Shown here: positions 1 to 7,600 of the stretch, piece by piece
Layout of the letters: each line of letters begins with the position of its first letter
Position numbering within the stretch: position 1 is the first letter of the stretch
Virus record (IMG/VR): IMGVR_UViG_2651869755_000012
Strand: one strand, 5' to 3'
From: a virus
Taxonomy: Duplodnaviria; Heunggongvirae; Uroviricota; Caudoviricetes
DNA: 7,600 bases
Program-made: the position numbers and the translations under genes
Notes under the pieces: generated by a model
Databases searched by the model: none
What the model was told of the DNA's origin: nothing
What the model saw: the letters and a program-made list of their open reading frames with translations, nothing else

Positions 1-2
1 TT

Positions 3-188
3 ACCGAAACGCAAGCAGATGAGCTGATTTTTCCGTCCCTTCGCAGGGCAAACCTGGCGCTGCGCAGGGCGAAAAGTGATGTTCAGAAGTGGGAGCGAGT
101 CTGCGCCGCGCTGCGGGAGCTGAACAAGCACCGGGATATTGTTCGACAGATTACTGATTCTTCCCGCCGTGTTGTATCGGAAAAGTGA
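3..188 (+). CDS. 3' end of an upstream phage gene of unknown function (C-terminal 61 codons; 5' end lies outside the window)
   Basis: Open frame from the window edge (codon phase starting at nt 3) to TGA at 186-188; tail reads ...LRRANLALRRAKSDVQKWERVCAALRELNKHRDIVRQITDSSRRVVSEK. Same strand and tight spacing with the next gene. No motif recognised. Confidence 0.45.
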   Translation, partial: TETQADELIFPSLRRANLALRRAKSDVQKWERVCAALRELNKHRDIVRQITDSSRRVVSEK

Positions 189-203
189 TTGCCGGAGGCG
201 CTT

Positions 204-629
204 ATGGCAAAAGTATTTACACAAGAAGAGCGGGAAAAAATTAAAGGGCAGGTTGTTGAACTTGTACGTCTGAGCGGTCGCGAGACGTTGCGGCAACTGG
301 AAGCCAAGACAGGTGCGACAAGATATCTGATGAGTGTTCTCGCCAGAGAGCTGGTTGCCAGTGGCGATGTATACAACTCTGGTTACGGGTTATTCCCGTC
401 TGAACAGGCGCGTAAGGACTGGCAAAATGCTCGCAAAAAACTCTCAAGGGCAAAGGTGAAGAAACCTGCAGTGGTTGATCCGGACCTTATCTGGTCGTTA
501 CCAGACGGCGAAATACGCCGCTACGACAGGCGCCTGAATATAATCTGTCGCGAGTGCCGGAAGAGCGAAGCTATGCAGCGTGTACTGGCATTTTATCAAG
601 GAAATGTTAGGTATTTTAGACGTTACTAG
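204..629 (+). CDS. Hypothetical phage protein (141 aa), function unknown
   Basis: ATG at 204 preceded by GGAGG (193-197) at good spacing; the six-frame ORF 189..629 starts at an upstream TTG which I do not favour. Basic C-terminus; no catalytic motif recognised. Confidence 0.55.
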   Translation: MAKVFTQEEREKIKGQVVELVRLSGRETLRQLEAKTGATRYLMSVLARELVASGDVYNSGYGLFPSEQARKDWQNARKKLSRAKVKKPAVVDPDLIWSLPDGEIRRYDRRLNIICRECRKSEAMQRVLAFYQGNVRYFRRY

Positions 630-782
630 ATTAAAGAGCATTAGTTCAGATGTGAATTGACATTTTCATGGCGCAGGGTAGAGCCAGCGTGGTTGTCCGC
701 TTTGCGTCAAAACCAGATATTACCAGATTTAGACATATATTCCCGATAGCCCTGCTCTGATGCTACACTCTGTGCTATTTTC

Positions 783-1469
783 ATGACCCCAATAAAAATA
801 TTTATGACTATTGCTGATTTCAAACGGCCTAAATTGGAGCTCCCAAACGGGGCAAACAAACTACTACTGCACTCTTGCTGTGCTCCATGTTCCGGTGAAG
901 TGATGGAGGCGCTTCAGGCCTCGGGAATCGACTACACCATCTTTTTCTACAACCCGAACATTCATCCTCAGAAAGAGTATTTAATTCGTAAGGATGAAAA
1001 TATTCGCTTTGCTGAACAACACGGCGTGCCGTTTATCGATGCTGATTACGACACCGACAACTGGTTTGAACGTGCCAAAGGAATGGAATGGGAGCCTGAG
1101 AGGGGGATCCGTTGTACCATGTGTTTTGACATGCGTTTTGAGCGGACAGCGTTGTACGCTGCTGAAAATGGTTTCAGTGTGATCAGCAGTTCACTGGGCA
1201 TTTCACGCTGGAAAAATATGCAGCAGGTTAACGAGTGTGGGCGGCGAGCTGTTGCGCATTATCCGGGTATGGTGTACTGGGATTATAACTGGCGCAAGCA
1301 GGGCGGCTCGTCCCGTATGATTGAAATCAGCAAGCGCGAAAAATTCTATCAGCAGGAATATTGTGGCTGTGTGTATTCTCTGCGCGATACCAATCTACAC
1401 CGCAAATCTCAGGGACGCCCTCTTATCAAAATTGGCCAACTCCACTACGGAAAAGAAGAGAAGGAGTGA
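783..1469 (+). CDS. queH: QueH-type epoxyqueuosine reductase (DUF208 family)
   Basis: Translation carries the Cys motifs I associate with DUF208/QueH: [11 protein letters not shown] (CCAPC at nt 876-890), CTMCFDMRF and YCGCVYSL. Length 228 aa fits the family. Start could alternatively be the ATG at 804; neither has a strong SD. Confidence 0.75.
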
Positions 1470-1501
1470 TTTTATGGATCACCTTTCTGATTGATTTCAT
1501 A

Positions 1502-1530
1502 TTGGCGAGGTGACGTGAGTTAAGTAGAAT
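1502..1530 (+). promoter_or_regulatory. Putative sigma70 promoter of the hok mRNA (TTGGCG -17- TAGAAT)
   Basis: -35-like TTGGCG at 1502-1507, 17-bp spacer, -10 TAGAAT at 1525-1530. Predicted start near 1537 falls on GCTGCGGGTGCTTGAGGC, which resembles the 5' end of plasmid R1 hok mRNA (GGCGCTTGAGGC) as I recall it. Confidence 0.5.
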
Positions 1531-1599
1531 GGCTGCGGGTGCTTGAGGCTATCTGTCTCAGGCATGAACACTGAAAGGCAGATAGAGAAAAGCCCCAGT

Positions 1600-1667
1600 T
1601 AACATTTCGCGTCCTGCAAGACGCTTAACATTAATCTGAGGCCCAATCTATGTCTCACAAATGTAGG
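1600..1667 (-). ncRNA. Putative Sok-like antisense RNA (position inferred, ends uncertain)
   Basis: On the minus strand, TTGCCT (complement of + 1697-1702), 17-bp spacer, TAACCT (complement of + 1674-1679) form a weak promoter that would transcribe antisense across the mok-like start (ATGTCTCAC at + 1650). This matches the architecture of hok/sok loci. No clear terminator was found, so the 3' end is a guess. Confidence 0.25.
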
Positions 1668-1706
1668 TTAGCCTCTTACGTGCCGAAAGGCAAGGGGAAG
1701 CAGGCT

Positions 1707-1862
1707 ATGAAGCAGCAAAAGGCGATGTTAATCGCCCTGATCGTCATCTGTTTAACCGTCATTGTGACGGCACTGGTAACGAGGAAAGACCTCTGCGAGG
1801 TACGAATCCGAACCGGCCAGACGGAGGTCGCTGTCTTCACAGCTTACGAACCTGAGGAGTAA
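1707..1862 (+). CDS. hokD: Hok/Gef family type I toxin (51 aa), HokD-like
   Basis: MKQQKAMLIALIVICLTVIVTALVTRKDLCEVRIRTGQTEVAVFTAYEPEE: single N-terminal transmembrane helix and the conserved family core. From memory this matches E. coli HokD/RelF closely. An in-frame upstream ATG at 1650 (ORF 1650..1862) corresponds to the mok-like start; AAGGGGAAG lies ahead of the ATG at 1707. Confidence 0.85.
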   Translation: MKQQKAMLIALIVICLTVIVTALVTRKDLCEVRIRTGQTEVAVFTAYEPEE

Positions 1863-1930
1863 GAGACCCGGCGGGGGAGTAATCTCCCGCCACCTCTGAT
1901 GTGCCAGGCATCCTCAACGCACCCGCACTT

Positions 1931-1951
1931 AACCCGCTTCGGCGGGTTTTT
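1931..1951 (+). terminator. Rho-independent terminator ending the hok transcript
   Basis: Hairpin CCCGC-TTCG-GCGGG (1933-1946) followed by TTTTT (1947-1951). Confidence 0.7.
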
Positions 1952-1962
1952 GCATTAGTCTG

Positions 1963-1992
1963 GTTGACAAAAATAGAAAAATGCGAAAATAT
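1963..1992 (+). promoter_or_regulatory. Putative promoter of the two-gene insert (consensus -35 TTGACA)
   Basis: Perfect TTGACA at 1963-1968; weak -10 candidate AAATAT at 1987-1992 (18-bp spacer) inside an A-rich tract; the first ATG of the module is at 2028. Confidence 0.4.
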
Positions 1993-2027
1993 GTGGTTTA
2001 CGAATTCTAAAAAAAGCGAAACTTGAA

Positions 2028-2678
2028 ATGAATGAAAATCAGTTAGCTCCTTGTTGGGAATTTCAACCTTATCTTGCTGAAAACTATGTTCGCCACTTGT
2101 TGGCGGAGATCGCTAACGTACTTGAGCAGCTGTACTATCATAAGCACGCATTAGACAGCAACTGGTCTGAAGGTGTAAGGGCTTATGATTGGGTCAGAAA
2201 TCATCTTATTCAAAATGAAGATGCAATTCCTGGCCTTGAGATGATTTCCAAGGGGTTGGACTATGTAGTTGCTTTAAATAAAGTTCCGCTACAATTTACC
2301 AAAGATTGCATTAATAACCCCAAAAAGAAACATCGTCTGCGTCGAAATAAAGTAGAGTATGAGCAGCTCTCATTGTTTGGTGATGTTGAGGCTGAGCAAG
2401 ATATTACATGGCGAGTCATAGCTGAGCCTTTTTTATCCGAAGAGGGCGATGGTGAATTAGAGTCCACACTGCCTCGTTGGGAGGTAGCTCTTGTTGGATT
2501 TAATACTTATGGTGCTCAGATTAGTATAGTTTCTCATCAATCTACAGCATCGATGCCGCTTATGCCTCTTGATTATAACACACTCCCTGACGAAGCGGAG
2601 ATTAATAAGGTGCCTCTTCGTCGGCGTACGAAGGATAAAGATTTGGATGTGAGCAGTGATGGAACATCAGGTGAATAA
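2028..2678 (+). CDS. Unknown-function protein (216 aa), first gene of a two-gene module with the downstream HTH-peptidase
   Basis: Long ORF in an AT-rich segment, ATG at 2028, stop TAA at 2676-2678 overlapping the next gene's start by 20 nt. Acidic protein with a basic patch (KKKHRLRRNK); no transmembrane segment or catalytic motif recognised. Confidence 0.6.
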   Translation: MNENQLAPCWEFQPYLAENYVRHLLAEIANVLEQLYYHKHALDSNWSEGVRAYDWVRNHLIQNEDAIPGLEMISKGLDYVVALNKVPLQFTKDCINNPKKKHRLRRNKVEYEQLSLFGDVEAEQDITWRVIAEPFLSEEGDGELESTLPRWEVALVGFNTYGAQISIVSHQSTASMPLMPLDYNTLPDEAEINKVPLRRRTKDKDLDVSSDGTSGE

Positions 2679-3762
2679 CTTCACTGAGTATCGGGGTGAT
2701 AAGCTCAAACTAGCGAGAATGGCTGTTGGGCTTTCTTGTGAAGAGTTAGCCGAAAAAATTGGCAAGACAAAGCAATTCGTTAGCAAACTGGAGAAGGGGT
2801 GCAGGCCATCGGAGCAATGTCTTGAGTTAATATCTTCAGCGCTTATGATTAAGTCCAGTTTTCTTTTTACTGAACGAAAATACGCTCTGGAAAGTGATGT
2901 CTGCCATTTTCGGAGTAAGAAGTCCAGGACTCAAACGCTGACTAATAGTGTATTGGCCAGGGCTGAGATTCTTAATATTATAATTTCTGCTGTTGAAGGT
3001 GAAATCGAATTTCCTGACGTTAACATACCGGAGCACCCAGGGGCTGAATTACTTACTCCGAATGATATTGAGCGAGTGGCAGAAGATTGTCGCCGTGCCT
3101 GGAATTTAGGTCTTGGCCCTATATCATCAATGGTTAAATTGGCGGAGAGTTTAGGGGTAATCGTTGCGCATGTTACGGGAGTCGATGATCGTGTTGATGC
3201 TTTTACTGTTCACAATAACAGGCCTGTTATCATCAGGAACAATGTTAAAAAAAGCATATGTAGATTTCGCTCTGATTTAGGTCATGAATTAGGGCATTTA
3301 GTAATGCATGAGGGCATAACGACAGGTGATAAACTTACGGAATCACAAGCCGATCACTTTTCGAGCGCCTTATTAGTTCCCAGGTTATCTTTCATTAAAG
3401 AATTTCCACGAATACGAGGTAAGCAATTCGACTGGAATGCTCTGGTTGAATTTAAACTTAGATGGAAAATCAGCCTTAAAATGTGTATTTATCGAGCCAG
3501 CGCATTAGGCTTATTGACCCAGGAACAGGCAAGAACTGGCTATATGCATCTTAATTCCAGAGGGTATACGAGAGTTGAACCTGGTGATGAACTTTTGCGC
3601 CCTGAAGAACCCGGCATGCTGGCCGAGGCGATTGAAATGCTGGATGATGCAACCTGGCTAAGAATTCTTATGAAAACTGGCTTGAGCCAAGATTTAATTC
3701 GTGAGTTGTTCTCCATCAACAGACCTATTACAAATCCAAGAAATATTTTCCAGATTGTTTGA
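2659..3762 (+). CDS. Fused XRE-family HTH / ImmA-IrrE (COG2856, M78-like) zinc metallopeptidase, 367 aa
   Basis: N-terminal XRE-type helix-turn-helix (LARMAVGLSCEELAEKIGKTKQFVSKLEKG) and a central HEXXH zinc site (HELGH at nt 3283-3297, within DLGHELGHLVMHEG), plus about 150 aa of C-terminal extension. ATG at 2659 (GTG at 2656 also possible); stop TGA 3760-3762. Confidence 0.8.
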   Translation: MEHQVNNFTEYRGDKLKLARMAVGLSCEELAEKIGKTKQFVSKLEKGCRPSEQCLELISSALMIKSSFLFTERKYALESDVCHFRSKKSRTQTLTNSVLARAEILNIIISAVEGEIEFPDVNIPEHPGAELLTPNDIERVAEDCRRAWNLGLGPISSMVKLAESLGVIVAHVTGVDDRVDAFTVHNNRPVIIRNNVKKSICRFRSDLGHELGHLVMHEGITTGDKLTESQADHFSSALLVPRLSFIKEFPRIRGKQFDWNALVEFKLRWKISLKMCIYRASALGLLTQEQARTGYMHLNSRGYTRVEPGDELLRPEEPGMLAEAIEMLDDATWLRILMKTGLSQDLIRELFSINRPITNPRNIFQIV

Positions 3763-3766
3763 GTAT

Positions 3767-3787
3767 ACCCGCTTCGGCGGGTTTTTT
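3767..3787 (+). terminator. Rho-independent terminator after the two-gene module (same hairpin as at 1932-1951)
   Basis: CCCGC-TTCG-GCGGG (3768-3781) followed by TTTTTT (3782-3787); the 20-mer ACCCGCTTCGGCGGGTTTTT is identical to 1932-1951. Confidence 0.7.
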
Positions 3788-3806
3788 GTTTTTATTTTCA
3801 ACGTGT

Positions 3807-3836
3807 TTGAAGTTTTGGACGGTGCCAGAATAGAAT
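3807..3836 (+). promoter_or_regulatory. Putative sigma70 promoter (TTGAAG -18- TAGAAT)
   Basis: TTGAAG at 3807-3812, 18-bp spacer, TAGAAT at 3831-3836, upstream of the ORF starting at 3872. Confidence 0.4.
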
Positions 3837-3871
3837 CAAAAATACTTAAGTAGCGCGCAGGGAGAAGAGGG

Positions 3872-4093
3872 ATGGACCCCGAACAGGGGGAGTGCTATTT
3901 ATCTGGAAGGATTCTGTTGATGAAAATCGAAGAATTACGTGAAATTTTTAGTGAAGATGGCCTCTATGCTGTGCGCGTTGAGAATGGGGGTATTACCTAC
4001 ACAGCGTTAATTCCTGATGATCATGTAGTGTTATCTGTTGAGGCATTCATTGAATACTTGGAAAGACTCGGTTTCAAGGTAGTTCGGGAATAA
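3872..4093 (+). CDS. Small hypothetical phage protein (73 aa; alternative start ATG 3920 gives 57 aa)
   Basis: ORF with GGAG at 3861-3864 ahead of ATG 3872; the internal in-frame ATG at 3920 has GGAAGGA at 3904-3910. No motif recognised. Confidence 0.45.
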   Translation: MDPEQGECYLSGRILLMKIEELREIFSEDGLYAVRVENGGITYTALIPDDHVVLSVEAFIEYLERLGFKVVRE

Positions 4094-4152
4094 GTTATAA
4101 TACGTGAGCCAGCCTGAACAACTGGCAACCTGCAGCGCCATTGGAGATGACA

Positions 4153-4425
4153 ATGGCGCATAATTTCAAATTTCGCAATTCTGATTCTGCCTTTGCCAGC
4201 AGGCACGGGTGGCGTTCTCACGCATTCAAATATGACTGGTATCAGCACGATCCCTGTACTGAAGAACAGGCCGAATGGCTGATTCATAACTACCGCAGAC
4301 GTGGATATGAGTTTAGGAAAGCCCTCACCCTCGATTATCGTCACTGGATAATCTACGTCAGACTCCCTTATTCCGAACGCCCACCGCGTCCGTCCCGCAC
4401 ATTCCAGCAACGCATCTGGAGGTAA
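4153..4425 (+). CDS. Hypothetical phage protein (about 90 aa)
   Basis: ORF 4141..4425 in the track (TTG start); I prefer ATG 4153 with TGGAGA at 4142-4147. Stop TAA 4423-4425 lies 1 nt before the next gene's GTG. Trp/Arg/His-rich; no motif recognised. Confidence 0.4.
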   Translation: MAHNFKFRNSDSAFASRHGWRSHAFKYDWYQHDPCTEEQAEWLIHNYRRRGYEFRKALTLDYRHWIIYVRLPYSERPPRPSRTFQQRIWR

Positions 4426-4426
4426 C

Positions 4427-5473
4427 GTGCGGGTATTACTTCGACCTGTTCTGGTACCGGAACTCGGGCTGGTGATCGTTAAGCCGGGCCGTGAATCCAT
4501 GCCGGTATTCCACAATACCCGGGTACTGGTGGAGCCGGAACCGAAAAGCATGCGTAATCTGCCGTCCGGGGTCGTTCCTGCCGTTCGCCAGCCGCTGGCG
4601 GAGGATAAATCATTACTGCCATTTTTCAGCGACGAACGAGTGATTCGTGCTGCTGGTGGCGCTGGCGCATTGTCTGATTGGTTACTGCGCCATGTTAAAT
4701 CCTGCCAGTGGCCACACGGCGATTATCACCACAGTGAAACCGTCATTCACCGTTATGGTACCGGCGCAATGGTGTTGTGCTGGCACTGCGACAACCAGCT
4801 GCGCGACCAGACCTCCGAATCACTCGGGCAACTTGCTCACCAAAACCTGTCTGCATGGATGATTGACGTCATACGCCATGCAATGAATGGCTCGCAGGAA
4901 CGGGAATTATCGCTGGCTGAATTATCCTGGTGGGCGGTCCGCAATCAGGTGGCGGACGCGCTACCGGAAGCGGTATTACGTCGTTCGCTGGGGTTGCGTG
5001 CGGAAAAAATCCGCTCAATGTACCGTGAAAGCGACATCGTACCGGGAGAGCAGACCGCCACCAGCATACTGAAGCAGCGCACAAAAAATCTTGCGCCGCT
5101 GCCTCACGCCCACCAGCAAAACCCGCCACAGGAAGAGACGGTGGTCAGCATTGCCGTTGATCCTGAGTCTCCGGAATCTTTCATGAAACGACCTAAACGT
5201 CGCCGCTGGGTTAACGAGAAATACACACGCTGGGTGAAGACACAGCCGTGTGCGTGTTGTGGTAAGCCAGCCGACGATCCCCATCACCTGATTGGTCATG
5301 GTCAGGGCGGAATGGGGACAAAATCTCACGATATTTTCACGCTACCGCTGTGTCGGGAGCATCACAACGAGCTTCATGCGGATCCTCTGGCGTTCGAAGA
5401 AAAGCATGGTTCTCAGGTTGATTTAATTTTTCGTTTTCTTGATCACGCCTTTGCAACTGGCGTGCTTGGGTAA
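4427..5473 (+). CDS. DUF968 family phage protein (YdfU-like) with C-terminal Cys/His nuclease-like motif
   Basis: GTG start at 4427 preceded by GGAGG (4418-4422). C-terminal region KTQPCACCGKPADDPHHLIGHGQGGMGTKSHDIFTLPLCREHHNELH resembles the YbcO/DUF1364-type motif found in DUF968 proteins of lambdoid prophages. Position (upstream of rusA and Q) matches Qin-type prophages. Confidence 0.7.
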   Translation: MRVLLRPVLVPELGLVIVKPGRESMPVFHNTRVLVEPEPKSMRNLPSGVVPAVRQPLAEDKSLLPFFSDERVIRAAGGAGALSDWLLRHVKSCQWPHGDYHHSETVIHRYGTGAMVLCWHCDNQLRDQTSESLGQLAHQNLSAWMIDVIRHAMNGSQERELSLAELSWWAVRNQVADALPEAVLRRSLGLRAEKIRSMYRESDIVPGEQTATSILKQRTKNLAPLPHAHQQNPPQEETVVSIAVDPESPESFMKRPKRRRWVNEKYTRWVKTQPCACCGKPADDPHHLIGHGQGGMGTKSHDIFTLPLCREHHNELHADPLAFEEKHGSQVDLIFRFLDHAFATGVLG

Positions 5474-5485
5474 AAGAGGTGACTG

Positions 5486-5845
5486 ATGCTCATAGATTTG
5501 GTTTTACCTTACCCGCCGACGGTGAACACTTACTGGCGACGCCGTGGCAGCACATATTTTATCTCGGAGGAGGGAAAGCGTTATCGCCGGGCTGTGGCGC
5601 TTATTGTTCGCCAGCAGCGGCTGAAATTAAGCCTGTCCGGAAGGCTGGCGATAAAGGTGATTGCAGAGCCACCGGATAAGCGCCGCCGCGACCTGGACAA
5701 TATCCTGAAGGCACCACTGGATGCGCTGACGCATGCCGGACTACTTATAGACGACGAGCAGTTTGATGAAATCAATATTGTGCGCGGTCAGCTCGTTCCT
5801 GGTGGGCGGCTGGGGATAAAAATCACAGAACTGGAGTGCGCATGA
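5486..5845 (+). CDS. rusA: RusA Holliday-junction resolvase (crossover junction endodeoxyribonuclease)
   Basis: 119 aa; PYPPTVNTYW N-terminus and PDKRRRDLDNILKAPLDALTHAGLLIDD match the RusA active-site region (PDRRRRDLDN in DLP12 RusA as I recall). SD AAGAGGTGA at 5474-5482. Confidence 0.85.
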   Translation: MLIDLVLPYPPTVNTYWRRRGSTYFISEEGKRYRRAVALIVRQQRLKLSLSGRLAIKVIAEPPDKRRRDLDNILKAPLDALTHAGLLIDDEQFDEINIVRGQLVPGGRLGIKITELECA

Positions 5846-6531
5846 ATAACCAGTATTTACAGTTTGTGCGTGAGCAGCTCATTATCGCCACCGCTGATTT
5901 GAGTGGGGCAACAAAAGGTCAGCTTGAAGCCTGGCAGGAGAATGCCATGTTCGATACAGGGCGTTACAGGCGTAAAAAAATCCGGTACCGCGATGAAGTG
6001 ACCGGAAAAATGATAACGCGGGATAATCCACCAATCCCGGGAAAACAATCGCTGGCGAAGGGGACGTCAATTCCTCTGGTCAGTCAGGTTGCTTTTTCTA
6101 CATCATCATGGCGGCGGGCTGTTTTGTCTCTTGAAGAACATCATAAAGCCTGGTTGTTGTGGTGTTACAGCGGAAATACTTGCTGGGAGTATCAGATCGC
6201 GATAACGCAGTGGGCATGGACAGAATTTAAGACTCACTCTGGTACCAGGAAAATTGCAGGGAAGACACAGGAACGCCTGAAAAAATTAATCTGGCTGGCT
6301 GCACAGGATGTCAGGAGATGGGTTATAGGACATGATATCTACCAGCAACAGGAGCTTGCCCGTCTGTGTGGGATTAAGCCTGACAACTGGAGCCACAATT
6401 ATGTGAGCTACTGGCGTGAAATACTCGACATTTTTATGAACCTCGATACCGAATCTCTGATTTGCACTGTGAAAAGGAGATCTCAACAAAAAGCGGCATT
6501 TTTGCAGCGAGATATTGCAAAAGTCAATTAG
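5842..6531 (+). CDS. Putative Q-like late antiterminator (229 aa)
   Basis: ATG at 5842 overlaps the rusA stop (ATGA, 5842-5845). The gene sits directly downstream of rusA and directly upstream of an intergenic terminator, the canonical place for Q in lambdoid phages. Assignment is by position and size; no diagnostic motif was verified. Confidence 0.5.
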   Translation: MNNQYLQFVREQLIIATADLSGATKGQLEAWQENAMFDTGRYRRKKIRYRDEVTGKMITRDNPPIPGKQSLAKGTSIPLVSQVAFSTSSWRRAVLSLEEHHKAWLLWCYSGNTCWEYQIAITQWAWTEFKTHSGTRKIAGKTQERLKKLIWLAAQDVRRWVIGHDIYQQQELARLCGIKPDNWSHNYVSYWREILDIFMNLDTESLICTVKRRSQQKAAFLQRDIAKVN

Positions 6532-6578
6532 ATAGCATATATTTTATGTAAATGTGATATATTGCTGTAAAGTGTATA

Positions 6579-6605
6579 AACCCGCTCAAATGTGCGGGTT
6601 TTTTG
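6579..6605 (+). terminator. Rho-independent terminator (tR'-like) downstream of the Q-like gene
   Basis: CCCGC (6581-6585), 8-nt loop, GCGGG (6594-6598), then TTTTTT (6599-6604). An AT-rich promoter-like stretch at 6532-6580 precedes it, with a TATAAA-like hexamer at 6575-6580 (promoter not confidently resolved). Confidence 0.6.
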
Positions 6606-6677
6606 CTTAACTCTGTGGACCTTTTTATCTGTAGTTGTAATATATGGATATTGTTACAATTTAGGTCGGTGAGCTTA

Positions 6678-7355
6678 ATGGAAGAACAGCACGGTAATTA
6701 CTTTATAAAACGAATTCAGTTGATTGGAAGAGGGGCATTTGGCTTTGTTGAACACGTTAAGGTTTACAACCTCAATAAAGGTGAATGCGGGGATTATGCT
6801 AGAAAGGTTTTAGCACCCGAAAAACCAGAGCTTTTGGCGCAAATAGAGCAGTTTAGAAGGCGTTTTAAAAGGGAGGTTGTGTATCAATCACATTGCGTAC
6901 ATAGCAATATTGTTCCTATTTATTTGTGCGATTTGTTTGTTGAGAATCCATGGTTCATTATGGATAAAGCAGAATGTGATCTTGAGCACGAAATAACGAA
7001 CAACCTTCTTACAACAGATCAAAAAATTTCAATAGTGAAAATGGTATTAGATGGTGTAGCTTACATCCATGCCAAAGGCTATTTACACAGAGATATAAAA
7101 CCCTTTAATGTTTTGCGATTTAGCGACGGAACATACAAGGTGTCTGATTTTGGTCTGGTAAAAGATACGAATCCCGAAGGGGATACCACTAAATTGACCG
7201 AGATCGGTACCCGTATGGGAAGTACAAGATATATGGCTCCCGAGATTTTATATAATGCAGAGTATTCAGTTAAGACTGATGTTTATGCTGTGGGACGGTT
7301 AATTGAAGACTTAAATTTAGATGATAAAAAAATAAAGCCTATCATAGCTAAGTGA
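6678..7355 (+). CDS. Eukaryotic-like Ser/Thr protein kinase (Hanks-type), probably C-terminally truncated by IS insertion
   Basis: Gly-rich loop IGRGAFG (6723-6743), catalytic loop HRDIKPFN (7086-7109), DFG (7146-7154) and APE (7236-7244). ATG 6678 follows GGTGAG at 6668-6673; the track's TTG 6603 start lies inside the terminator. Only about 35 aa follow APE, and the stop TGA 7353-7355 is the first 3 bases of the IS terminal repeat. Confidence 0.75.
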   Translation: MEEQHGNYFIKRIQLIGRGAFGFVEHVKVYNLNKGECGDYARKVLAPEKPELLAQIEQFRRRFKREVVYQSHCVHSNIVPIYLCDLFVENPWFIMDKAECDLEHEITNNLLTTDQKISIVKMVLDGVAYIHAKGYLHRDIKPFNVLRFSDGTYKVSDFGLVKDTNPEGDTTKLTEIGTRMGSTRYMAPEILYNAEYSVKTDVYAVGRLIEDLNLDDKKIKPIIAK

Positions 7356-7600
7356 ACCGCCCCGGGTTTCCTGGAGAGTATTTTATCTGTGAACTCAGGC
7401 TGCCAGATCATCGTTTCCGATGGAAGCATAATAAGCTTTTTCTGCTTCTGCCGGAGGAGTATGGCCCAGCCTTTCCAGCAATCGTCGATTGTTATACCAG
7501 TCCACCCACGTGAGTGTGGCCAGTTCCACTTCTGCACGGTTTTTCCAGCTCTTACGGTGTATTACCTCCGCTTTGTAAAGACCATTGATGCTCTCCGCCA
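7353..7600 (-). mobile_element. Terminal part of an IS3-family insertion sequence (IS629/IS1203-like), extends beyond the window
   Basis: Terminal inverted repeat begins TGAACCGCCCCGGGTTTCCTGGAGAG at 7353; the minus strand encodes the C-terminus of an IS3-family transposase. I recall both as IS629-like. Confidence 0.8.
7395..7600 (-). CDS. IS3-family transposase OrfB, C-terminal fragment (5' end outside the window)
   Basis: Minus-strand translation ...AESINGLYKAEVIHRKSWKNRAEVELATLTWVDWYNNRRLLERLGHTPPAEAEKAYYASIGNDDLAA, stop (complement of 7395-7397). WVDWYNNRRL...LGH is the conserved C-terminal motif of IS3-family (DDE) transposases. This is a different frame from the track ORF 7283..7537. 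Confidence 0.8.
   Translation of the reverse strand, partial: AESINGLYKAEVIHRKSWKNRAEVELATLTWVDWYNNRRLLERLGHTPPAEAEKAYYASIGNDDLAA

Follow-up and report, generated by a model that had tools for sequence, protein, structure and literature searches.

Why would a temperate phage carry an enzyme for the final step of queuosine (Q) formation when queG, the host gene for that step, is found in 5,426 of 5,426 complete E. coli genomes, and hence in all that carry the phage gene? The question arises from a 7,600-nt stretch of lambdoid prophage DNA, referred to here as the window, in which an intact plus-strand ORF of 228 codons (window 783..1469) had been predicted to encode a QueH-type (DUF208) epoxyqueuosine reductase, carried as a moron upstream of hok. 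Queuosine influences how fast and how accurately His, Asn, Asp and Tyr codons are decoded. E. coli does not synthesize the corrin ring and obtains B12 by uptake through BtuB and, to our knowledge, the last Q step is the sole one in the pathway for which E. coli requires a vitamin that it is unable to produce. The host enzyme, QueG (YjeS), uses cobalamin and a [4Fe-4S] cluster to convert oQ34 to Q34 on tRNA (PMC5372724, PMC4646009), and the latter report, citing Frey et al. 1988, states that the final Q step in E. coli was shown to need cobalamin. QueH, which is not homologous to QueG, is a cobamide-independent alternative (PMC6461909), and the same conversion is predicted for the prophage enzyme. 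Staphylococcus aureus has both enzymes, and their different expression has been read as reflecting cofactor availability (PMC13443448). The universal presence of queG implies that the substrate oQ is made, and tgt and queA are core E. coli genes (PMC5372724).

The assignment of the window protein to the QueH family was examined at the level of profile, residues and fold. The Pfam QueH profile (PF02677), the check that the original prediction had proposed, aligned to the 783..1469 ORF over profile positions 1-174 of 175 with a score of 221.5 bits (E 1.1e-65), relative to a curated cut-off of 23.5 bits. The crystal-structure sequences of Thermotoga maritima QueH (TmQueH) also matched the window protein, with 175 residues aligned to 7lc5 at E 7.8e-22. 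The predicted CCAPC, CxxC and CGC motifs are all present as C32-C33-A-P-C36, C111-x-x-C114 and C194-G-C196 (228-aa numbering), so that seven of seven cysteines are kept and no Cys ligand is lost on alignment. Each of these positions is Cys in at least 97% of the aligned sequences among 150 family representatives (50% identity clusters), which were drawn from 4,775 proteins with E ≤0.001 among 1.84 billion. The same seven are invariant in an alignment of 36 sequences that are 35-72% identical to the query, and the window protein keeps every invariant residue of the diverse family alignment. An AlphaFold2 model of the protein is of moderate confidence (pLDDT 72.7, pTM 0.73), and the five best matches in a Foldseek search of the PDB with this model were all QueH at probability 1.0, with TM-scores of 0.54-0.60 on the query and 0.71-0.72 on the target (best 0.60/0.72).

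Comparison with the structurally characterised TmQueH (PDB 7LC5, 7LC7 and 9DEU) further places the protein within the family. The two share the Pfam family and the CC...C-x-x-C...C-G-C cysteine set, although their identity is only about 30%. The C9S and D13N mutants of TmQueH are present in the PDB, which indicates that these positions have been functionally probed. Asp13 of the Thermotoga enzyme is replaced by Cys in the window protein and in 115 of 119 aligned family representatives, which places the window protein in the majority (CCAPC) type, for which we know of no solved structure. The protein is already named QueH by RefSeq ("epoxyqueuosine reductase QueH") and UniRef, and chromosomal relatives with 80-91% identity in Enterobacter, Kluyvera, Erwinia, Serratia and Proteus carry the same name; the corresponding PHROGs entry, phrog_3217, is labelled "unknown function". 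Despite the RefSeq name, the NCBIfam models gave no match to the queH product, and the identification rests on the Pfam and PDB matches. Based on the profile match, the cysteine set, the fold and 91% identity to an annotated chromosomal QueH, it is near certain that the gene product is a QueH family epoxyqueuosine reductase, as had been claimed, and it would be of the [4Fe-4S]-type, cobalamin-independent class.

The ORF at 783-1469 exists as predicted, but its first ATG is probably not the true start. ATG 804 is invariant across all prophage and chromosomal orthologues compared, whereas ATG 783 is missing from the chromosomal orthologues and from one prophage allele. The coding sequence within this longest ORF is therefore most likely 804..1469 (plus strand, 221 aa), and the NCBI/RefSeq annotation also begins at 804. 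No Shine-Dalgarno sequence was found before ATG 804. On the minus strand, a 50-aa ORF (707-859) overlaps the 5' end of queH and is accompanied by a promoter-like site at 823-795; since promoter-like sites in this region occur at chance level, the minus-strand ORF is probably not a gene.

How is queH embedded in the phage genome? Several E. coli strains have prophage DNA with 100% identity to the window; in one of them, 118UI, the prophage adjoins ompW. The gene order is that of a lambdoid early-right/nin region, in which replication genes are followed by DUF1627, DUF977, queH, hok/sok, RmrT/RmrA, two small ORFs, DUF968, RusA, antiterminator Q and a Ser/Thr kinase. On the left, the backbone is represented by a DUF977/Ren-like exclusion gene (189..629, plus strand; PF06163 E 7e-28; phrog_142, "Ren-like exclusion protein"), which in 76 of the 80 best IMG/VR loci is the gene directly 5' of queH. 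The right side of the slot, which may be backbone or cargo, is formed by a hok/sok type I toxin-antitoxin (TA) locus (1502..1948, plus strand). It consists of a promoter-like segment (1502-1530), the sok/hok leader (1537-1712, Rfam sok), hokD (1707-1862) and a hairpin (1931-1948). The position upstream of hok was thus predicted correctly, the Pfam HOK_GEF match, the Rfam sok match and the annotated hokD all lying immediately 3' of queH.

The limits of the queH insertion can be read from the points at which homology breaks. In prophages that lack queH, backbone homology ends at window 721-723 (L165 and L168), and homology to their hok locus resumes at 1472-1483. Homology to chromosomal queH loci extends over 739-1476 in Enterobacter hormaechei and over 754-1473 in Scandinavium, and the downstream sequences of the prophage alleles part ways after TGATTTTAT. 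Taken together, these break points delimit an insertion of about 750 bp (about 724-1476) composed of the ORF, 65-80 nt of 5' sequence and 6-7 nt of 3' sequence. The 5' part of the cassette (724..803, plus strand) was captured together with queH and contains the putative promoter described below, and the right end (1470..1476, plus strand) lies 6-7 nt past the stop codon. The gene is therefore a discrete insertion between backbone genes, and in related prophages different cargo separates the DUF977 gene from hokD.

Whether such a cassette should be called a moron depends on which feature is considered. Like the morons of lambdoid phages, it is gene-sized, sits between conserved backbone genes, is missing from related phages and has a promoter-like element, and to this extent the original prediction stands. 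It differs from them in that its own terminator and a distinct base composition are both missing. From 1469 up to the hok locus no terminator-like hairpin was found, and the first one lies past hok, at 1931-1948. GC content does not distinguish queH (0.44-0.51) from its flanks (0.46-0.55). Rfam models detected no riboswitch or other RNA near queH, sok excepted. The nature of the cargo also sets it apart, since a tRNA-modification enzyme is unlike the TA, exclusion or virulence genes of lambdoid morons and of the Qin relBE-hokD module. From these sequence comparisons, the locus is best explained as a horizontally captured and presumably functional cassette that a lambdoid prophage carries as cargo in its early-right region.

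The conserved 5' segment suggests how the gene may be expressed. An extended -10-like element (TGnTAnnnT), TGCTACACT, is located at 761..769 (plus strand), about 35-43 nt 5' of ATG 804. In an alignment of three prophage and four chromosomal loci, TGCTACA, inside TGCTACA(C/A)T, is the longest run of invariant columns upstream of the gene, whereas the remaining upstream sequence has diverged between prophages and chromosomes. Of the 13 closest genome loci (L005-L017), 11 have a TGnTAnnnT between -40 and -44, in ten cases as TGCTAC, and Erwinia queH has a conventional -35/-10 promoter at the equivalent place. A generic sigma-70 scan of the plus strand upstream of queH returned no promoter, only the chance-level minus-strand site at 823-795. 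The 761-769 element has no recognisable -35, which accounts for its being missed by that scan. Since the element is conserved between prophage and chromosome, it seems that a native promoter, putative and seen as a -10-like motif only, was captured along with queH. In two prophage alleles the element is degenerate, reading TGCTACACA in O7:H15 ST70 and TGCCACACT in strain 7/2, and this could reflect a relaxed need for the native promoter once the gene became phage-borne.

The chromosomal relatives indicate where the cassette came from. The nearest ones outside Escherichia and Shigella are encoded on the chromosomes of Enterobacter, Kluyvera and Scandinavium, with 86-91% protein identity, and those of Erwinia, Serratia, Rahnella, Pectobacterium, Proteus and Sodalis follow at 78-86%. 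The chromosomal QueH of Enterobacteriaceae (E. hormaechei, Kluyvera ascorbata and Scandinavium sp.) and of other Enterobacterales shares with the window copy its length, start, invariant residues and a -10 element about 40 nt upstream. In contrast to the phage-borne window copy, queH in Erwinia, Serratia, Rahnella, Pectobacterium and Proteus has conserved synteny and is free of phage neighbours; synteny conserved at the genus level (Erwinia, Serratia and Proteus among others) marks these chromosomal copies as housekeeping genes. Synonymous sites between the window gene and chromosomal queH are saturated (dS 1.0-2.0 or more), and the prophage alleles differ from E. hormaechei by dS 1.3-1.6.

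We hypothesize that the cassette is self-expressed and provides the host with B12-independent conversion of oQ34 to Q34 on its tRNA, through its own promoter in the lysogen and through read-through after induction, and we give this reading a probability of roughly 0.6. According to this model, a phage ancestor would have taken about 750 bp from an Enterobacteriaceae chromosome, comprising queH and about 65-80 nt of 5' sequence with the -10 element, and the cassette would have been inserted into the variable slot flanked by DUF977 and hok/sok before spreading over many lambdoid backbones in Escherichia and Shigella. In the lysogen queH would probably be transcribed from its own promoter, and after induction additional transcription would probably arrive by read-through from the early-right operon. 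The cobalamin-free iron-sulfur enzyme would then turn oQ34 into Q34 on tRNA-Asp, -Asn, -His and -Tyr. Since QueG requires cobalamin and E. coli has no de novo synthesis of it, completion of Q would become independent of B12 supply and uptake. Two considerations count against a selective benefit of this kind: we are aware of no way in which oQ-tRNA and Q-tRNA differ physiologically in E. coli, and the gut is rich in B12 analogues, so that QueG should work there.

The same transcriptional arrangement allows for an alternative in which the benefit falls in the lytic phase, such that early-right expression raises the Q/oQ ratio and alters translation of phage or host-response genes at NAU/NAC codons, with little effect in the resting lysogen. 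The gene is co-oriented within the early-right operon, the DUF977-queH junction is free of terminators, and the degenerate -10 of the two prophage alleles would be expected if read-through were enough. Moreover, a preprint on Shewanella (10.64898/2026.03.05.709803) reports induction of the oQ-to-Q step (queG) upon phage infection, with a shift in the Q/oQ ratio, which shows that this step can be a control point. However, the native promoter element is kept in most alleles, a lambdoid lytic cycle is short relative to slow tRNA turnover, and there is no evidence that oQ and Q differ in decoding; we regard a primarily lytic role as possible but unlikely.

A related question is whether a phage-borne QueH belongs with the queuosine-pathway genes already described in phages. 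In the clusters concerned, dpdA is found with folE, queD, queE, queC and sometimes queF or gat-queC, and these phage-borne genes serve to synthesize preQ0-type bases and place them in phage DNA without QueA, QueG or QueH (PMC6884629). Hutinet et al. 2019 found no QueA, QueG or QueH homologue in the viruses analysed there, and dQ was undetected in the phage DNAs tested (PMC6884629). In 118UI, the annotation of the 41.5 kb surrounding queH contains no dpdA, queC, queD or queE, and no DpdA/TGT-like or preQ0-synthesis gene was found among the window ORFs. It follows that queH is a lone last-step gene, and the view that QueH lies outside the phage DNA-modification set agrees both with the published survey and with this neighbourhood. 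A literature search combining QueH, DUF208 or epoxyqueuosine with phage or prophage found no paper on phage-borne QueH. Thus, the gene itself is known and annotated, and its carriage by phages, its cassette structure and its prevalence appear to be undescribed.

The slot that queH occupies is not reserved for it. In the Qin prophage of K-12, relB-relE-hokD lies upstream of rem-ydfU(DUF968)-ydfT(Q), so that relBE takes the position of queH relative to hokD, DUF968 and Q, and the presence of relBE upstream of hokD in Qin-type prophages had been correctly stated. It had been proposed from this that a module swap may have occurred. Other contents do occur in the slot, but a two-way exchange between relBE and queH does not describe the pattern, as there are at least six alternative contents. 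In other prophages these include relBE, an FRG-domain gene, an AAA ATPase, an alpha/beta hydrolase, and a set of DUF4406, DUF4752 and two unknown genes. The interval between DUF977 and hokD (window 189-629 to 1650; L165-L168, L003) is thus a hypervariable cargo hotspot of lambdoid prophages, and it is perhaps worth mining for new defence genes. An empty slot was not found with a chimeric query joining the end of DUF977 to the start of hok, since all places in which at least 80% of this query was covered contained queH. Downstream of queH the content also varies: among the 80 best IMG/VR queH loci, hok follows directly in 50 (seven of these with RosmerTA), and in another 20 a methyltransferase-containing module replaces the hok coding sequence. 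As a separate observation, hokD homology between K-12 Qin (L003 4030-4289) and the window begins only at 1693 (1693-1952), relative to an annotated hokD start at 1707, which indicates that the K-12 relBE-hokD module lacks the sok/mok leader that the window has.

The company that queH keeps bears on another explanation, that of a defence or counter-defence role in which QueH shields the lysogen through the modification state of Q-family tRNAs, or acts on a substrate other than tRNA oQ. Anticodon nucleases, colicin E5 among them, attack the tRNAs of the Q family. The slot can instead hold an FRG-domain protein, an AAA ATPase or relBE, and the neighbours of queH in its prophages include RosmerTA, a kinase resembling PD-T4-6, a Kiwa-like module and a probable restriction-modification module. 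Defence- and TA-like cargo elsewhere in the slot hints that selection at this site may concern conflicts among phages and not metabolism. However, the queH product has no PADLOC match, its 86-91% identity to Enterobacteriaceae QueH (80-86% for other Enterobacterales) and its retention of all invariant residues give no sign of neofunctionalisation, and no oQ-like base is known in DNA, in line with the negative result for dQ cited above. On balance, a conflict role of this kind is very improbable.

Is a phage-borne queH a rare curiosity? The original prediction had called it unusual, which is true of cultured phages and of the literature but not of E. coli itself, in which the cassette is present in 995 of 5,426 complete genomes (18%), as compared with queG in all of them. 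It is nearly always single-copy and chromosomal, and 985 of the 995 carriers retain at least 80% of queH (about 99% full length); one truncated pseudogene was seen, in H90. A 1.5-kb query made of the DUF977 3' end, queH and hokD is at least 80% covered in 741 genomes, whereas at least 80% of the whole window is covered in only 25 of the 5,426. Carriers include VR50, APEC O1, APEC O18, ST131, O104:H4 and an O157:H7 strain. When one genome per species was compared, a lambdoid context was seen only at the loci of Escherichia albertii and Shigella flexneri, and queH is kept on many different backbones beside varied neighbouring cargo. To the roughly 189 IMG/VR contigs with this queH lineage, a profile scan adds no more than about 26 hits to distant QueH. 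The sole clear cultured phage in a collection of 50,697 phage records is Escherichia phage HannyBb, whose copy (95% identity) adjoins hok in the nin region and is annotated "hypothetical protein". Most matches in the phage collection outside E. coli phages were unannotated faecal contigs or very large records of dubious nature, and these were left out of the phage count.

Such a distribution lends itself to an analysis of selection among phage-borne copies. Six prophage alleles (the window, HannyBb, S. flexneri, O7:H15 ST70, 95-3322 and 7/2) are all intact and differ from one another by dS of 0.02-0.44 with dN/dS of 0.03-0.09. The rationale for assigning this constraint to the phage-borne state is based on the phage-specific junctions that these alleles share and on their mutual dS of at most 0.44, well below their distance to E. 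hormaechei, which together place both divergence and constraint in the time during which queH was phage-borne. By these estimates, prophage queH is under strong purifying selection. A neutral hitch-hiker, one that has no effect and persists because its carrier prophages are common, would be in keeping with full redundancy with universal queG and with rare truncated copies such as that of H90, yet it is the least probable account of all. Against it stand the dN/dS values (for dS of up to 0.44), the full length of about 99% of copies and the retention of the cassette across many backbones and neighbouring cargos.

What would follow if the self-expressed, B12-independent cassette is the correct reading? 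Phage queH may then free about one in five E. coli strains, including ExPEC/APEC, ST131, O104:H4 and some O157:H7, from cobalamin for the completion of Q, with Q-tRNA formed in B12-poor niches or after BtuB loss where other strains would hold oQ-tRNA; we put this forward as a tentative and somewhat doubtful extension. The niches meant are urine, blood and aerobic environments, and BtuB, the B12 receptor that might be lost, is also a phage and colicin receptor. Possible consequences would include NAU/NAC decoding, stress and virulence traits and perhaps the supply of queuine to the animal host. If the enzyme is active, strains would differ under B12 scarcity in whether they hold Q or its epoxy precursor, and this would be set by a mobile element, a difference not considered in work on Q in K-12. 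Activity would also correct the published generalisation that phages have only the DNA-modifying half of the pathway, and would add a tRNA-modification enzyme to the known cargo of lambdoid prophages. Should the whole model be true, queH would give temperate coliphages their first tRNA-modification "auxiliary metabolic gene" for which the cofactor logic is defined.

Several other features of the queH prophages were noted. The methyltransferase-containing module that replaces hok is 2.3 kb long (L090 6866-8882, the region after window 1642) and encodes a 374-aa protein with the C5 DNA-methyltransferase motif FCGAGG beside a 331-aa ORF; from these sequences it is probably a restriction-modification system. 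In strain 7/2 (L171 3396-5035), the place of hok after a queH with 97.5% identity is taken by a hypothetical gene and an anti-phage gene resembling KwaB (Kiwa), a further case of defence cargo beside the cassette. The window itself contains a RosmerTA-type module on the plus strand, at 2028-2678 and 2656-3762, whose ORFs overlap by 23 nt. The 216-aa product corresponds to PADLOC RmrT (E 5e-25), and the 368-aa product, with HTH and M78-peptidase domains, corresponds to RmrA (E 6e-105) and also matches the NCBIfam spr1629 repressor/antitoxin family. Its presence in only seven of the 80 best IMG/VR queH loci marks RosmerTA as a separate, rarer cargo insertion 3' of hok. After antiterminator Q, a Ser/Thr kinase gene (6603-7355, plus strand) resembles defence kinases, with matches to PADLOC mad6 (E 1e-40), PD-T4-6, Stk2 and phrog_2361, and in 118UI a PP2C phosphatase gene comes after it. 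The window ends in an IS3-family element (7358-7600), in which an ORF at 7395-7529 (minus strand) resembles a transposase C-terminus. TC_EC10-like strains match only to 7357, which places the IS directly after the kinase stop codon in the window variant.

Follow-up and report, generated by a model that had tools for sequence, protein, structure and literature searches.

The region between positions 1502 and 1951 of the analysed stretch of 7,600 nucleotides (hereafter the window) very probably represents a complete hok-mok-sok type I toxin-antitoxin cassette of the hokD/hokW type in a lambdoid prophage, with a mechanism that by homology would resemble those of R1 and of the Sp5 prophage. Its sequence anatomy, its homology to known loci, a conserved and covarying RNA structure and the identity of its antisense promoter to an experimentally tested one are directly established. 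The locus as such is already known and annotated, and a copy with 93% identity has been characterised by experiment.

A stretch of 481 bp comprising the cassette (1480-1960) is shared with 100% identity by at least 25 complete E. coli chromosomes and labelled by RefSeq as “type I toxin-antitoxin system toxin HokD”, and similar sequence was detected in 4938 of 5426 complete E. coli genomes. The phage collection contains 79 records that are 93-95% identical to the locus, including 933W and VT2-Sakai (Sp5), which carry annotations for mokW, hokW and sokW. According to a preprint from 2025-26, IMG/VR holds 6290 Hok homologues and hok is four-fold enriched in prophages.

Positions 1-7354 of the window are 99.99% identical to a prophage of E. 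coli 118UI. The gene order of this prophage runs from ydfC/ydfB, repressor-like HTH genes, YdaS/YdaT, replication genes, DUF1627 and DUF977 to queH, hokD, two genes, DUF968, rusA, Q and a kinase. The cassette is located in a lambda-like prophage, flanked by queH and an HTH/M78 gene, with DUF968-rusA-Q further downstream.

The prophage-borne queH gene, predicted to encode an epoxyqueuosine reductase, occupies positions 783-1469 immediately upstream of hok. Directly downstream of hok (2028-3762) lies an overlapping gene pair encoding a 216-aa protein without a Pfam match and a 368-aa protein with HTH_3 and Peptidase_M78 domains (ImmA/IrrE-like); the pair could be a regulatory or defence module. 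An Rfam match to Leu_leader at 6502-6604 was rejected, as it scored 27 bits against a required 50 and merely reflects a strong intrinsic terminator (AAACCCGC...GCGGGTTTTTT), which is situated between Q and the kinase gene and is probably the terminator of the late operon that Q acts upon. At position 7355 the window leaves the 118UI prophage sequence and enters the end of an IS3-family element (TGAACCGCCCCGGG...; 7355-7600) that encodes the C-terminus of the transposase on the minus strand (7395-7529). The Ser/Thr kinase ORF (6603..7355) ends at the first TGA of this element, whereas in 118UI the kinase is followed by a PP2C phosphatase gene instead.

The hok/mok mRNA is presumably transcribed from a plus-strand promoter at 1502-1530 (TTGGCG-17-TAGAAT), which was detected by a promoter scan with 9 of 12 matches and whose -10 hexamer TAGAAT is kept in nearly all close relatives. 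An intrinsic terminator was predicted on the same strand at 1931-1951, consisting of a 7-bp stem (1931-1948) with five G-C pairs and a T run. Promoter and terminator together suggest a full-length mRNA of 415 nt (1537..1951) with a putative start at GGGUG... and an end in the U tract of the terminator. The full-length model (1-157) of the Rfam family RF01794 (sok) aligned to plus-strand positions 1537-1712 at 120.5 bits (gathering score 59, E 7.8e-28), its start coinciding with the first position of the proposed mRNA. Since the family as aligned extends from tac to the hok AUG in the hok-sense strand, this match marks the hok leader or locus and not the Sok strand.

The hok toxin gene (1707..1862, plus strand) encodes 51 amino acids, was assigned to Pfam family PF01848 (HOK_GEF; E 3e-23, 81.6 bits, cut-off 22) and yields a product identical to HokD (RelF) of E. 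coli K-12 in 51 of 51 residues. According to the six-frame ORF list the mok frame (1650..1862, plus strand) comprises 70 codons, that is 19 additional N-terminal codons compared with hok, and its last 51 codons encode MKQQKAMLIALIVICLTVIVTALVTRKDLCEVRIRTGQTEVAVFTAYEPEE.

Codon 47 of hok is TAC followed by G (UACG, 1845-1848), which corresponds to the context of A-to-I editing by TadA. This context has been reported for hokB and, as stated in the introduction of a recent preprint, also for hokC, hokD and hokE, where the change from Tyr to Cys is required for a disulfide. The toxicity of the HokD encoded in the window may depend on mRNA editing.

The leader was compared in an alignment of the window with 933W, a Rac-type phage hok, hokD of an IncY plasmid, hokD and hokC of K-12 and an R1-type hok, and its elements were named according to the R1 model as it is described in PMC9841398. 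The preliminary description had likened the leader to the R1 hok mRNA from promoter to terminator, and the alignment agrees with it, every element being in register with R1 and 933W. The four motifs it had quoted are also present where it placed them, namely GCTTGAGGCT (1541-1550), CTATGTCTCAC (1648-1658), AGCCTCTTAC (1670-1679) and AAGGGGAAGCAGGCTATGAAG (1692-1712).

All elements of the leader and of the 3' region lie on the plus strand. The tac element (translational activator, GGGUGCUUGAGGCU, 1537..1550) pairs with fbi in the full-length fold and with its partner in the 5' metastable hairpin (GUCUCAGGCAU, 1555..1565) in the 3'-truncated fold. A ucb-like box (AGCCCCAG, 1591..1598) is complementary to tac and to the region of the mok Shine-Dalgarno sequence (SD), the latter through positions 1592-1598. 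The mok SD itself, GAGG, is found at 1638-1641, which corrects the position given previously; it is invariant in the 38 homologues of the covariation alignment described below and complementary both to ucb (1592-1598) and to dcb (1671-1675). The mok AUG is contained in a predicted Sok target hairpin (1645..1669), the loop of which (1654-1660) begins with CUCA and so conforms to YUNR. Two invariant complementary boxes follow at 1671-1677, where dcb (GCCUC, 1671-1675), pairing with the mok SD, overlaps a CUCUU sequence (1673-1677) pairing with the hok SD. Behind the hok gene, the fbi element (fold-back inhibition, CCUCAACGCACCC, 1912..1924) is complementary to tac with one bulged C, as indicated by the folds and by covariation.

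The predicted structure of the full-length hok RNA has a minimum free energy (MFE) of -167 kcal/mol (z -5.96), with tac closed on fbi by 12 pairs with one bulge; the ViennaRNA MFE structure departs in some details from that published for R1. In the fold of the 3'-truncated RNA, the 5' tac hairpin forms instead of the tac/fbi stem.

The conservation of this structure was analysed in a MAFFT alignment of 38 homologues from Escherichia, Kluyvera, Pseudocitrobacter, Citrobacter, Photorhabdus, Pantoea and IncF plasmids. RNAalifold recovered the tac/fbi stem and 12 other helices. In the consensus structure of 69 pairs, 95.8% of the cells are paired compared with 40-46% in slid-partner controls, compensatory changes occur at 23 pairs, and none of 500 shuffles matched the observed score. 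The mapping of tac and fbi against hokD and R1-type hok, proposed earlier as a check, placed both elements and found their fold-back pairing kept with covariation. Position 4 of tac changes together with fbi (pair 4:424; UA in 25 and CG in 11 homologues, across Escherichia, Kluyvera, Photorhabdus and IncF plasmids) as well as with its metastable partner (UA 25, CG 10), a coupled covariation as expected for the hok folding pathway.

The 5' metastable hairpin (columns 3-13 with 19-29) comprises 11 pairs, of which 95.2% of the cells are paired and three show compensatory changes, with 0 of 500 shuffles as good. In the ucb helix (columns 72-78 with 120-126) two pairs covary, one as AU 29/GC 9 and the other as GC 18/AU 7/UA 3/CG 2. 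The pairs between dcb and the mok SD are invariant among the 38 homologues and hence uninformative for covariation, and the helix of CUCUU with the hok SD corresponds to columns 160-164 with 181-185. Of 108 relatives, 58 have a YUNR motif in the Sok target loop (CUCA, 1654-1657 in the window) at one of the two offsets examined; as a family trait the motif is enriched at fixed offsets without being universal. Apparently unpaired cells of Photorhabdus in the distal part of tac/fbi (columns 7-12) were dismissed as an alignment artefact and do not represent lost pairing, since the Photorhabdus fbi has no bulge and the MAFFT columns are therefore shifted by one.

On the minus strand, a Sok antisense RNA of approximately 71 nt is predicted at 1588..1658. 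Its coordinates were carried over from sokW of 933W, a 71-nt minus-strand RNA (1571..1641 of that locus), there being no indel in this stretch. The RNA is predicted to fold (-31.4 kcal/mol, z -4.88) into a long hairpin flanked by a 5' tail of approximately 14 nt, complementary to the region of the mok start, and by a U-rich tail.

The minus-strand promoter TTGCCT-17-TAACCT that had been proposed for this RNA is present at 1665..1693, with the -35 hexamer at 1693-1688, a 17-nt spacer and the -10 hexamer at 1670-1665, and it is base-for-base identical to the sokW promoter of 933W. The same arrangement occurs in 60 of 115 distinct relatives, which comprise the hokD, hokW and hokC groups. A generic sigma-70 promoter scan did not report this promoter because TAACCT matches TATAAT at only three of six positions; the scan alone is thus neither for nor against the site, and the promoter call relies on its identity to the tested sokW promoter. 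In the promoter-less sokW construct of Takada 2021 (PMC8621323), primers YO-421/422 replace TAGGTTA, the complement of TAACCTA. The hexamer destroyed in that construct is the predicted -10 TAACCT, which is identical in the window. Mutation of the sokW -10 abolished the antitoxin activity, and sokW expressed from its own promoter neutralised HokW (PMC8621323).

Compared with R1 and hokC, the hokD/hokW group carries an insertion of approximately 17 nt (GCGUCCUGCAAGACGC) at the tip of the leader hairpin (1603-1628), which lengthens the terminator hairpin of Sok. It is absent from a subgroup of prophage loci (L025, L029, L036 and others).

The closest characterised relative is the hokW-mokW-sokW cassette of 933W and Sp5 (VT2-Sakai), which is likewise located in a lambdoid prophage and shares 93% nucleotide identity with the window over the mRNA. 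In 933W, mokW (1633..1845 of the locus) and hokW (1690..1845) share a stop codon, mok lying in frame 57 nt upstream of hok as in the window, and Mok of the window is 89% identical to MokW. The sok promoter (identical), the extended Sok hairpin, tac and fbi are shared as well. The two cassettes differ in their location, that of 933W being near one genome end beside L0136-L0141 and that of the window between queH and the DUF968-rusA-Q block, and in the Hok C-terminus, which reads TAYEPEE in the window and VDYESEK in 933W. Unlike the window, 933W lacks the ACCCGCTTCGGCGGGTTTTT terminator directly after fbi; a further difference is the hok SD, AAGGGG, of the window.

Transcription, processing, toxicity and biological role of the cassette in the strain that carries the window can be proposed by homology with R1 hok/sok and Sp5 hokW-sokW. 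The fairly strong promoter would give rise to a stable mRNA of 415 nt in which the 5' tac pairs with the 3' fbi and the mok SD is kept shut. Slow trimming of the 3' end would remove fbi and allow the 5' end to refold, tac pairing with ucb and the mok SD with dcb, and the refolded mRNA would expose the mok start and the Sok target hairpin. The short and unstable Sok RNA (approximately 71 nt, from TTGCCT-17-TAACCT) would then pair across the mok start, blocking translation of mok and hence the coupled translation of hok, and the duplex would be marked for RNase III. When the synthesis of Sok stops, as after induction of the Sp5 prophage, mok and hok would be translated and the 51-aa Hok membrane peptide would damage the inner membrane. 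As mok is in frame with hok, ribosomes starting at 1650 are expected to produce a 70-aa Mok-Hok read-through product besides opening the hok start.

Several of these steps have been demonstrated for the Sp5 copy. HokW of Sp5 is toxic, and the hokW-sokW system was shown to depend on Sok and partially on RNase III and Hfq (PMC8621323). Following treatment with mitomycin C, the sokW RNA vanishes and HokW appears in the inner membrane in a RecA-dependent manner (PMC8621323).

The preliminary description had regarded the locus as apparently intact. This is supported in that all elements are present and in register, but it requires a caveat, since the hok SD (1692..1697, plus strand) reads AAGGGG instead of the consensus AAGGAG of the aligned relatives, and this substitution (A1696G) is the counterpart of one that suppresses toxicity in R1. 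G1696 is one of two nearly private bases, the other being T1607, that distinguish the window from 68 close relatives. Position 1696, 11 nt upstream of the A in the hok AUG, corresponds to A163 of R1; the R1 numbering was checked on p1658/97 (L141), in which mok is at 116-118 (T117/G118) and hok at 174-176 (G176), as well as by 'G16G'. R1 A163G is listed among the substitutions that let cells survive hok without Sok, an effect ascribed by the authors to SD recognition (PMC9841398). Considering the suppressor status of A163G, the Hok output of the window may be lower than that of hokW.

It is possible, if rather unlikely, that the cassette is structurally complete but attenuated, the change from GGAG to GGGG reducing the translation of Hok to such an extent that this tamed hokD kills weakly or not at all. 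Besides the correspondence to the R1 suppressor whose effect was attributed to SD recognition in PMC9841398, this explanation is consistent with the rarity of the SD among distinct relatives, almost all of which have AAGGAG, while AAGGGG was found in 2 of 115. However, AAGGGG is still able to pair with the anti-SD via G-U wobble, and the main text of PMC9841398 gives no magnitude for the effect of A163G. Thermodynamic predictions for the full-length and the truncated RNA revealed no meaningful change in accessibility that would hide the hok SD, the values for G and A being 0.36 and 0.37 in the full-length RNA and 0.46 and 0.39 in the truncated RNA; in the hairpin, A1696G merely turns the pair U1674-A1696 into U-G. 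The G allele is moreover common, occurring in 493 of 5426 complete E. coli genomes (494 places), compared with 3192 genomes (5619 places) that carry the A allele on equal local sequence, and in 48 IMG/VR contigs versus more than 120 with A among the matches listed. Its presence on several 3' haplotypes with intact hok ORFs does not resemble decay, which argues against attenuation. As a quite tentative suggestion, the AAGGGG allele (A1696G, linked to T1607) might represent a naturally selected “low-output” prophage hokD that has spread to approximately 9% of E. coli genomes.

The ATG at 1650 had been described as in frame with hok, and this was confirmed: it precedes the hok ATG at 1707 by 57 nt and its ORF is open to the hok stop, giving the geometry of an N-terminally extended Hok. 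It appears improbable that the resulting 70-aa Mok-Hok is itself functional as a longer toxin or modulator and that the frame is selected for this protein and not merely for translational coupling. Such a role would be in line with the annotation of MokW and MokC as proteins of this kind and with the frequency of the arrangement, as 88 of the 115 distinct relatives have mok 57 nt upstream of hok, in frame and always open through hok. The mok ATG is aligned in 108 of the 115, and in the remaining arrangements mok is located either 58 nt upstream (10 of 115), encoding Mok as a separate, overlapping protein of 55-69 aa in the arrangement of canonical R1, or 56 nt upstream (10 of 115), in which case mok has 19 codons and its TGA forms an ATGA overlap with the hok ATG. 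However, the frame flips between close relatives via single-base indels (e.g. L003, L007, L009 and L113), so that, unlike the mok start and SD, it is not conserved, and no part of the leader varies more than the first codons following the mok ATG. These flips fit the view published for R1, as given in PMC9841398, that it is the translation of mok up to the hok SD that matters and not the Mok product, which speaks against a special role of the 70-aa fusion. Judged from the relatives and from the annotation of mokW (933W) and mokC (K-12), the in-frame mok is the majority state of the clade and no peculiarity of the window.

IncF plasmids of the R1 type differ in this respect too, mok being located 57 nt upstream of hok and in frame in one (L006) and 58 nt upstream in another (L141).

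The R1/IncF hok/mok/sok system (parB) shares with the window the order of tac, metastable hairpin, ucb, mok SD, Sok target, dcb, hok SD, hok, fbi and terminator as well as the Pfam and Rfam families, whereas R1-type Hok is only 42% identical to Hok of the window. In R1, mok (+116) and hok (+174) are 58 nt apart and out of frame, resulting in a separate 70-aa Mok, the Sok hairpin lacks the extension of approximately 17 nt (GCGUCC...GGACGC) seen in the window, and the role of the system is post-segregational killing by a plasmid. The hokC/mokC/sokC locus (gef) of K-12 resembles the window in that mokC and hokC share a stop codon with mok in frame, at a nucleotide identity of approximately 76%. 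It differs in being chromosomal and not prophage-borne and in its short Sok hairpin, and it abuts IS186 on its 3' side, where the alignment to the window stops.

In hokD (relF) of the K-12 prophage Qin, identity to the window is 97.7% over the 3' UTR, fbi and terminator, and the gene likewise lies upstream of ydfU (DUF968) and Q, at the same relative position. The homology begins only at window position 1693, just before the hok SD, with the K-12 gene located directly behind relBE. Consequently, hokD of K-12 has no promoter, tac, ucb, mok or sok, and the window contains the complete form.

That the locus in the window is a decaying, non-functional remnant of the same kind is highly improbable: the chromosomal hok loci of K-12 are indeed interrupted, and K-12 hokD retains only the equivalent of 1693-1952 fused behind relE, but the window has the full set of elements in register (promoter, tac, ucb, mok SD and start, dcb, hok ORF, fbi, terminator and sok promoter), and the RNA structure is kept with covariation.

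Two IMG/VR loci with the G1696 leader (L145 and L157) have a wholly different sequence upstream of 1536, the hok promoter being replaced at the transcription start. This replacement recalls the loss of the 5' part of hokD in K-12.

With regard to the biological role of the complete cassette, prophage maintenance or abortive infection had been considered. The data for a prophage copy, all of which come from Sp5, instead point to a contribution to lysis and phage release upon induction, as deletion of hokW-sokW from Sp5 delayed lysis and halved the phage yield (PMC8621323).

The significance of the locus as such is small. Its in-frame mok and antisense RNA were already annotated in 933W, the Sp5 copy was tested experimentally in 2021, and hundreds of public genomes contain the exact sequence, named hokD. 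The window nevertheless provides the complete ancestral form of the truncated hokD (relF) of K-12 in an equivalent prophage position. With the common A1696G variant, the R1 FASTBAC-Seq result that changes beside the hok SD suppress killing could be tested simply on natural alleles. If the reading of this variant as a low-output allele were true, strong and weak alleles of one prophage toxin would coexist in natural populations.

Follow-up and report, generated by a model that had tools for sequence, protein, structure and literature searches.

In T4-type phages, short repeated terminator stem-loop motifs known as PeSL surround non-essential, variable genes (Arbiol et al. 2010, PMC2839356; Comeau et al. 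2014, PMC4122927). These terminator/promoter motifs drive gene shuffling and the formation of mini-circles, and recombination between motifs explains insertions, deletions, and replacements between close relatives. The two papers make no mention of lambdoid or temperate phages (PMC2839356, PMC4122927). Virulent, T4-like myoviruses have about 100 PeSL copies in each genome, the repeat includes a conserved strong promoter, and the mini-circles have been shown experimentally.

Two concepts developed for lambdoid phages are also relevant. The original definition of the moron is reportedly that of Hendrix and colleagues, and the linkers at the boundaries of modules are said to go back to Susskind and Botstein and to Clark et al. 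Morons are autonomous units of promoter, gene or genes, and factor-independent terminator that are present or absent between the same neighbors, with a deviant base composition and a function that benefits the host ("The moron comes of age," PMC3594210). Their usual account is illegitimate recombination, and the concept predicts neither a terminator that copies the neighbor's exactly nor many morons sharing one bracket at one site. In the modular theory of lambdoid phages, homologous recombination at short conserved linker sequences between modules joins unrelated DNA (PMC3029335).

Diverse defense systems swap fast at a fixed backbone position, without mobility genes, in the hotspots of P2/P4 prophages and satellites, by a recombination process that is stated to be unresolved (PMC9122126; PMC13586616). 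No terminator or hairpin joint has been reported for these hotspots, which differ in phage family and position from the locus described here. One defense system, RosmerTA, consists of a variable toxin, RmrT, and an HTH-ImmA/M78 antitoxin, RmrA (Millman et al., preprint 10.1101/2022.05.11.491447; PMC10440598).

The window (the whole 7,600-nucleotide stretch of viral DNA that was analyzed) is the early-right (nin) region of a lambdoid (lambda-like) Escherichia coli prophage. Its hok gene is followed by a terminator hairpin, designated H, that recurs at the far end of a 1.8-kb insert. As with PeSL, a short repeated terminator surrounds variable genes, but H is a 20-nt terminator only, occurs in temperate lambdoid prophages at one or two copies per locus, and carries defense or toxin-antitoxin cargo. 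In contrast to the linkers of the modular theory, H would be an explicit linker that functions as a terminator and is duplicated by the exchange.

Anatomy of the locus

The 20-mer ACCCGCTTCGGCGGGTTTTT was found on the + strand at 1932-1951 and 3767-3786 with 0 mismatches, and the window contained no third copy even with 3 mismatches allowed. A repeat finder recovered the same pair as family D3 (20 nt, 100% identical, spacing 1835) with no extension. The count expected from 200 dinucleotide shuffles was 0.01, and 0 of the 200 had two or more matches. Both copies were in the terminator-like list from a scan of the window, and both fold as RNA into a GC stem of 6 to 7 bp with a UUCG loop (ACCCGC-UUCG-GCGGG plus a U-run), at -15.1 kcal/mol (z -3.6) for copy 1 and -10.9 kcal/mol (z -2.7) for copy 2. 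The T-run has five T's in copy 1 and six in copy 2. The sequences 3' of the two copies are unlike (GCATTAG... versus TGTTTTT...); only the 20-nt hairpin is common to both. The original observation of two identical terminator hairpins in direct repeat, at the ends of hok and of an HTH-peptidase gene, was confirmed.

Copy 1 (1932-1951, + strand) is the left boundary of the cassette and the predicted intrinsic terminator of the hok mRNA. It lies 70 nt past the hok stop codon, the same hairpin stands 3' of hok in 76 of the 93 hok 3' ends sampled, and H would be the actual 3' end of the hok mRNA. Upstream, the sok/hok regulatory region (1537-1712, + strand), which takes in the 5' part of the hok mRNA along with the region of the antisense Sok RNA, scored 120.5 bits with the Rfam model RF01794 (sok), whose gathering score is 59 (E = 7.8e-28). 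The mok/hokD reading frame for a type I toxin (1650-1862, + strand; hokD itself 1707-1862) matched Pfam HOK_GEF (3e-23), and hokD is the annotation in an identical locus (L008). The Rfam scan added sok alone; a sub-threshold match to Leu_leader was the terminator after Q.

Copy 2 (3767-3786, + strand), 4 nt past the rmrA stop codon, is the right boundary and the predicted terminator of the cassette. Matches to known models identify the insert between the copies of H as a self-contained, two-gene RosmerTA anti-phage toxin-antitoxin module. The putative toxin gene, rmrT (2028-2678, + strand, 216 aa), matched the PADLOC RmrT model PDLC03929 (4.6e-25, profile positions 5-195 of 198) and had no Pfam match. 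The putative antitoxin gene, rmrA (2656-3762, + strand, 368 aa), matched the RmrA model PDLC03943 (6.2e-105, profile positions 2-342 of 370). Its product combines an N-terminal HTH with an M78/ImmA-IrrE zinc peptidase (Pfam HTH_3, 5.2e-7, and Peptidase_M78, 6.4e-11, both past cut-offs) and contains an HExxH motif (HELGH). The two genes are adjacent on the same strand, with rmrT upstream and a 23-nt overlap. In strain FDAARGOS_1249 an IS5 element is inserted in rmrT, which would fit a costly toxin but is no proof of one. The module itself is ordinary, with predicted toxin, antitoxin, and defense activity.

The 5' control region of the cassette (1952-2027, + strand) comprises a -35 element, TTGACA, at 1964-1969, a conserved CGAAAATAT at about 1984-1992, and a conserved leader to the rmrT ATG. 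It is conserved across all cassette classes, down to 68% overall nucleotide identity, and is probably a promoter plus an operator for RmrA. The claim that the insert carries its own TTGACA promoter stands for the hexamer, which is conserved in all relatives, but the -10 candidates that follow are weak (AAATAT at 17 nt and GAAAAT at 15 nt), and a promoter scan of the window did not report the site.

The insert (1952-3766) has a GC content of 41.5%, compared with 49.1% for 1-1931 and 51.9% for 4095-6531, and GC3 is 0.35 to 0.38 in the insert genes and 0.50 to 0.58 in the flank genes. Tiles of 100 bp differed in GC between insert and flanks (Mann-Whitney p = 2e-6), and the composition of the insert thus departs from that of its flanks, as had been proposed. 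However, the AT-rich stretch runs past the second repeat (3787-4094, 41.6%). The additional segment (GC 0.416, + strand) is a resident rem-like module, in which a short, 73-aa Rem variant (3872-4093) follows a promoter-like site (3807-3836). Window positions 3767-3987/3994 match, at 90 to 95%, what directly follows the hok hairpin in K-12 Qin, among others, and L196 has the identical rem-like arrangement without the cassette. Homology to cassette-free phages therefore shows that equating the AT-rich block with the insert is wrong at the right end. Rem-less phages rejoin the alignment at the next landmark (4095-4425, + strand): blastn matches to L004, L006, and L001 restart at window positions 4095-4110, followed by a 94-aa ORF (4141-4425) ahead of the DUF968 gene. 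With its conserved -35 element, own terminator, lower GC, and presence or absence among relatives, the cassette merits the label moron that it had been given.

Empty alleles and other cargoes behind hok

In K-12 Qin (L007) and in L003, L005, and L002, window segments 1-1952 and 3767 onward both map onto a single hairpin copy, in the order left flank of copy 1, one hairpin, right flank of copy 2. An allele made in silico by precise deletion aligned as one unbroken piece in complete E. coli genomes, at best with 100% coverage and 96.7% identity, and this empty allele was present in 62 of them (at least 80% coverage). The cassette with the same two hairpins was found in about 33 viral contigs and 232 complete E. 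coli genomes. Loss of one repeat plus the insert would thus join hok to the downstream genes in the Qin-like arrangement, as originally predicted, and the junctions in insert-free relatives fall exactly on the repeat. Each check suggested with the original observation (composition, insert-free relatives, and other genomes with the bracketed cassette) thus had a favorable outcome. A very recent precise excision was not found among the complete E. coli genomes, in which the closest empty allele is 96.7% identical. The same genes lacked the junction repeat only in diverged cassettes (68 to 81% nucleotide identity) at other sites, which have other terminators of the same stem. The block that is 99% identical among window-type loci, about 1472-3994, is larger than the cassette. 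The recent spread of the window's cassette therefore occurred via ordinary flanking homology, not via H.

The sample of 93 hok 3' ends was drawn from viral contigs, and its locus counts are not counts of independent events, IMG/VR contigs being redundant. It contained at least six further cargo types behind the hok hairpin, each closed by a second H. These are other RosmerTA types (L208, L272), a pair of HTH and M78 peptidase genes (L187), Fic/Doc genes in two variants (L119, L110), and a lipoprotein gene accompanied by a relic of rmrA (L207/L006). With that of the window, seven cargo types behind hok have H on both sides. Kiwa (hit H3) was considered as another cargo and rejected because it is located upstream of hok, not behind the hairpin.

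In most cargo types the normal flank picks up in register past the right H. Identity between the 40 nt after the right H and the 40 nt after a cargo-free single hok H was 92.5% for the window, 90% for class B, 95% for L187, 92.5% for L119, and 100% for L207. Bases of the hok 3' untranslated region precede the right H in no family, and the duplicated segment is exactly H. In 126 pairs of Doc loci, the cassettes are at least 98.5% identical over 820 to 828 bp and the flanks are unrelated from the first base past the right H. For example, L283, L284, L285, and L286 combine near-identical (99%) Doc cassettes with four different right flanks. Between the window and L001, identity is 99.6% over 1-1950 and is lost directly after H. 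Breakpoints of close relatives in the motif are a further likeness to PeSL, as is the promoter-like site within 12 to 20 nt of each H copy (1964-1969 and 3807-3836), which gives a composite terminator/promoter joint. These comparisons, which cover hundreds of related prophages, suggest that H is a recurrent joint for swapping different defense cassettes in and out. A second locus with like behavior is represented by L164, L282, and L159; a search for its empty site via the gene upstream in the L164 context yielded one informative relative, L282.

Origin of the second hairpin

We consider it probable, at roughly 60%, that short-homology recombination through H, a lambdoid counterpart to PeSL shuffling in T4, made the two identical hairpins, with the hok terminator acting as a linker between modules and a hotspot for cassettes. 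H itself would be used as a short (19 to 20 bp) homology patch. The cassette had originally been proposed to have inserted at, or recombined through, a terminator, and the bracket shared by at least six more cargo types at this site favors the latter over a single insertion event. A likely path would be recombination between a donor, hok-H-cassette-H, and a recipient, hok-H-flank, with the long hok homology and the 20-bp H as arms. It is equally possible that one crossover between two copies of H integrated an excised circle of cassette plus H. Both routes would leave exactly one extra H behind and nothing else, and an H x H crossover in reverse would precisely remove the cassette. The exchange may have been carried out by annealing of the phage Red/RecT type, by RecA, or by a switch of template at the hairpin, and it presumably ran in the direction given here. 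Once in place, RosmerTA would be read from its own promoter, with copy 1 insulating it against hok transcription and copy 2 terminating its transcript, if the elements have the terminator, promoter, and defense activities that they appear to encode. The site behind hok would then be a hotspot at which toxin-antitoxin and defense cassettes are exchanged among lambdoid prophages.

The minimal efficient pairing segment is 23 to 27 bp for Red-beta and 31 to 34 bp for RecA (PMC3945230). The 20-bp H is below this length and H-mediated events should therefore be rare. Furthermore, the left hairpin of diverged Rosmer cassettes elsewhere is non-identical, and AT-rich in the L159 group, indicating that left junctions are not always driven by homology in H. 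A contribution might also come from selection in favor of insertions just past a terminator.

One alternative is that each cassette brings its own optimal 3' terminator with a GC stem and a UUCG loop and that the repeat is a by-product of illegitimate insertion and selection, only insertions in the few permissive bases between the upstream terminator and the next promoter being retained. Phage mosaicism is, in the standard view, due to illegitimate recombination and selection (PMC3029335). The 20-mer strongly exceeds its frequency in shuffles, yet as a terminator word it is common and generic: at least 120 IMG/VR stretches contain it, it is spread over more than 100 unrelated phage contexts, mainly 5' of tail genes, and only 18 of 124 occurrences are hok-linked. 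The third terminator of the window (6578-6601) has a stem identical to that of H. In L339, gpL and gpK are separated by an HNH-type ORF plus H, but in L347 by nothing, demonstrating that a cassette can bring H to a site that has none when empty. The diverged Rosmer cassettes elsewhere always end in an AACCCGC-loop-GCGGGTTTTTT terminator with mutually alignable stop-to-hairpin spacers, and thus the stem type looks ancestral to the cassette.

However, this explanation does not readily account for the loop. Outside the hok interval, 652,969 bp of sequence from the same prophages lacked the 14-nt core of H. The UUCG core was in 0 of the 57 other CCCGC-loop-GCGGG terminators there, whereas all seven hok-site cargo types have it, bar 1-nt variants. 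Rosmer relatives at other sites have the terminator loops TATAT, CATTG, TGCTT, TGCAT, or TTCAT; the hairpin follows the site, not the cassette. Similarly, Doc at a tail-gene site has its own separate terminator and a spacer before H, but at the hok site it abuts H directly, indicating that H was not inherited with the Doc 3' end. Duplication of exactly H with the flank in register in five families, and the change, exactly at H, from 99%-identical cassettes to one of at least four unrelated flanks, also argue against independent terminators, which we regard as an unlikely source of the bracket. Chance repetition is ruled out by the shuffles and, the 20-mer being generic, by the 0 cores in 653 kb and the analysis of junctions.

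In another alternative, the hok terminator was duplicated once, long ago, and the bracket has since been inherited rather than remade, with cargo exchanged between two fixed copies. All Rosmer-type cargoes at the hok site share (G)CAT just before the right H (GTAT in the window, GCAT in class B and the L207 relic, GCATA in L208, TCAT in L272), as would be expected from such a history. About 100 bp resembling the rmrA 3' end precede the right H in L006/L207, evidence that replacement within an existing bracket does occur. However, the Doc and HTH/M78 cargoes have no sequence in common with the Rosmer cargoes, and the same bracket meets at least four unrelated right flanks. An exchange of Doc or HTH/M78 for Rosmer cargo that keeps both copies of H needs crossovers in H, and a single ancient duplication thus becomes the main explanation for all steps but the first. 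A history of this kind seems quite improbable.

It is comparably doubtful that the hok terminator hairpin is more than a passive stretch of homology, namely a dedicated exchange site, an integron-like platform from which defense genes plus hairpin are excised as circles that re-integrate at any hairpin copy, catalyzed or stimulated by a phage recombination function or by hairpin structure. If true, such a site would explain how defense systems that lack mobility genes move between hotspots, including the tail-gene sites with the same 20-mer.

Slightly less credible still is a site- or structure-specific recombinase or nuclease that integrates the cassette plus H at H, either in the manner of integrons and attC or by staggered cuts beside H as in CRISPR repeat duplication, which would make H a true target-site duplication. 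Site-specific recombination remained an option for PeSL in the view of its authors (PMC4122927). In several independent cargo types exactly the 19- to 20-nt hairpin is duplicated, and the cassettes are built as genes plus a 3' hairpin, like an ORF plus attC. H, with its 6-bp stem and tetraloop, is far shorter than attC sites. Nearby recombination genes encode RusA (5486-5845) and a DUF968 protein (4427-5473, with a weak HNH-like match), but both are conserved backbone genes that are present with or without a cassette. The HNH-type ORF that travels with H in L339 is of the homing-endonuclease type. No integrase or transposase was found in or beside any cassette and no inverted repeats were found at cassette ends; in the window, neither the ORFs nor Pfam revealed an integrase. 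Left copies of H can be truncated (in L006/L207, ACCCGCTTCGGCG and then TTTT), the lengths of T-runs differ between copies and track flank type, and the two bounding hairpins at other sites (L164, L175) differ from each other, all of which argues against a dedicated enzyme.

Other mobile elements were rejected: transposition with target-site duplication, since there is no transposase and no terminal inverted repeat and the only two ORFs are those of RosmerTA; integron-like arrays, since no locus with three or more hairpins occurred among 301 locus strands; and RNA-mediated (retro) transfer of a transcription unit, since the mobile unit takes in the promoter upstream of the transcript start.

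Implications for lambdoid prophages

The locus bears on the old dispute over whether homologous exchange at linkers or illegitimate recombination plus selection gave rise to phage mosaicism, and H is one of few explicit linkers at a lambdoid mosaic boundary. Looking for a hok terminator that is repeated downstream is an easy sequence-based way to harvest candidate defense and toxin-antitoxin cargo from thousands of E. coli prophages. For lambdoid prophages, the locus provides a concrete, testable answer to how defense systems that lack mobility genes move between hotspots: a 20-base terminator may serve as the joint, duplicated exactly by the exchange, with near-identical cassettes joined through H to unrelated backbones.

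Gene content and composition around the hairpins

The window corresponds to the early-right (nin) region of a lambdoid prophage. Genes for DUF977 (189-629) and a complete, single-gene epoxyqueuosine reductase homologue, QueH (783-1469; PF02677, 1.1e-65), adjoin one another in this early region; the QueH gene keeps this position in several relatives (loci L001, L002, and L008, the last from E. coli FDAARGOS_1249). They are followed by sok (1537-1712; Rfam), hok (1650/1707-1862), the toxin gene rmrT (2028-2678; PADLOC, 4.6e-25), and rmrA, which encodes an HTH and M78 peptidase protein (2656-3762; PADLOC, 6.2e-105). Further right lie a 73-aa ORF that is a short Rem variant (3872-4093), a 94-aa ORF (4141-4425), genes for DUF968 (4427-5473), RusA (5486-5845), and antiterminator Q (5836-6531), a terminator after Q (6578-6601), and, downstream of it, a Ser/Thr kinase gene and the end of an IS element. 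From these profile matches, the RmrT-RmrA pair is predicted to be a RosmerTA system, a well-established toxin-antitoxin type of anti-phage defence in which the toxin varies and the antitoxin is an ImmA protease (PMC10440598; preprint 10.1101/2022.05.11.491447). The cargo of the window is a regular member, an ordinary cassette, and it fits the moron concept (PMC3594210). In FDAARGOS_1249, whose locus is otherwise 100% identical, an IS5 in rmrT (L008 4786-5754, at about window 2150) inactivates the toxin gene of the defence pair; rmrA is intact.

A second low-GC accessory unit (GC 0.372) lies behind Q and its terminator (window 6578-7355; L008 10345-11849). It encodes the Ser/Thr protein kinase (Pkinase, 2.8e-33; best PADLOC matches mad6 and PD-T4-6), after which FDAARGOS_1249 has a PP2C phosphatase. 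The unit is likely a defence module built on the kinase, in the classic moron position behind Q. Directly past the kinase stop, where L008 has the phosphatase gene, the window ends (7395-7600, - strand) in a fragment like the C-terminal end of an IS3-family transposase ORF (WVDWYNNRRL...), so an IS insertion or truncation probably occurred in the window's source strain. A sub-threshold Rfam Leu_leader match at 6502-6604 (27.4 bits versus a gathering score of 50) reflects the terminator hairpin after Q, not a genuine leader.

The 20-bp hairpin ACCCGCTTCGGCGGGTTTTT occurs exactly at 1932-1951 and 3767-3786 on the + strand, as the original prediction had it. The first copy, 70 nt past the hok stop, is the predicted hok mRNA terminator, and the second lies 4 nt past the rmrA stop. 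No third copy was found in the window even with three mismatches allowed, and two copies appeared in 0 of 200 dinucleotide shuffles. A repeat finder returned the same pair, spaced 1835 bp apart, with no extension; the T-run of copy 2 is that of copy 1 plus one T. Both copies scored as terminator-like and fold as RNA into a 6-7 bp GC stem with a UUCG tetraloop (-15.1 kcal/mol for copy 1 and -10.9 kcal/mol for copy 2).

The insert is indeed more AT-rich than its flanks (41.5% GC versus 49.1% on the left and 51.9% on the right; p = 2e-6 with 100-bp tiles), with a GC3 of 0.35-0.38 versus 0.50-0.58. The equation of the AT-rich block with the insert holds between the copies and fails at the right end, where GC stays low up to about 4094, in a module that lies outside the insert. 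Of the cassette's proposed promoter, the TTGACA is present at 1964-1969 and kept in all cassette relatives, but the -10 is weak and a promoter scan did not call the site. The leader (1961-2030; GGTTGACAAAA...CGAAAATAT...GGTTTACGAATTC..AAAAAAGCGAAACTTGAAATG), with a repeated GCGAAA motif, is almost invariant even in cassettes that are 68% identical overall; it is probably a promoter plus an operator bound by the HTH domain of RmrA for autoregulation.

Single-hairpin sites and breakpoints

At least 80% of window 1400-4500 is present in 232 of 5,426 complete E. coli genomes; most of the others have hokD and the DUF968 gene with different content between them. In four prophage loci without the insert (L002, L003, L005, and L007, which is K-12 Qin), blastn placed window 1..1952 and the window from 3767 onward on one single hairpin, the two matches overlapping there in Qin (1501-1760 and 1740-1957). 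The empty site reads ...GCACCCGCACTTA-ACCCGCTTCGGCGGGTTTTT-GTTTTTATTTTCAAC..., with a single hairpin joining copy 1's left flank to copy 2's right flank. Deletion of one repeat plus the insert had been expected to give a Qin-like junction, and these four loci have that junction, with the breaks falling on the repeat. A precise in silico deletion (hok, hairpin, short rem) gave one uninterrupted alignment in complete genomes (best, 100% coverage and 96.7% identity; 62 genomes at 80% coverage or more). The first part of the resident rem module occupies window 3787-3994, and the short-rem arrangement without the cassette also occurs in locus L196.

Doc loci with hok and two hairpins number 37; in 126 pairs of them the cassettes share at least 98.5% identity over 820-828 bp, yet the sequences are unrelated from the first base past the right hairpin. 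Cassettes 98.8-99.8% identical run into four differing continuations in L283, L284, L285, and L286 (ATTGTGCGGCGTAG..., GTTGCGTGCTGAATATGC..., GTTGTTTATTTTCGGTG..., and GTTTTTTCTGCGTATTCTGG...). The Doc right-flank types are also found past the single hok hairpin of cargo-free phages. The window's own lineage breaks at the hairpin as well: L001 is 99.6% identical over 1-1950, and past the hairpin, where it lacks the cassette and rem, only 86.5%.

Cargoes at the hok site and the hairpin at other sites

The 3' ends of hok were sampled with a 15-nt anchor just upstream of the hairpin, and the distance to a conserved landmark, the ATG of the 94-aa ORF, was measured (n = 93). There was no cargo at 34 ends (101-102 nt), a rem-type module at 29 (387-487 nt), and larger cargo at 12; the landmark was absent at 18. 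Besides the window's cassette, the cargoes comprise a second RosmerTA of the window's subfamily (L208; RmrT 7e-93, RmrA 4e-201), a RosmerTA of a different subtype (L272), an HTH protein with a separate M78 peptidase (L187), a small ORF with a Fic/Doc protein in two variants (L119 and L110), and a lipoprotein-like ORF followed by ~100 bp resembling the rmrA 3' end (L207/L006). A second hairpin copy closes every one of them; the closing copies in L272 and L110 are 1-nt variants, and the left copy of L207 is shortened to ACCCGCTTCGGCG. The 40 nt past the right hairpin, compared ungapped and in register with the 40 nt past the single hok hairpin of cargo-free phages, were 92.5% identical for the window cassette, 90% for the Class B cassette, 95% for L187, 92.5% for L119, and 100% for L207. 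The right flanks of L208 and L272 are of the same family with an indel, and that of L110 had no match within the sample. Right-copy T-run length goes with right-flank type. No cargo family has hok 3'UTR bases ahead of the right copy, which makes the hairpin, and nothing more, the unit that is duplicated.

Within the first 60 nt past the hok anchor, loci L264 and L217 have a palindromic insert of ~26-29 nt inside the hok terminator loop, a hairpin within a hairpin (successively TTAACCCGCTTC, AGCGCTGATTTATGGGGATCCCTCAGCGC, and TTCGGCGGG). The left side of hok is variable too. One strain has Kiwa (KwaA/KwaB) between QueH and hokD (L002 1779-3418), and K-12 Qin has relBE directly upstream of hokD (L007 917-1443), as already noted (PMC6379469). 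Thus, hok lies between two cargo sites.

The RmrA relatives in IMG/VR form four classes. Class A (99-100% nucleotide identity) has both hairpins in the hok context, a result in favour of the original prediction. Class A loci share a 99% identical block (about 1472-3994) that extends beyond the cassette, indicating that the window's cassette recently spread with hok through ordinary flanking homology. Class B (94%) shares the left junction; its right hairpin, with four T's and a TACG loop, is joined to flanks of the type without rem. In Class C (78-81%), from other lambdoid phages, and Class D (68-69%), homology to the window is limited to about 1930/1961-3762.

The exact 20-mer is present in at least 120 IMG/VR stretches; among the matches listed, hok is upstream of only 18 of 124 occurrences and most others immediately precede tail or structural genes. 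As a generic terminator word, it would at first sight make the identity of the two copies uninformative. Despite this, the local background speaks against the hairpin identity being meaningless: hok-anchored prophage loci contribute 652,969 bp beyond the hok-to-landmark interval, in which the 14-nt core CCCGCTTCGGCGGG occurs 0 times on either strand and 57 other CCCGC-loop-GCGGG terminators are present. Class C cassettes always end in AACCCGC-loop-GCGGGTTTTTT (loops TATAT, CATTG, TGCTT, TGCAT, or TTCAT), with the sole exception of L166: adjoining a gpM-like tail gene, it ends in the exact 20-mer, which other phages at that site also have. Because the loops differ by site and L166 shares its site's 20-mer, the hairpin tracks the site, not the cassette. 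A hairpin can also arrive with a cassette: L339 (4672-5565) has a 249-aa HNH/AP2-like homing-endonuclease-type ORF plus the exact 20-mer between gpL-like and gpK-like tail genes; its close relative L347 (4689-4702) has 12 nt and no hairpin between these genes. Thus, this terminator moves along with a mobile endonuclease gene.

Class C left junctions abut non-identical hairpins, one of them AT-rich. L282 has the upstream gene of L164 with its own terminator, homology to L164 stops just past that terminator, and the downstream flank is of the same family as the right flank of L159-type cassettes; this second locus behaves like the hok site. Diverged Doc relatives (73-78% aa) outside hok phages also precede the exact core, with their own separate terminator and a 25-nt spacer before the hairpin, which joins three different right flanks. 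Here too the hairpin is a joint, not something inherited with the Doc 3' end.

In non-hok phages, the exact 20-mer is typically just upstream of tail genes (tape measure, gpM-like, tailspike-like; many loci of L009-L128), followed by a shared T-run and TTGCCYGGAG ribosome-binding context, and L101 (- strand) has it twice in one tail operon (4987 and 11578). Late operons may contain, at these places, a second family of cargo sites with hairpin boundaries.

The hok terminator as a probable recombination linker

The best-supported reading, with a probability of roughly 0.6, is that the hok terminator is a short homologous linker for cassette recombination. Cassettes would be brought in, moved to other backbones, and presumably lost via recombination within the 19-20 bp hairpin, most likely with a long homology arm in hok and the hairpin itself as a 20-bp arm, or alternatively through integration of an excised circle of cassette plus hairpin. 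Either form would give the observed hok-hairpin-cassette-hairpin-flank structure. Copy 1 would end the hok mRNA and shield the cassette promoter, and copy 2 would end the rmrTA transcript just ahead of a promoter-like site of rem (3807-3836). A moron recombined through a terminator, as originally proposed, is supported by the single-hairpin empty sites, the recurrence in at least seven cargo types, and the breakpoints at the hairpin. A complication for the linker reading is that 20 bp is below efficient pairing length, as minimal efficient pairing segments are reported to exceed 20 bp (PMC3945230). No locus with three hairpin copies was found. Among the rivals, independent terminators carried by the cassettes, with illegitimate insertion and selection, are rather unlikely. 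One ancient duplication with cargo replaced later is improbable, and it would still require crossovers in the hairpin. A dedicated hairpin-specific mechanism is very improbable.

The closest mechanistic precedent for the hairpin joint comes from T4-type phages, whose PeSL terminator/promoter motif has been shown to support shuffling by recombination and the formation of mini-circles (PMC2839356, PMC4122927); temperate and lambdoid phages fall outside the scope of those papers. For lambdoid mosaicism the linker idea is old, although at most boundaries no linker is said to be recognizable (PMC3029335). Studies of defence hotspots in P2/P4 left open how the recombination proceeds and make no mention of terminators or hairpins. 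A literature search with partial coverage, which is no proof of novelty, returned no report that cassettes gather at a hotspot behind hokD. The interest lies in the joint: a 20-base terminator, duplicated exactly, recurs around at least seven cargo types and marks recent breakpoints.

Follow-up and report, generated by a model that had tools for sequence, protein, structure and literature searches.

In this study, a two-gene module carried by a lambdoid Escherichia coli prophage, which a first-pass annotation had put forward as an undescribed system, was found to be already known. It belongs to the catalogued RosmerTA anti-phage family and is not an undescribed system, because both of its proteins match existing PADLOC RosmerTA models; in addition, the homologous pair Vmi480/Vmi470 was shown to be a toxin-antitoxin (TA) system in 2015. 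The best explanation of the locus, to which we assign a probability of about 0.78, is a RosmerTA-type cassette of the Vmi480/Vmi470 subfamily with the TA/abortive-infection mechanism proposed below. The broader view of the locus as a two-gene TA or defence-type module is upheld. The main value of this result is one of correction, in that a supposed new defence system is a standard RosmerTA cassette recognised by existing defence-finding models.

Boundaries and leader of the cassette

The cassette consists of two co-oriented genes on the + strand of the window (the whole 7,600-nt stretch of DNA analysed), 2028-2678 (rmrT, 216 aa) and 2659-3762 (rmrA, 367 aa), corresponding to RefSeq proteins WP_001004956.1 and WP_000401168.1. 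With the ATG at 2659 that RefSeq uses as the rmrA start, the genes overlap by 20 nt as first annotated; a GTG at 2656 is also possible. The cassette lies between hokD and rem in the nin region of the prophage, and its GC content is 41.7%, compared with 49-51% in the flanks. An empty site is present in PPompW/Stx2a phages, in which rem comes immediately after hok and the hairpin bordering the cassette occurs only once. Because of this empty site in related phages and the GC dip, the rmrT/rmrA pair is considered inserted cargo, in line with the foreign prophage cargo recognised earlier. In the window the hairpin occurs in two exact copies, both found by a terminator scan. The left copy, ACCCGCTTCGGCGGGTTTTT (1932-1951, + strand), is the hok terminator and forms the left edge of the inserted cassette. 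The right copy with its T-run (3767-3786, + strand) is the cassette terminator, and its terminator-like hairpin and T-run (3767-3782) directly 3' of the rmrA stop codon agree with the single shared terminator annotated before. Although their flanks are unrelated, Buttiauxella has the same hairpin 3' of rmrA and Enterobacter has a version of it with a variant loop. Past the terminator, the next gene is rem (phrog_340). The rmrT/rmrA pair is thus a self-contained TA cassette, moron-like cargo of an E. coli prophage. DNA matches of the window in deposited phage genomes comprise the flanks only, and a tblastn search of the toxin against 50,697 deposited phage genome records returned no homolog. 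The neighbours of the cassette in the window are hok/sok and a PD-T4-6-like kinase.

The cassette leader (1961-2027, + strand) contains the promoter and two tandem 28-nt repeats and is conserved across genera. A perfect -35 box (TTGACA) is located at 1964-1969, and the -10 box, around 1985-1992, is weak (AAATAT at 17 nt or TGcGAAAAT at 15 nt). Of the shared promoter proposed in the first-pass annotation, the -35 box and the conserved leader therefore stand, whereas the -10 box is weak and the proposed promoter at 1964 was not recognised by the promoter scan. Cross-genus similarity starts exactly at GGTTGACAAAA, and conservation of the -35 box and of the leader behind it sets in at this point. 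Across genera, leader identity is 85-91%, against 66-81% for the toxin coding DNA and approximately 45% further upstream, in a comparison where dS exceeds 1.2; the leader is constrained and more conserved than coding DNA. The tandem repeats, TGGTT[G/T]AC...GCGAAA, lie at 1961-1988 and 1994-2021 with a 33-bp spacing, and their 20/28 matches were reached in only 3 of 2000 shuffles. Overlapping the promoter, they are candidate operators for the HTH domain of RmrA. Since no tandem operator repeats were found in distant family members, the operator proposal applies to the enterobacterial clade only.

Family assignment of RmrT and RmrA

The second gene, rmrA (2659-3762, + strand), encodes a predicted antitoxin and probable autorepressor, as judged from its PADLOC RmrA match and its Pfam domains. 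The described fusion of an XRE HTH to an ImmA/IrrE-type peptidase with intact HEXXH was confirmed by HTH_3 (E=5e-7, ~nt 2704-2844) and Peptidase_M78 (E=6e-11, ~nt 3184-3501). The catalytic motif reads H209-E-L-G-H213 (nt 3283-3297) and is followed by an E228-xQAxxF motif, with H209-ELG-H213 and E228 invariant in six aligned RmrA sequences; RmrA also carries a C-terminal region of ~80 aa. Likeness to the RosmerTA antitoxin, suggested in the first-pass annotation, is supported by PADLOC RmrA model PDLC03943 (E=6e-105, residues 12-351 against positions 2-342 of the 370-position profile) and by 13 further RmrA models (14 in all), the PADLOC capP and capH matches being far weaker. The nearest structures are CapP 7t5t for the peptidase core (E=1e-4) and SinR/CapH/ImmR/DdrO for the HTH.

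The first gene, rmrT (2028-2678, + strand, ATG start), encodes a putative Vmi480-like toxin of the RmrT family, matching PADLOC RmrT model PDLC03929 (E=4.6e-25, residues 7-209 against positions 5-195 of 198) and PHROGs phrog_5786 (E=8e-85). Pfam and NCBIfam searches of the 216-aa protein gave no match, nor did Pfam match any of the 59 members of the toxin family, all 59 of which match the same PADLOC RmrT model. The claim that this protein has no recognisable domain thus holds for Pfam and NCBIfam and fails for PADLOC and PHROGs. RmrT is acidic (pI 4.9), with no transmembrane segment and a maximal 19-residue Kyte-Doolittle hydropathy of 0.84. Its AF2 model has a pLDDT of 86 and supersedes an earlier model from a shallow alignment (pLDDT 62); no confident structural relative of RmrT was found. 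The C-terminal tail of RmrT (residues ~175-216) is disordered. By sequence comparison, RmrT is a divergent member of a ~200-aa toxin family of Gammaproteobacteria and Alphaproteobacteria.

The RosmerTA call rests on the PADLOC model matches of each protein together with the adjacent, co-oriented genes. The locus has an RmrA-model Zn-peptidase with an N-terminal HTH, an adjacent RmrT-model partner, and an intact HEXXH with the downstream Glu, making it very likely that the cassette is a RosmerTA member. Its closest characterised counterpart, Vmi480/Vmi470 of Vibrio mimicus MGIVmi1 (PMC4671572), has the same toxin-first order, an HTH + Zn-peptidase antitoxin and a toxin without a Pfam domain, with sizes of 198 and 362 aa compared with 216 and 367 aa in the window. 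The Vmi genes are separated by a 5-bp gap on an integrative mobilisable island, whereas the window pair overlaps by 20 nt in a lambdoid prophage. Vmi480 is known through primer sequences, and the likeness runs via a proxy, the V. fluvialis locus L011. RmrT aligns over its full length with the Vmi480-like protein P0033 of this locus (27% identity, E=1e-17), as does RmrA with the Vmi470-like protein (47% identity, E=1e-123). L011 fits the published vmi480/vmi470 in layout (199 aa, 5-bp gap, 361 aa, adjacent resolvase), and its toxin starts with MTPKPEFY where the primer encodes MTKKPEFY, with a 20/24 nt match to the vmi480 start primer. Because the primers match imperfectly, L011 is a relative of vmi480/vmi470 and not the same gene. 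As in the Vmi type, the window has a ~200-aa toxin, homologous via the proxy, followed by an HTH-Zn-peptidase of ~360-370 aa.

Other systems share parts of this organisation. The RosmerTA system of E. coli OLC-716, for which phage defence was verified in the study that named RosmerTA (Millman 2022), has the same architecture of rmrT followed by rmrA (HTH-Zn-peptidase), but its 239-aa RmrT is unrelated to that of the window (E=7), ruling out identity with the verified RmrT. Diverse toxins are reported to pair with RmrA (Ernits 2023, PMC10440598). The RmrTA of Gordonia phage Kita described there is phage-borne and combines an ImmA-type RmrA antitoxin with a toxin that belongs to no known family. 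The Kita RmrT is targeted to the membrane, which it depolarises, whereas the window RmrT is acidic and soluble by sequence, and its lack of a hydrophobic segment rules out a membrane toxin of the Kita kind. The E101 TA (WP_001179380.1/WP_000481765.1; Rousset 2021) likewise comes from an E. coli prophage and has a domain-less toxin upstream of its antidote. It was reported to be 33%/42% identical to Vmi480/Vmi470, compared with 27%/47% between the window pair and the Vmi-like pair, and its RefSeq accessions differ from those of the window pair. In Streptococcus pneumoniae, the Xre-peptidase repressor/antitoxin of spr1629/spr1630 (NCBIfam NF052239) adjoins a toxin that makes ClpX essential; RmrA matches NF052239 with E=1.5e-45, but at 156 bits against a 335-bit cut-off it is not an equivalog.

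Distribution of the gene pair and polarity of the toxin

In all distinct contexts inspected, including lambdoid nin and late regions, a Mu-like prophage, an MGI-type island and a restriction-modification (R-M) neighbourhood, the toxin gene is followed by the M78-peptidase gene. Both genes are present in 237 of 5,426 E. coli genomes (~4% of complete genomes), among them strains 042, ABU 83972, VR50, ML35 and O55:H7; in strain 042 (NC_017626.1) the pair spans 1411823-1413557. Species-representative genomes yielded only 2 loci. The 216-aa protein without its peptidase partner, which the first-pass annotation had held to speak against a module, was nowhere seen, the partner always being present in the contexts and genomes inspected. 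Both genes of this strictly co-occurring pair are under purifying selection (dN/dS 0.07 and 0.02). Coverage of rmrA is 80% or more in each of the 237 E. coli genomes. At least two of these genomes have a broken rmrT, one through an IS5 insertion and one with a copy that is split into two pieces and only 78% covered; the disruptions seen are in the toxin gene only. With its clean boundaries, conserved repeat-bearing leader and natural toxin-only disruptions, the E. coli cassette is a convenient model for the regulation and triggering of RosmerTA.

Experiments by others on homologs bear on which gene is the toxin. Vmi480 is lethal in E. coli and is rescued by Vmi470, the vmi470 gene alone is harmless, and vmi470 is not deletable alone (Luo 2015, PMC4671572). 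Moreover, an rmrA deletion was untransformable (Millman 2022), and rmrA is essential in three Pectobacteriaceae (PMC13566846). We therefore expect with good confidence that the cassette is a functional TA system with rmrT as toxin and rmrA as antitoxin. The opposite polarity, with a harmful HTH-peptidase neutralised by the upstream 216-aa protein, has a precedent in PD-lambda-2 of E. coli (Vassallo 2022), an abortive-infection defence in which a toxin-like gene precedes an Xre-peptidase fusion and where the Xre-peptidase alone is toxic and is rescued by the upstream protein; COG2856 proteases were also listed as predicted toxins (Makarova 2009). This polarity is nevertheless very improbable for the cassette, considering the lethality of the upstream gene and the harmlessness and indispensability of the peptidase gene in the homologs above, the restriction of disruptions to the upstream gene in E. 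coli genomes, the lack of toxicity of pneumococcal COG2856 proteins, and the fact that the 216-aa protein is not HigB-like. PD-lambda-2 itself comprises three genes (HigB-like, Xre-peptidase and P4-antitoxin-like) with reversed toxicity. Membership of this system was rejected: the first protein of the window has no HigB or RelE match in Pfam, PADLOC or PHROGs, no PD-lambda-2 model is among the PADLOC matches, and rem lies downstream.

The domains of RmrA also recall regulatory switches. CapH/CapP (CBASS), ImmR/ImmA (ICEBs1) and DdrO/IrrE have the same XRE HTH repressor and M78 Zn-peptidase domains, but as two separate proteins, and cleavage of the repressor by the peptidase relieves repression of another operon, whereas in the window the domains are fused and paired with a toxin. 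The cassette could accordingly be read as an ImmR/ImmA- or CapH/CapP-like regulatory switch of the prophage. DNA damage would lead the peptidase to cut a repressor, thereby controlling induction or a different operon, and the 216-aa protein would be regulated cargo or a sensor, not a toxin. The HTH resembles those of ImmR, CapH and DdrO, the peptidase core is closest to CapP, and the peptidase family is named after ImmA/IrrE. This reading is the least probable of those considered, because the cassette lies in the nin region (after Q in Serratia) rather than at an immunity or integrase region, is transferred between unrelated elements as one piece from promoter to terminator, and has a partner whose homolog is lethal when expressed (PMC4671572). 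The repressor module of the prophage itself is located elsewhere, apart from the cassette. Both specific assignments were rejected: an ImmR/ImmA-type switch on the fused domains, the site away from the repressor module and the autonomy of the cassette across unrelated elements, and a CapH/CapP-type regulator on the lack of CBASS genes both in the window and in the prophage around it.

Proposed mechanism and possible role in phage defence

In the TA/abortive-infection mechanism that we propose, one promoter (-35 at 1964) would drive rmrT and then rmrA, one hairpin would terminate both, and the two genes would be translationally coupled via the 20-nt overlap. RmrT would be a ~25-kDa alpha/beta protein, soluble and toxic to the cell through a mechanism that does not involve the membrane. 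RmrA would neutralise it through its Zn-peptidase and C-terminal regions, presumably by proteolysis, and its N-terminal XRE HTH probably acts at the two tandem repeats as an autorepressor of the operon. Host ClpXP probably helps to restrain RmrT, consistent with the E. coli E101 prophage TA that makes clpP essential (Rousset 2021) and with the ClpX/ClpP link of RmrT toxins (PMC13566846). An incoming phage may upset this balance. Growth arrest by free RmrT would then abort the infection and so protect the lysogen population and hence the prophage. The signal-triggered proteolysis suggested in the first-pass annotation, releasing or activating the partner, is hypothetical both for this clade and for RosmerTA generally.

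The anti-phage activity of this clade is inferred, and we consider it only slightly better than even that the cassette gives measurable phage defence. A functional TA pair acting purely in addiction (post-segregational killing), stabilising the prophage or island without an anti-phage role, is consistent with the fact that the module is always on mobile elements. The direct experiments on this toxin family consist of TA tests in an integrative mobilisable island (PMC4671572) and the clpP-essentiality of a prophage TA (Rousset 2021), and no phage challenge has been reported for the family in the literature. An exclusive addiction role is nonetheless unlikely, as RosmerTA systems with other toxins defend against phages and family members adjoin defence genes, namely a type I R-M S subunit gene (L015) and reverse transcriptase and AAA ATPase genes (L011). 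Furthermore, lambdoid moron slots such as this one, beside hok/sok and the PD-T4-6-like kinase, are typical of superinfection-exclusion or defence cargo, and addiction and anti-phage roles are not mutually exclusive.

Beyond the TA/abortive-infection reading, the cassette is of residual interest in that it is present in well-studied E. coli strains, its toxin family has no known activity or structural relative, and RmrT toxins have a published dependence on ClpX/ClpP. As a speculative and rather doubtful suggestion, RmrT may act as a soluble toxic enzyme whose fold has not been recognised before and has, at most, a remote resemblance to a restriction-endonuclease core, without its canonical catalytic motif. 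Proteolysis by the RmrA Zn-peptidase and host ClpXP, in place of a labile antitoxin, would then restrain RmrT, and defence would set in when a phage inhibits proteolysis or overloads it with substrate. If so, the toxin-degradation logic of RmrT would be opposite to that of classical type II TA systems.

Family assignment of the cassette

The two open reading frames of the cassette, rmrT (2028-2678, 216 aa) and rmrA (2659-3762, 367 aa from the RefSeq ATG, with an alternative in-frame GTG at 2656), were recovered at the positions of the first-pass annotation, including their 20-nt overlap. In PADLOC, the 216-aa protein matches the RmrT model PDLC03929 (E=4.6e-25, residues 7-209 on profile positions 5-195 of 198), and the 367-aa protein matches the RmrA model PDLC03943 (E=6e-105) and 13 other RmrA models. 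The PHROGs matches are phrog_5786 (8e-85) for the toxin and phrog_2439 (8e-123) for the antitoxin. The module had been presented as a candidate undescribed system; since both proteins match existing models, it is instead a catalogued RosmerTA member. [quoted passage not shown] 2022). RmrA pairs with many unrelated toxins (Ernits et al. 2023, PMC10440598). An exhaustive profile search retrieved ~60 more clusters of ~200-aa proteins, and 59 of 59 aligned toxin-family members, from Aeromonas, Vibrio, Pseudomonas and Alphaproteobacteria, match PDLC03929 (best E=3e-72).

The rmrA product contains HTH_3 and Peptidase_M78 domains with an intact HELGH motif at residues 209-213 (nt 3283-3297) and the usual E-xQAxxF element downstream of it, bearing out the proposed fusion of an HTH to an M78 peptidase with HEXXH. 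Comparison of the E. coli copy with that of Enterobacter gives dN/dS values of 0.07 (rmrT) and 0.02 (rmrA), with synonymous sites saturated (dS>1.2), and these low ratios indicate that both are real, constrained genes.

A Vibrio fluvialis locus (L011, toxin P0033) fits the published vmi480/vmi470 locus of Vibrio mimicus: the toxin has 199 aa, a gap of 5 bp separates its gene from that of an HTH-M78 protein of 361 aa, and a resolvase is adjacent. The vmi480 start primer encodes MTKKPEFY and the vmi470 primer MIYQAVN, versus MTPKPEFY and MDYQANN in L011, so L011 is closely related to the Vmi pair without being the identical gene. The toxin and antitoxin of L011 align over their full lengths with those of the window (27% identity, E=1e-17, and 47% identity, E=1e-123, respectively). 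Vmi480 kills E. coli, co-expressed Vmi470 saves it, and vmi470 cannot be deleted alone (Luo et al. 2015, PMC4671572). From these sequence comparisons, we judge the module to be real and, with a probability of about 0.9, a member of the RosmerTA family, an already known kind, in which it is assigned to the Vmi480/Vmi470 subtype. The toxin of the verified E. coli OLC-716 system (Millman), also considered as a counterpart, is unrelated to the window toxin, and the TA system of E. coli E101 (Rousset et al.) has RefSeq accessions other than those of the window. In L011 (6883-10111), the Vmi480-like pair adjoins genes for a reverse transcriptase and an AAA_15/SMC-like ATPase as well as a small opposite-strand ORF; these neighbours look like a further defence system of that island.

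Leader, boundaries and portability

Similarity of the Enterobacter, Buttiauxella, Serratia and Xenorhabdus copies to the E. coli copy starts exactly at GGTTGACAAAA, the -35 box (1964-1969). The 66-nt leader between this box and the rmrT start codon is 85-91% identical to that of E. coli among Enterobacter, Buttiauxella and Serratia, versus 66-81% for the toxin coding DNA and ~45% for the next 100 nt upstream. This conservation supports a single putative promoter for both genes, as first proposed, whereas a consensus promoter scan of the window made no call at the leader because the -10 is weak. A 28-nt repeat occurs twice in tandem in the leader, at a spacing of 33 bp, and the match between the two copies (20/28) was reached in only 3/2000 dinucleotide shuffles. 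These repeats are candidate RmrA operators; tandem repeats were sought in distant family members and none were found.

The window is a piece of an E. coli lambdoid prophage, and its entire 7.6 kb matches E. coli chromosomes at 100%. GC content is 41.7% across 1953-3787, versus 49.3% and 50.8% in the left and right flanks. In PPompW and Stx2a-converting phages, matches are confined to the two ends of the region, and at this empty site hok (gef) leads directly into rem with one hairpin, ACCCGCTTCGGCGGGTTTTT. The window carries this hairpin in two identical 20-nt copies (1932-1951 and 3767-3786), one on either side of the cassette. The hairpin also accompanies the cassette after rmrA in Buttiauxella (L002 4001-4164), and Enterobacter has a loop variant. 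The GC dip, empty site and flanking copies uphold the view of the cassette as foreign cargo, and the hairpin at 3767-3786, which travels with it, agrees with the single terminator originally assigned. The two hairpin copies here, the single copy at the empty site and the hairpin after rmrA in Buttiauxella suggest that the cassette inserts or exchanges via recombination between common terminator sequences. That the pair is instead an ImmR/ImmA-type prophage switch is contradicted by the location and portability of the cassette, and we give it almost no credence.

The first-pass annotation had held that finding the 216-aa protein without its partner would speak against the module. In every distinct context inspected, the toxin gene is immediately followed by a same-strand Peptidase_M78 gene, usually with an HTH. 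These contexts comprise the nin regions of E. coli, Enterobacter and Buttiauxella; a Serratia site between Q and holin; prophages of Xenorhabdus and of Aeromonas, the latter Mu-like and with the pair between Mor and the lysis genes; two Vibrio sites, one of them an MGI-type island; an alphaproteobacterial locus adjoining a type I R-M S subunit; and an Allosphingosinicella chromosomal site. Toxin DNA and antitoxin DNA are each present in 237 of the 5,426 complete E. coli genomes, with antitoxin coverage of at least 80% in 237/237. Two of the ~240 E. coli occurrences lie on plasmids, not chromosomes.

Polarity and working model

The toxin gene is split by IS5 in E. coli FDAARGOS_1249 (L019 586-2145), leaving a 140-aa remnant, and in PS1Thumoskin9 (H56) two pieces cover only 78% of it; rmrA is intact in both strains. 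Disruption of the first gene only, in these few cases (n=2), is the expectation of toxin-first polarity. A reversed polarity, of the kind known from PD-lambda-2 or of that predicted in 2009, is at odds with these disruptions, with the Vmi experiments and with rmrA essentiality, and is very improbable.

The RmrA HTH resembles SinR, CapH, ImmR and DdrO, and CapP is the solved structure nearest to the RmrA peptidase core (E=1e-4); by these similarities RmrA looks like a repressor/protease switch whose two halves have been fused. A confident toxin model from a deep alignment (pLDDT 86, pTM 0.76) begins with two long helices and a three-stranded meander, continues with two short helices and another three strands, and ends in a disordered acidic tail. 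Kita RmrT depolarises the membrane (Ernits et al. 2023, PMC10440598), whereas no transmembrane segment was found in the window toxin (pI 4.9). Genetic work in the literature ties RmrT toxins to ClpXP. The TA system of E. coli E101 makes clpP essential (Rousset et al. 2021); clpX is essential only in RosmerTA-carrying Pectobacteriaceae strains, and the pneumococcal toxin spr1630 renders clpX essential (PMC13566846). In a working model joining the anatomy observed here to steps taken from homologs or inferred by us, RmrA would repress the operon at the leader repeats, RmrA and ClpXP would hold RmrT inactive or degraded, and a phage-induced disturbance would free RmrT, leading to abortive infection. 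Alternatively, the cassette may be a pure addiction module, a reading that is unlikely but carries some weight.

Neighbouring genes

Upstream lie genes for a DUF977 protein (189-629) and QueH (783-1469, RefSeq start 804; Pfam E=1e-65), an epoxyqueuosine reductase, i.e. a tRNA-modification gene as phage cargo in the prophage nin region. The hokD/sok type I TA (1537-1862; Rfam sok 120 bits, Hok/gef Pfam match) directly precedes the RosmerTA cassette, so that two unrelated TA modules adjoin. Downstream are a rem-like gene (phrog_340, 3872-4093) and genes for a phrog_1212 protein (4141-4425), a DUF968 protein (4427-5473), RusA (5486-5845) and antiterminator Q (5836-6531). A Ser/Thr kinase gene (from the ATG at 6678; region 6603-7600) is interrupted at ~7357 by an IS3-family element, present as a fragment on the minus strand (~7358-7600). 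IS-free strains encode a 254-aa kinase, and a PP2C phosphatase gene comes after it (L018). The kinase probably represents a second defence-type moron of this prophage, inactivated in the window.

Follow-up and report, generated by a model that had tools for sequence, protein, structure and literature searches.

The 216-residue product of the gene at positions 2028 to 2678 is probably the RmrT protein of a RosmerTA type II toxin-antitoxin and anti-phage module, which an Escherichia coli lambdoid prophage carries in its nin region as an accessory ('moron') cassette. The window, that is, the whole stretch of viral DNA analyzed here, is 7,600 nucleotides long and represents the nin region of such a prophage. 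Within it, the gene immediately precedes and overlaps rmrA, which encodes a putative antitoxin consisting of an Xre-type helix-turn-helix (HTH) domain fused to a zinc peptidase of the M78/ImmA-IrrE family. RosmerTA is an already known system, described by Millman et al. as a Zn-peptidase antitoxin together with a toxin of unknown function (10.1101/2022.05.11.491447). An earlier note on the same DNA, made from its letters alone, had presented the 216-residue protein as the orphan partner of the peptidase and, should the module be RosmerTA-like, as a new type of toxin. The features on which the analysis draws are the following.

1931-1948: terminator-like hairpin and T-run after hok (promoter/terminator scan)
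1961-2021, + strand: upstream control region, candidate promoter/operator (repeat search, sequence)
2028-2678, + strand: rmrT-type gene, 216 aa, WP_001004956.1 (open reading frame, PADLOC, phrog_5786, RefSeq coding sequence in E. coli 042, dN/dS)
2154-2540, + strand: predicted folded core, aa 43-171 (AlphaFold2 model)
2319-2351, + strand: basic patch PKKKHRLRRNK, aa 98-108 (sequence), on the loop and short helix that join strand 3 to the helix at 108-115
2583-2636, + strand: conserved C-terminal linear motif, aa 186-203, LPDEAEINKVPLRRRTKD (tail re-alignment, shuffles, pLDDT)
2659-2678, + strand: 20-nt overlap of the end of rmrT with the start of rmrA (sequence, RefSeq coordinates)
2659-3762, + strand: rmrA, Xre-type HTH fused to M78/ImmA-IrrE Zn-peptidase, 367 aa, WP_000401168.1, putative antitoxin
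3767-3782, + strand: terminator-like hairpin plus T-run at the end of the two-gene unit (promoter/terminator scan)

Sequence properties and family membership of the 216-residue protein

The open reading frame is a real gene. It starts with the ATG at 2028 and stops with the TAA at 2676-2678 of the + strand, its GC content at the three codon positions (0.57/0.34/0.35) follows the pattern of coding sequence, and comparison with a 95%-identical E. coli allele gives a dN/dS of 0.21 (17 synonymous and 14 non-synonymous differences). The downstream rmrA gene is more constrained, with a dN/dS of 0.03. Sequence motifs of RmrT are kept among relatives down to approximately 20% identity. The RefSeq entry for the protein, WP_001004956.1, is annotated "hypothetical protein".

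In its general properties the protein is as the earlier note had described it, acidic and devoid of both a transmembrane segment and a P-loop. It has a pI of 4.9 and a net charge of -13 (35 Asp/Glu versus 22 Lys/Arg residues), a GRAVY of -0.54, and a maximum 19-residue Kyte-Doolittle mean of 0.84, so that a transmembrane segment is not expected; the P-loop motif GxxxxGK[ST] is absent from the sequence. The one basic patch that had been remarked upon is likewise present, as KKKHRLRRNK at aa 99-108, and is partly maintained in the family, with P98 found in 53 of 62 aligned sequences and Lys or Arg at position 101 in 43 of them.

The further statement that the protein bears no recognizable motif holds for the general domain collections but not for those devoted to defense systems and phage proteins. 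Scans of RmrT against Pfam and NCBIfam return nothing above noise, and Pfam scans of all 62 aligned relatives give neither a credible match nor an HTH. The PADLOC RmrT model PDLC03929, however, matches the protein at E 4.6e-25, aligning residues 7-209 with profile positions 5-195 of 198, and phrog_5786 covers it end to end at E 8.1e-85. At 86 bits, the PDLC03929 match scores moderately, since members of the Enterobacterales clade share no more than about 20-28% identity with the bulk of the family.

When 1.84 billion representatives were searched with a profile, 69 relatives came up at E <= 1e-3, nearly all about 200 residues long; 62 of them constitute the family alignment used throughout this work, and all 62 match PDLC03929 (best E 3e-72). 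A word-indexed search found just 21 close clusters, Enterobacterales throughout, and a locus search of species representatives with the close alignment returned only E. albertii and Xenorhabdus. The named members of the family come from Escherichia, Enterobacter, Buttiauxella, Serratia, Xenorhabdus, Aeromonas, Vibrio and Photobacterium, with Belnapia forming one divergent branch, and every one of them is labeled "hypothetical protein". Among 50,697 phage records (the isolated phage genomes of INPHARED), tblastn did not match RmrT, and megablast of the module against phages gave matches confined to the flanks. A search of the literature yielded no paper on WP_001004956, and searches on RmrT, RosmerTA and COG2856 brought up neither a mechanistic study nor an experiment dealing with the PDLC03929-type toxin family, which is catalogued through genomic association.

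On the strength of these profile matches, the 216-residue protein very probably belongs to the catalogued RmrT family PDLC03929/phrog_5786, paired with an RmrA of the PDLC03943 type. The proposal that it is an orphan representing a new RosmerTA toxin type could appeal to its want of a Pfam or NCBIfam family and to its lack of similarity to the verified RmrT of E. coli OLC-716. With an existing RmrT model covering both the protein and its 62 aligned relatives, a PHROG family to which it belongs, and 69 related representatives, that proposal retains next to no probability; it fails because current defense-system catalogues already cover the module. Homology to a characterized non-defense family was also looked for, and none was found with confidence.

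Pairing with rmrA and the prophage setting

RmrA contains the Pfam domains HTH_3 (E 5e-7) and Peptidase_M78 (E 6e-11), and matches the PADLOC RmrA model PDLC03943 over nearly its full length at E 6.2e-105; the PADLOC capP model matches at E 1.6e-14. Its HEXXH motif is intact (HELGH, aa 209-213, nt 3283-3297), and the motif ESQADHFSSALLVP is located at aa 228. The 20-nt overlap between the two genes suggests translational coupling, and overlaps of 8-50 nt are found at the corresponding junction of five related loci.

The association of the two genes extends far beyond this prophage. Among eight distant relatives whose loci were looked up, approximately 17-28% identical to RmrT, seven lie directly upstream of a gene encoding a 340-383-residue HTH and M78 protein, often overlapping it, in contexts as varied as chromosomal sites, a Tn7-like element carrying TniB/TniQ, and prophages that also encode RecT/YqaJ/ERF and an integrase. 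All seven of these HTH-M78 partners find their best match in PDLC03943, by wide margins, and therefore the toxin family and the antitoxin subfamily travel together. The pairing is kept from the Enterobacterales to Aeromonas, Vibrio and Photobacterium, and each of the two genes, rmrT and rmrA, is present in 237 of 5426 complete E. coli genomes. The match of RmrA to its model, the pairing in distant relatives, and the equal genome counts bear out the suggestion of the earlier note that this is a RosmerTA-like pair.

Two of the related loci are of separate interest. At one (L007 1-5705), the related pair is cargo beside Tn7-like genes encoding a Mu-transposase C-terminal domain, TniB and TniQ. 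At the other, in Belnapia rosea (L010 4001-6797), the most divergent member of the family (P0086) is followed by a 690-residue GajB-like UvrD helicase (PADLOC GajB, E 8.6e-82), which stands in place of the HTH-M78 gene, and transposase and resolvase genes adjoin; Belnapia genomes hold several paralogues of the RmrT family. The helicase neighbor offers a weak hint of a possible partner swap that would link the RmrT fold to DNA transactions.

The pair closely resembles RosmerTA as defined by Millman et al. in 2022, with two co-oriented genes, the toxin gene first, an Xre-HTH and M78 antitoxin of about 370 residues, and carriage on mobile elements. The verified pair of E. coli OLC-716, whose RmrT is the only one from E. 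coli to have been examined by experiment and the sequences of which are given in Table S2 of the supplement to that work (10.1101/2022.05.11.491447), shares this architecture and the host species, and its RmrA is homologous to that of the window (29% identity, E 2e-35). The toxins, in contrast, have no sequence relation to one another (BLASTP E 7): the OLC-716 RmrT matches PADLOC models PDLC03935/03932, whereas the RmrT of the window matches PDLC03929, and hhalign of the two family alignments gives a probability of 0.6%.

Within the nin region, the gene order is DUF977, QueH, hok/sok, rmrT, rmrA (HTH and Peptidase_M78), a small phrog_340 open reading frame, DUF968, RusA, antiterminator Q and a Ser/Thr kinase, and over nt 1900-3900 the sequence shows 100% identity with that of E. 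coli 042 and of numerous further strains. The GC content of the segment 1951-4100 is 41.6%, compared with 49% and 52% in its flanks (52% in the DUF968-RusA-Q block), and this low value fits an inserted accessory cassette. The terminator-like hairpins at 1931-1948 and 3767-3782 bracket rmrT and rmrA as a unit. The hairpin after hok, AACCCGCTTCGGCGGGTT, differs little from the one after rmrA, ACCCGCTTCGGCGGGT, and this near identity suggests that the cassette was inserted between repeated terminator elements.

The upstream control region contains a 28-nt direct repeat, with copies at 1961-1988 (TGGTTGACAAAAATAGAAAAATGCGAAA) and 1994-2021 (TGGTTTACGAATTCTAAAAAAAGCGAAA) that are 71% identical and 33 nt apart; it could be an operator for the HTH domain of RmrA, or it could have arisen by chance. 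An exact -35-like TTGACA is located at 1964-1969, within the first copy. A scan for consensus promoters called none upstream of rmrT. The region 1961-2021 is nearly identical in a diverged allele (L017).

Other genes of the window merit mention in their own right. A complete hok/sok type I toxin-antitoxin locus occupies positions 1537-1862, directly upstream of the RosmerTA pair, with sok at 1537-1712 (Rfam, 120 bits) and an adjoining Hok/Gef open reading frame named hokD in RefSeq, such that two addiction- or defense-type modules stand side by side. The gene at 6603-7355, in a low-GC block (approximately 37-40%), matches PADLOC mad6 at E 1e-40 and many PD-T4-6 models at E down to 4e-32, and is probably, as judged from these profiles, a second prophage-borne defense or exclusion gene. 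Finally, positions 783-1469 encode an epoxyqueuosine reductase QueH (Pfam E 1e-65) within the prophage early region; QueH is missing from the otherwise similar prophage of E. coli 042, which has other small genes in its place.

Natural disruptions and the polarity of the module

The natural disruptions of the module that were seen affect one gene only. In E. coli FDAARGOS_1249 (L013 1786-3345) an IS5 insertion interrupts rmrT, and in E. coli PS1Thumoskin9 (L014 1704-2009) rmrT bears an internal deletion; rmrA is intact in both cases, and the reverse situation was never seen in the E. coli genomes. These two rmrT-only disruptions fit toxin-antitoxin logic and argue against a reversed polarity, in which the HTH-peptidase would be toxic and the 216-residue protein its antidote. 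Such a reversal has a precedent in PD-lambda-2, where the Xre-peptidase component B is toxic and component A rescues (Vassallo et al., PMC9519451). A genome with a broken 216-residue gene and an intact peptidase gene would, however, be untenable if the peptidase were toxic. Furthermore, rmrA is essential or undeletable in other RosmerTA systems: Millman et al. could not obtain a delta-rmrA mutant (10.1101/2022.05.11.491447), and the gene is essential in three Pectobacteriaceae (10.64898/2025.12.09.693261). Neither RmrT nor RmrA matches the PADLOC PD-lambda-2 models. With the natural rmrT disruptions speaking against it, the reversed polarity is judged very improbable. Frameshifted or truncated copies of RmrT, five in all, are also found in Salmonella, Plesiomonas and E. 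coli.

A different possibility is that the 216-residue protein is not toxic at all and serves as a sensor or adaptor for a phage product, controlling an HTH-peptidase that in turn regulates other genes. RmrT has no recognizable catalytic motif, the canonical nuclease residues are lost, and Makarova et al. proposed COG2856-Xre fusions as possible regulators in more complex circuits (PMC2701414), all of which would suit such a role. Against it stand the strict two-gene unit found in prophage, Tn7-like element and chromosome with no conserved third gene, the asymmetry of the disruptions, which fits a toxin, and the essentiality of related RosmerTA antitoxins. We regard the sensor or adaptor role as quite improbable.

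On balance, we favor RmrT as the toxic effector of the module. It would be a soluble, cytoplasmic protein, held inactive by RmrA and freed upon phage infection. The rmrT and rmrA genes overlap and appear to be co-transcribed. Protection against phage by RosmerTA has been demonstrated for other RmrT families (10.1101/2022.05.11.491447; PMC10440598).

Predicted fold, C-terminal tail and control by RmrA

The earlier note had proposed structure prediction and fold comparison as a check, and the two parts of that proposal had different outcomes. A first AlphaFold2 model, built on 13 close sequences, was poor (pLDDT 62) and was replaced by one built on the 62-sequence alignment, which reaches a pLDDT of 84.8 and a pTM of 0.75. 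Comparison of this model with the PDB by Foldseek gave no significant match, and a profile search against PDB sequences produced a chance match alone (E 0.16). The model depicts a soluble alpha/beta protein with two long helices and a three-strand meander. Its predicted core contains a helix (45-62) followed by the three strands of the meander (70-74, 80-83 and 86-92); helices then span 101-115, and three more strands occupy 127-135, 150-158 and 164-171. In the model, the core elements follow the order alpha-beta-beta-beta-alpha-beta, which may be a restriction-endonuclease-like arrangement.

The best conserved polar residues of the family, all carried by this core, are D43 (56 of 62 sequences), E110 (57), Q113 (50) and R129 (55), and position 133 is Glu in 43 sequences and Asp in 11. 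Positions 89 and 92 go with them, position 89 being Arg in 38, Gln in 16 and Lys in 6 of the 62 sequences, and position 92 Lys in 24 and Arg in 21. The predicted core order may correspond to that of the PD-(D/E)xK superfamily, which includes NaeI, Cas4, Hjc and RecU, but the catalytic D...(D/E)xK signature of that superfamily is not conserved in RmrT: the canonical Asp before strand 2 (D78) is Asp in only 23 of 62 sequences, and on strand 3 the family has Arg, Gln or Lys at the (D/E)xK position. A canonical PD-(D/E)xK nuclease was rejected because D78 is conserved too poorly, and neither a Cfr10I-like D...K...E variant nor an EndA-like Tyr/His/Lys site is supported, D78 and Y53 being too poorly conserved.

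From the model, we give an endonuclease-like fold of the RmrT core an even chance of being correct, and consider actual nuclease activity doubtful. The scaffold may be endonuclease-like with an active site that has diverged or been lost. In the mechanism that we propose, the core would adopt a PD-(D/E)xK-like fold lacking the canonical catalytic motif and would act on or bind nucleic acid via a divergent site made up of D43, E110, E133, R/Q89, K/R92 and R129. Nuclease toxins, e.g. PIN and RelE, are common partners of COG2856-Xre fusions (PMC2701414). An endonuclease-like fold without the canonical motif would make action on nucleic acid most likely, rather than action on the membrane as for the RmrT of Gordonia phage Kita. 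The Kita pair, RmrT(D5)/RmrA, is similarly a phage-borne RosmerTA pair, and its toxin is likewise without an annotated domain; it differs in that Kita RmrT has predicted transmembrane regions and depolarizes the membrane (Ernits et al. 2023, PMC10440598), whereas the RmrT of the window has no hydrophobic segment.

The carboxy terminus of RmrT had been taken in the earlier note for a charged and probably disordered tail. The end of the protein, RRRTKDKDLDVSSDGTSGE (aa 198-216), is indeed charged and approximately the last 16 residues look disordered, but aa 181-200 are modeled with a pLDDT of about 82 and carry a motif conserved in the family. Re-alignment of the C-terminal 60 residues across all 62 members reveals this motif as a hydrophobic, an acidic and a second hydrophobic residue, two further residues, a proline, a hydrophobic residue and a basic cluster, the version in the window being AEINKVPLRRR. 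Of the 62 tails, 21 show the combined pattern, whereas shuffles that preserve composition show it 1.1 times on average; the significance of this enrichment is overstated, as the sequences share ancestry and the pattern was picked with the data already in view. We infer that RmrA or ClpX may dock on or cleave the protein at this motif, and in the proposed mechanism control of the toxin by RmrA (or ClpXP) would likely be exerted there.

This control could be exercised by proteolysis rather than by simple sequestration, RmrT being mainly a substrate or pseudosubstrate whose tail is cleaved or gripped by RmrA at about VPL/RRR, after which ClpXP would remove the toxin; such a scheme is compatible with a toxic RmrT. 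Maintenance of the tail motif in a family just ~20% identical, and an intact HEXXH in RmrA, are in keeping with it. The M78 peptidase IrrE cleaves DdrO in a basic loop at IEL/RGKR (PMC6868357), and the VPL/RRR junction of RmrT, also a hydrophobic-Arg junction in a basic stretch, resembles that site; the likeness of this junction, conserved as hydrophobic-Arg/Lys, gives a weak hint in support of the idea that RmrT is a peptidase substrate. The Clp protease has also been tied to modules of this type. In E. coli E101, clpP is essential owing to a prophage toxin-antitoxin pair (10.1101/2020.05.25.114553) regarded by Millman et al. as a precedent for the configuration of RosmerTA (10.1101/2022.05.11.491447), and among the Pectobacteriaceae only the RosmerTA-positive strains require clpX for viability (10.64898/2025.12.09.693261). 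These ClpXP links, however, come from other RmrT families or from modules whose family is not named, and the tail motif was defined post hoc. In addition, although RmrA shares its M78/COG2856 peptidase family with IrrE/DdrO, ImmA/ImmR and CapP/CapH, the partner in those systems is a separately encoded small HTH repressor, and the known M78 substrates DdrO, ImmR and CapH are all HTH repressors; in the window, by contrast, RmrA has the HTH and the peptidase in one chain, and it is partnered by a 216-residue protein that has no HTH. We hold it unlikely that RmrT is mainly a substrate of this kind. The fuller combination, in which RmrT is an endonuclease-fold effector minus the canonical site and its tail motif (hydrophobic-E-hydrophobic-xx-P-x-hydrophobic ... 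RR) is bound or cut by the M78 peptidase of RmrA, is somewhat less likely still.

The immediate gain is a routine one of annotation, in that a "hypothetical protein" of 237 complete E. coli genomes now receives a name, as RmrT of a RosmerTA defense module. The module belongs to a small prophage defense cluster made up of hok/sok, RosmerTA and the Ser/Thr kinase. Its remaining value is mechanistic, and lies in the activity of the soluble RmrT toxins and in the reason for an antitoxin with a protease domain; the confident model, the conserved residues, the tail motif and the natural helicase-linked variant provide handles on both. If the tail motif is indeed bound or cut by RmrA, RosmerTA antitoxins would neutralize the toxins not by sequestration but by proteolysis or by exposing a degron, ClpXP completing the process, and such proteolytic neutralization would explain why clpX or clpP is essential in RosmerTA-positive strains.

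What the first reader, a model, noticed from the sequence alone, without database searches (positions are those of the whole stretch)
2659..3762. HTH-peptidase carries about 150 aa of C-terminal extension beyond the HEXXH core, possibly a sensor domain
HELGH lies near residue 210 of 367. The remaining region (KLTESQADHF ... TNPRNIFQIV) is longer than a minimal ImmA core would need. In IrrE-type proteins extra domains mediate signal sensing; here it could recognise a phage cue or the partner protein.
Basis: inference. Interest (0 to 1): 0.5.

Follow-up and report, generated by a model that had tools for sequence, protein, structure and literature searches.

The report
Ordinary RmrA antitoxin with family-typical C-terminal tail
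The gene encodes a standard antitoxin (RmrA type) of a known prophage-borne toxin-antitoxin and anti-phage module (RosmerTA); only about 85 of the 150 residues after its zinc-binding motif are extra, they occur in the whole family, and they look like a partner-docking tail rather than a sensor domain.

Summary
ORF 2659-3762 encodes 367 aa, HELGH sits at residues 209-213, and 154 residues follow it.

- **Identity:** the protein matches PADLOC RmrA over its full length (E=6e-105). The overlapping upstream ORF matches RmrT (E=5e-25). Together they form a RosmerTA-type module in an E. coli lambdoid prophage.
- **Standard part:** about 70 of the 154 residues complete the normal M78/IrrE fold (metal-ligand helix with E229, then an HTH-like three-helix subdomain). 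Pfam M78 ends at residue 282.
- **Extra part:** about 85 residues (284-368) sit where IrrE and CapP carry their GAF sensor domain. They are all-helical, acidic and not GAF. Homologues appear only at the C-terminus of HTH-M78 proteins.
- **Three pieces:** a helix plus invariant acidic loop that depends on the core, a small three-helix unit, and a disordered tail.
- **Unexpected point:** across the family the tail ends in a motif resembling the ClpX-binding XB peptide of SspB (RPALRVVK). Two related systems need ClpX or ClpP for toxin control, which suggests a ClpXP-adaptor role. This is inferred only, and the window's own tail is a weak copy.

Verdict: a known kind; modest interest.

The parts
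2028..2678 (+). rmrT, a toxin candidate of 216 aa with no known domain
   Evidence: PADLOC RmrT PDLC03929, E=4.6e-25, residues 7-209. PHROG 5786, E=8e-85. No Pfam or PDB relative. Overlaps rmrA by 20 nt.
2659..3762 (+). rmrA, an antitoxin/repressor candidate of 367 aa (368 from the GTG at 2656)
   Evidence: PADLOC RmrA PDLC03943, E=6.2e-105, residues 12-351. PHROG 2439, E=8e-123. RefSeq WP_000401168.1.
2689..2880 (+). N-terminal Xre-type HTH domain (residues 12-75)
2905..2913 (+). Invariant H84-F85-R86 in the HTH-to-peptidase linker
   Evidence: Invariant in 44 sequences. F85 and R86 are at least 90% conserved in 80 genome loci. pLDDT dips to 65 here. Function unknown.
2932..3381 (+). M78 zinc-peptidase domain proper (residues about 93-242), with HELGH at 3283-3297 and the third ligand E229 at 3340-3342
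3382..3504 (+). HTH-like three-helix subdomain shared with IrrE and CapP (residues 243-283); the Pfam M78 model ends here
   Evidence: The Pfam model ends at residue 282. The HMM alignment puts CapP 79-176 against profile positions 189-276. PprI domain limits are peptidase 19-135 and HTH 136-176 (PMC10904395). Model helices 243-249, 260-270, 274-283.
3505..3615 (+). C1: helix 289-301 plus conserved acidic loop (E308, D311, E317, P319), residues 284-320
   Evidence: Invariant residues. pLDDT above 90 in the full-length model but 52-64 when modelled alone. Still alignable to the verified RmrA of E. coli OLC-716 up to residue 309.
3616..3714 (+). C2: small three-helix unit (residues 321-353), variable in sequence
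   Evidence: Helices 321-328, 331-341, 345-352. pLDDT 76-90 even when modelled alone. Lowest conservation of the structured parts. Only a weak HTH-like sequence pattern.
3715..3759 (+). Disordered tail (residues 354-368) ending in the hydrophobic motif IFQIV-COOH
   Evidence: pLDDT 53. A hydrophobic end motif occurs in 107 of 121 family members against 49 +/- 5 in shuffles. The family consensus resembles the SspB XB peptide.
1961..2021 (+). Promoter region of the cassette: perfect -35 TTGACA and two 28-nt direct repeats 33 nt apart (candidate operators)
1931..1948 (+). Terminator-like hairpin upstream of the cassette
3767..3782 (+). Terminator-like hairpin directly after rmrA, with the same stem-loop sequence as at 1931-1948

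Best explanation
ORF 2659-3762 is the RmrA-type antitoxin/repressor of a RosmerTA-type toxin-antitoxin (anti-phage) module. The module is a self-contained cassette in an E. coli lambdoid prophage; the toxin gene rmrT (2028-2678) lies upstream and overlaps rmrA. RmrA consists of an Xre HTH (12-75), a linker, an M78 zinc peptidase with an intact HEXXH...E site (93-242), the HTH-like subdomain that IrrE and CapP also have (243-283), and a family-specific C-terminal extension of 85 aa (284-368). So about 70 of the 154 residues after HEXXH are ordinary M78 fold, and about 85 are extra. The extra part is neither a GAF-like sensor nor an independent mobile domain. It has three pieces: a helix plus invariant acidic loop that needs the peptidase core to fold, a small three-helix unit, and a flexible tail ending in a conserved hydrophobic motif. 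Most likely mechanism (inferred, not shown): the HTH represses the operon. The peptidase core and C-terminal extension hold or process RmrT. The tail, which in many relatives reads [RK]-P-x-L-[RKQ]-[LIV]-V-K like the ClpX-binding XB peptide of SspB, tethers the complex to ClpX so that ClpXP keeps the toxin low. Phage infection would disturb this and free RmrT. The extension is therefore best read as a partner-docking module, not a ligand sensor.
For: Shown: (1) Full-length RmrA and RmrT profile matches and PHROG matches. (2) HTH_3 plus Peptidase_M78, with the M78 model ending at residue 282. (3) Invariant H210, E211, H214, E229, and further invariants out to E317. (4) A confident model: pLDDT 88, pTM 0.86. 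(5) Only about 150-170 residues superpose on CapP, IrrE and PprI. (6) The CapP sequence alignment ends at about residue 277, and PprI domain limits come from PMC10904395. (7) The capP profile match stops before its GAF part. (8) Modelled alone, residues 284-320 drop to pLDDT 52-64 while 321-353 stay at 76-90. (9) The C-terminal profile finds 318 cluster representatives among 1.84 billion. (10) 60 of 80 genome loci carry the same RmrT family directly upstream. (11) The verified RmrA of E. coli OLC-716 is 29% identical over residues 12-309 while its toxin is unrelated. For the tail: the end motif is enriched. An XB-like score of at least 15 occurs in 32 of 121 tails, against 0.5 of 121 internal windows and 4 of 885 other ORF ends. 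The SspB XB peptide is RGGRPALRVVK. RipB antitoxin action depends on clpX. A Vmi470-like prophage TA makes clpP essential. SocA is a precedent for an antitoxin acting as a ClpXP adaptor.
Against: No experiment or complex model addresses this protein. The window's own tail (PRNIFQIV-COOH) is a weak XB-like copy lacking the terminal Lys. The RmrA sequences are related, so the enrichment counts are not independent events. The XB comparison was made after the motif had been seen. I could not confirm that the ClpX/ClpP-dependent systems (RipAB; E. coli E101 / Vmi480-470) carry the same tail or the same toxin family. Members from Gram-positive bacteria and cyanobacteria have a different end motif (NV[VI][SP]L-like).
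Confidence: 0.7

Rival explanations
1. The C-terminal region is a sensor domain that recognises a phage cue, by analogy with the GAF-like domains of IrrE/PprI and CapP, which bind single-stranded DNA and switch on the peptidase.
For: It sits at the same place in the chain as the GAF domain of IrrE and CapP. The defence trigger of Rosmer systems is unknown. The loop residues E308, D311 and E317 are invariant, which suggests a specific binding site.
Against: It is all-helical with no GAF similarity. It is acidic, which does not suit ssDNA binding. Residues 284-320 are not autonomous. It has no relatives in Pfam or the PDB and never occurs in another protein context.
Confidence: 0.15
2. The C-terminal region is the toxin-binding, neutralising part of a classical type II antitoxin: DNA-binding N-terminus and toxin-binding C-terminus, with the protein's own degradation releasing the toxin.
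For: This is the general type II architecture (established knowledge). The three-helix unit 321-353 is the most variable structured segment. Sequence similarity to the verified RmrA, which pairs with an unrelated toxin, is lost after residue 309.
Against: Residues 321-353 also diverge among RmrA proteins paired with the same RmrT family. The end motif is conserved regardless of toxin family. In two related systems, loss of ClpX or ClpP activates the toxin rather than protecting the cell, which is the opposite of the labile-antitoxin model. AlphaFold could not predict a Rosmer TA complex in Ernits et al.. This reading is compatible with the best explanation for residues 284-353.
Confidence: 0.3
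3. Nothing is extra: all 154 residues after HEXXH are just the normal helical part of the M78 fold.
For: Residues 215-283 are covered by the Pfam M78 model and by the CapP alignment. Residues 284-320 need the core to be modelled confidently.
Against: The Pfam M78 and capP profiles end at residues 282-284. Only 150-170 residues superpose on CapP and IrrE. Residues 321-353 fold confidently on their own.
Confidence: 0.08

Closest known systems
RosmerTA (RmrT/RmrA), Millman et al. 2022; verified system from E. coli OLC-716
   Same: Toxin gene first, followed by an antitoxin of about 370 aa with an Xre HTH and an M78 Zn-peptidase. Full-length PADLOC RmrA match. 29% identity over residues 12-309 to the verified RmrA. 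The same kind of C-terminal end motif (...SHLRLVK versus ...NIFQIV).
   Different: The toxin is unrelated in sequence to the verified RmrT. The last 60 residues or so do not align. This particular pair has not been tested experimentally.
Vmi480/Vmi470 (Vibrio mimicus) and the E. coli E101 prophage TA (Luo 2015; Rousset 2020/2021)
   Same: A toxin of 198 aa sits upstream of a 362-aa antitoxin with an HTH and a Zn-peptidase. Toxicity and neutralisation were shown in E. coli. The E101 relative makes clpP essential.
   Different: The sequences could not be retrieved, so membership of the same RmrT/RmrA subfamily rests on size and architecture only.
RipAB (Spr1630/Spr1629), Streptococcus pneumoniae
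   Same: A Rosmer-family antitoxin. The NCBIfam spr1629 model aligns over residues 12-356. Antitoxin action depends on ClpX.
   Different: The score of 156 is below the equivalog cut-off of 335. The RipA toxin targets DnaN, whereas the target of the RmrT here is unknown.
IrrE/PprI-DdrO, CapP-CapH and ImmA-ImmR peptidase/repressor pairs
   Different: Here the HTH is fused to the peptidase instead of being a separate substrate protein. The GAF-like sensor domain of IrrE and CapP is replaced by an unrelated 85-aa helical extension. There is no evidence of ssDNA sensing.
SspB (ClpX adaptor) and SocA (type VI antitoxin, ClpXP adaptor)
   Same: A flexible linker ends in a short C-terminal motif. The SspB XB peptide is RPALRVVK-COOH; RmrA relatives end in, for example, RPALQLVK-COOH. 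SocA shows that an antitoxin can act by delivering its toxin to ClpXP.
   Different: There is no homology of the folded parts. ClpX binding has not been tested. The window's own motif is degenerate.

Membership tests
RosmerTA RmrA (PADLOC/DefenseFinder) | Full-length match to an RmrA profile | tested here: met
   PDLC03943, E=6.2e-105, residues 12-351 against profile positions 2-342 of 370. Thirteen further RmrA profiles also match.
RosmerTA RmrA (PADLOC/DefenseFinder) | Adjacent RmrT gene in the same operon | tested here: met
   ORF 2028-2678 matches RmrT PDLC03929, E=4.6e-25. Same strand, 20-nt overlap. The pairing is conserved in 60 of 80 loci.
RosmerTA RmrA (PADLOC/DefenseFinder) | Toxicity of RmrT, neutralisation by RmrA, protection against phage | not testable with these tools
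   Shown only for other members.
Peptidase M78 (ImmA/IrrE, PF06114) | Pfam gathering score and the HEXXH plus downstream Glu metal site | tested here: met
   42.6 bits against a cut-off of 22. H210, E211, H214 and E229 are invariant. Fold matches to CapP and IrrE.
ImmA/IrrE/CapP two-protein switch | A separate Xre-family repressor encoded next to the peptidase and cleaved by it | tested here: not met
   The HTH is fused in cis. The neighbours are RmrT and small proteins of unknown function.
IrrE/CapP three-domain architecture | C-terminal GAF-like sensor domain | tested here: not met
   The capP profile match ends at position 153 of 242. The C-terminal 85 aa are all-helical. Only 150-170 residues superpose.
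NCBIfam NF052239 spr1629 family repressor/antitoxin (equivalog) | Score above the curated cut-off | tested here: not met
   155.9 bits against a cut-off of 335, although the alignment spans residues 12-356. A related subfamily, not an equivalog.
SspB-type ClpX tethering (XB motif) | XB-like motif at the extreme C-terminus after a flexible linker | tested here: inconclusive
   Clear in 32 of 121 relatives (score at least 15), against 4 of 885 control ORF ends. The window protein has only R-x-x-F-Q-I-V-COOH. The tail is disordered in the model.
SspB-type ClpX tethering (XB motif) | Physical binding to the ClpX N-domain; stimulation of substrate degradation | not testable with these tools
   Only indirect genetics from other Rosmer-type systems.

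The most novel reading that the evidence does not exclude
RmrA-type antitoxins are ClpXP adaptors. Their conserved C-terminal tail ([RK]-P-x-L-[RKQ]-[LIV]-V-K after a flexible linker) would be an SspB-like XB peptide that tethers the antitoxin-toxin complex to the ClpX N-domain. The toxin would then be neutralised by continuous degradation, possibly after nicking by the M78 site. That would make Rosmer systems work like the type VI SocAB system rather than like classical type II TAs, and it would explain why ClpX or ClpP becomes essential when such modules are present.
Probability: 0.3. Interest if true: 0.65.

Novelty: already known. Interest (0 to 1): 0.3.

Why it matters
As submitted, the finding describes the normal architecture of a catalogued defence/TA family, so it adds little. 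The value lies in the dissection. It shows that the RmrA extension is not an IrrE-like sensor. It separates a core-dependent acidic loop, a variable three-helix unit and a conserved terminal peptide. It also offers a concrete, cheap test (tail deletion, clpX background, XB-peptide competition) of how Rosmer antitoxins neutralise their very diverse toxins. That mechanism is still open in the literature I could search.

Tried and rejected
- **PDB sequence search with the C-terminal profile:** only designed helical-repeat proteins, individually insignificant.
- **PDB relative 9VZY_A (393 aa, HTH plus M78, same layout):** found by sequence, but no paper mentions it. It did not appear in the listed fold-search hits, and its C-terminus does not match the C-terminal profile.
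- **RmrT toxin:** no Pfam, NCBIfam or PDB relative, even with a 26-sequence profile. The large profile search returned only close enterobacterial relatives.
- **Do the 20 loci with a different upstream ORF carry distant RmrT homologues?** hhalign gave probabilities of 9-13%, which is inconclusive.
- **Does divergence of the C-terminal part track toxin family?** It does not do so cleanly, so I dropped this as a test of toxin binding.
- **Identifying the clpP-dependent E. coli E101 module among E. coli relatives:** the 56%-identical E. coli variant carries other accessions. The link remains by architecture only.
- **Phage database, near-identity DNA search:** no match.

Full report
**1. Observation**

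The window carries an ORF at 2656(GTG)/2659(ATG)-3762 on the + strand. RefSeq annotates the identical gene in E. coli 042 from the ATG, giving 367 aa (WP_000401168.1, 'helix-turn-helix domain-containing protein'). HELGH is encoded at 3283-3297. That is residues 210-214 in the 368-aa numbering used here, and 154 residues follow it. The facts in the finding are correct.

**2. What the gene is**

- Pfam finds HTH_3 (residues 17-63) and Peptidase_M78 (residues 177-282, reaching the last position of the model).
- PADLOC gives a full-length match to RmrA (PDLC03943, E=6e-105, residues 12-351). Thirteen more RmrA profiles also match.
- The upstream ORF 2028-2678 overlaps rmrA by 20 nt and matches RmrT (E=4.6e-25).
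- PHROGs holds both proteins as phage families: phrog_2439 (full length) and phrog_5786.
- The NCBIfam model 'spr1629 family repressor/antitoxin' aligns over residues 12-356 but scores below its equivalog cut-off.
- RosmerTA was defined by Millman et al. 2022 as a defence system with a Zn-peptidase antitoxin and diverse toxins.
- The RmrA they verified (E. coli OLC-716, 370 aa) is 29% identical to this protein over residues 12-309. The two toxins are unrelated.

**3. Genomic context**

- The pair is 100% identical in many E. coli chromosomes. 237 of 5,426 complete genomes carry it.
- It lies in the late-early region of a lambdoid prophage, between hokD and the DUF968, RusA and Q genes.
- It forms a discrete low-GC cassette. 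It has a perfect -35 hexamer, two 28-nt direct repeats upstream, and the same terminator hairpin on both sides.

**4. Anatomy of the region after HEXXH**

A 44-sequence alignment shows invariant H210, E211, H214 and E229. E229 lies in the TExQA..F...L.P motif and is the third metal ligand. Invariant positions continue well past this: W260, K267, R280, A281, L284, E308, D311, E317.

The AlphaFold2 model is confident (pLDDT 88, pTM 0.86). After the HEXXH helix it predicts only helices: 226-240, 243-249, 260-270, 274-283, 289-301, 321-328, 331-341 and 345-352. The last eight residues are disordered.

- A profile search of PDB sequences aligns CapP residues 79-176 with profile positions 189-276.
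- Published domain limits for PprI are peptidase 19-135 (HEXXH at 92-96), HTH-like domain 136-176 and GAF-like domain 177-277 (PMC10904395). CapP has the same three domains.

Transferred to this protein, the peptidase proper is about 93-242. The IrrE-type HTH-like subdomain is 243-283, exactly where the Pfam M78 model and the PADLOC capP match (profile position 153 of 242) end. Residues 284-368 stand where IrrE and CapP have their GAF sensor.

So about 70 of the 154 residues are ordinary M78 fold, and about 85 are additional.

**5. Nature of the additional 85 residues**

- They are all-helical and acidic (pI 5.1 and 4.3 for the two structured parts). They are therefore not GAF-like.
- Modelled alone with their own alignment, residues 284-320 fall to pLDDT 52-64, against more than 90 in the full-length context. 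Residues 321-353 remain at 76-90.
  - The first piece (helix plus acidic loop with E308, D311, E317, P319) therefore appears to depend on the peptidase core.
  - The second piece is a small autonomous three-helix unit.
- A profile of the 85 residues, searched against 1.84 billion cluster representatives, gave only 318 hits. A further 93 were N-terminally shorter proteins that stay co-linear with the same family and are most simply read as gene fragments. Two were spurious.
- The extension is therefore a family-specific appendage, not a shuffled domain. It is typical of the whole RmrA family and not a peculiarity of this gene.

**6. Related loci**

Eighty genome loci from Proteobacteria, Actinobacteria, Firmicutes, Cyanobacteria and others were fetched.

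- Nearly all have an ORF of about 200-290 aa abutting the RmrA start.
- In 60 of 80 loci this ORF belongs to the same RmrT family as in the window.
- The other upstream ORFs form at least two further sequence clusters. Their relation to RmrT is unresolved.
- Homology of RmrA to the window protein typically extends to residue 329 or so, even in distant phyla. Beyond that it diverges, also among proteins paired with the same toxin family.

**7. The tail**

After a linker that varies in length and is often rich in proline, most family members end in a short hydrophobic motif.

- The motif is present in 107 of 121 distinct sequences. The window of the same length just upstream has it in 46, and shuffles give 49 +/- 5.
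- In gamma- and betaproteobacterial members it reads [RK]-P-x-L-[RKQY]-[LIV]-V-[K]. Examples are RPALQLVK-COOH (locus L043) and SHLRLVK-COOH in the verified OLC-716 RmrA.
- This closely resembles the XB peptide of the ClpX adaptor SspB, RGGRPALRVVK-COOH. XB binds the ClpX N-domain from the end of a flexible leash (PMC3983244, PMC8808172).
- An ungapped BLOSUM62 score of at least 15 to RPALRVVK occurs in 32 of 121 RmrA tails. It occurs in 0.5 of 121 random internal windows and 4 of 885 C-termini of other ORFs from the same loci. For a score of at least 20 the counts are 18 of 121 against 0 of 885.

Caveats:
- The sequences are related, so the counts are not independent.
- The comparison was made after the motif had been seen.
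- The window's own tail (PRNIFQIV-COOH) is only a weak version.
- Non-proteobacterial members carry a different variant (NV[VI][SP]L-like).

**8. How it probably works**

Shown: the domain make-up, an intact catalytic site, a conserved operon with a toxin candidate, and the anatomy of the extension.

From the literature:
- Rosmer toxins are diverse, and rmrA could not be deleted, possibly because of toxicity.
- In S. pneumoniae the Rosmer antitoxin RipB works only if clpX is intact.
- In E. coli E101 a prophage TA related to Vmi480/Vmi470 (a 198-aa toxin and a 362-aa HTH-Zn-peptidase antitoxin) makes clpP essential.
- That genetic pattern is the opposite of a labile antitoxin degraded by ClpXP. 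It matches the type VI SocAB system, in which the antitoxin SocA is a ClpXP adaptor for its toxin.

Inferred: the HTH autoregulates, possibly through the repeats at 1961-2021. The core plus residues 284-353 engage RmrT. The tail tethers ClpX so that the toxin is kept low. Infection breaks this balance.

I rate the identity and anatomy as well supported, and the adaptor idea at about 0.3.

The classical 'toxin-binding C-terminus' reading is compatible with this for residues 284-353. The 'sensor domain' reading has no positive evidence but is not excluded.

**9. Comparison and novelty**

This is a member of the known RosmerTA / Xre-COG2856 class. It differs from ImmA, IrrE and CapP in two ways: the HTH is fused, and the GAF domain is replaced by the helical extension. 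The novelty rating is 'already known'. The only potentially new element is the XB-like tail and the adaptor hypothesis it suggests. The word 'adaptor' does not occur in the RipAB preprint.

Noticed in passing
window 3715-3759, and the C-termini of RmrA homologues in loci L006-L048: The extreme C-terminus of the RmrA family carries a conserved motif ([RK]-P-x-L-[RKQ]-[LIV]-V-K, for example RPALQLVK in L043) after a variable linker. It closely resembles the ClpX-binding XB peptide of SspB (RPALRVVK). The window's copy is weak (PRNIFQIV). Gram-positive and cyanobacterial members have a different variant (NV[VI][SP]L-like).
   Followed up: partly
window 2905-2913: H84-F85-R86 in the linker between the HTH and the peptidase is invariant across 44 homologues (F85 and R86 at least 90% conserved in 80 loci), although the linker is the least confident part of the model. 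It could be a docking or self-cleavage site. Not examined further.
   Followed up: no
window 1931-1948 and 3767-3782: The rmrTA cassette is bracketed by two terminator-like hairpins with the same stem-loop sequence (ACCCGCTTCGGCGGGT followed by a T run). Its GC content (about 0.40-0.44) is lower than that of the DNA downstream (about 0.55). This looks like an independently acquired moron. In a related prophage (L082) the order of hokD and the rmrTA-like pair is reversed.
   Followed up: partly
window 1961-2021: Upstream of rmrT there is a perfect -35 hexamer (TTGACA, 1964-1969) and two 28-nt direct repeats (TGGTTGACAAAAATAGAAAAATGCGAAA and TGGTTTACGAATTCTAAAAAAAGCGAAA) spaced 33 nt apart. These are candidate operator sites for the RmrA HTH.
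   Followed up: no
window 6603-7355 and 7395-7598: A Ser/Thr protein kinase ORF of 250 aa lies just after the Q antiterminator gene. It matches PADLOC PD-T4-6 and mad6-like profiles, and PHROG 2361 only at profile positions 2-212 of 415. It is followed on the opposite strand by the C-terminal end of an IS transposase (rve_3). The kinase, a second defence-type gene in this prophage, may be truncated by the IS.
   Followed up: partly
window 783-1469: A QueH-type epoxyqueuosine reductase gene (PF02677, E=1e-65) sits inside the prophage between the DUF977 gene and hokD. This is an unusual metabolic passenger, and it is absent at this position in the E. coli 042 prophage.
   Followed up: no
E. coli FDAARGOS_1249, NZ_CP069459.1 1256745-1259545 (hit H1): In one complete genome the otherwise identical rmrTA module is split into two pieces by an IS5 insertion. 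Which of the two genes is interrupted was not checked. It would be informative, because losing the antitoxin alone should be lethal.
   Followed up: no
PDB 9VZY chain A: A solved but apparently unpublished structure of a 393-aa protein with an HTH and an M78 domain ('HTH cro/C1-type domain-containing protein') has the same overall layout, including about 78 residues after the M78 region. It did not appear in the listed hits of either fold search, and no paper in the library mentions it.
   Followed up: partly

Follow-up and report, generated by a model that had tools for sequence, protein, structure and literature searches.

The DNA analyzed here, a stretch of 7,600 nt from the IMG/VR record IMGVR_UViG_2651869755_000012 (hereafter the window), is the nin-to-late junction of an Escherichia coli lambdoid prophage. 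Its plus strand carries QueH, a hok/sok locus, an RmrT/RmrA-like two-gene pair, DUF968, RusA (5486-5845), Q and a protein kinase gene. The Q gene (5842-6531, plus strand) was assigned to the phage-82 family of antiterminators by its match to the Pfam model PF06323 (E-value: 5.5e-84), which covers 216 of the 220 profile positions. Over the full length its product is 67% identical to Q of phage 82 and 63% identical to Q of phage 434, and the gene that a preliminary description of this DNA had called Q-like can be named accordingly. The segment spanning Q and the kinase gene is 99-100% identical in about 47 complete E. coli genomes, in which the two genes are named antitermination protein Q and serine/threonine-protein kinase by RefSeq. 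The G+C content is 46.6% for the whole window and 46.7% for Q. A search of the PDB sequences with Q found no solved relative.

The 46 nucleotides that follow Q (6532-6577) contain 21.7% G+C vs 46.6% for the whole window, and are the AT-rich stretch pointed out in the preliminary description. The predicted late promoter PR' starts upstream of this stretch, since its -35 hexamer TTGCAA (6515-6520, plus strand) is located within the 3' end of Q. It is followed by a spacer of 17 nt (6521-6537, plus strand), which lies as in phage 82 and is the predicted QBE position, and by the -10 hexamer TATATT (6538-6543, plus strand), with transcription predicted to start at about 6550. The hexamers were identified by promoter scans and by conservation among relatives. 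Scored with a sigma70 PWM built from textbook hexamer frequencies, TTGCAA-17-TATATT ranked fifth among 15,146 window positions.

For the conservation analysis 80 Q-related IMG/VR loci, phage 434, the phage 82 record and Hafnia prophages were aligned from the end of Q onwards, and patterns in the region downstream of Q were counted over the 41 unique sequences. The motif TTG[CA]AA was present at the end of Q in 40 of the 41 relatives, and also in phage 82, phage 434 and the Hafnia prophages. Since the phage 82 record (X92588), which stops at the Q stop codon, ends with ...aatattgcaaaactggattaa, the -35 hexamer inside Q is authentic for phage 82. A -10 hexamer of the form T-A-n-n-n-T (TACATT, TATGTT, TACGTT, TATATT or TATACT) was found in 39 of the 41 sequences. 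The spacer between the hexamers was near-identical between close Q alleles and divergent in distant ones.

A second conserved element lies about 12 nt past the -10 hexamer, where 40 of the 41 relatives have TGnTAnnnT, with GCC after it in 35 and GCT in three of them; the relatives' form is TGaTATTTT and then GCC. In the window the corresponding TGaTATATT (6555-6563, plus strand) is predicted to be a sigma70-dependent pause element, and the triplet after it is GCT (6564-6566, plus strand). With +1 set at the A at position 6550 the element spans +6 to +14, its -10-like hexamer +9 to +14 and the triplet +15 to +17. The strict pattern of -35 hexamer, 17-nt spacer, -10 hexamer and TGnTAnnnT was present in 40 of the 41 unique sequences, the remaining one failing only on detail. 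It recurs in phage 434, Hafnia and other genera, and in the shared architecture a hairpin with a T-run comes next. PR' of phage 82 has an extended -10-like pause-inducing element and a GCC discriminator at +15 to +17, and its sigma70-dependent pause occurs at +25 (PMC5001585), whereas its QBE is located between the -35 and -10 elements (PMC4914094). For the window a pause near 6574-6575 is predicted.

An intrinsic terminator, designated tR' (6578-6604, plus strand), was found directly downstream, with a stem formed by 6578-6585 and 6594-6601 and a T-run at 6599-6604. Its predicted folding energy (-13.0 kcal/mol; z-score -4.2) was equalled by none of 200 shuffled sequences, which bears out the strong terminator of the preliminary description. 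Across ten relatives 95% of the pair cells are standard and two pairs show compensatory changes; the pairing drops to 25-66% when the partner is shifted by 1-3 columns. The stems differ by lineage with the pairing kept (AAACCCGC/GCGGGTTT, AACTGCC/GGCGGTT, AACCACC/GGTGGTT and AGCCCAC/GTGGGCT), and in the record of phage 434 a terminator is annotated at the corresponding place. A weakness of tR' is its short tract of only six U residues, three of which are able to pair with the stem. A match of the Rfam Leucine-leader model to 6502-6604 (27 bits vs a gathering score of 50) was sub-threshold and was rejected because the terminator drives the score.

Every sequence-level defining feature of a Q82-type late module that was examined is present, and we infer that positions 6515-6605 are a routine PR'/qut/tR' module of this type, with a mechanism assigned by homology. 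The likeness to a PR'/tR' arrangement and the comparison with phage 82 proposed in the preliminary description can be refined to a putative phage-82-type module with a sigma70-dependent pause element. By homology to phage 82, RNA polymerase would start constitutively at PR' near 6550, sigma70 would re-bind the extended -10-like element (+6 to +14), and the polymerase would pause near +25. Without Q, it would stop at the hairpin and U-tract at 6578-6604 and release an RNA predicted to be about 55 nt long. Q would bind between the promoter hexamers, load onto the paused polymerase and enable it to pass tR' and later terminators into the late genes. In Stx phages a short PR'-tR' RNA is made in lysogens (PMC8065619), and by analogy such an RNA is also expected from the present module.

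The kinase gene begins just downstream, as previously described, with its ATG at 6678 and a Shine-Dalgarno sequence, GGTGAG (6668-6673, plus strand), 4 nt upstream of it; the surrounding GTCGGTG[AG] is kept in Raoultella and in L106, a divergent E. coli allele. The gene (6678-7355, plus strand) encodes a Hanks-type Ser/Thr kinase (Pkinase match, E-value: 2e-33), and its G+C content of 37.2% is below that of Q (46.7%) and of the window (46.6%). Full-length relatives are 254 amino acids long, and a PP2C phosphatase gene overlaps them by 4 nt. The window copy is truncated, and the PP2C gene is not within the window.

The truncation was caused by an IS3-family insertion sequence, the terminal part of which (7353-7600, minus strand) interrupts the kinase gene. 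In inverted orientation, this part matches the end of an element annotated as IS3 family transposase in L002, another E. coli genome (17546-17298), with 100% identity over 249 nt. The kinase reading frame is cut at 7352/7353 and has 225 instead of 254 codons, the last 29 being lost and a TGA stop being provided by the terminus of the insertion sequence. Among the lost residues are R234 and Y235, both invariant when 20 homologues are aligned. An identical insertion at the same site was absent from all 5,426 complete E. coli genomes, the best coverage ending at 7354-7357. Two IMG/VR contigs were considered as carriers of the same insertion and rejected, because their IS fragment lies about 2 kb upstream of Q, where the contig ends. 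Apart from this disruption, the -35 hexamer of PR', which lies inside Q and beyond the coordinates of the preliminary description, and the pause element at 6555-6563 were points absent from that description.

Because the insertion sequence removed the last 29 kinase codons and separated or removed the phosphatase, the cassette formed by the two genes is probably inactive in the present genome. A broader reading, in which a defect of the prophage or a lack of Q expression is assumed, the kinase is a pseudogene and all elements are recognisable but without present function, is a possibility to which we give a minority weight. It would account for the truncated kinase that has lost the invariant R234 and Y235, and related prophages are often decayed (truncated methyltransferase, IS66 and IS3 insertions, split lysozyme, missing structural genes). 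On the other hand Q, RusA, DUF968, the promoter, the pause element and the terminator are intact, copies 100% identical to them occur in many genomes, and PR' is constitutive in lambdoid lysogens whether the prophage is viable or not (PMC8065619). This reading bears on the present activity of the elements and not on their identity.

To place the cassette, its neighbourhood was compared between lineages. Where the cassette is intact in E. coli, the order is Q, kinase, PP2C, a small ORF, a DNA methyltransferase gene (or a remnant of it), tRNA genes, an esterase gene and the holin gene. The kinase-PP2C pair is enclosed by Q and the holin gene in Raoultella (Q21-type Q, PF06530), Yersinia pseudotuberculosis (lambda-type Q, PF03589) and Hafnia (Q82-type Q); in Providencia it lies past a lambda-type Q and a methyltransferase gene, ahead of the holin gene. 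The pair is positioned after the lysis genes in Xenorhabdus and elsewhere, outside the late operon, in Aeromonas. The PP2C gene follows the kinase gene in 45 of 46 further viral loci. The preliminary description had put the kinase where stx and other late cargo normally reside, and this placement is well supported because the position between Q and the lysis genes, or more exactly between Q and holin, is occupied behind three unrelated families of antiterminators (Q82-, Q21- and Q-lambda-type). Placed between Q and the lysis cassette, the pair would for this reason be read by Q-modified polymerase coming from PR'.

Three different Q alleles precede the cassette within E. coli, with 100%, 81% and 47% identity to the window Q, and the kinase is carried by only about 50 of the 5,426 complete genomes. 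Between the window and L106, which has the 47% Q allele, about 50% of the nucleotides agree across Q and PR', compared with 83-90% from about 6578 on. Other Q alleles, 82-88% identical to the window Q, come without the kinase, their homology with the window ending at about 6565. A hairpin and T-run were found 8-96 nt past PP2C in all eight lineages, with a folding energy of -19.3 kcal/mol and a z-score of -5.4 for the E. coli copy; this terminator is not visible in the window because of the insertion sequence. The cassette has features by which morons are recognized, namely presence or absence among close relatives, a deviant base composition and a terminator of its own, and with its low G+C content, its terminator and a promoter-like motif it looks like an imported block with moron-like anatomy. 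A search with the kinase in a contig collection of one genome per species returned no close enterobacterial copies, the best matches being from Ferrimonas (50%) and Vibrio (43%), which helped little in judging the conservation of the leader. Our literature search found no paper on a kinase-PP2C cassette in lambdoid late regions, and a comparison of pR' regions of Stx phages does not mention one.

For each lineage, the sigma70 PWM was also applied to the sequence preceding the kinase start. In the window it pointed to TGGACC (6616-6621), a spacer of 16 nt and TAATAT (6638-6643) on the plus strand as the predicted promoter of the cassette, a choice that relies on positional conservation; transcription would start at about 6650 and produce a leader of about 27 nt. 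The -10 hexamer ends 34 nt before the start codon in the window allele, as does that of TGGACC-16-TAAGAT in a second E. coli allele (L103), and the distance is 32 nt for TAGACC-16-TAAGAT in L106. The corresponding sites are TGGATC-17-TAAAAT in Raoultella (33 nt), TGGACG-17-TATGCT in Yersinia (35 nt), TAGACT-17-TATCAT in Hafnia (36 nt) and TAGACT-17-TAAATT in Providencia (33 nt). A profile was calculated from 35 upstream regions filtered to less than 70% identity as the mean best score per 5-nt window. It peaked at 32-36 nt with 2.95 vs a null value of 1.05 +/- 0.36, a height that was reached by none of 500 shuffles, although the shuffle test overstates independence because the compared sequences share descent. 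Outside 32-36 nt the profile stayed between -1 and 1. The consensus of the motif is tcaT[AG]GAC-17-ttgTAAnnT, and the motif is present whatever genes lie upstream.

We suggest on these grounds that the cassette seems to have its own weak promoter at 6616-6643, and not at 6632-6660 as the preliminary description had proposed; that it would act in addition to Q-driven read-through is plausible. An alternative is a cassette without any promoter of its own, whose transcripts would come solely from the Q-dependent late operon and from leakage through tR'. The motif T(A/G)GAC-17-TAAnnT would then be a protein-binding site, a signal for mRNA processing or stability, or a preferred joint for recombination. 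The window site is indeed weak on sequence alone, with 8 of 12 matches to the sigma70 consensus and a score reached by about 0.3% of the window positions, and it was spotted post hoc; moreover, the motif scored at least 4 in 20 of the 38 unique upstream regions, so that about half of them are without a clear one, and in most lineages the cassette belongs to the late transcription unit and could strictly do without a promoter there. However, the second block starts with TA and has T as its sixth base in all 20 scoring regions, which keep a promoter geometry, with a spacer of 16-18 nt that is free in sequence, and the distance of 32-36 nt to the start codon is constant behind quite different upstream genes. 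The cassette owns a terminator, and the Aeromonas cassette outside the late operon needs some expression. On balance we regard a cassette lacking its own promoter as unlikely.

Divergence between E. coli alleles is a further point in favour of the cassette's moron-like anatomy. Over 6606-6640, the 5' half of the leader, 4 of 36 sites differ between the window and L106, the corresponding value at four-fold degenerate sites of the kinase being 44%. This low divergence could stem from recent recombination and not from constraint, since the identity jumps at about 6578. The kinase copy of STEC388, the upstream region of which is different, was rejected as evidence on promoter conservation and is uninformative, because that region arose through an IS1-mediated deletion, the end of which lies 11 nt ahead of the ATG.

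A second candidate for the kinase promoter is the one put forward in the preliminary description (6632-6660, plus strand), which consists of TAGTTG (6632-6637), a 17-nt spacer and TACAAT (6655-6660) and is accompanied by an imperfect inverted repeat, TTGTAA (6635-6640) and TTACAA (6654-6659), suggested to be an operator. All features named in that description were found at, or at most one base from, the coordinates it gave. Both hexamers are present, and so is the repeat, its end having been placed one base short. In this reading the hexamers would drive the kinase, and the repeat (6635-6659) would be bound by a repressor. The -10 hexamer matches the consensus at five of six positions, TG at 6652-6653 in the window allele (TGt before the -10) gives it the look of an extended -10, and the site has the second best PWM score of the intergenic region (7.73). 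Yet TAGTTG shares only two of six positions with TTGACA, and the whole site is at the 0.24% level, which about 36 equally good window sites also attain.

Comparison with other alleles and lineages speaks against this site as well. The TG is absent in L103 (TCt), and 6641-6662, in the least conserved part of the leader, is the segment most diverged between the window and L106. In L106, the nearest divergent allele, the spacer has a deletion of 2 nt, the second hexamer reads TACATT and the right arm of the repeat is broken. The site has no counterpart in Raoultella, Yersinia, Hafnia and Providencia, and the PWM profile shows no rise at 15-19 nt. A start about 7 nt past 6660 would, in addition, coincide with or fall within the Shine-Dalgarno sequence (6668-6673). 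Perfect inverted repeats of 6 bp with loops of 3-20 nt occurred in 17% of the shuffles of 6606-6677 and are present window-wide at 0.5 per 72 nt. Folding of the leader RNA (6606-6690) gave a z-score of -0.29, with no sign of a structured leader or of a hairpin formed by the repeat. The left arm of the repeat overlaps the conserved ttgTAA of the predicted cassette -10, and the candidate promoter at 6616-6643 lies 16-17 nt upstream of the other one. The promoter part of the earlier proposal is unconserved and at chance level, as is the operator role of the repeat, and both are probably not functional elements; we consider it very improbable that they control the kinase.

Taken together, the reading we favour, and hold with reasonable though not full confidence, is that of a phage-82-type late module followed by an imported kinase-PP2C moron with its own weak promoter, which in this genome has been broken by an insertion sequence. 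The cassette would begin ten bases past tR' and comprise the 254-aa kinase and PP2C, along with its weak promoter and its terminator. In an intact prophage its transcription would be low in the lysogen, and Q-dependent late transcription would add to it after induction, as for stx.

The control region is textbook lambdoid biology and contributes a further natural variant to the known promoters, pause elements and terminators of the phage-82 type. Experiments might be worthwhile on the recurring kinase-phosphatase moron, which prophages of Escherichia, Raoultella, Yersinia, Hafnia and Providencia carry at the beginning of their late operons. Both predicted promoters now have precise coordinates that can be tested; for the present genome, the cassette is broken by the insertion sequence. 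If expressed in lysogens, the pair could phosphorylate host or phage proteins and influence phage defence or induction, as is known from the unrelated KKP system of Pf and other prophages, which controls prophage activity, provides anti-phage defence and resembles a toxin/antitoxin system (PMC11341870). More speculatively, the short kinase and PP2C might be a widespread and undescribed phospho-signalling moron of lambdoid prophages that has, with its own promoter and terminator, repeatedly settled in the interval from Q to the lysis genes, with antiterminators of three unrelated families upstream of it. Its kinase might act as a KKP-like toxin held in check by the phosphatase, either blocking superinfecting phages or tuning the lysis-lysogeny decision, with low expression in lysogens and a Q-dependent boost late. 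We put this forward tentatively, as an idea that is more likely to fail than to hold.

Among the known systems the late region of phage 82 is the closest to the control region. Both share the Q family (67% identity), the -35 hexamer TTGCAA in the last Q codons, a 17-nt spacer at the QBE position, an extended -10-like element at about +6 to +14, a G/C-rich triplet at +15 to +17 and a terminator thereafter (PMC5001585; PMC4914094). Past Q this likeness is drawn from published descriptions, phage 434 and relatives, the record X92588 ending where Q does. The sequence of the window spacer at the QBE position differs from those of phages 82 and 434, and the window departs from phage 82 by a GCT triplet in place of GCC and by an additional base ahead of the expected pause. 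The window terminator lies at about +29, as in phage 434 and Hafnia, whereas the closest alleles without the kinase have about 19 extra nt before theirs.

For the kinase, defence systems offer a comparison. The PADLOC search matched the kinase domain to PD-T4-6 models down to an E-value of 1e-34 and to Stk2 down to 1e-27, but these matches cover about 200 of 292-547 profile positions, and the cassette kinase lacks further domains and invariably has a phosphatase partner. A full-length stand-alone PD-T4-6 kinase was rejected as an identification, the best match being restricted to positions 11-201 of a 327-position profile and the gene being PP2C-paired. With KKP the cassette shares a prophage-borne Hanks-type Ser/Thr kinase paired with PP2C. 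The order in KKP is PP2C, kinase, kinase, with kinases of 300-430 amino acids that carry CSD or FHA domains (PMC11341870); in contrast, the cassette consists of one bare kinase domain of 254 amino acids and then PP2C, and the phage type and the genomic position differ. Gene order, gene number and domain content do not fit a KKP module, and this assignment was also rejected.

In its placement the cassette is best compared with stx and the other late-region morons of Stx phages, the anatomy of which has been described (PMC8065619). In these phages stx lies between Q and the lysis cassette under the control of PR' (PMC8065619). The cargo here is a kinase-phosphatase pair and not a toxin, and it is located directly after tR' and upstream of tRNA genes; the tRNA genes of Stx phages precede stx, whereas in the E. 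coli relatives they follow the cassette. In addition, stx1 is under Fur regulation, and no such regulator was indicated for the cassette. Like stx and the late morons, however, the cassette is an apparently imported block between Q and the lysis cassette, with a deviant base composition and with promoter-like and terminator signals.

The locus L106 of E. coli, which carries the same kinase-PP2C phosphatase cassette behind a divergent allele of the antiterminator gene Q, was compared with the window, and a sharp module boundary was located at approximately 6570-6578. The two Q proteins share 47% identity and the DNA of the two loci is about 50% identical as far as the pause element, whereas the stretch that begins with the terminator and includes the kinase gene is 83-90% identical. 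Because identity jumps at approximately 6570-6578, we infer that the terminator, the leader preceding the kinase start codon and the cassette moved jointly in E. coli between phages with different Q genes.

The kinase gene of the window is broken after codon 225 by the end part of an IS3-family insertion sequence (7353-7600, minus strand), which also supplies the stop codon. Among the 5,426 complete E. coli genomes searched, none showed an IS3-family insertion at this site of the kinase gene. At the locus of E. coli STEC388 (4289-5012) an IS1 element lies upstream of the kinase gene and ends 11 nt before its ATG, Q and the entire control region having been replaced by IS1, and a further genome (hit H160) has an IS1 element within the kinase gene. 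The cassette seems to be a frequent target of insertion sequences.

In the two Xenorhabdus loci L201 and L202 (upstream of position 3501) the cassette is placed after the lysis genes and adjoins genes with Acb2/Tad1-hairpin and Tad2-like Pfam matches, both of which are anti-defence protein families. The cassette region of the Aeromonas caviae locus (3501-7783) lies outside any late operon. Its neighbours are umuDC-like genes, a Com zinc ribbon gene with a methyltransferase gene, an SRA/HNH McrA-like gene and AbiEii, surroundings which look like a defence island.

The nin region of the window's own prophage contains an overlapping gene pair (2028-3762) matching the PADLOC models RmrT (E-value 5e-25) and RmrA (E-value 6e-105), the RmrA-like protein having HTH and IrrE/M78 peptidase domains; these genes form a candidate toxin-antitoxin system directed against phages. 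Positions 1537-1862 hold a type I toxin-antitoxin locus of the hok/sok kind (sok RNA, 120 bits with Rfam) with a hokD-like ORF at 1650-1862, and a homolog of the epoxyqueuosine reductase QueH (783-1469; Pfam E-value 1e-65) is encoded in the early-right region.

Around the end of Q, a direct repeat is present as GAGATATTGC (6509-6518) and GATATATTGC (6556-6565), 47 nt apart, with one copy overlapping the -35 hexamer of PR' and the other the pause element. A promoter-like site (TTGACT-18 nt-AAAAAT, with TG before the -10-like hexamer) was also detected inside the end of Q on the minus strand (6498-6527), its score with the sigma70 position weight matrix ranking fourth in the window. At the homologous place, the record of phage 434 annotates an antisense promoter, paQ, together with a CII site; in the window the CII repeat is degenerate (TTGC-N6-TCGC).

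Follow-up and report, generated by a model that had tools for sequence, protein, structure and literature searches.

Here, we identify the open reading frame (ORF) at positions 6678-7355 of a prophage sequence as the kinase half of an accessory two-gene cassette of temperate phages, in which a Hanks-type Ser/Thr kinase gene is followed by a gene for a PP2C phosphatase. An insertion sequence (IS) disrupts this kinase copy, which is probably non-functional, and we suggest that the intact cassette would act as a self-restraining, toxin-antitoxin-like exclusion pair; to this reading as a whole, we assign a probability of about one half. The window, i.e., the whole stretch of 7,600 bp that was analyzed, is the entire contig LJYC01000073.1 of assembly GCA_001306715.1. 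Its features are as follows:

5836-6531, plus strand: gene for antitermination protein Q (Pfam Phage_antiter_Q, E 5.6e-84; same annotation in Escherichia coli ML35)
6515-6543, plus strand: site resembling a sigma-70 promoter, TTGCAA-17-TATATT, which overlaps the stop codon of Q (consensus scan; identical in ML35)
6578-6605, plus strand: intrinsic terminator, an 8-bp GC-rich stem followed by a T-run (terminator scan and inverted-repeat search)
6678-7355, plus strand: truncated Hanks-type Ser/Thr kinase ORF, 225 codons plus TGA (ORF list and sequence)
6726-6749, plus strand: glycine-rich ATP-binding loop of subdomain I, G17-R-G19-A-F-G22-F-V24, with G17, G19, and G22 invariant
6804-6806, plus strand: catalytic Lys43 of subdomain II, in the motif ARK, invariant in 28 and in 42 sequences
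6873-6875, plus strand: Glu66 of subdomain III, the partner of Lys43, invariant in 28 and in 42 sequences
7086-7109, plus strand: catalytic loop of subdomain VIb, H137-R-D139-I-K141-P-F-N144, of the Ser/Thr type HRDxKxxN, with H137, R138, D139, K141, and N144 invariant
7146-7244, plus strand: activation segment from D157-F-G159 to A187-P-E189, with DFG and E189 invariant
7278-7280, plus strand: invariant Asp201 (subdomain IX), beyond which the window allele keeps no conserved Hanks motif
7353-7600, minus strand: end of an IS3-family insertion sequence, 248 bp, with 100% matches to annotated IS3 family transposase elements
7395-7598, minus strand: C-terminus of the IS transposase (NCBIfam transpos_IS3 on the C-terminal 67 aa; rve_2/rve_3 domains)

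The first-pass annotation of this DNA had proposed a eukaryotic-like kinase gene carried as cargo by a prophage, and profile searches bear out the kinase part of that proposal. Pfam PF00069 (Pkinase) matches the ORF over profile positions 3-187 of 263, with a score of 116.3 bits (cut-off, 31.7) and an E value of 2e-33; because of this score and E value, a chance ORF can be dismissed and the kinase call is secure. The profile phrog_2361, "serine-threonine kinase," matches residues 1-252 (E 8.5e-98), and over its residues 1-225 the window allele is identical to a member of the kinase family (P0001). Hanks subdomains I-IX follow one another in order (G17xG19xxG22, K43, E66, H137-R-D139-x-K141-xx-N144, D157-F-G159, A187-P-E189, and D201). 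Every key residue of these subdomains is invariant in a family alignment of 28 relatives, whose identity to the window kinase is 39-74%, and the same catalytic residues are again invariant in a second family alignment of 42 sequences; these include the catalytic Lys and Asp positions K43, D139, and D157, on whose conservation the earlier kinase call had been made to depend. The catalytic loop HRDIKPFN and the P+1 loop GSTRYMAPE are of the Ser/Thr type. Six Ser/Thr residues in the activation segment (T170, T171, T174, T178, S182, and T183) are candidate autophosphorylation sites. An alternative TTG start at 6603, giving 250 aa, was dropped, as the family alignment and the RefSeq annotation favor the ATG at 6678.

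The intact allele, WP_000392435.1, has 254 aa and is a bare catalytic domain in which Pfam finds only Pkinase and PK_Tyr_Ser-Thr. Downstream of alphaF and ahead of the last helices, it is missing the alphaG region, which amounts to ∼30 residues compared to PknB and ∼50 compared to Stk of phage 933W. Its AlphaFold model has a pLDDT of 88.9, and the best PDB matches are the kinase domains of Mycobacterium tuberculosis and Staphylococcus aureus PknB; residues 162-180 are modeled with low confidence, which fits a flexible activation loop. No NCBIfam family reaches its cut-off with the kinase, and the RefSeq name "serine/threonine-protein kinase" is, therefore, generic. The protein is a cytoplasmic, minimal, and mobile kinase.

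The window corresponds to the early-right/Q region of a lambdoid prophage and carries, in this order, DUF977, QueH, hok/sok, the RmrT/RmrA pair, Rem, DUF968, RusA, and Q. The lambdoid neighbors upstream of the kinase (DUF977, QueH, hok/sok, DUF968, RusA, and Q) agree with its earlier description as prophage cargo, and the composition agrees with its description as AT-rich and foreign-looking: the kinase ORF has 37.2% GC (GC3 33.6%), whereas the window as a whole has 46.6% and Q, RusA, and DUF968 have 47-55%. Its GC content also lies below that of every 678-bp stretch upstream of position 6600 (all at least 40.1% GC). In the corresponding prophage of ML35, the low-GC block extends exactly from the stop codon of Q to that of the PP2C gene, with flanks of 47-54% GC. 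Kinase and PP2C genes thus form a discrete block of 35-40% GC. This sharply bounded block, together with the varied slots that the cassette occupies among phages (see below), supports the separate acquisition that the first-pass annotation had suggested.

Q marks the start of the late operon that holds the kinase. Given where it lies with respect to Q and the terminator, the promoter-like site at 6515-6543 is a candidate for the late promoter pR′, and the terminator at 6578-6605, which lies 72 nt upstream of the kinase ATG, is a candidate tR′; a promoter-like site followed by a terminator after Q is the layout expected for pR′/tR′. A promoter scan found no consensus sigma-70 promoter between the terminator and the kinase ATG. 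By eye, an extended -10-like sequence, TGTTACAAT, can be discerned at 6652-6660, to which we attach little weight. Given the site in the late operon, the late-gene orientation, and the lack of a consensus promoter of its own, expression of the cassette in a lysogen is putative only. The same prophage also carries RosmerTA (detected by PADLOC; described in bioRxiv 10.1101/2022.05.11.491447) and hok/sok.

Because the contig stops inside the IS, the phosphatase partner of the kinase is known only from ML35 and other relatives. In ML35, the kinase gene is followed by a gene for a PP2C phosphatase of 247 aa, the start of which overlaps the kinase stop by 4 nt. An intact kinase allele in a related prophage, which the first-pass annotation had proposed to look for, is thus present in ML35; among 5,426 complete E. 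coli genomes, 50 contain the cassette, all of them on the chromosome, and in 49 it is full length. In the fiftieth, SY033, the same prophage is present, but Q, kinase, and phosphatase are each interrupted by a separate IS insertion. The cassette families are phrog_2361 for the kinase and phrog_5650 for PP2C. Among 63 IMG/VR and Pseudomonas koreensis loci, 59 have a PP2C ORF directly downstream of the family kinase, mostly with a 4-nt overlap. Of the four exceptions, one is due to a contig end and one to a frameshift, one is a rearranged locus that has tandem kinases, and in the last (L161) the kinase ORF is longer and extends 97 nt past the start of PP2C, beyond the pairing threshold. PP2C also lies directly downstream in all 12 genome or phage contexts that were inspected, which comprise ML35, two phages, and nine further genomes. 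In these nine genomes, a PP2C_2 gene (234-259 aa) immediately follows the kinase; they are from Yersinia, Pseudomonas, Vibrio, Xanthomonas, Serratia, Enterobacter, Aeromonas, Haemophilus, and Ferrimonas. The two phages, which are the closest isolated ones and likewise have the pair, are Escherichia phage Flotzy (45% identity) and Cronobacter phage phiES15 (40%).

The metal-binding motifs of PP2C (D40-G-x-G43, G114-D115, D195-G196, and D233-D234) are invariant. From the conserved catalytic and metal-binding motifs and the gene overlap, kinase and phosphatase both appear to be active and translationally coupled. In one viral locus (L155), the kinase is intact while PP2C is frameshifted, and this locus counts against strict toxicity of the kinase, unless the frameshift is a sequencing error. 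Kinase homologs of ∼250 aa are spread across the Gammaproteobacteria: 205 were found at E ≤ 1e-10, and among the 120 listed, all have 241-284 aa except one of 217 aa. A scan of contigs with the family alignment retrieved mostly generic kinases (patterns HRDxKPxN and SDFGL), the only true member being L017. PADLOC gave no convincing match for the phosphatase (best PDC-M21C, E 0.0035), and a literature search found no publication on the kinase-PP2C cassette.

In ML35, the gene order is Q, terminator, kinase, PP2C, the tRNA genes for Ile/Arg/Arg (ileZ-argN-argO), a NanS-p-type esterase, holin, and lysis genes. In 933W, it is Q, pR′, tR′, ileZ-argN-argO, stx2AB, esterase, and lysis genes. The matching orders place the cassette in the same moron hot spot as stx. 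Like the stx2AB moron, the cassette lies downstream of Q-pR′-tR′, beside ileZ-argN-argO, and upstream of the NanS-p esterase and the lysis genes; however, the proteins are unrelated, and the cassette is upstream of the tRNA genes whereas stx is downstream of them. The IS truncation, the PP2C partner, and this location downstream of Q and the putative pR′/tR′ in the late operon had gone unmentioned in the first-pass annotation.

Altogether, the cassette occupies at least four different slots in temperate phages. First, it follows antiterminators in phiES15 and in a Yersinia prophage. Second, Flotzy as well as prophages of Serratia and Enterobacter carry it between the lysis genes and terminase. 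Third, it is found in the early-left region near the integrase. Fourth, in three lineages, it is located on the same strand as, and directly downstream of, an S24 cI-like repressor gene, at a distance of 346 nt in Ferrimonas and of 71-96 nt in two IMG/VR lineages. This post-cI slot is the slot of stk in 933W; it is also that of lambda rexAB and is transcribed in lysogens. Among 34 non-redundant viral loci, the upstream neighbors include lysozyme (6), Rz (3), Q-type antiterminators (5), and CI/S24 repressors (3-5), and the downstream neighbors include terminases, holins, and integrases. The cassette also occurs outside prophages, i.e., beside a NACHT/nSTAND3 gene and SymE in Xanthomonas, beside transposases and a PNP_UDP_1 protein in Pseudomonas putida, and among housekeeping genes in Aeromonas. 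The pair is, thus, a conserved, mobile, self-contained, low-GC cassette with conserved catalytic residues.

Among characterized systems, the cassette would function most like KKP, although it is not a KKP member. KKP consists of the kinases PfkA and PfkB and the PP2C phosphatase PfpC, and is found in Pf and P2/P4/Mu-like prophages (Guo et al. 2024, PMC11341870). In KKP, a PP2C gene precedes genes for two kinases of 300-430 aa, of which PfkA has a CSD and PfkB an FHA domain, and toxicity requires both kinases (PMC11341870). PP2C is the antitoxin and is inhibited by Gp59 of phage T4, upon which the kinases phosphorylate many essential proteins (PMC11341870). The cassette resembles KKP in being prophage-borne, in having a Hanks-type kinase operonic with PP2C, and in being mobile among phages and other elements, and the phosphatase-antitoxin mechanism is one that it could share. 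By contrast, the cassette has a single 254-aa kinase with no extra domain, encoded ahead of PP2C, and its hosts are lambdoid phages, which are absent from the list in PMC11341870. Membership in KKP was rejected because both the gene triplet and the CSD/FHA domains are absent from the cassette.

Three defense systems and one housekeeping family were likewise considered and set aside. The kinase matches the PADLOC profiles of mad6 (E 6e-40), PD-T4-6 (1e-34), and Stk2 (1e-27); however, the alignments to PD-T4-6, Stk2, and MAD6 extend over positions 11-201 of 327, 160-348 of 500, and 51-243 of 659, respectively, i.e., the kinase core only. These defense matches cover ∼190 residues in profiles of 292-659 positions and are no stronger than the match to PknB. 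Because they reflect the kinase fold only, they were counted against a defense reading. The NCBIfam MAD6 score is 62.5 versus a cut-off of 460. Moreover, PD-T4-6, Stk2, and MAD6 (of MADS) have C-terminal domains of their own and no PP2C partner, unlike the cassette; architecture and sub-threshold scores rule out membership in any of them. PknB/Stp1-type pairs are similar to the cassette in that PknB is the structural match, the phosphatase resembles Stp1/PstP, and the kinase and phosphatase genes are adjacent. However, PknB is a housekeeping protein with transmembrane and PASTA domains encoded by a chromosomal core gene, and the scores against the PknB/Stp1-type NCBIfam families are 103 and 96 versus cut-offs of 450 and 230, respectively; accordingly, architecture and scores exclude the PknB/PASTA family as well.

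We consider that the intact cassette is most likely a toxin-antitoxin-like phosphorylation module and that, by analogy to KKP and to 933W Stk, which serves as a second precedent (PMC3681748), phage exclusion is the most plausible function of such a module. The varied slots, the post-cI sites, the non-prophage sites including the one beside NACHT/nSTAND3, the low-GC block, and the co-residence with RosmerTA and hok/sok point to accessory, defense-like behavior. We suggest that kinase and phosphatase would form a self-restraining pair, similarly to a type-VII toxin-antitoxin system, in which the phosphatase would hold the kinase and its targets in the dephosphorylated state. If the phosphatase were inhibited or titrated by a superinfecting phage, or if the phage outlasted it, the kinase would be freed and may in turn phosphorylate host or phage proteins, in that way aborting the infection. 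In its broadest form, in which the pair is an uncharacterized toxin-antitoxin/abortive-infection system that is based on phosphorylation and reduced to two genes free of extra domains, a minimal analog of KKP that has spread as a moron across gammaproteobacterial temperate phages and defense islands and, in some E. coli prophages, into the Shiga toxin slot, this idea is tentative, and we rate it at somewhat less than even odds.

The main rival of phage exclusion is a role of the late-expressed cassette in host takeover or counter-defense. Here, transcription of the cassette would depend entirely on Q-modified RNA polymerase and be limited to lytic growth of the prophage itself; the kinase would, as the T7 kinase does, phosphorylate host proteins and so redirect the cell or disarm its defenses, and the phosphatase would limit self-damage or reverse the action of host defense kinases. 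A phage kinase that disarms defenses is documented for T7 (PMC13645617). Such a role would accommodate the position of the cassette right after Q and the promoter/terminator pair, its late-gene orientation, its lack of a consensus promoter of its own, the same post-antiterminator position in phiES15 and the Yersinia prophage, and the location between lysis genes and terminase in Flotzy and in the Serratia and Enterobacter prophages. However, it does not account for the chromosomal non-phage cassettes in Aeromonas, Xanthomonas, and P. putida. A role confined to the lytic cycle also misfits the sites downstream of cI-like repressors on the repressor strand, and the cassette shifts among unrelated slots in the manner of morons. 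We regard host takeover as unlikely, at perhaps one chance in four.

[quoted passage not shown] There is a precedent in KKP, which controls Pf lysogeny by phosphorylating the nucleoid protein MvaU (PMC11341870). Moreover, both enzymes are catalytically conserved and translationally coupled, as would be expected for a balanced switch, and in some phages the cassette adjoins repressors. Nevertheless, the kinase has neither a sensor nor a targeting domain (Pfam detects Pkinase only), the sequence yields no candidate target, and the occurrence in very different phages and in non-phage islands speaks against a phage-specific regulatory target. Phage exclusion by a self-restraining pair remains the reading that we prefer for the intact cassette.

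The copy in the window departs from this intact state at its 3′ end. The window is identical to the ML35 prophage over 7,354 bp (100.000% identity, 0 mismatches) and diverges from it at 7354. The IS end (TGAACC...) begins at 7353, from where the window reads TGAACCGCCCCGGG, and the terminus of the IS supplies the TGA stop codon of the kinase ORF at 7353-7355. Across E. coli genomes, 25,216 sites match the IS portion at 100%; a full copy has 1310 bp, carries TGAACCGCCCCGGG inverted at both ends, and encodes an IS3 family transposase with a programmed frameshift. We take this element to be IS629-like (IS629/IS1203). The window keeps residues 1-225 of the kinase, ending at K225, whereas the intact 254-aa allele goes on as CTRMDKDDRYQTIDDV / CTRMDKDDRYQTIDDVAFDFAHSFLRSES past the truncation point. 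The insertion, thus, costs the last 29 of 254 residues, including Arg234 of subdomain XI (Arg234-Tyr235). Arg234 is invariant in all 28 family sequences and at least 90% conserved in the 42-sequence alignment. The counterparts of Arg234-Tyr235 in alignments are the motifs NERY in 933W Stk and ANRY in S. aureus PknB. Judged by the AlphaFold model of the 254-aa protein, the truncation deletes the terminal helix 238-253 and the end of helix 220-226. Hence, the earlier statement that all core Hanks motifs are present holds for subdomains I-IX but not for subdomain XI; the subdomain-XI Arg and the complete C-lobe are lost in the window allele and present in the intact one.

In Hanks kinases, the subdomain-XI Arg forms a salt bridge with the glutamate of the APE motif. 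Because this anchor of the APE glutamate is lost, the 225-aa product is predicted to be inactive or unstable. Insertion of the 1310-bp IS after codon 225 also separates the kinase from any downstream phosphatase. The identical kinase::IS junction is present in two other public samples, in which the contigs also end inside the IS, and the junction is therefore not an assembly artifact; it was found in none of 5,426 complete E. coli RefSeq genomes. On sequence grounds, the window copy of the kinase is probably dead, and it is best described as a recent pseudogene, produced by the IS, of an already annotated gene family.

We see little chance that the 225-aa protein has kept its kinase activity, perhaps in a deregulated form, such that the IS would have created a new function. 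Subdomains I-IX and the promoter-proximal context are untouched, there is no other change relative to ML35, and the allele occurs in at least three independent samples. However, Arg234 is conserved in all or nearly all family members, the model shows the lost helix 238-253 packed against the C-lobe, and a toxic kinase deprived of its phosphatase should be counter-selected.

The least probable reading, to which we give almost no credence, is the one that the first-pass annotation had raised, i.e., a link to Stk of 933W, in its strongest form that the kinase is an ortholog of Stk and a tyrosine-phosphorylating exclusion kinase activated by HK97-type infection. Stk is reported to exclude HK97 and to phosphorylate tyrosine (PMC3681748), both proteins are Hanks-fold kinases carried as cargo by lambdoid E. 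coli prophages, and the post-cI slot of stk matches that of some relatives of the cassette. However, the alignment of the two proteins is confined to residues 74-246, where their identity is only 24% and 52 positions are gaps (pairwise E 6e-13); the N-lobe does not align. Stk has 348 aa rather than 254 aa and keeps the ∼50 residues that are deleted in the cassette kinase, its catalytic loop reads HFDIKPNN rather than HRDIKPFN, and its gene lies in the immunity region beside cI with no phosphatase partner, whereas the window kinase lies downstream of Q. In a tblastn search of 50,697 phage records at E 1e-5, the kinase did not retrieve 933W Stk. Identity restricted to the C-lobe, the tblastn result, and the different location together rule out orthology.

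Kinase-based phage defense is known from few systems, i.e., 933W Stk, Stk2, PD-T4-6, and KKP. Of greater interest than the window allele is the intact cassette of two genes, which is an uncharacterized variant of prophage kinase-phosphatase modules. In E. coli, its position between Q/tR′ and the phage tRNA genes shows what else the stx hot spot carries. If the proposed function is correct, this sensor-free two-gene cassette would be the simplest kinase-based defense and would provide a tractable model of how a phosphatase "guards" a kinase.

The IS3-family element that interrupts the Hanks-type kinase gene in the window was inserted very recently, because the sequence up to the element (window 1-7354) matches the E. 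coli ML35 prophage, in which the kinase-phosphatase cassette is intact, with 100.000% identity and 0 mismatches/7,354 bp (locus L001, 1602-8955). In another strain, E. coli SY033 (L016; NZ_CM185152.1, 2108-6992), the same prophage has acquired three separate IS insertions: Q and the PP2C phosphatase gene are each interrupted by an IS3-family element, and the kinase gene is interrupted by IS1.

The SY033 prophage represents a second, independent decay of the kinase-phosphatase module. Decay is also asymmetric between the two genes, and opposite partners are affected in two loci. First, in L155 (4477-5175), which is 99.6% identical to L152, the PP2C gene is frameshifted while the kinase is intact. 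Second, in L129 (5998-6765), PP2C is intact while the kinase is split by a stop codon. Unless its frameshift is a sequencing error, L155 fits poorly with a toxin-antitoxin model in its strict form.

The architecture of the cassette varies among IMG/VR loci. In L150 (1-2534), kinase copies in tandem are followed by a PP2C of 366 aa, and in L161 (921-2956) and L162 (1554-3565), the kinases are ~440 aa in length and contain an additional C-terminal region. The phosphatase aligns to positions 273-520 of the 565-position profile phrog_5650, an alignment span that hints at longer or fused phosphatase forms.

The prophage in the window also encodes defence-type and toxin-antitoxin genes. It contains a pair of overlapping genes with matches to the RosmerTA defence system, whose GC content, at 42%, is low, as is that of the kinase gene; this pair is a second defence-type moron of the same prophage. 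A hok/sok type I toxin-antitoxin locus is present at window 1537-1862 (+), and queH, a tRNA-modification gene, lies between the replication region and hok. For a further small ORF, the precomputed Pfam match was not recovered in a fresh Pfam scan at E<=0.01.

Further prophage genes in the window
783-1469, +, QueH (epoxyqueuosine reductase), Pfam E 1.1e-65
1537-1712, +, sok, Rfam RF01794, 120.5 bits
end at 1862, +, Hok/Gef ORF, hokD in the ML35 annotation
2028-2678, +, RmrT, PADLOC E 4.6e-25
2656-3762, +, RmrA, HTH and M78 Zn-peptidase, E 6.2e-105
3872-4093, +, small ORF, precomputed Pfam match PF27490 'Rem', phrog_340 (unknown function)

By eye, an imperfect palindrome, TTGTAA-N13-TTACAA, is discernible at window 6635-6660 (+), overlapping an extended -10-like sequence, TGTTACAAT, which lies 18 nt 5' of the kinase ATG. 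This site is a possible operator or weak promoter; it was absent from the output of the inverted-repeat and promoter scans.

In three lineages, an S24 (cI/LexA-like) repressor gene is located directly upstream of the cassette on the same strand:

L101 (Ferrimonas), 5972-8546
L118, L119, L122 and L149 (IMG/VR), 5147-6723
L132 (IMG/VR), 5178-6732

The repressor and cassette are separated by 346 nt in Ferrimonas, compared with 71-96 nt in the two IMG/VR lineages. The post-repressor position corresponds to the rexAB/stk slot, i.e., the position after cI in lambda and phage 933W, and implies that in these three lineages the cassette is expressed in the lysogen.

What the first reader, a model, noticed from the sequence alone, without database searches (positions are those of the whole stretch)
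7353..7600. IS629-like element inserted into the 3' part of the kinase gene, with the IS terminus providing the stop codon
The kinase ORF ends only about 35 residues after APE, so the conserved C-terminal lobe region is missing. Its TGA (7353-7355) is the first triplet of the IS terminal repeat TGAACCGCC. This is a clear insertional truncation. It may reflect selection against a costly or self-toxic abortive-infection kinase, or just the high IS629 activity typical of some E. coli lineages.
Basis: partly seen in the sequence, partly recalled or inferred. Interest (0 to 1): 0.55.

Follow-up and report, generated by a model that had tools for sequence, protein, structure and literature searches.

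The report
IS629 insertion truncating a prophage kinase
A common E. coli jumping gene (IS629) has landed near the end of a prophage protein-kinase gene and cut off its last 29 amino acids; this is real, but it is an ordinary kind of event.

Summary
Window 7353-7600 is the right end of IS629. It is 100% identical to full 1310-bp copies and 247/248 identical to a copy annotated IS629. The transposase gene lies on the minus strand. The window is a whole draft contig (E. coli JA37, LJYC01000073.1), so it breaks off inside the repeat.

Up to base 7352 the DNA matches strain ML35 exactly, where the kinase gene is uninterrupted (254 aa). Here it is 225 aa, and its TGA stop is the first triplet of the IS.

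The lost 29 residues are an ordered part of the fold. They hold the near-invariant Arg234 between helices alphaH and alphaI, which pairs with the Glu of the APE motif. The truncated enzyme is therefore probably crippled (inferred, not shown).

The intact kinase is naturally compact. Relatives are 241-264 aa, so most of the "missing C-lobe" was never there.

In intact loci the kinase stop overlaps the start (ATGA) of a PP2C phosphatase gene. The IS would separate the two genes.

The other IS end and the target-site duplication could not be recovered, so an IS-mediated deletion is not excluded. The allele is rare and IS629 favours prophages. Nothing shows selection against the kinase.

The parts
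6515..6543 (+). Sigma-70-like promoter just after the Q antiterminator gene (TTGCAA-17-TATATT). It is a candidate late promoter (pR'-like).
   Evidence: Consensus scan. This is a pattern match only; the role is inferred from its position after Q (Pfam Phage_antiter_Q).
6578..6609 (+). Intrinsic-terminator-like hairpin plus T-run between the promoter and the kinase gene (tR'-like).
   Evidence: 8-bp stem with 5 GC pairs, followed by a T-run.
6678..7355 (+). Truncated Hanks-type Ser/Thr kinase gene: 225 codons plus TGA (= WP_064761849.1). It lacks codons 226-254 of the intact allele.
7350..7352 (.). AAG: predicted left copy of the 3-bp target-site duplication. The right copy lies outside the contig.
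   Evidence: Inferred from the 3-bp duplication of another copy (CTT) and from published 3-4 bp duplications for IS629 (PMC3271280). Not verified here.
7353..7600 (-). Right-end 248 bp of IS629, cut by the contig end. The terminal inverted repeat starts at 7353 (TGAACCGCCCCGGG...). The element's own orientation is the minus strand.
7395..7598 (-). 3' end of IS629 orfB: the last 67 codons at 7398-7598, with the stop at 7395-7397.
   Evidence: Identical to the annotated OrfB C-terminus. Pfam rve_3 and rve_2 hits.

Best explanation
A copy of IS629 (IS3 family, 1310 bp) transposed into a lambdoid prophage of uropathogenic E. coli JA37. It landed between codons 225 and 226 of a 254-codon prophage gene for a compact Hanks-type Ser/Thr kinase.

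The IS lies with its transposase genes on the opposite strand, and its right inverted repeat abuts the kinase. Because the repeat begins TGA and fell in frame, translation stops at once. The product is exactly residues 1-225, with no IS-encoded tail.

The lost 29 residues are the last residue of the alphaH-equivalent helix, the near-invariant Arg234-Tyr235 and the alphaI helix (kinase subdomain XI). The truncated kinase is therefore most likely misfolded or strongly impaired. This step is inferred.

In intact loci the kinase stop overlaps the start codon (ATGA) of a PP2C phosphatase gene. The insertion would also put 1.3 kb of antisense IS between the two genes and break their translational coupling. 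This step is also inferred.

The event is most simply a neutral or mildly beneficial hit by an IS that prefers prophage DNA.
For: - IS identity and orientation.
- Exact identity to the uninterrupted ML35 locus up to the junction, and the 254-aa intact allele.
- The same junction in three other independent assemblies.
- Family length of 241-264 aa, with R234 and Y235 near-invariant.
- The lost tail aligns with subdomain XI of S. aureus PknB (4eqm).
- AlphaFold2 model at pLDDT 89.6, with helices at 220-226 and 238-250 and pLDDT 89-97 over residues 221-250.
- Full kinase fold by Foldseek.
- Role of the Arg between alphaH and alphaI: PMC3415842.
- Kinase and PP2C genes with a 4-bp overlap in E. 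coli, Yersinia, Enterobacter and Pseudomonas.
- IS629 lies mostly in prophages and makes 3-4 bp duplications: PMC3271280.
Against: - The far end of the IS, the duplicated AAG and the 3' remnant of the kinase were not seen. The contig ends in the IS, and every search for the right junction was empty.
- Loss of activity of the 225-aa protein rests on conservation and on knowledge of other kinases. It was not measured.
- None of the 5426 complete E. coli genomes carries this junction, so no finished sequence shows the whole insertion.
Confidence: 0.85

Rival explanations
1. IS629-mediated deletion or rearrangement. The IS borders the kinase at 7353, but the DNA on its other side is not the rest of the kinase. 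The kinase tail, the phosphatase and perhaps more prophage DNA would have been deleted or moved by recombination between IS629 copies or by adjacent deletion.
For: The right junction could not be found anywhere. Another strain (SY033) shows this same prophage region riddled with IS elements: an IS3-family element in Q, IS1 in the kinase and an IS3-family element in the phosphatase. IS-mediated deletions in E. coli O157 are mentioned in PMC3271280.
Against: There is no positive evidence for it. The failures to find the junction are explained by short-read assemblies breaking at the IS and by the limits of the look-up tools. The prophage is otherwise base-for-base identical to ML35 over 4815 bp.
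Confidence: 0.12
2. Adaptive inactivation. The kinase is the toxic half of a kinase/phosphatase toxin-antitoxin or abortive-infection cassette. The IS insertion was selected because it removes a costly toxin.
For: A prophage kinase-kinase-phosphatase module (KKP) works as a phosphorylation-based toxin-antitoxin and defence system (PMC11341870). The kinase-PP2C pair is a conserved cassette at accessory-gene sites of temperate phages. There are independent kinase lesions: an A7-to-A6 frameshift at codon 219 with an intact phosphatase, seen on 217 contigs, and IS1 in SY033. In the complete genomes checked, no locus had a damaged phosphatase beside an intact kinase.
Against: Toxicity of this kinase is untested. 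The 225-aa allele is rare (2-5 contigs, against at least 1000 for the intact allele). An A7 run is a mutational hotspot and IS629 prefers prophages, so recurrence needs no selection. Truncated phosphatase alleles also exist in the protein collection, and their neighbouring genes could not be checked. 45 of 50 complete genomes with the pair show no length change.
Confidence: 0.15
3. Assembly artefact: the IS sequence was wrongly joined to the end of the kinase contig.
For: The window is an Illumina draft contig that ends in a multicopy repeat.
Against: The identical junction is present in two Logan assemblies and one ENA metagenome assembly from other samples. The join falls exactly at the first base of the IS inverted repeat.
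Confidence: 0.02
4. The gene is naturally short, and the IS merely lies downstream of its native stop.
For: None beyond the compactness of the family.
Against: The native codon at this position is TGC (Cys226), followed by 28 more codons in a 100% identical allele. All 30 aligned relatives extend past the cut.
Confidence: 0.01

Closest known systems
IS629 (IS3 family; isoforms IS1203 and IS3411) insertions in E. coli prophages
   Same: The terminal sequence and the OrfB C-terminus are the same. Matching full copies have the 1310-bp length. The location in a lambdoid prophage is typical: 62% of IS629 copies in O157 genomes lie in prophages (PMC3271280).
   Different: This insertion site, codon 225/226 of the kinase gene, was not found in any of 5426 complete E. 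coli genomes. The host is a uropathogenic blood isolate rather than O157.
KKP kinase-kinase-phosphatase module of Pf and other prophages (PfkA/PfkB/PfpC; PMC11341870)
   Same: Both are prophage-borne Hanks-type Ser/Thr kinase genes next to a PP2C (PF13672) phosphatase gene. KKP gives a plausible working model in which the kinase is the toxin or effector and the phosphatase is the antidote.
   Different: Here there is one kinase, not two. It has no cold-shock or FHA domain (254 aa, kinase domain only). The gene order is kinase then phosphatase with a 4-bp overlap. The site is downstream of Q in a lambdoid phage rather than in P2, P4, Mu or Pf phages. No function was tested.
PD-T4-6, Stk2 and mad6 kinase models of PADLOC
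   Same: The kinase domain matches these models (mad6 E 6e-40, PD-T4-6 E 1e-34, Stk2 E 1e-27).
   Different: The matches cover only the generic kinase core (for example profile positions 11-201 of 327). The same PD-T4-6 models also flag a kinase gene present in every S. thermophilus genome analysed (PMC11514479). They are therefore not specific evidence of a defence role.
Stx-phage late-region cargo (stx genes downstream of Q, pR' and tR', next to the ileZ-argN-argO tRNA genes)
   Same: The cargo position is the same: after Q and a promoter/terminator pair, and before a methylase fragment and the tRNA-Ile/Arg/Arg genes. The layout of Stx phages is from my own knowledge.
   Different: The cargo is a kinase/phosphatase pair, not a toxin. 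Q-dependent expression is inferred only.

Membership tests
IS629 (IS3 family) | Terminal inverted repeat beginning TGAACCGCCCCGGG, with near-identity to reference IS629 | tested here: met
   Window 7353-7600 is 247/248 identical to the annotated IS629 of LC567824.1 and 248/248 identical to a 1310-bp copy.
IS629 (IS3 family) | orfA/orfB transposase with programmed -1 frameshift and a DDE (rve) domain | tested here: inconclusive
   Only the last 67 codons of orfB are in the window. They are identical to IS629 OrfB and hit rve_3 and rve_2. orfA and the frameshift site lie beyond the contig end.
IS629 (IS3 family) | Complete 1310-bp element flanked by a 3-4 bp target-site duplication | not testable with these tools
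   The contig ends 248 bp into the IS. Searches for the right junction were empty.
Hanks-type (eukaryotic-like) Ser/Thr protein kinase, Pfam PF00069 | Catalytic motifs: Gly-rich loop, Lys43, Glu66, HRD (137-139), DFG (157-159), APE (187-189) | tested here: met
   Pfam Pkinase at E 2e-33. The Gly-rich-loop glycines, Lys43, Glu66, HRD and DFG are invariant, and APE is near-invariant, in the family alignment.
Hanks-type (eukaryotic-like) Ser/Thr protein kinase, Pfam PF00069 | Subdomain XI arginine between alphaH and alphaI that pairs with the APE glutamate | tested here: not met
   It is present as R234 in the intact allele. It is deleted in the window's 225-aa allele.
KKP (kinase-kinase-phosphatase) module | Two adjacent kinases, one with a cold-shock domain and one with an FHA domain | tested here: not met
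   There is a single 254-aa kinase with only Pkinase hits. Neighbouring genes in intact loci show no second kinase. The definition is from PMC11341870.
KKP (kinase-kinase-phosphatase) module | Adjacent PP2C (PF13672) phosphatase in a prophage | tested here: met
   In intact loci a 247-aa PP2C_2 protein gene overlaps the kinase stop. It is not visible in the window itself.
PD-T4-6 (PADLOC) | Full-length match to a PD-T4-6 model | tested here: inconclusive
   Matches at E 1e-34 cover only the kinase core, profile positions 11-201 of 327. The models are unspecific.

The most novel reading that the evidence does not exclude
The compact kinase plus PP2C phosphatase pair may be an uncharacterised minimal, phosphorylation-based toxin-antitoxin or abortive-infection cassette. 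It has overlapping genes and is carried at accessory-gene sites of temperate phages across Gammaproteobacteria. In that reading it is a two-gene relative in function, not in membership, of KKP. The IS629 hit would then be one of several recurrent lesions that disable the toxic kinase while sparing the phosphatase.
Probability: 0.2. Interest if true: 0.55.

Novelty: already known. Interest (0 to 1): 0.2.

Why it matters
As it stands this is a routine example of IS629 eroding a prophage gene. Its main practical value is as an annotation correction. The RefSeq protein WP_064761849.1 is named simply 'serine/threonine-protein kinase', yet it is an IS-truncated fragment that lacks a hallmark residue.

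The more interesting by-product is the gene that was hit. It belongs to a widespread, unstudied kinase-PP2C cassette that sits in E. coli at the same late-operon position as Shiga toxin genes. Natural truncated alleles (225 aa here, 218 aa on 217 contigs) are ready-made loss-of-function controls for testing whether the cassette is a defence or toxin-antitoxin module.

Tried and rejected
**Recovering the far IS junction and the target-site duplication.** All of these failed.
- Exact-pattern scans for the predicted right junction (0-8 nt gap allowed) and for the left junction in JGI metagenomes found nothing.
- The same two scans in IMG/VR viral contigs found nothing.
- The left junction was not found in the GTDB species-representative genomes.
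- A look-up of contigs encoding the exact phosphatase returned only long contigs with uninterrupted loci.
- A protein search with the predicted chimeric ORF reading out of the IS into the kinase tail found more than 1000 read-out ORFs from other IS629 copies. None carried the kinase tail.

**Literature on the exact proteins.** A search by the RefSeq accessions WP_000392435 and WP_000615423 found no paper. A keyword search for a kinase/phosphatase cargo downstream of Q found nothing specific.

**PADLOC hits as evidence of a defence role.** Rejected, because they cover only the generic kinase core and the PD-T4-6 models also flag a kinase gene present in every S. thermophilus genome analysed.

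**KKP membership.** Rejected, because there is no second kinase and no CSD or FHA domain.

**The 279-aa gene call from the TTG at 6603.** Rejected, because all relatives start at the Met encoded at 6678.

Full report
**Source of the window.** The window is the complete 7600-bp contig LJYC01000073.1 of E. coli JA37. JA37 is a uropathogenic blood isolate sequenced with Illumina reads and assembled into 193 contigs (PMC4722275).

**The observation.**
- The kinase ORF starts at the ATG at 6678 and ends at the TGA at 7353-7355, giving 225 aa. It hits Pfam Pkinase at E 2e-33.
- From 7353 to the contig end the sequence is 100% identical over 248 bp to IS3-family elements found in 4135 of 5426 complete E. 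coli genomes.
- One complete copy (L006 2001-3310) is 1310 bp long and starts and ends with inverted TGAACCGCCCCGGG repeats. It is flanked by a 3-bp duplication (CTT). Its first 248 bases equal the window tail exactly.
- That copy is 99.8% identical to elements annotated 'IS3 family IS629' in Stx phages.
- Compared directly with one annotated IS629 (LC567824.1), the window tail has 1 mismatch in 248. The minus-strand ORF at 7398-7598 is identical to the last 67 residues of IS629 OrfB and hits rve_3 and rve_2.
- The element is therefore IS629 itself. Its right end abuts the kinase, and its transposase genes converge on the kinase.

**The truncation.**
- Window 2540-7354 is identical at all 4815 positions to the chromosome of strain ML35.
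- In ML35 the gene reads ...GCT AAG TGC ACA AGG... and continues to 254 aa (WP_000392435.1).
- In the window, GCT AAG is followed by TGA ACC GCC, so the native Cys226 codon is replaced by the first triplet of the IS.
- The two shared bases (TG) explain why the alignments run to 7354.
- The annotated IS begins with TGA, so the IS starts at 7353. The expected duplication is AAG (7350-7352) or TAAG.
- Both ends of IS629 begin TGA, so an immediate stop is expected for one insertion frame in three. It is not a special feature.

**Not a natural short form and not an artefact.**
- A search of 5.8 billion proteins found a family of compact kinases of 241-264 aa across Gammaproteobacteria.
- In an alignment of 30 intact members at 43-74% identity, every one extends 25-40 residues past the cut. 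Arg234 and Tyr235 are near-invariant.
- The same junction is present in two Logan assemblies and one ENA metagenome assembly from other samples. This rules out a chimeric contig end.
- The allele is rare. It occurs on 2-5 contigs, against at least 1000 for the intact allele, and in none of the 5426 complete genomes.

**What was lost.**
- phmmer against solved structures aligns residues 211-246 with residues 235-271 of S. aureus PknB (4eqm). The pairing is ...IIAKCTRMDKDDRYQTI... with ...ILRATEKDKANRYKTI..., which is kinase subdomain XI.
- About 29 residues of PknB between the two aligned blocks have no counterpart. I read this as a native absence of the alphaG region.
- An AlphaFold2 model of the intact protein (mean pLDDT 89.6) has helices at 198-211, 220-226 and 238-250. 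Block-mean pLDDT is 89-97 over residues 221-250. Foldseek matches complete kinase domains at TM about 0.75.
- The lost segment is therefore ordered. It comprises the last residue of the alphaH-like helix, the Arg234 loop and the alphaI-like helix.
- In eukaryotic-type kinases the arginine between alphaH and alphaI forms a buried ion pair with the glutamate of APE. Mutating either residue severely reduces activity (PMC3415842).
- I infer that the 225-aa protein is unstable or strongly impaired. This was not measured.

**Context of the gene.**
- In ML35 and in other complete genomes, the kinase stop overlaps the start codon (ATGA) of a 247-aa PP2C phosphatase gene (PF13672). A methylase fragment and tRNA-Ile/Arg/Arg genes follow.
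- This is the cargo position that stx genes occupy in Stx phages (my own knowledge).
- The kinase-PP2C pair with the same 4-bp overlap recurs in three other settings. In Yersinia prophages it lies after the antiterminator and before the holin. In Enterobacter prophages it lies after the lysis genes and before the terminase. In Pseudomonas putida it lies in an island with transposases.
- It is thus a mobile two-gene cassette. The IS would separate its two genes by 1.3 kb of antisense IS and abolish any translational coupling (inferred).

**Comparison with known systems.**
- The nearest characterised analogue is KKP, a prophage phosphatase plus two kinases that acts as a phosphorylation-based toxin-antitoxin and anti-phage system (PMC11341870).
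- The present cassette fails KKP's defining features. It has one kinase, no CSD or FHA domain, and a different gene order. It is an analogue at most.
- PADLOC kinase models (mad6, PD-T4-6, Stk2) match only the generic kinase core. The PD-T4-6 models also flag a kinase gene found in every S. thermophilus genome analysed, so they do not establish a defence role.

**Selection or chance.** Other independent lesions exist.
- An A7-to-A6 frameshift at codon 219 gives a 218-aa kinase with an intact phosphatase. It is seen on 217 contigs and in four complete genomes.
- Strain SY033 has an IS3-family element in Q, IS1 in the kinase and another IS3-family element in the phosphatase.

This fits loss of a costly kinase. 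However, homopolymer slippage and IS629's known bias for prophages (62% of copies; PMC3271280) explain it equally well. In addition, 45 of 50 complete genomes with the pair show no length change. I rate adaptive inactivation at about 0.15.

**Open point.** The far end of the IS, the duplicated AAG and the kinase remnant were not recovered despite pattern scans, a phosphatase look-up and a chimeric-ORF search. A simple insertion is the most economical reading. An IS-mediated deletion remains possible, at about 0.12.

**Verdict.** The finding is real and correctly interpreted, but ordinary: an IS629 insertion that truncates a prophage accessory gene. Interest is low (0.2). The untested kinase-PP2C cassette that it hit is the part that may deserve follow-up.

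Noticed in passing
L007 340-996 (strain 118UI); also L022: A second, independent truncated kinase allele. An A7-to-A6 deletion at codon 219, only 7 codons upstream of the IS629 site, gives a 218-aa protein with the phosphatase gene intact. This allele is seen on 217 contigs, so it marks a successful lineage rather than a sequencing error.
   Followed up: partly
L008 (strain SY033, NZ_CM185152.1) 600-5500: The same prophage region is riddled with insertion sequences: an IS3-family element in Q, IS1 removing the 5' part of the kinase gene, and another IS3-family element in the phosphatase gene.
   Followed up: partly
L001 4139-5643; L009-L017: A compact kinase (about 250 aa) and a PP2C phosphatase (about 247 aa) with a 4-bp ATGA overlap form a conserved cassette. 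It sits at accessory-gene sites of temperate phages in Escherichia, Yersinia and Enterobacter, and in a Pseudomonas island. No experimental study of it was found.
   Followed up: partly
window 1537-1862: A hok/sok type I toxin-antitoxin locus in the prophage. Rfam sok scores 120.5 bits at 1537-1712, and a 70-aa Hok/Gef ORF lies at 1650-1862.
   Followed up: no
window 783-1469: The prophage encodes a QueH-family (epoxyqueuosine reductase, PF02677) protein of 228 aa. This is unusual cargo and may relate to queuosine or 7-deazaguanine metabolism.
   Followed up: no
window 2028-3762: An overlapping gene pair: a 216-aa protein of unknown function followed by a 368-aa HTH plus peptidase M78 (ImmA/IrrE-like) protein. 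The layout is typical of a prophage regulatory or anti-repressor module.
   Followed up: no
IS629 left end, for example L006 3170-3310 read outwards: An open frame reads out of the IS629 left end into whatever DNA flanks it. It has been called as more than 1000 different 'hypothetical protein' entries in public databases. This is an annotation artefact of IS629 junctions.
   Followed up: partly
window 6603-6677: Some annotations start the kinase at the TTG at 6603 (279 aa; seen on 700 contigs). The family alignment shows that the real start is the ATG at 6678.
   Followed up: yes
window 6652-6660: TGTTACAAT, an extended -10-like motif 18 nt upstream of the kinase start. It could give expression in the lysogen independent of Q. 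The consensus scan did not flag it and it is untested.
   Followed up: no
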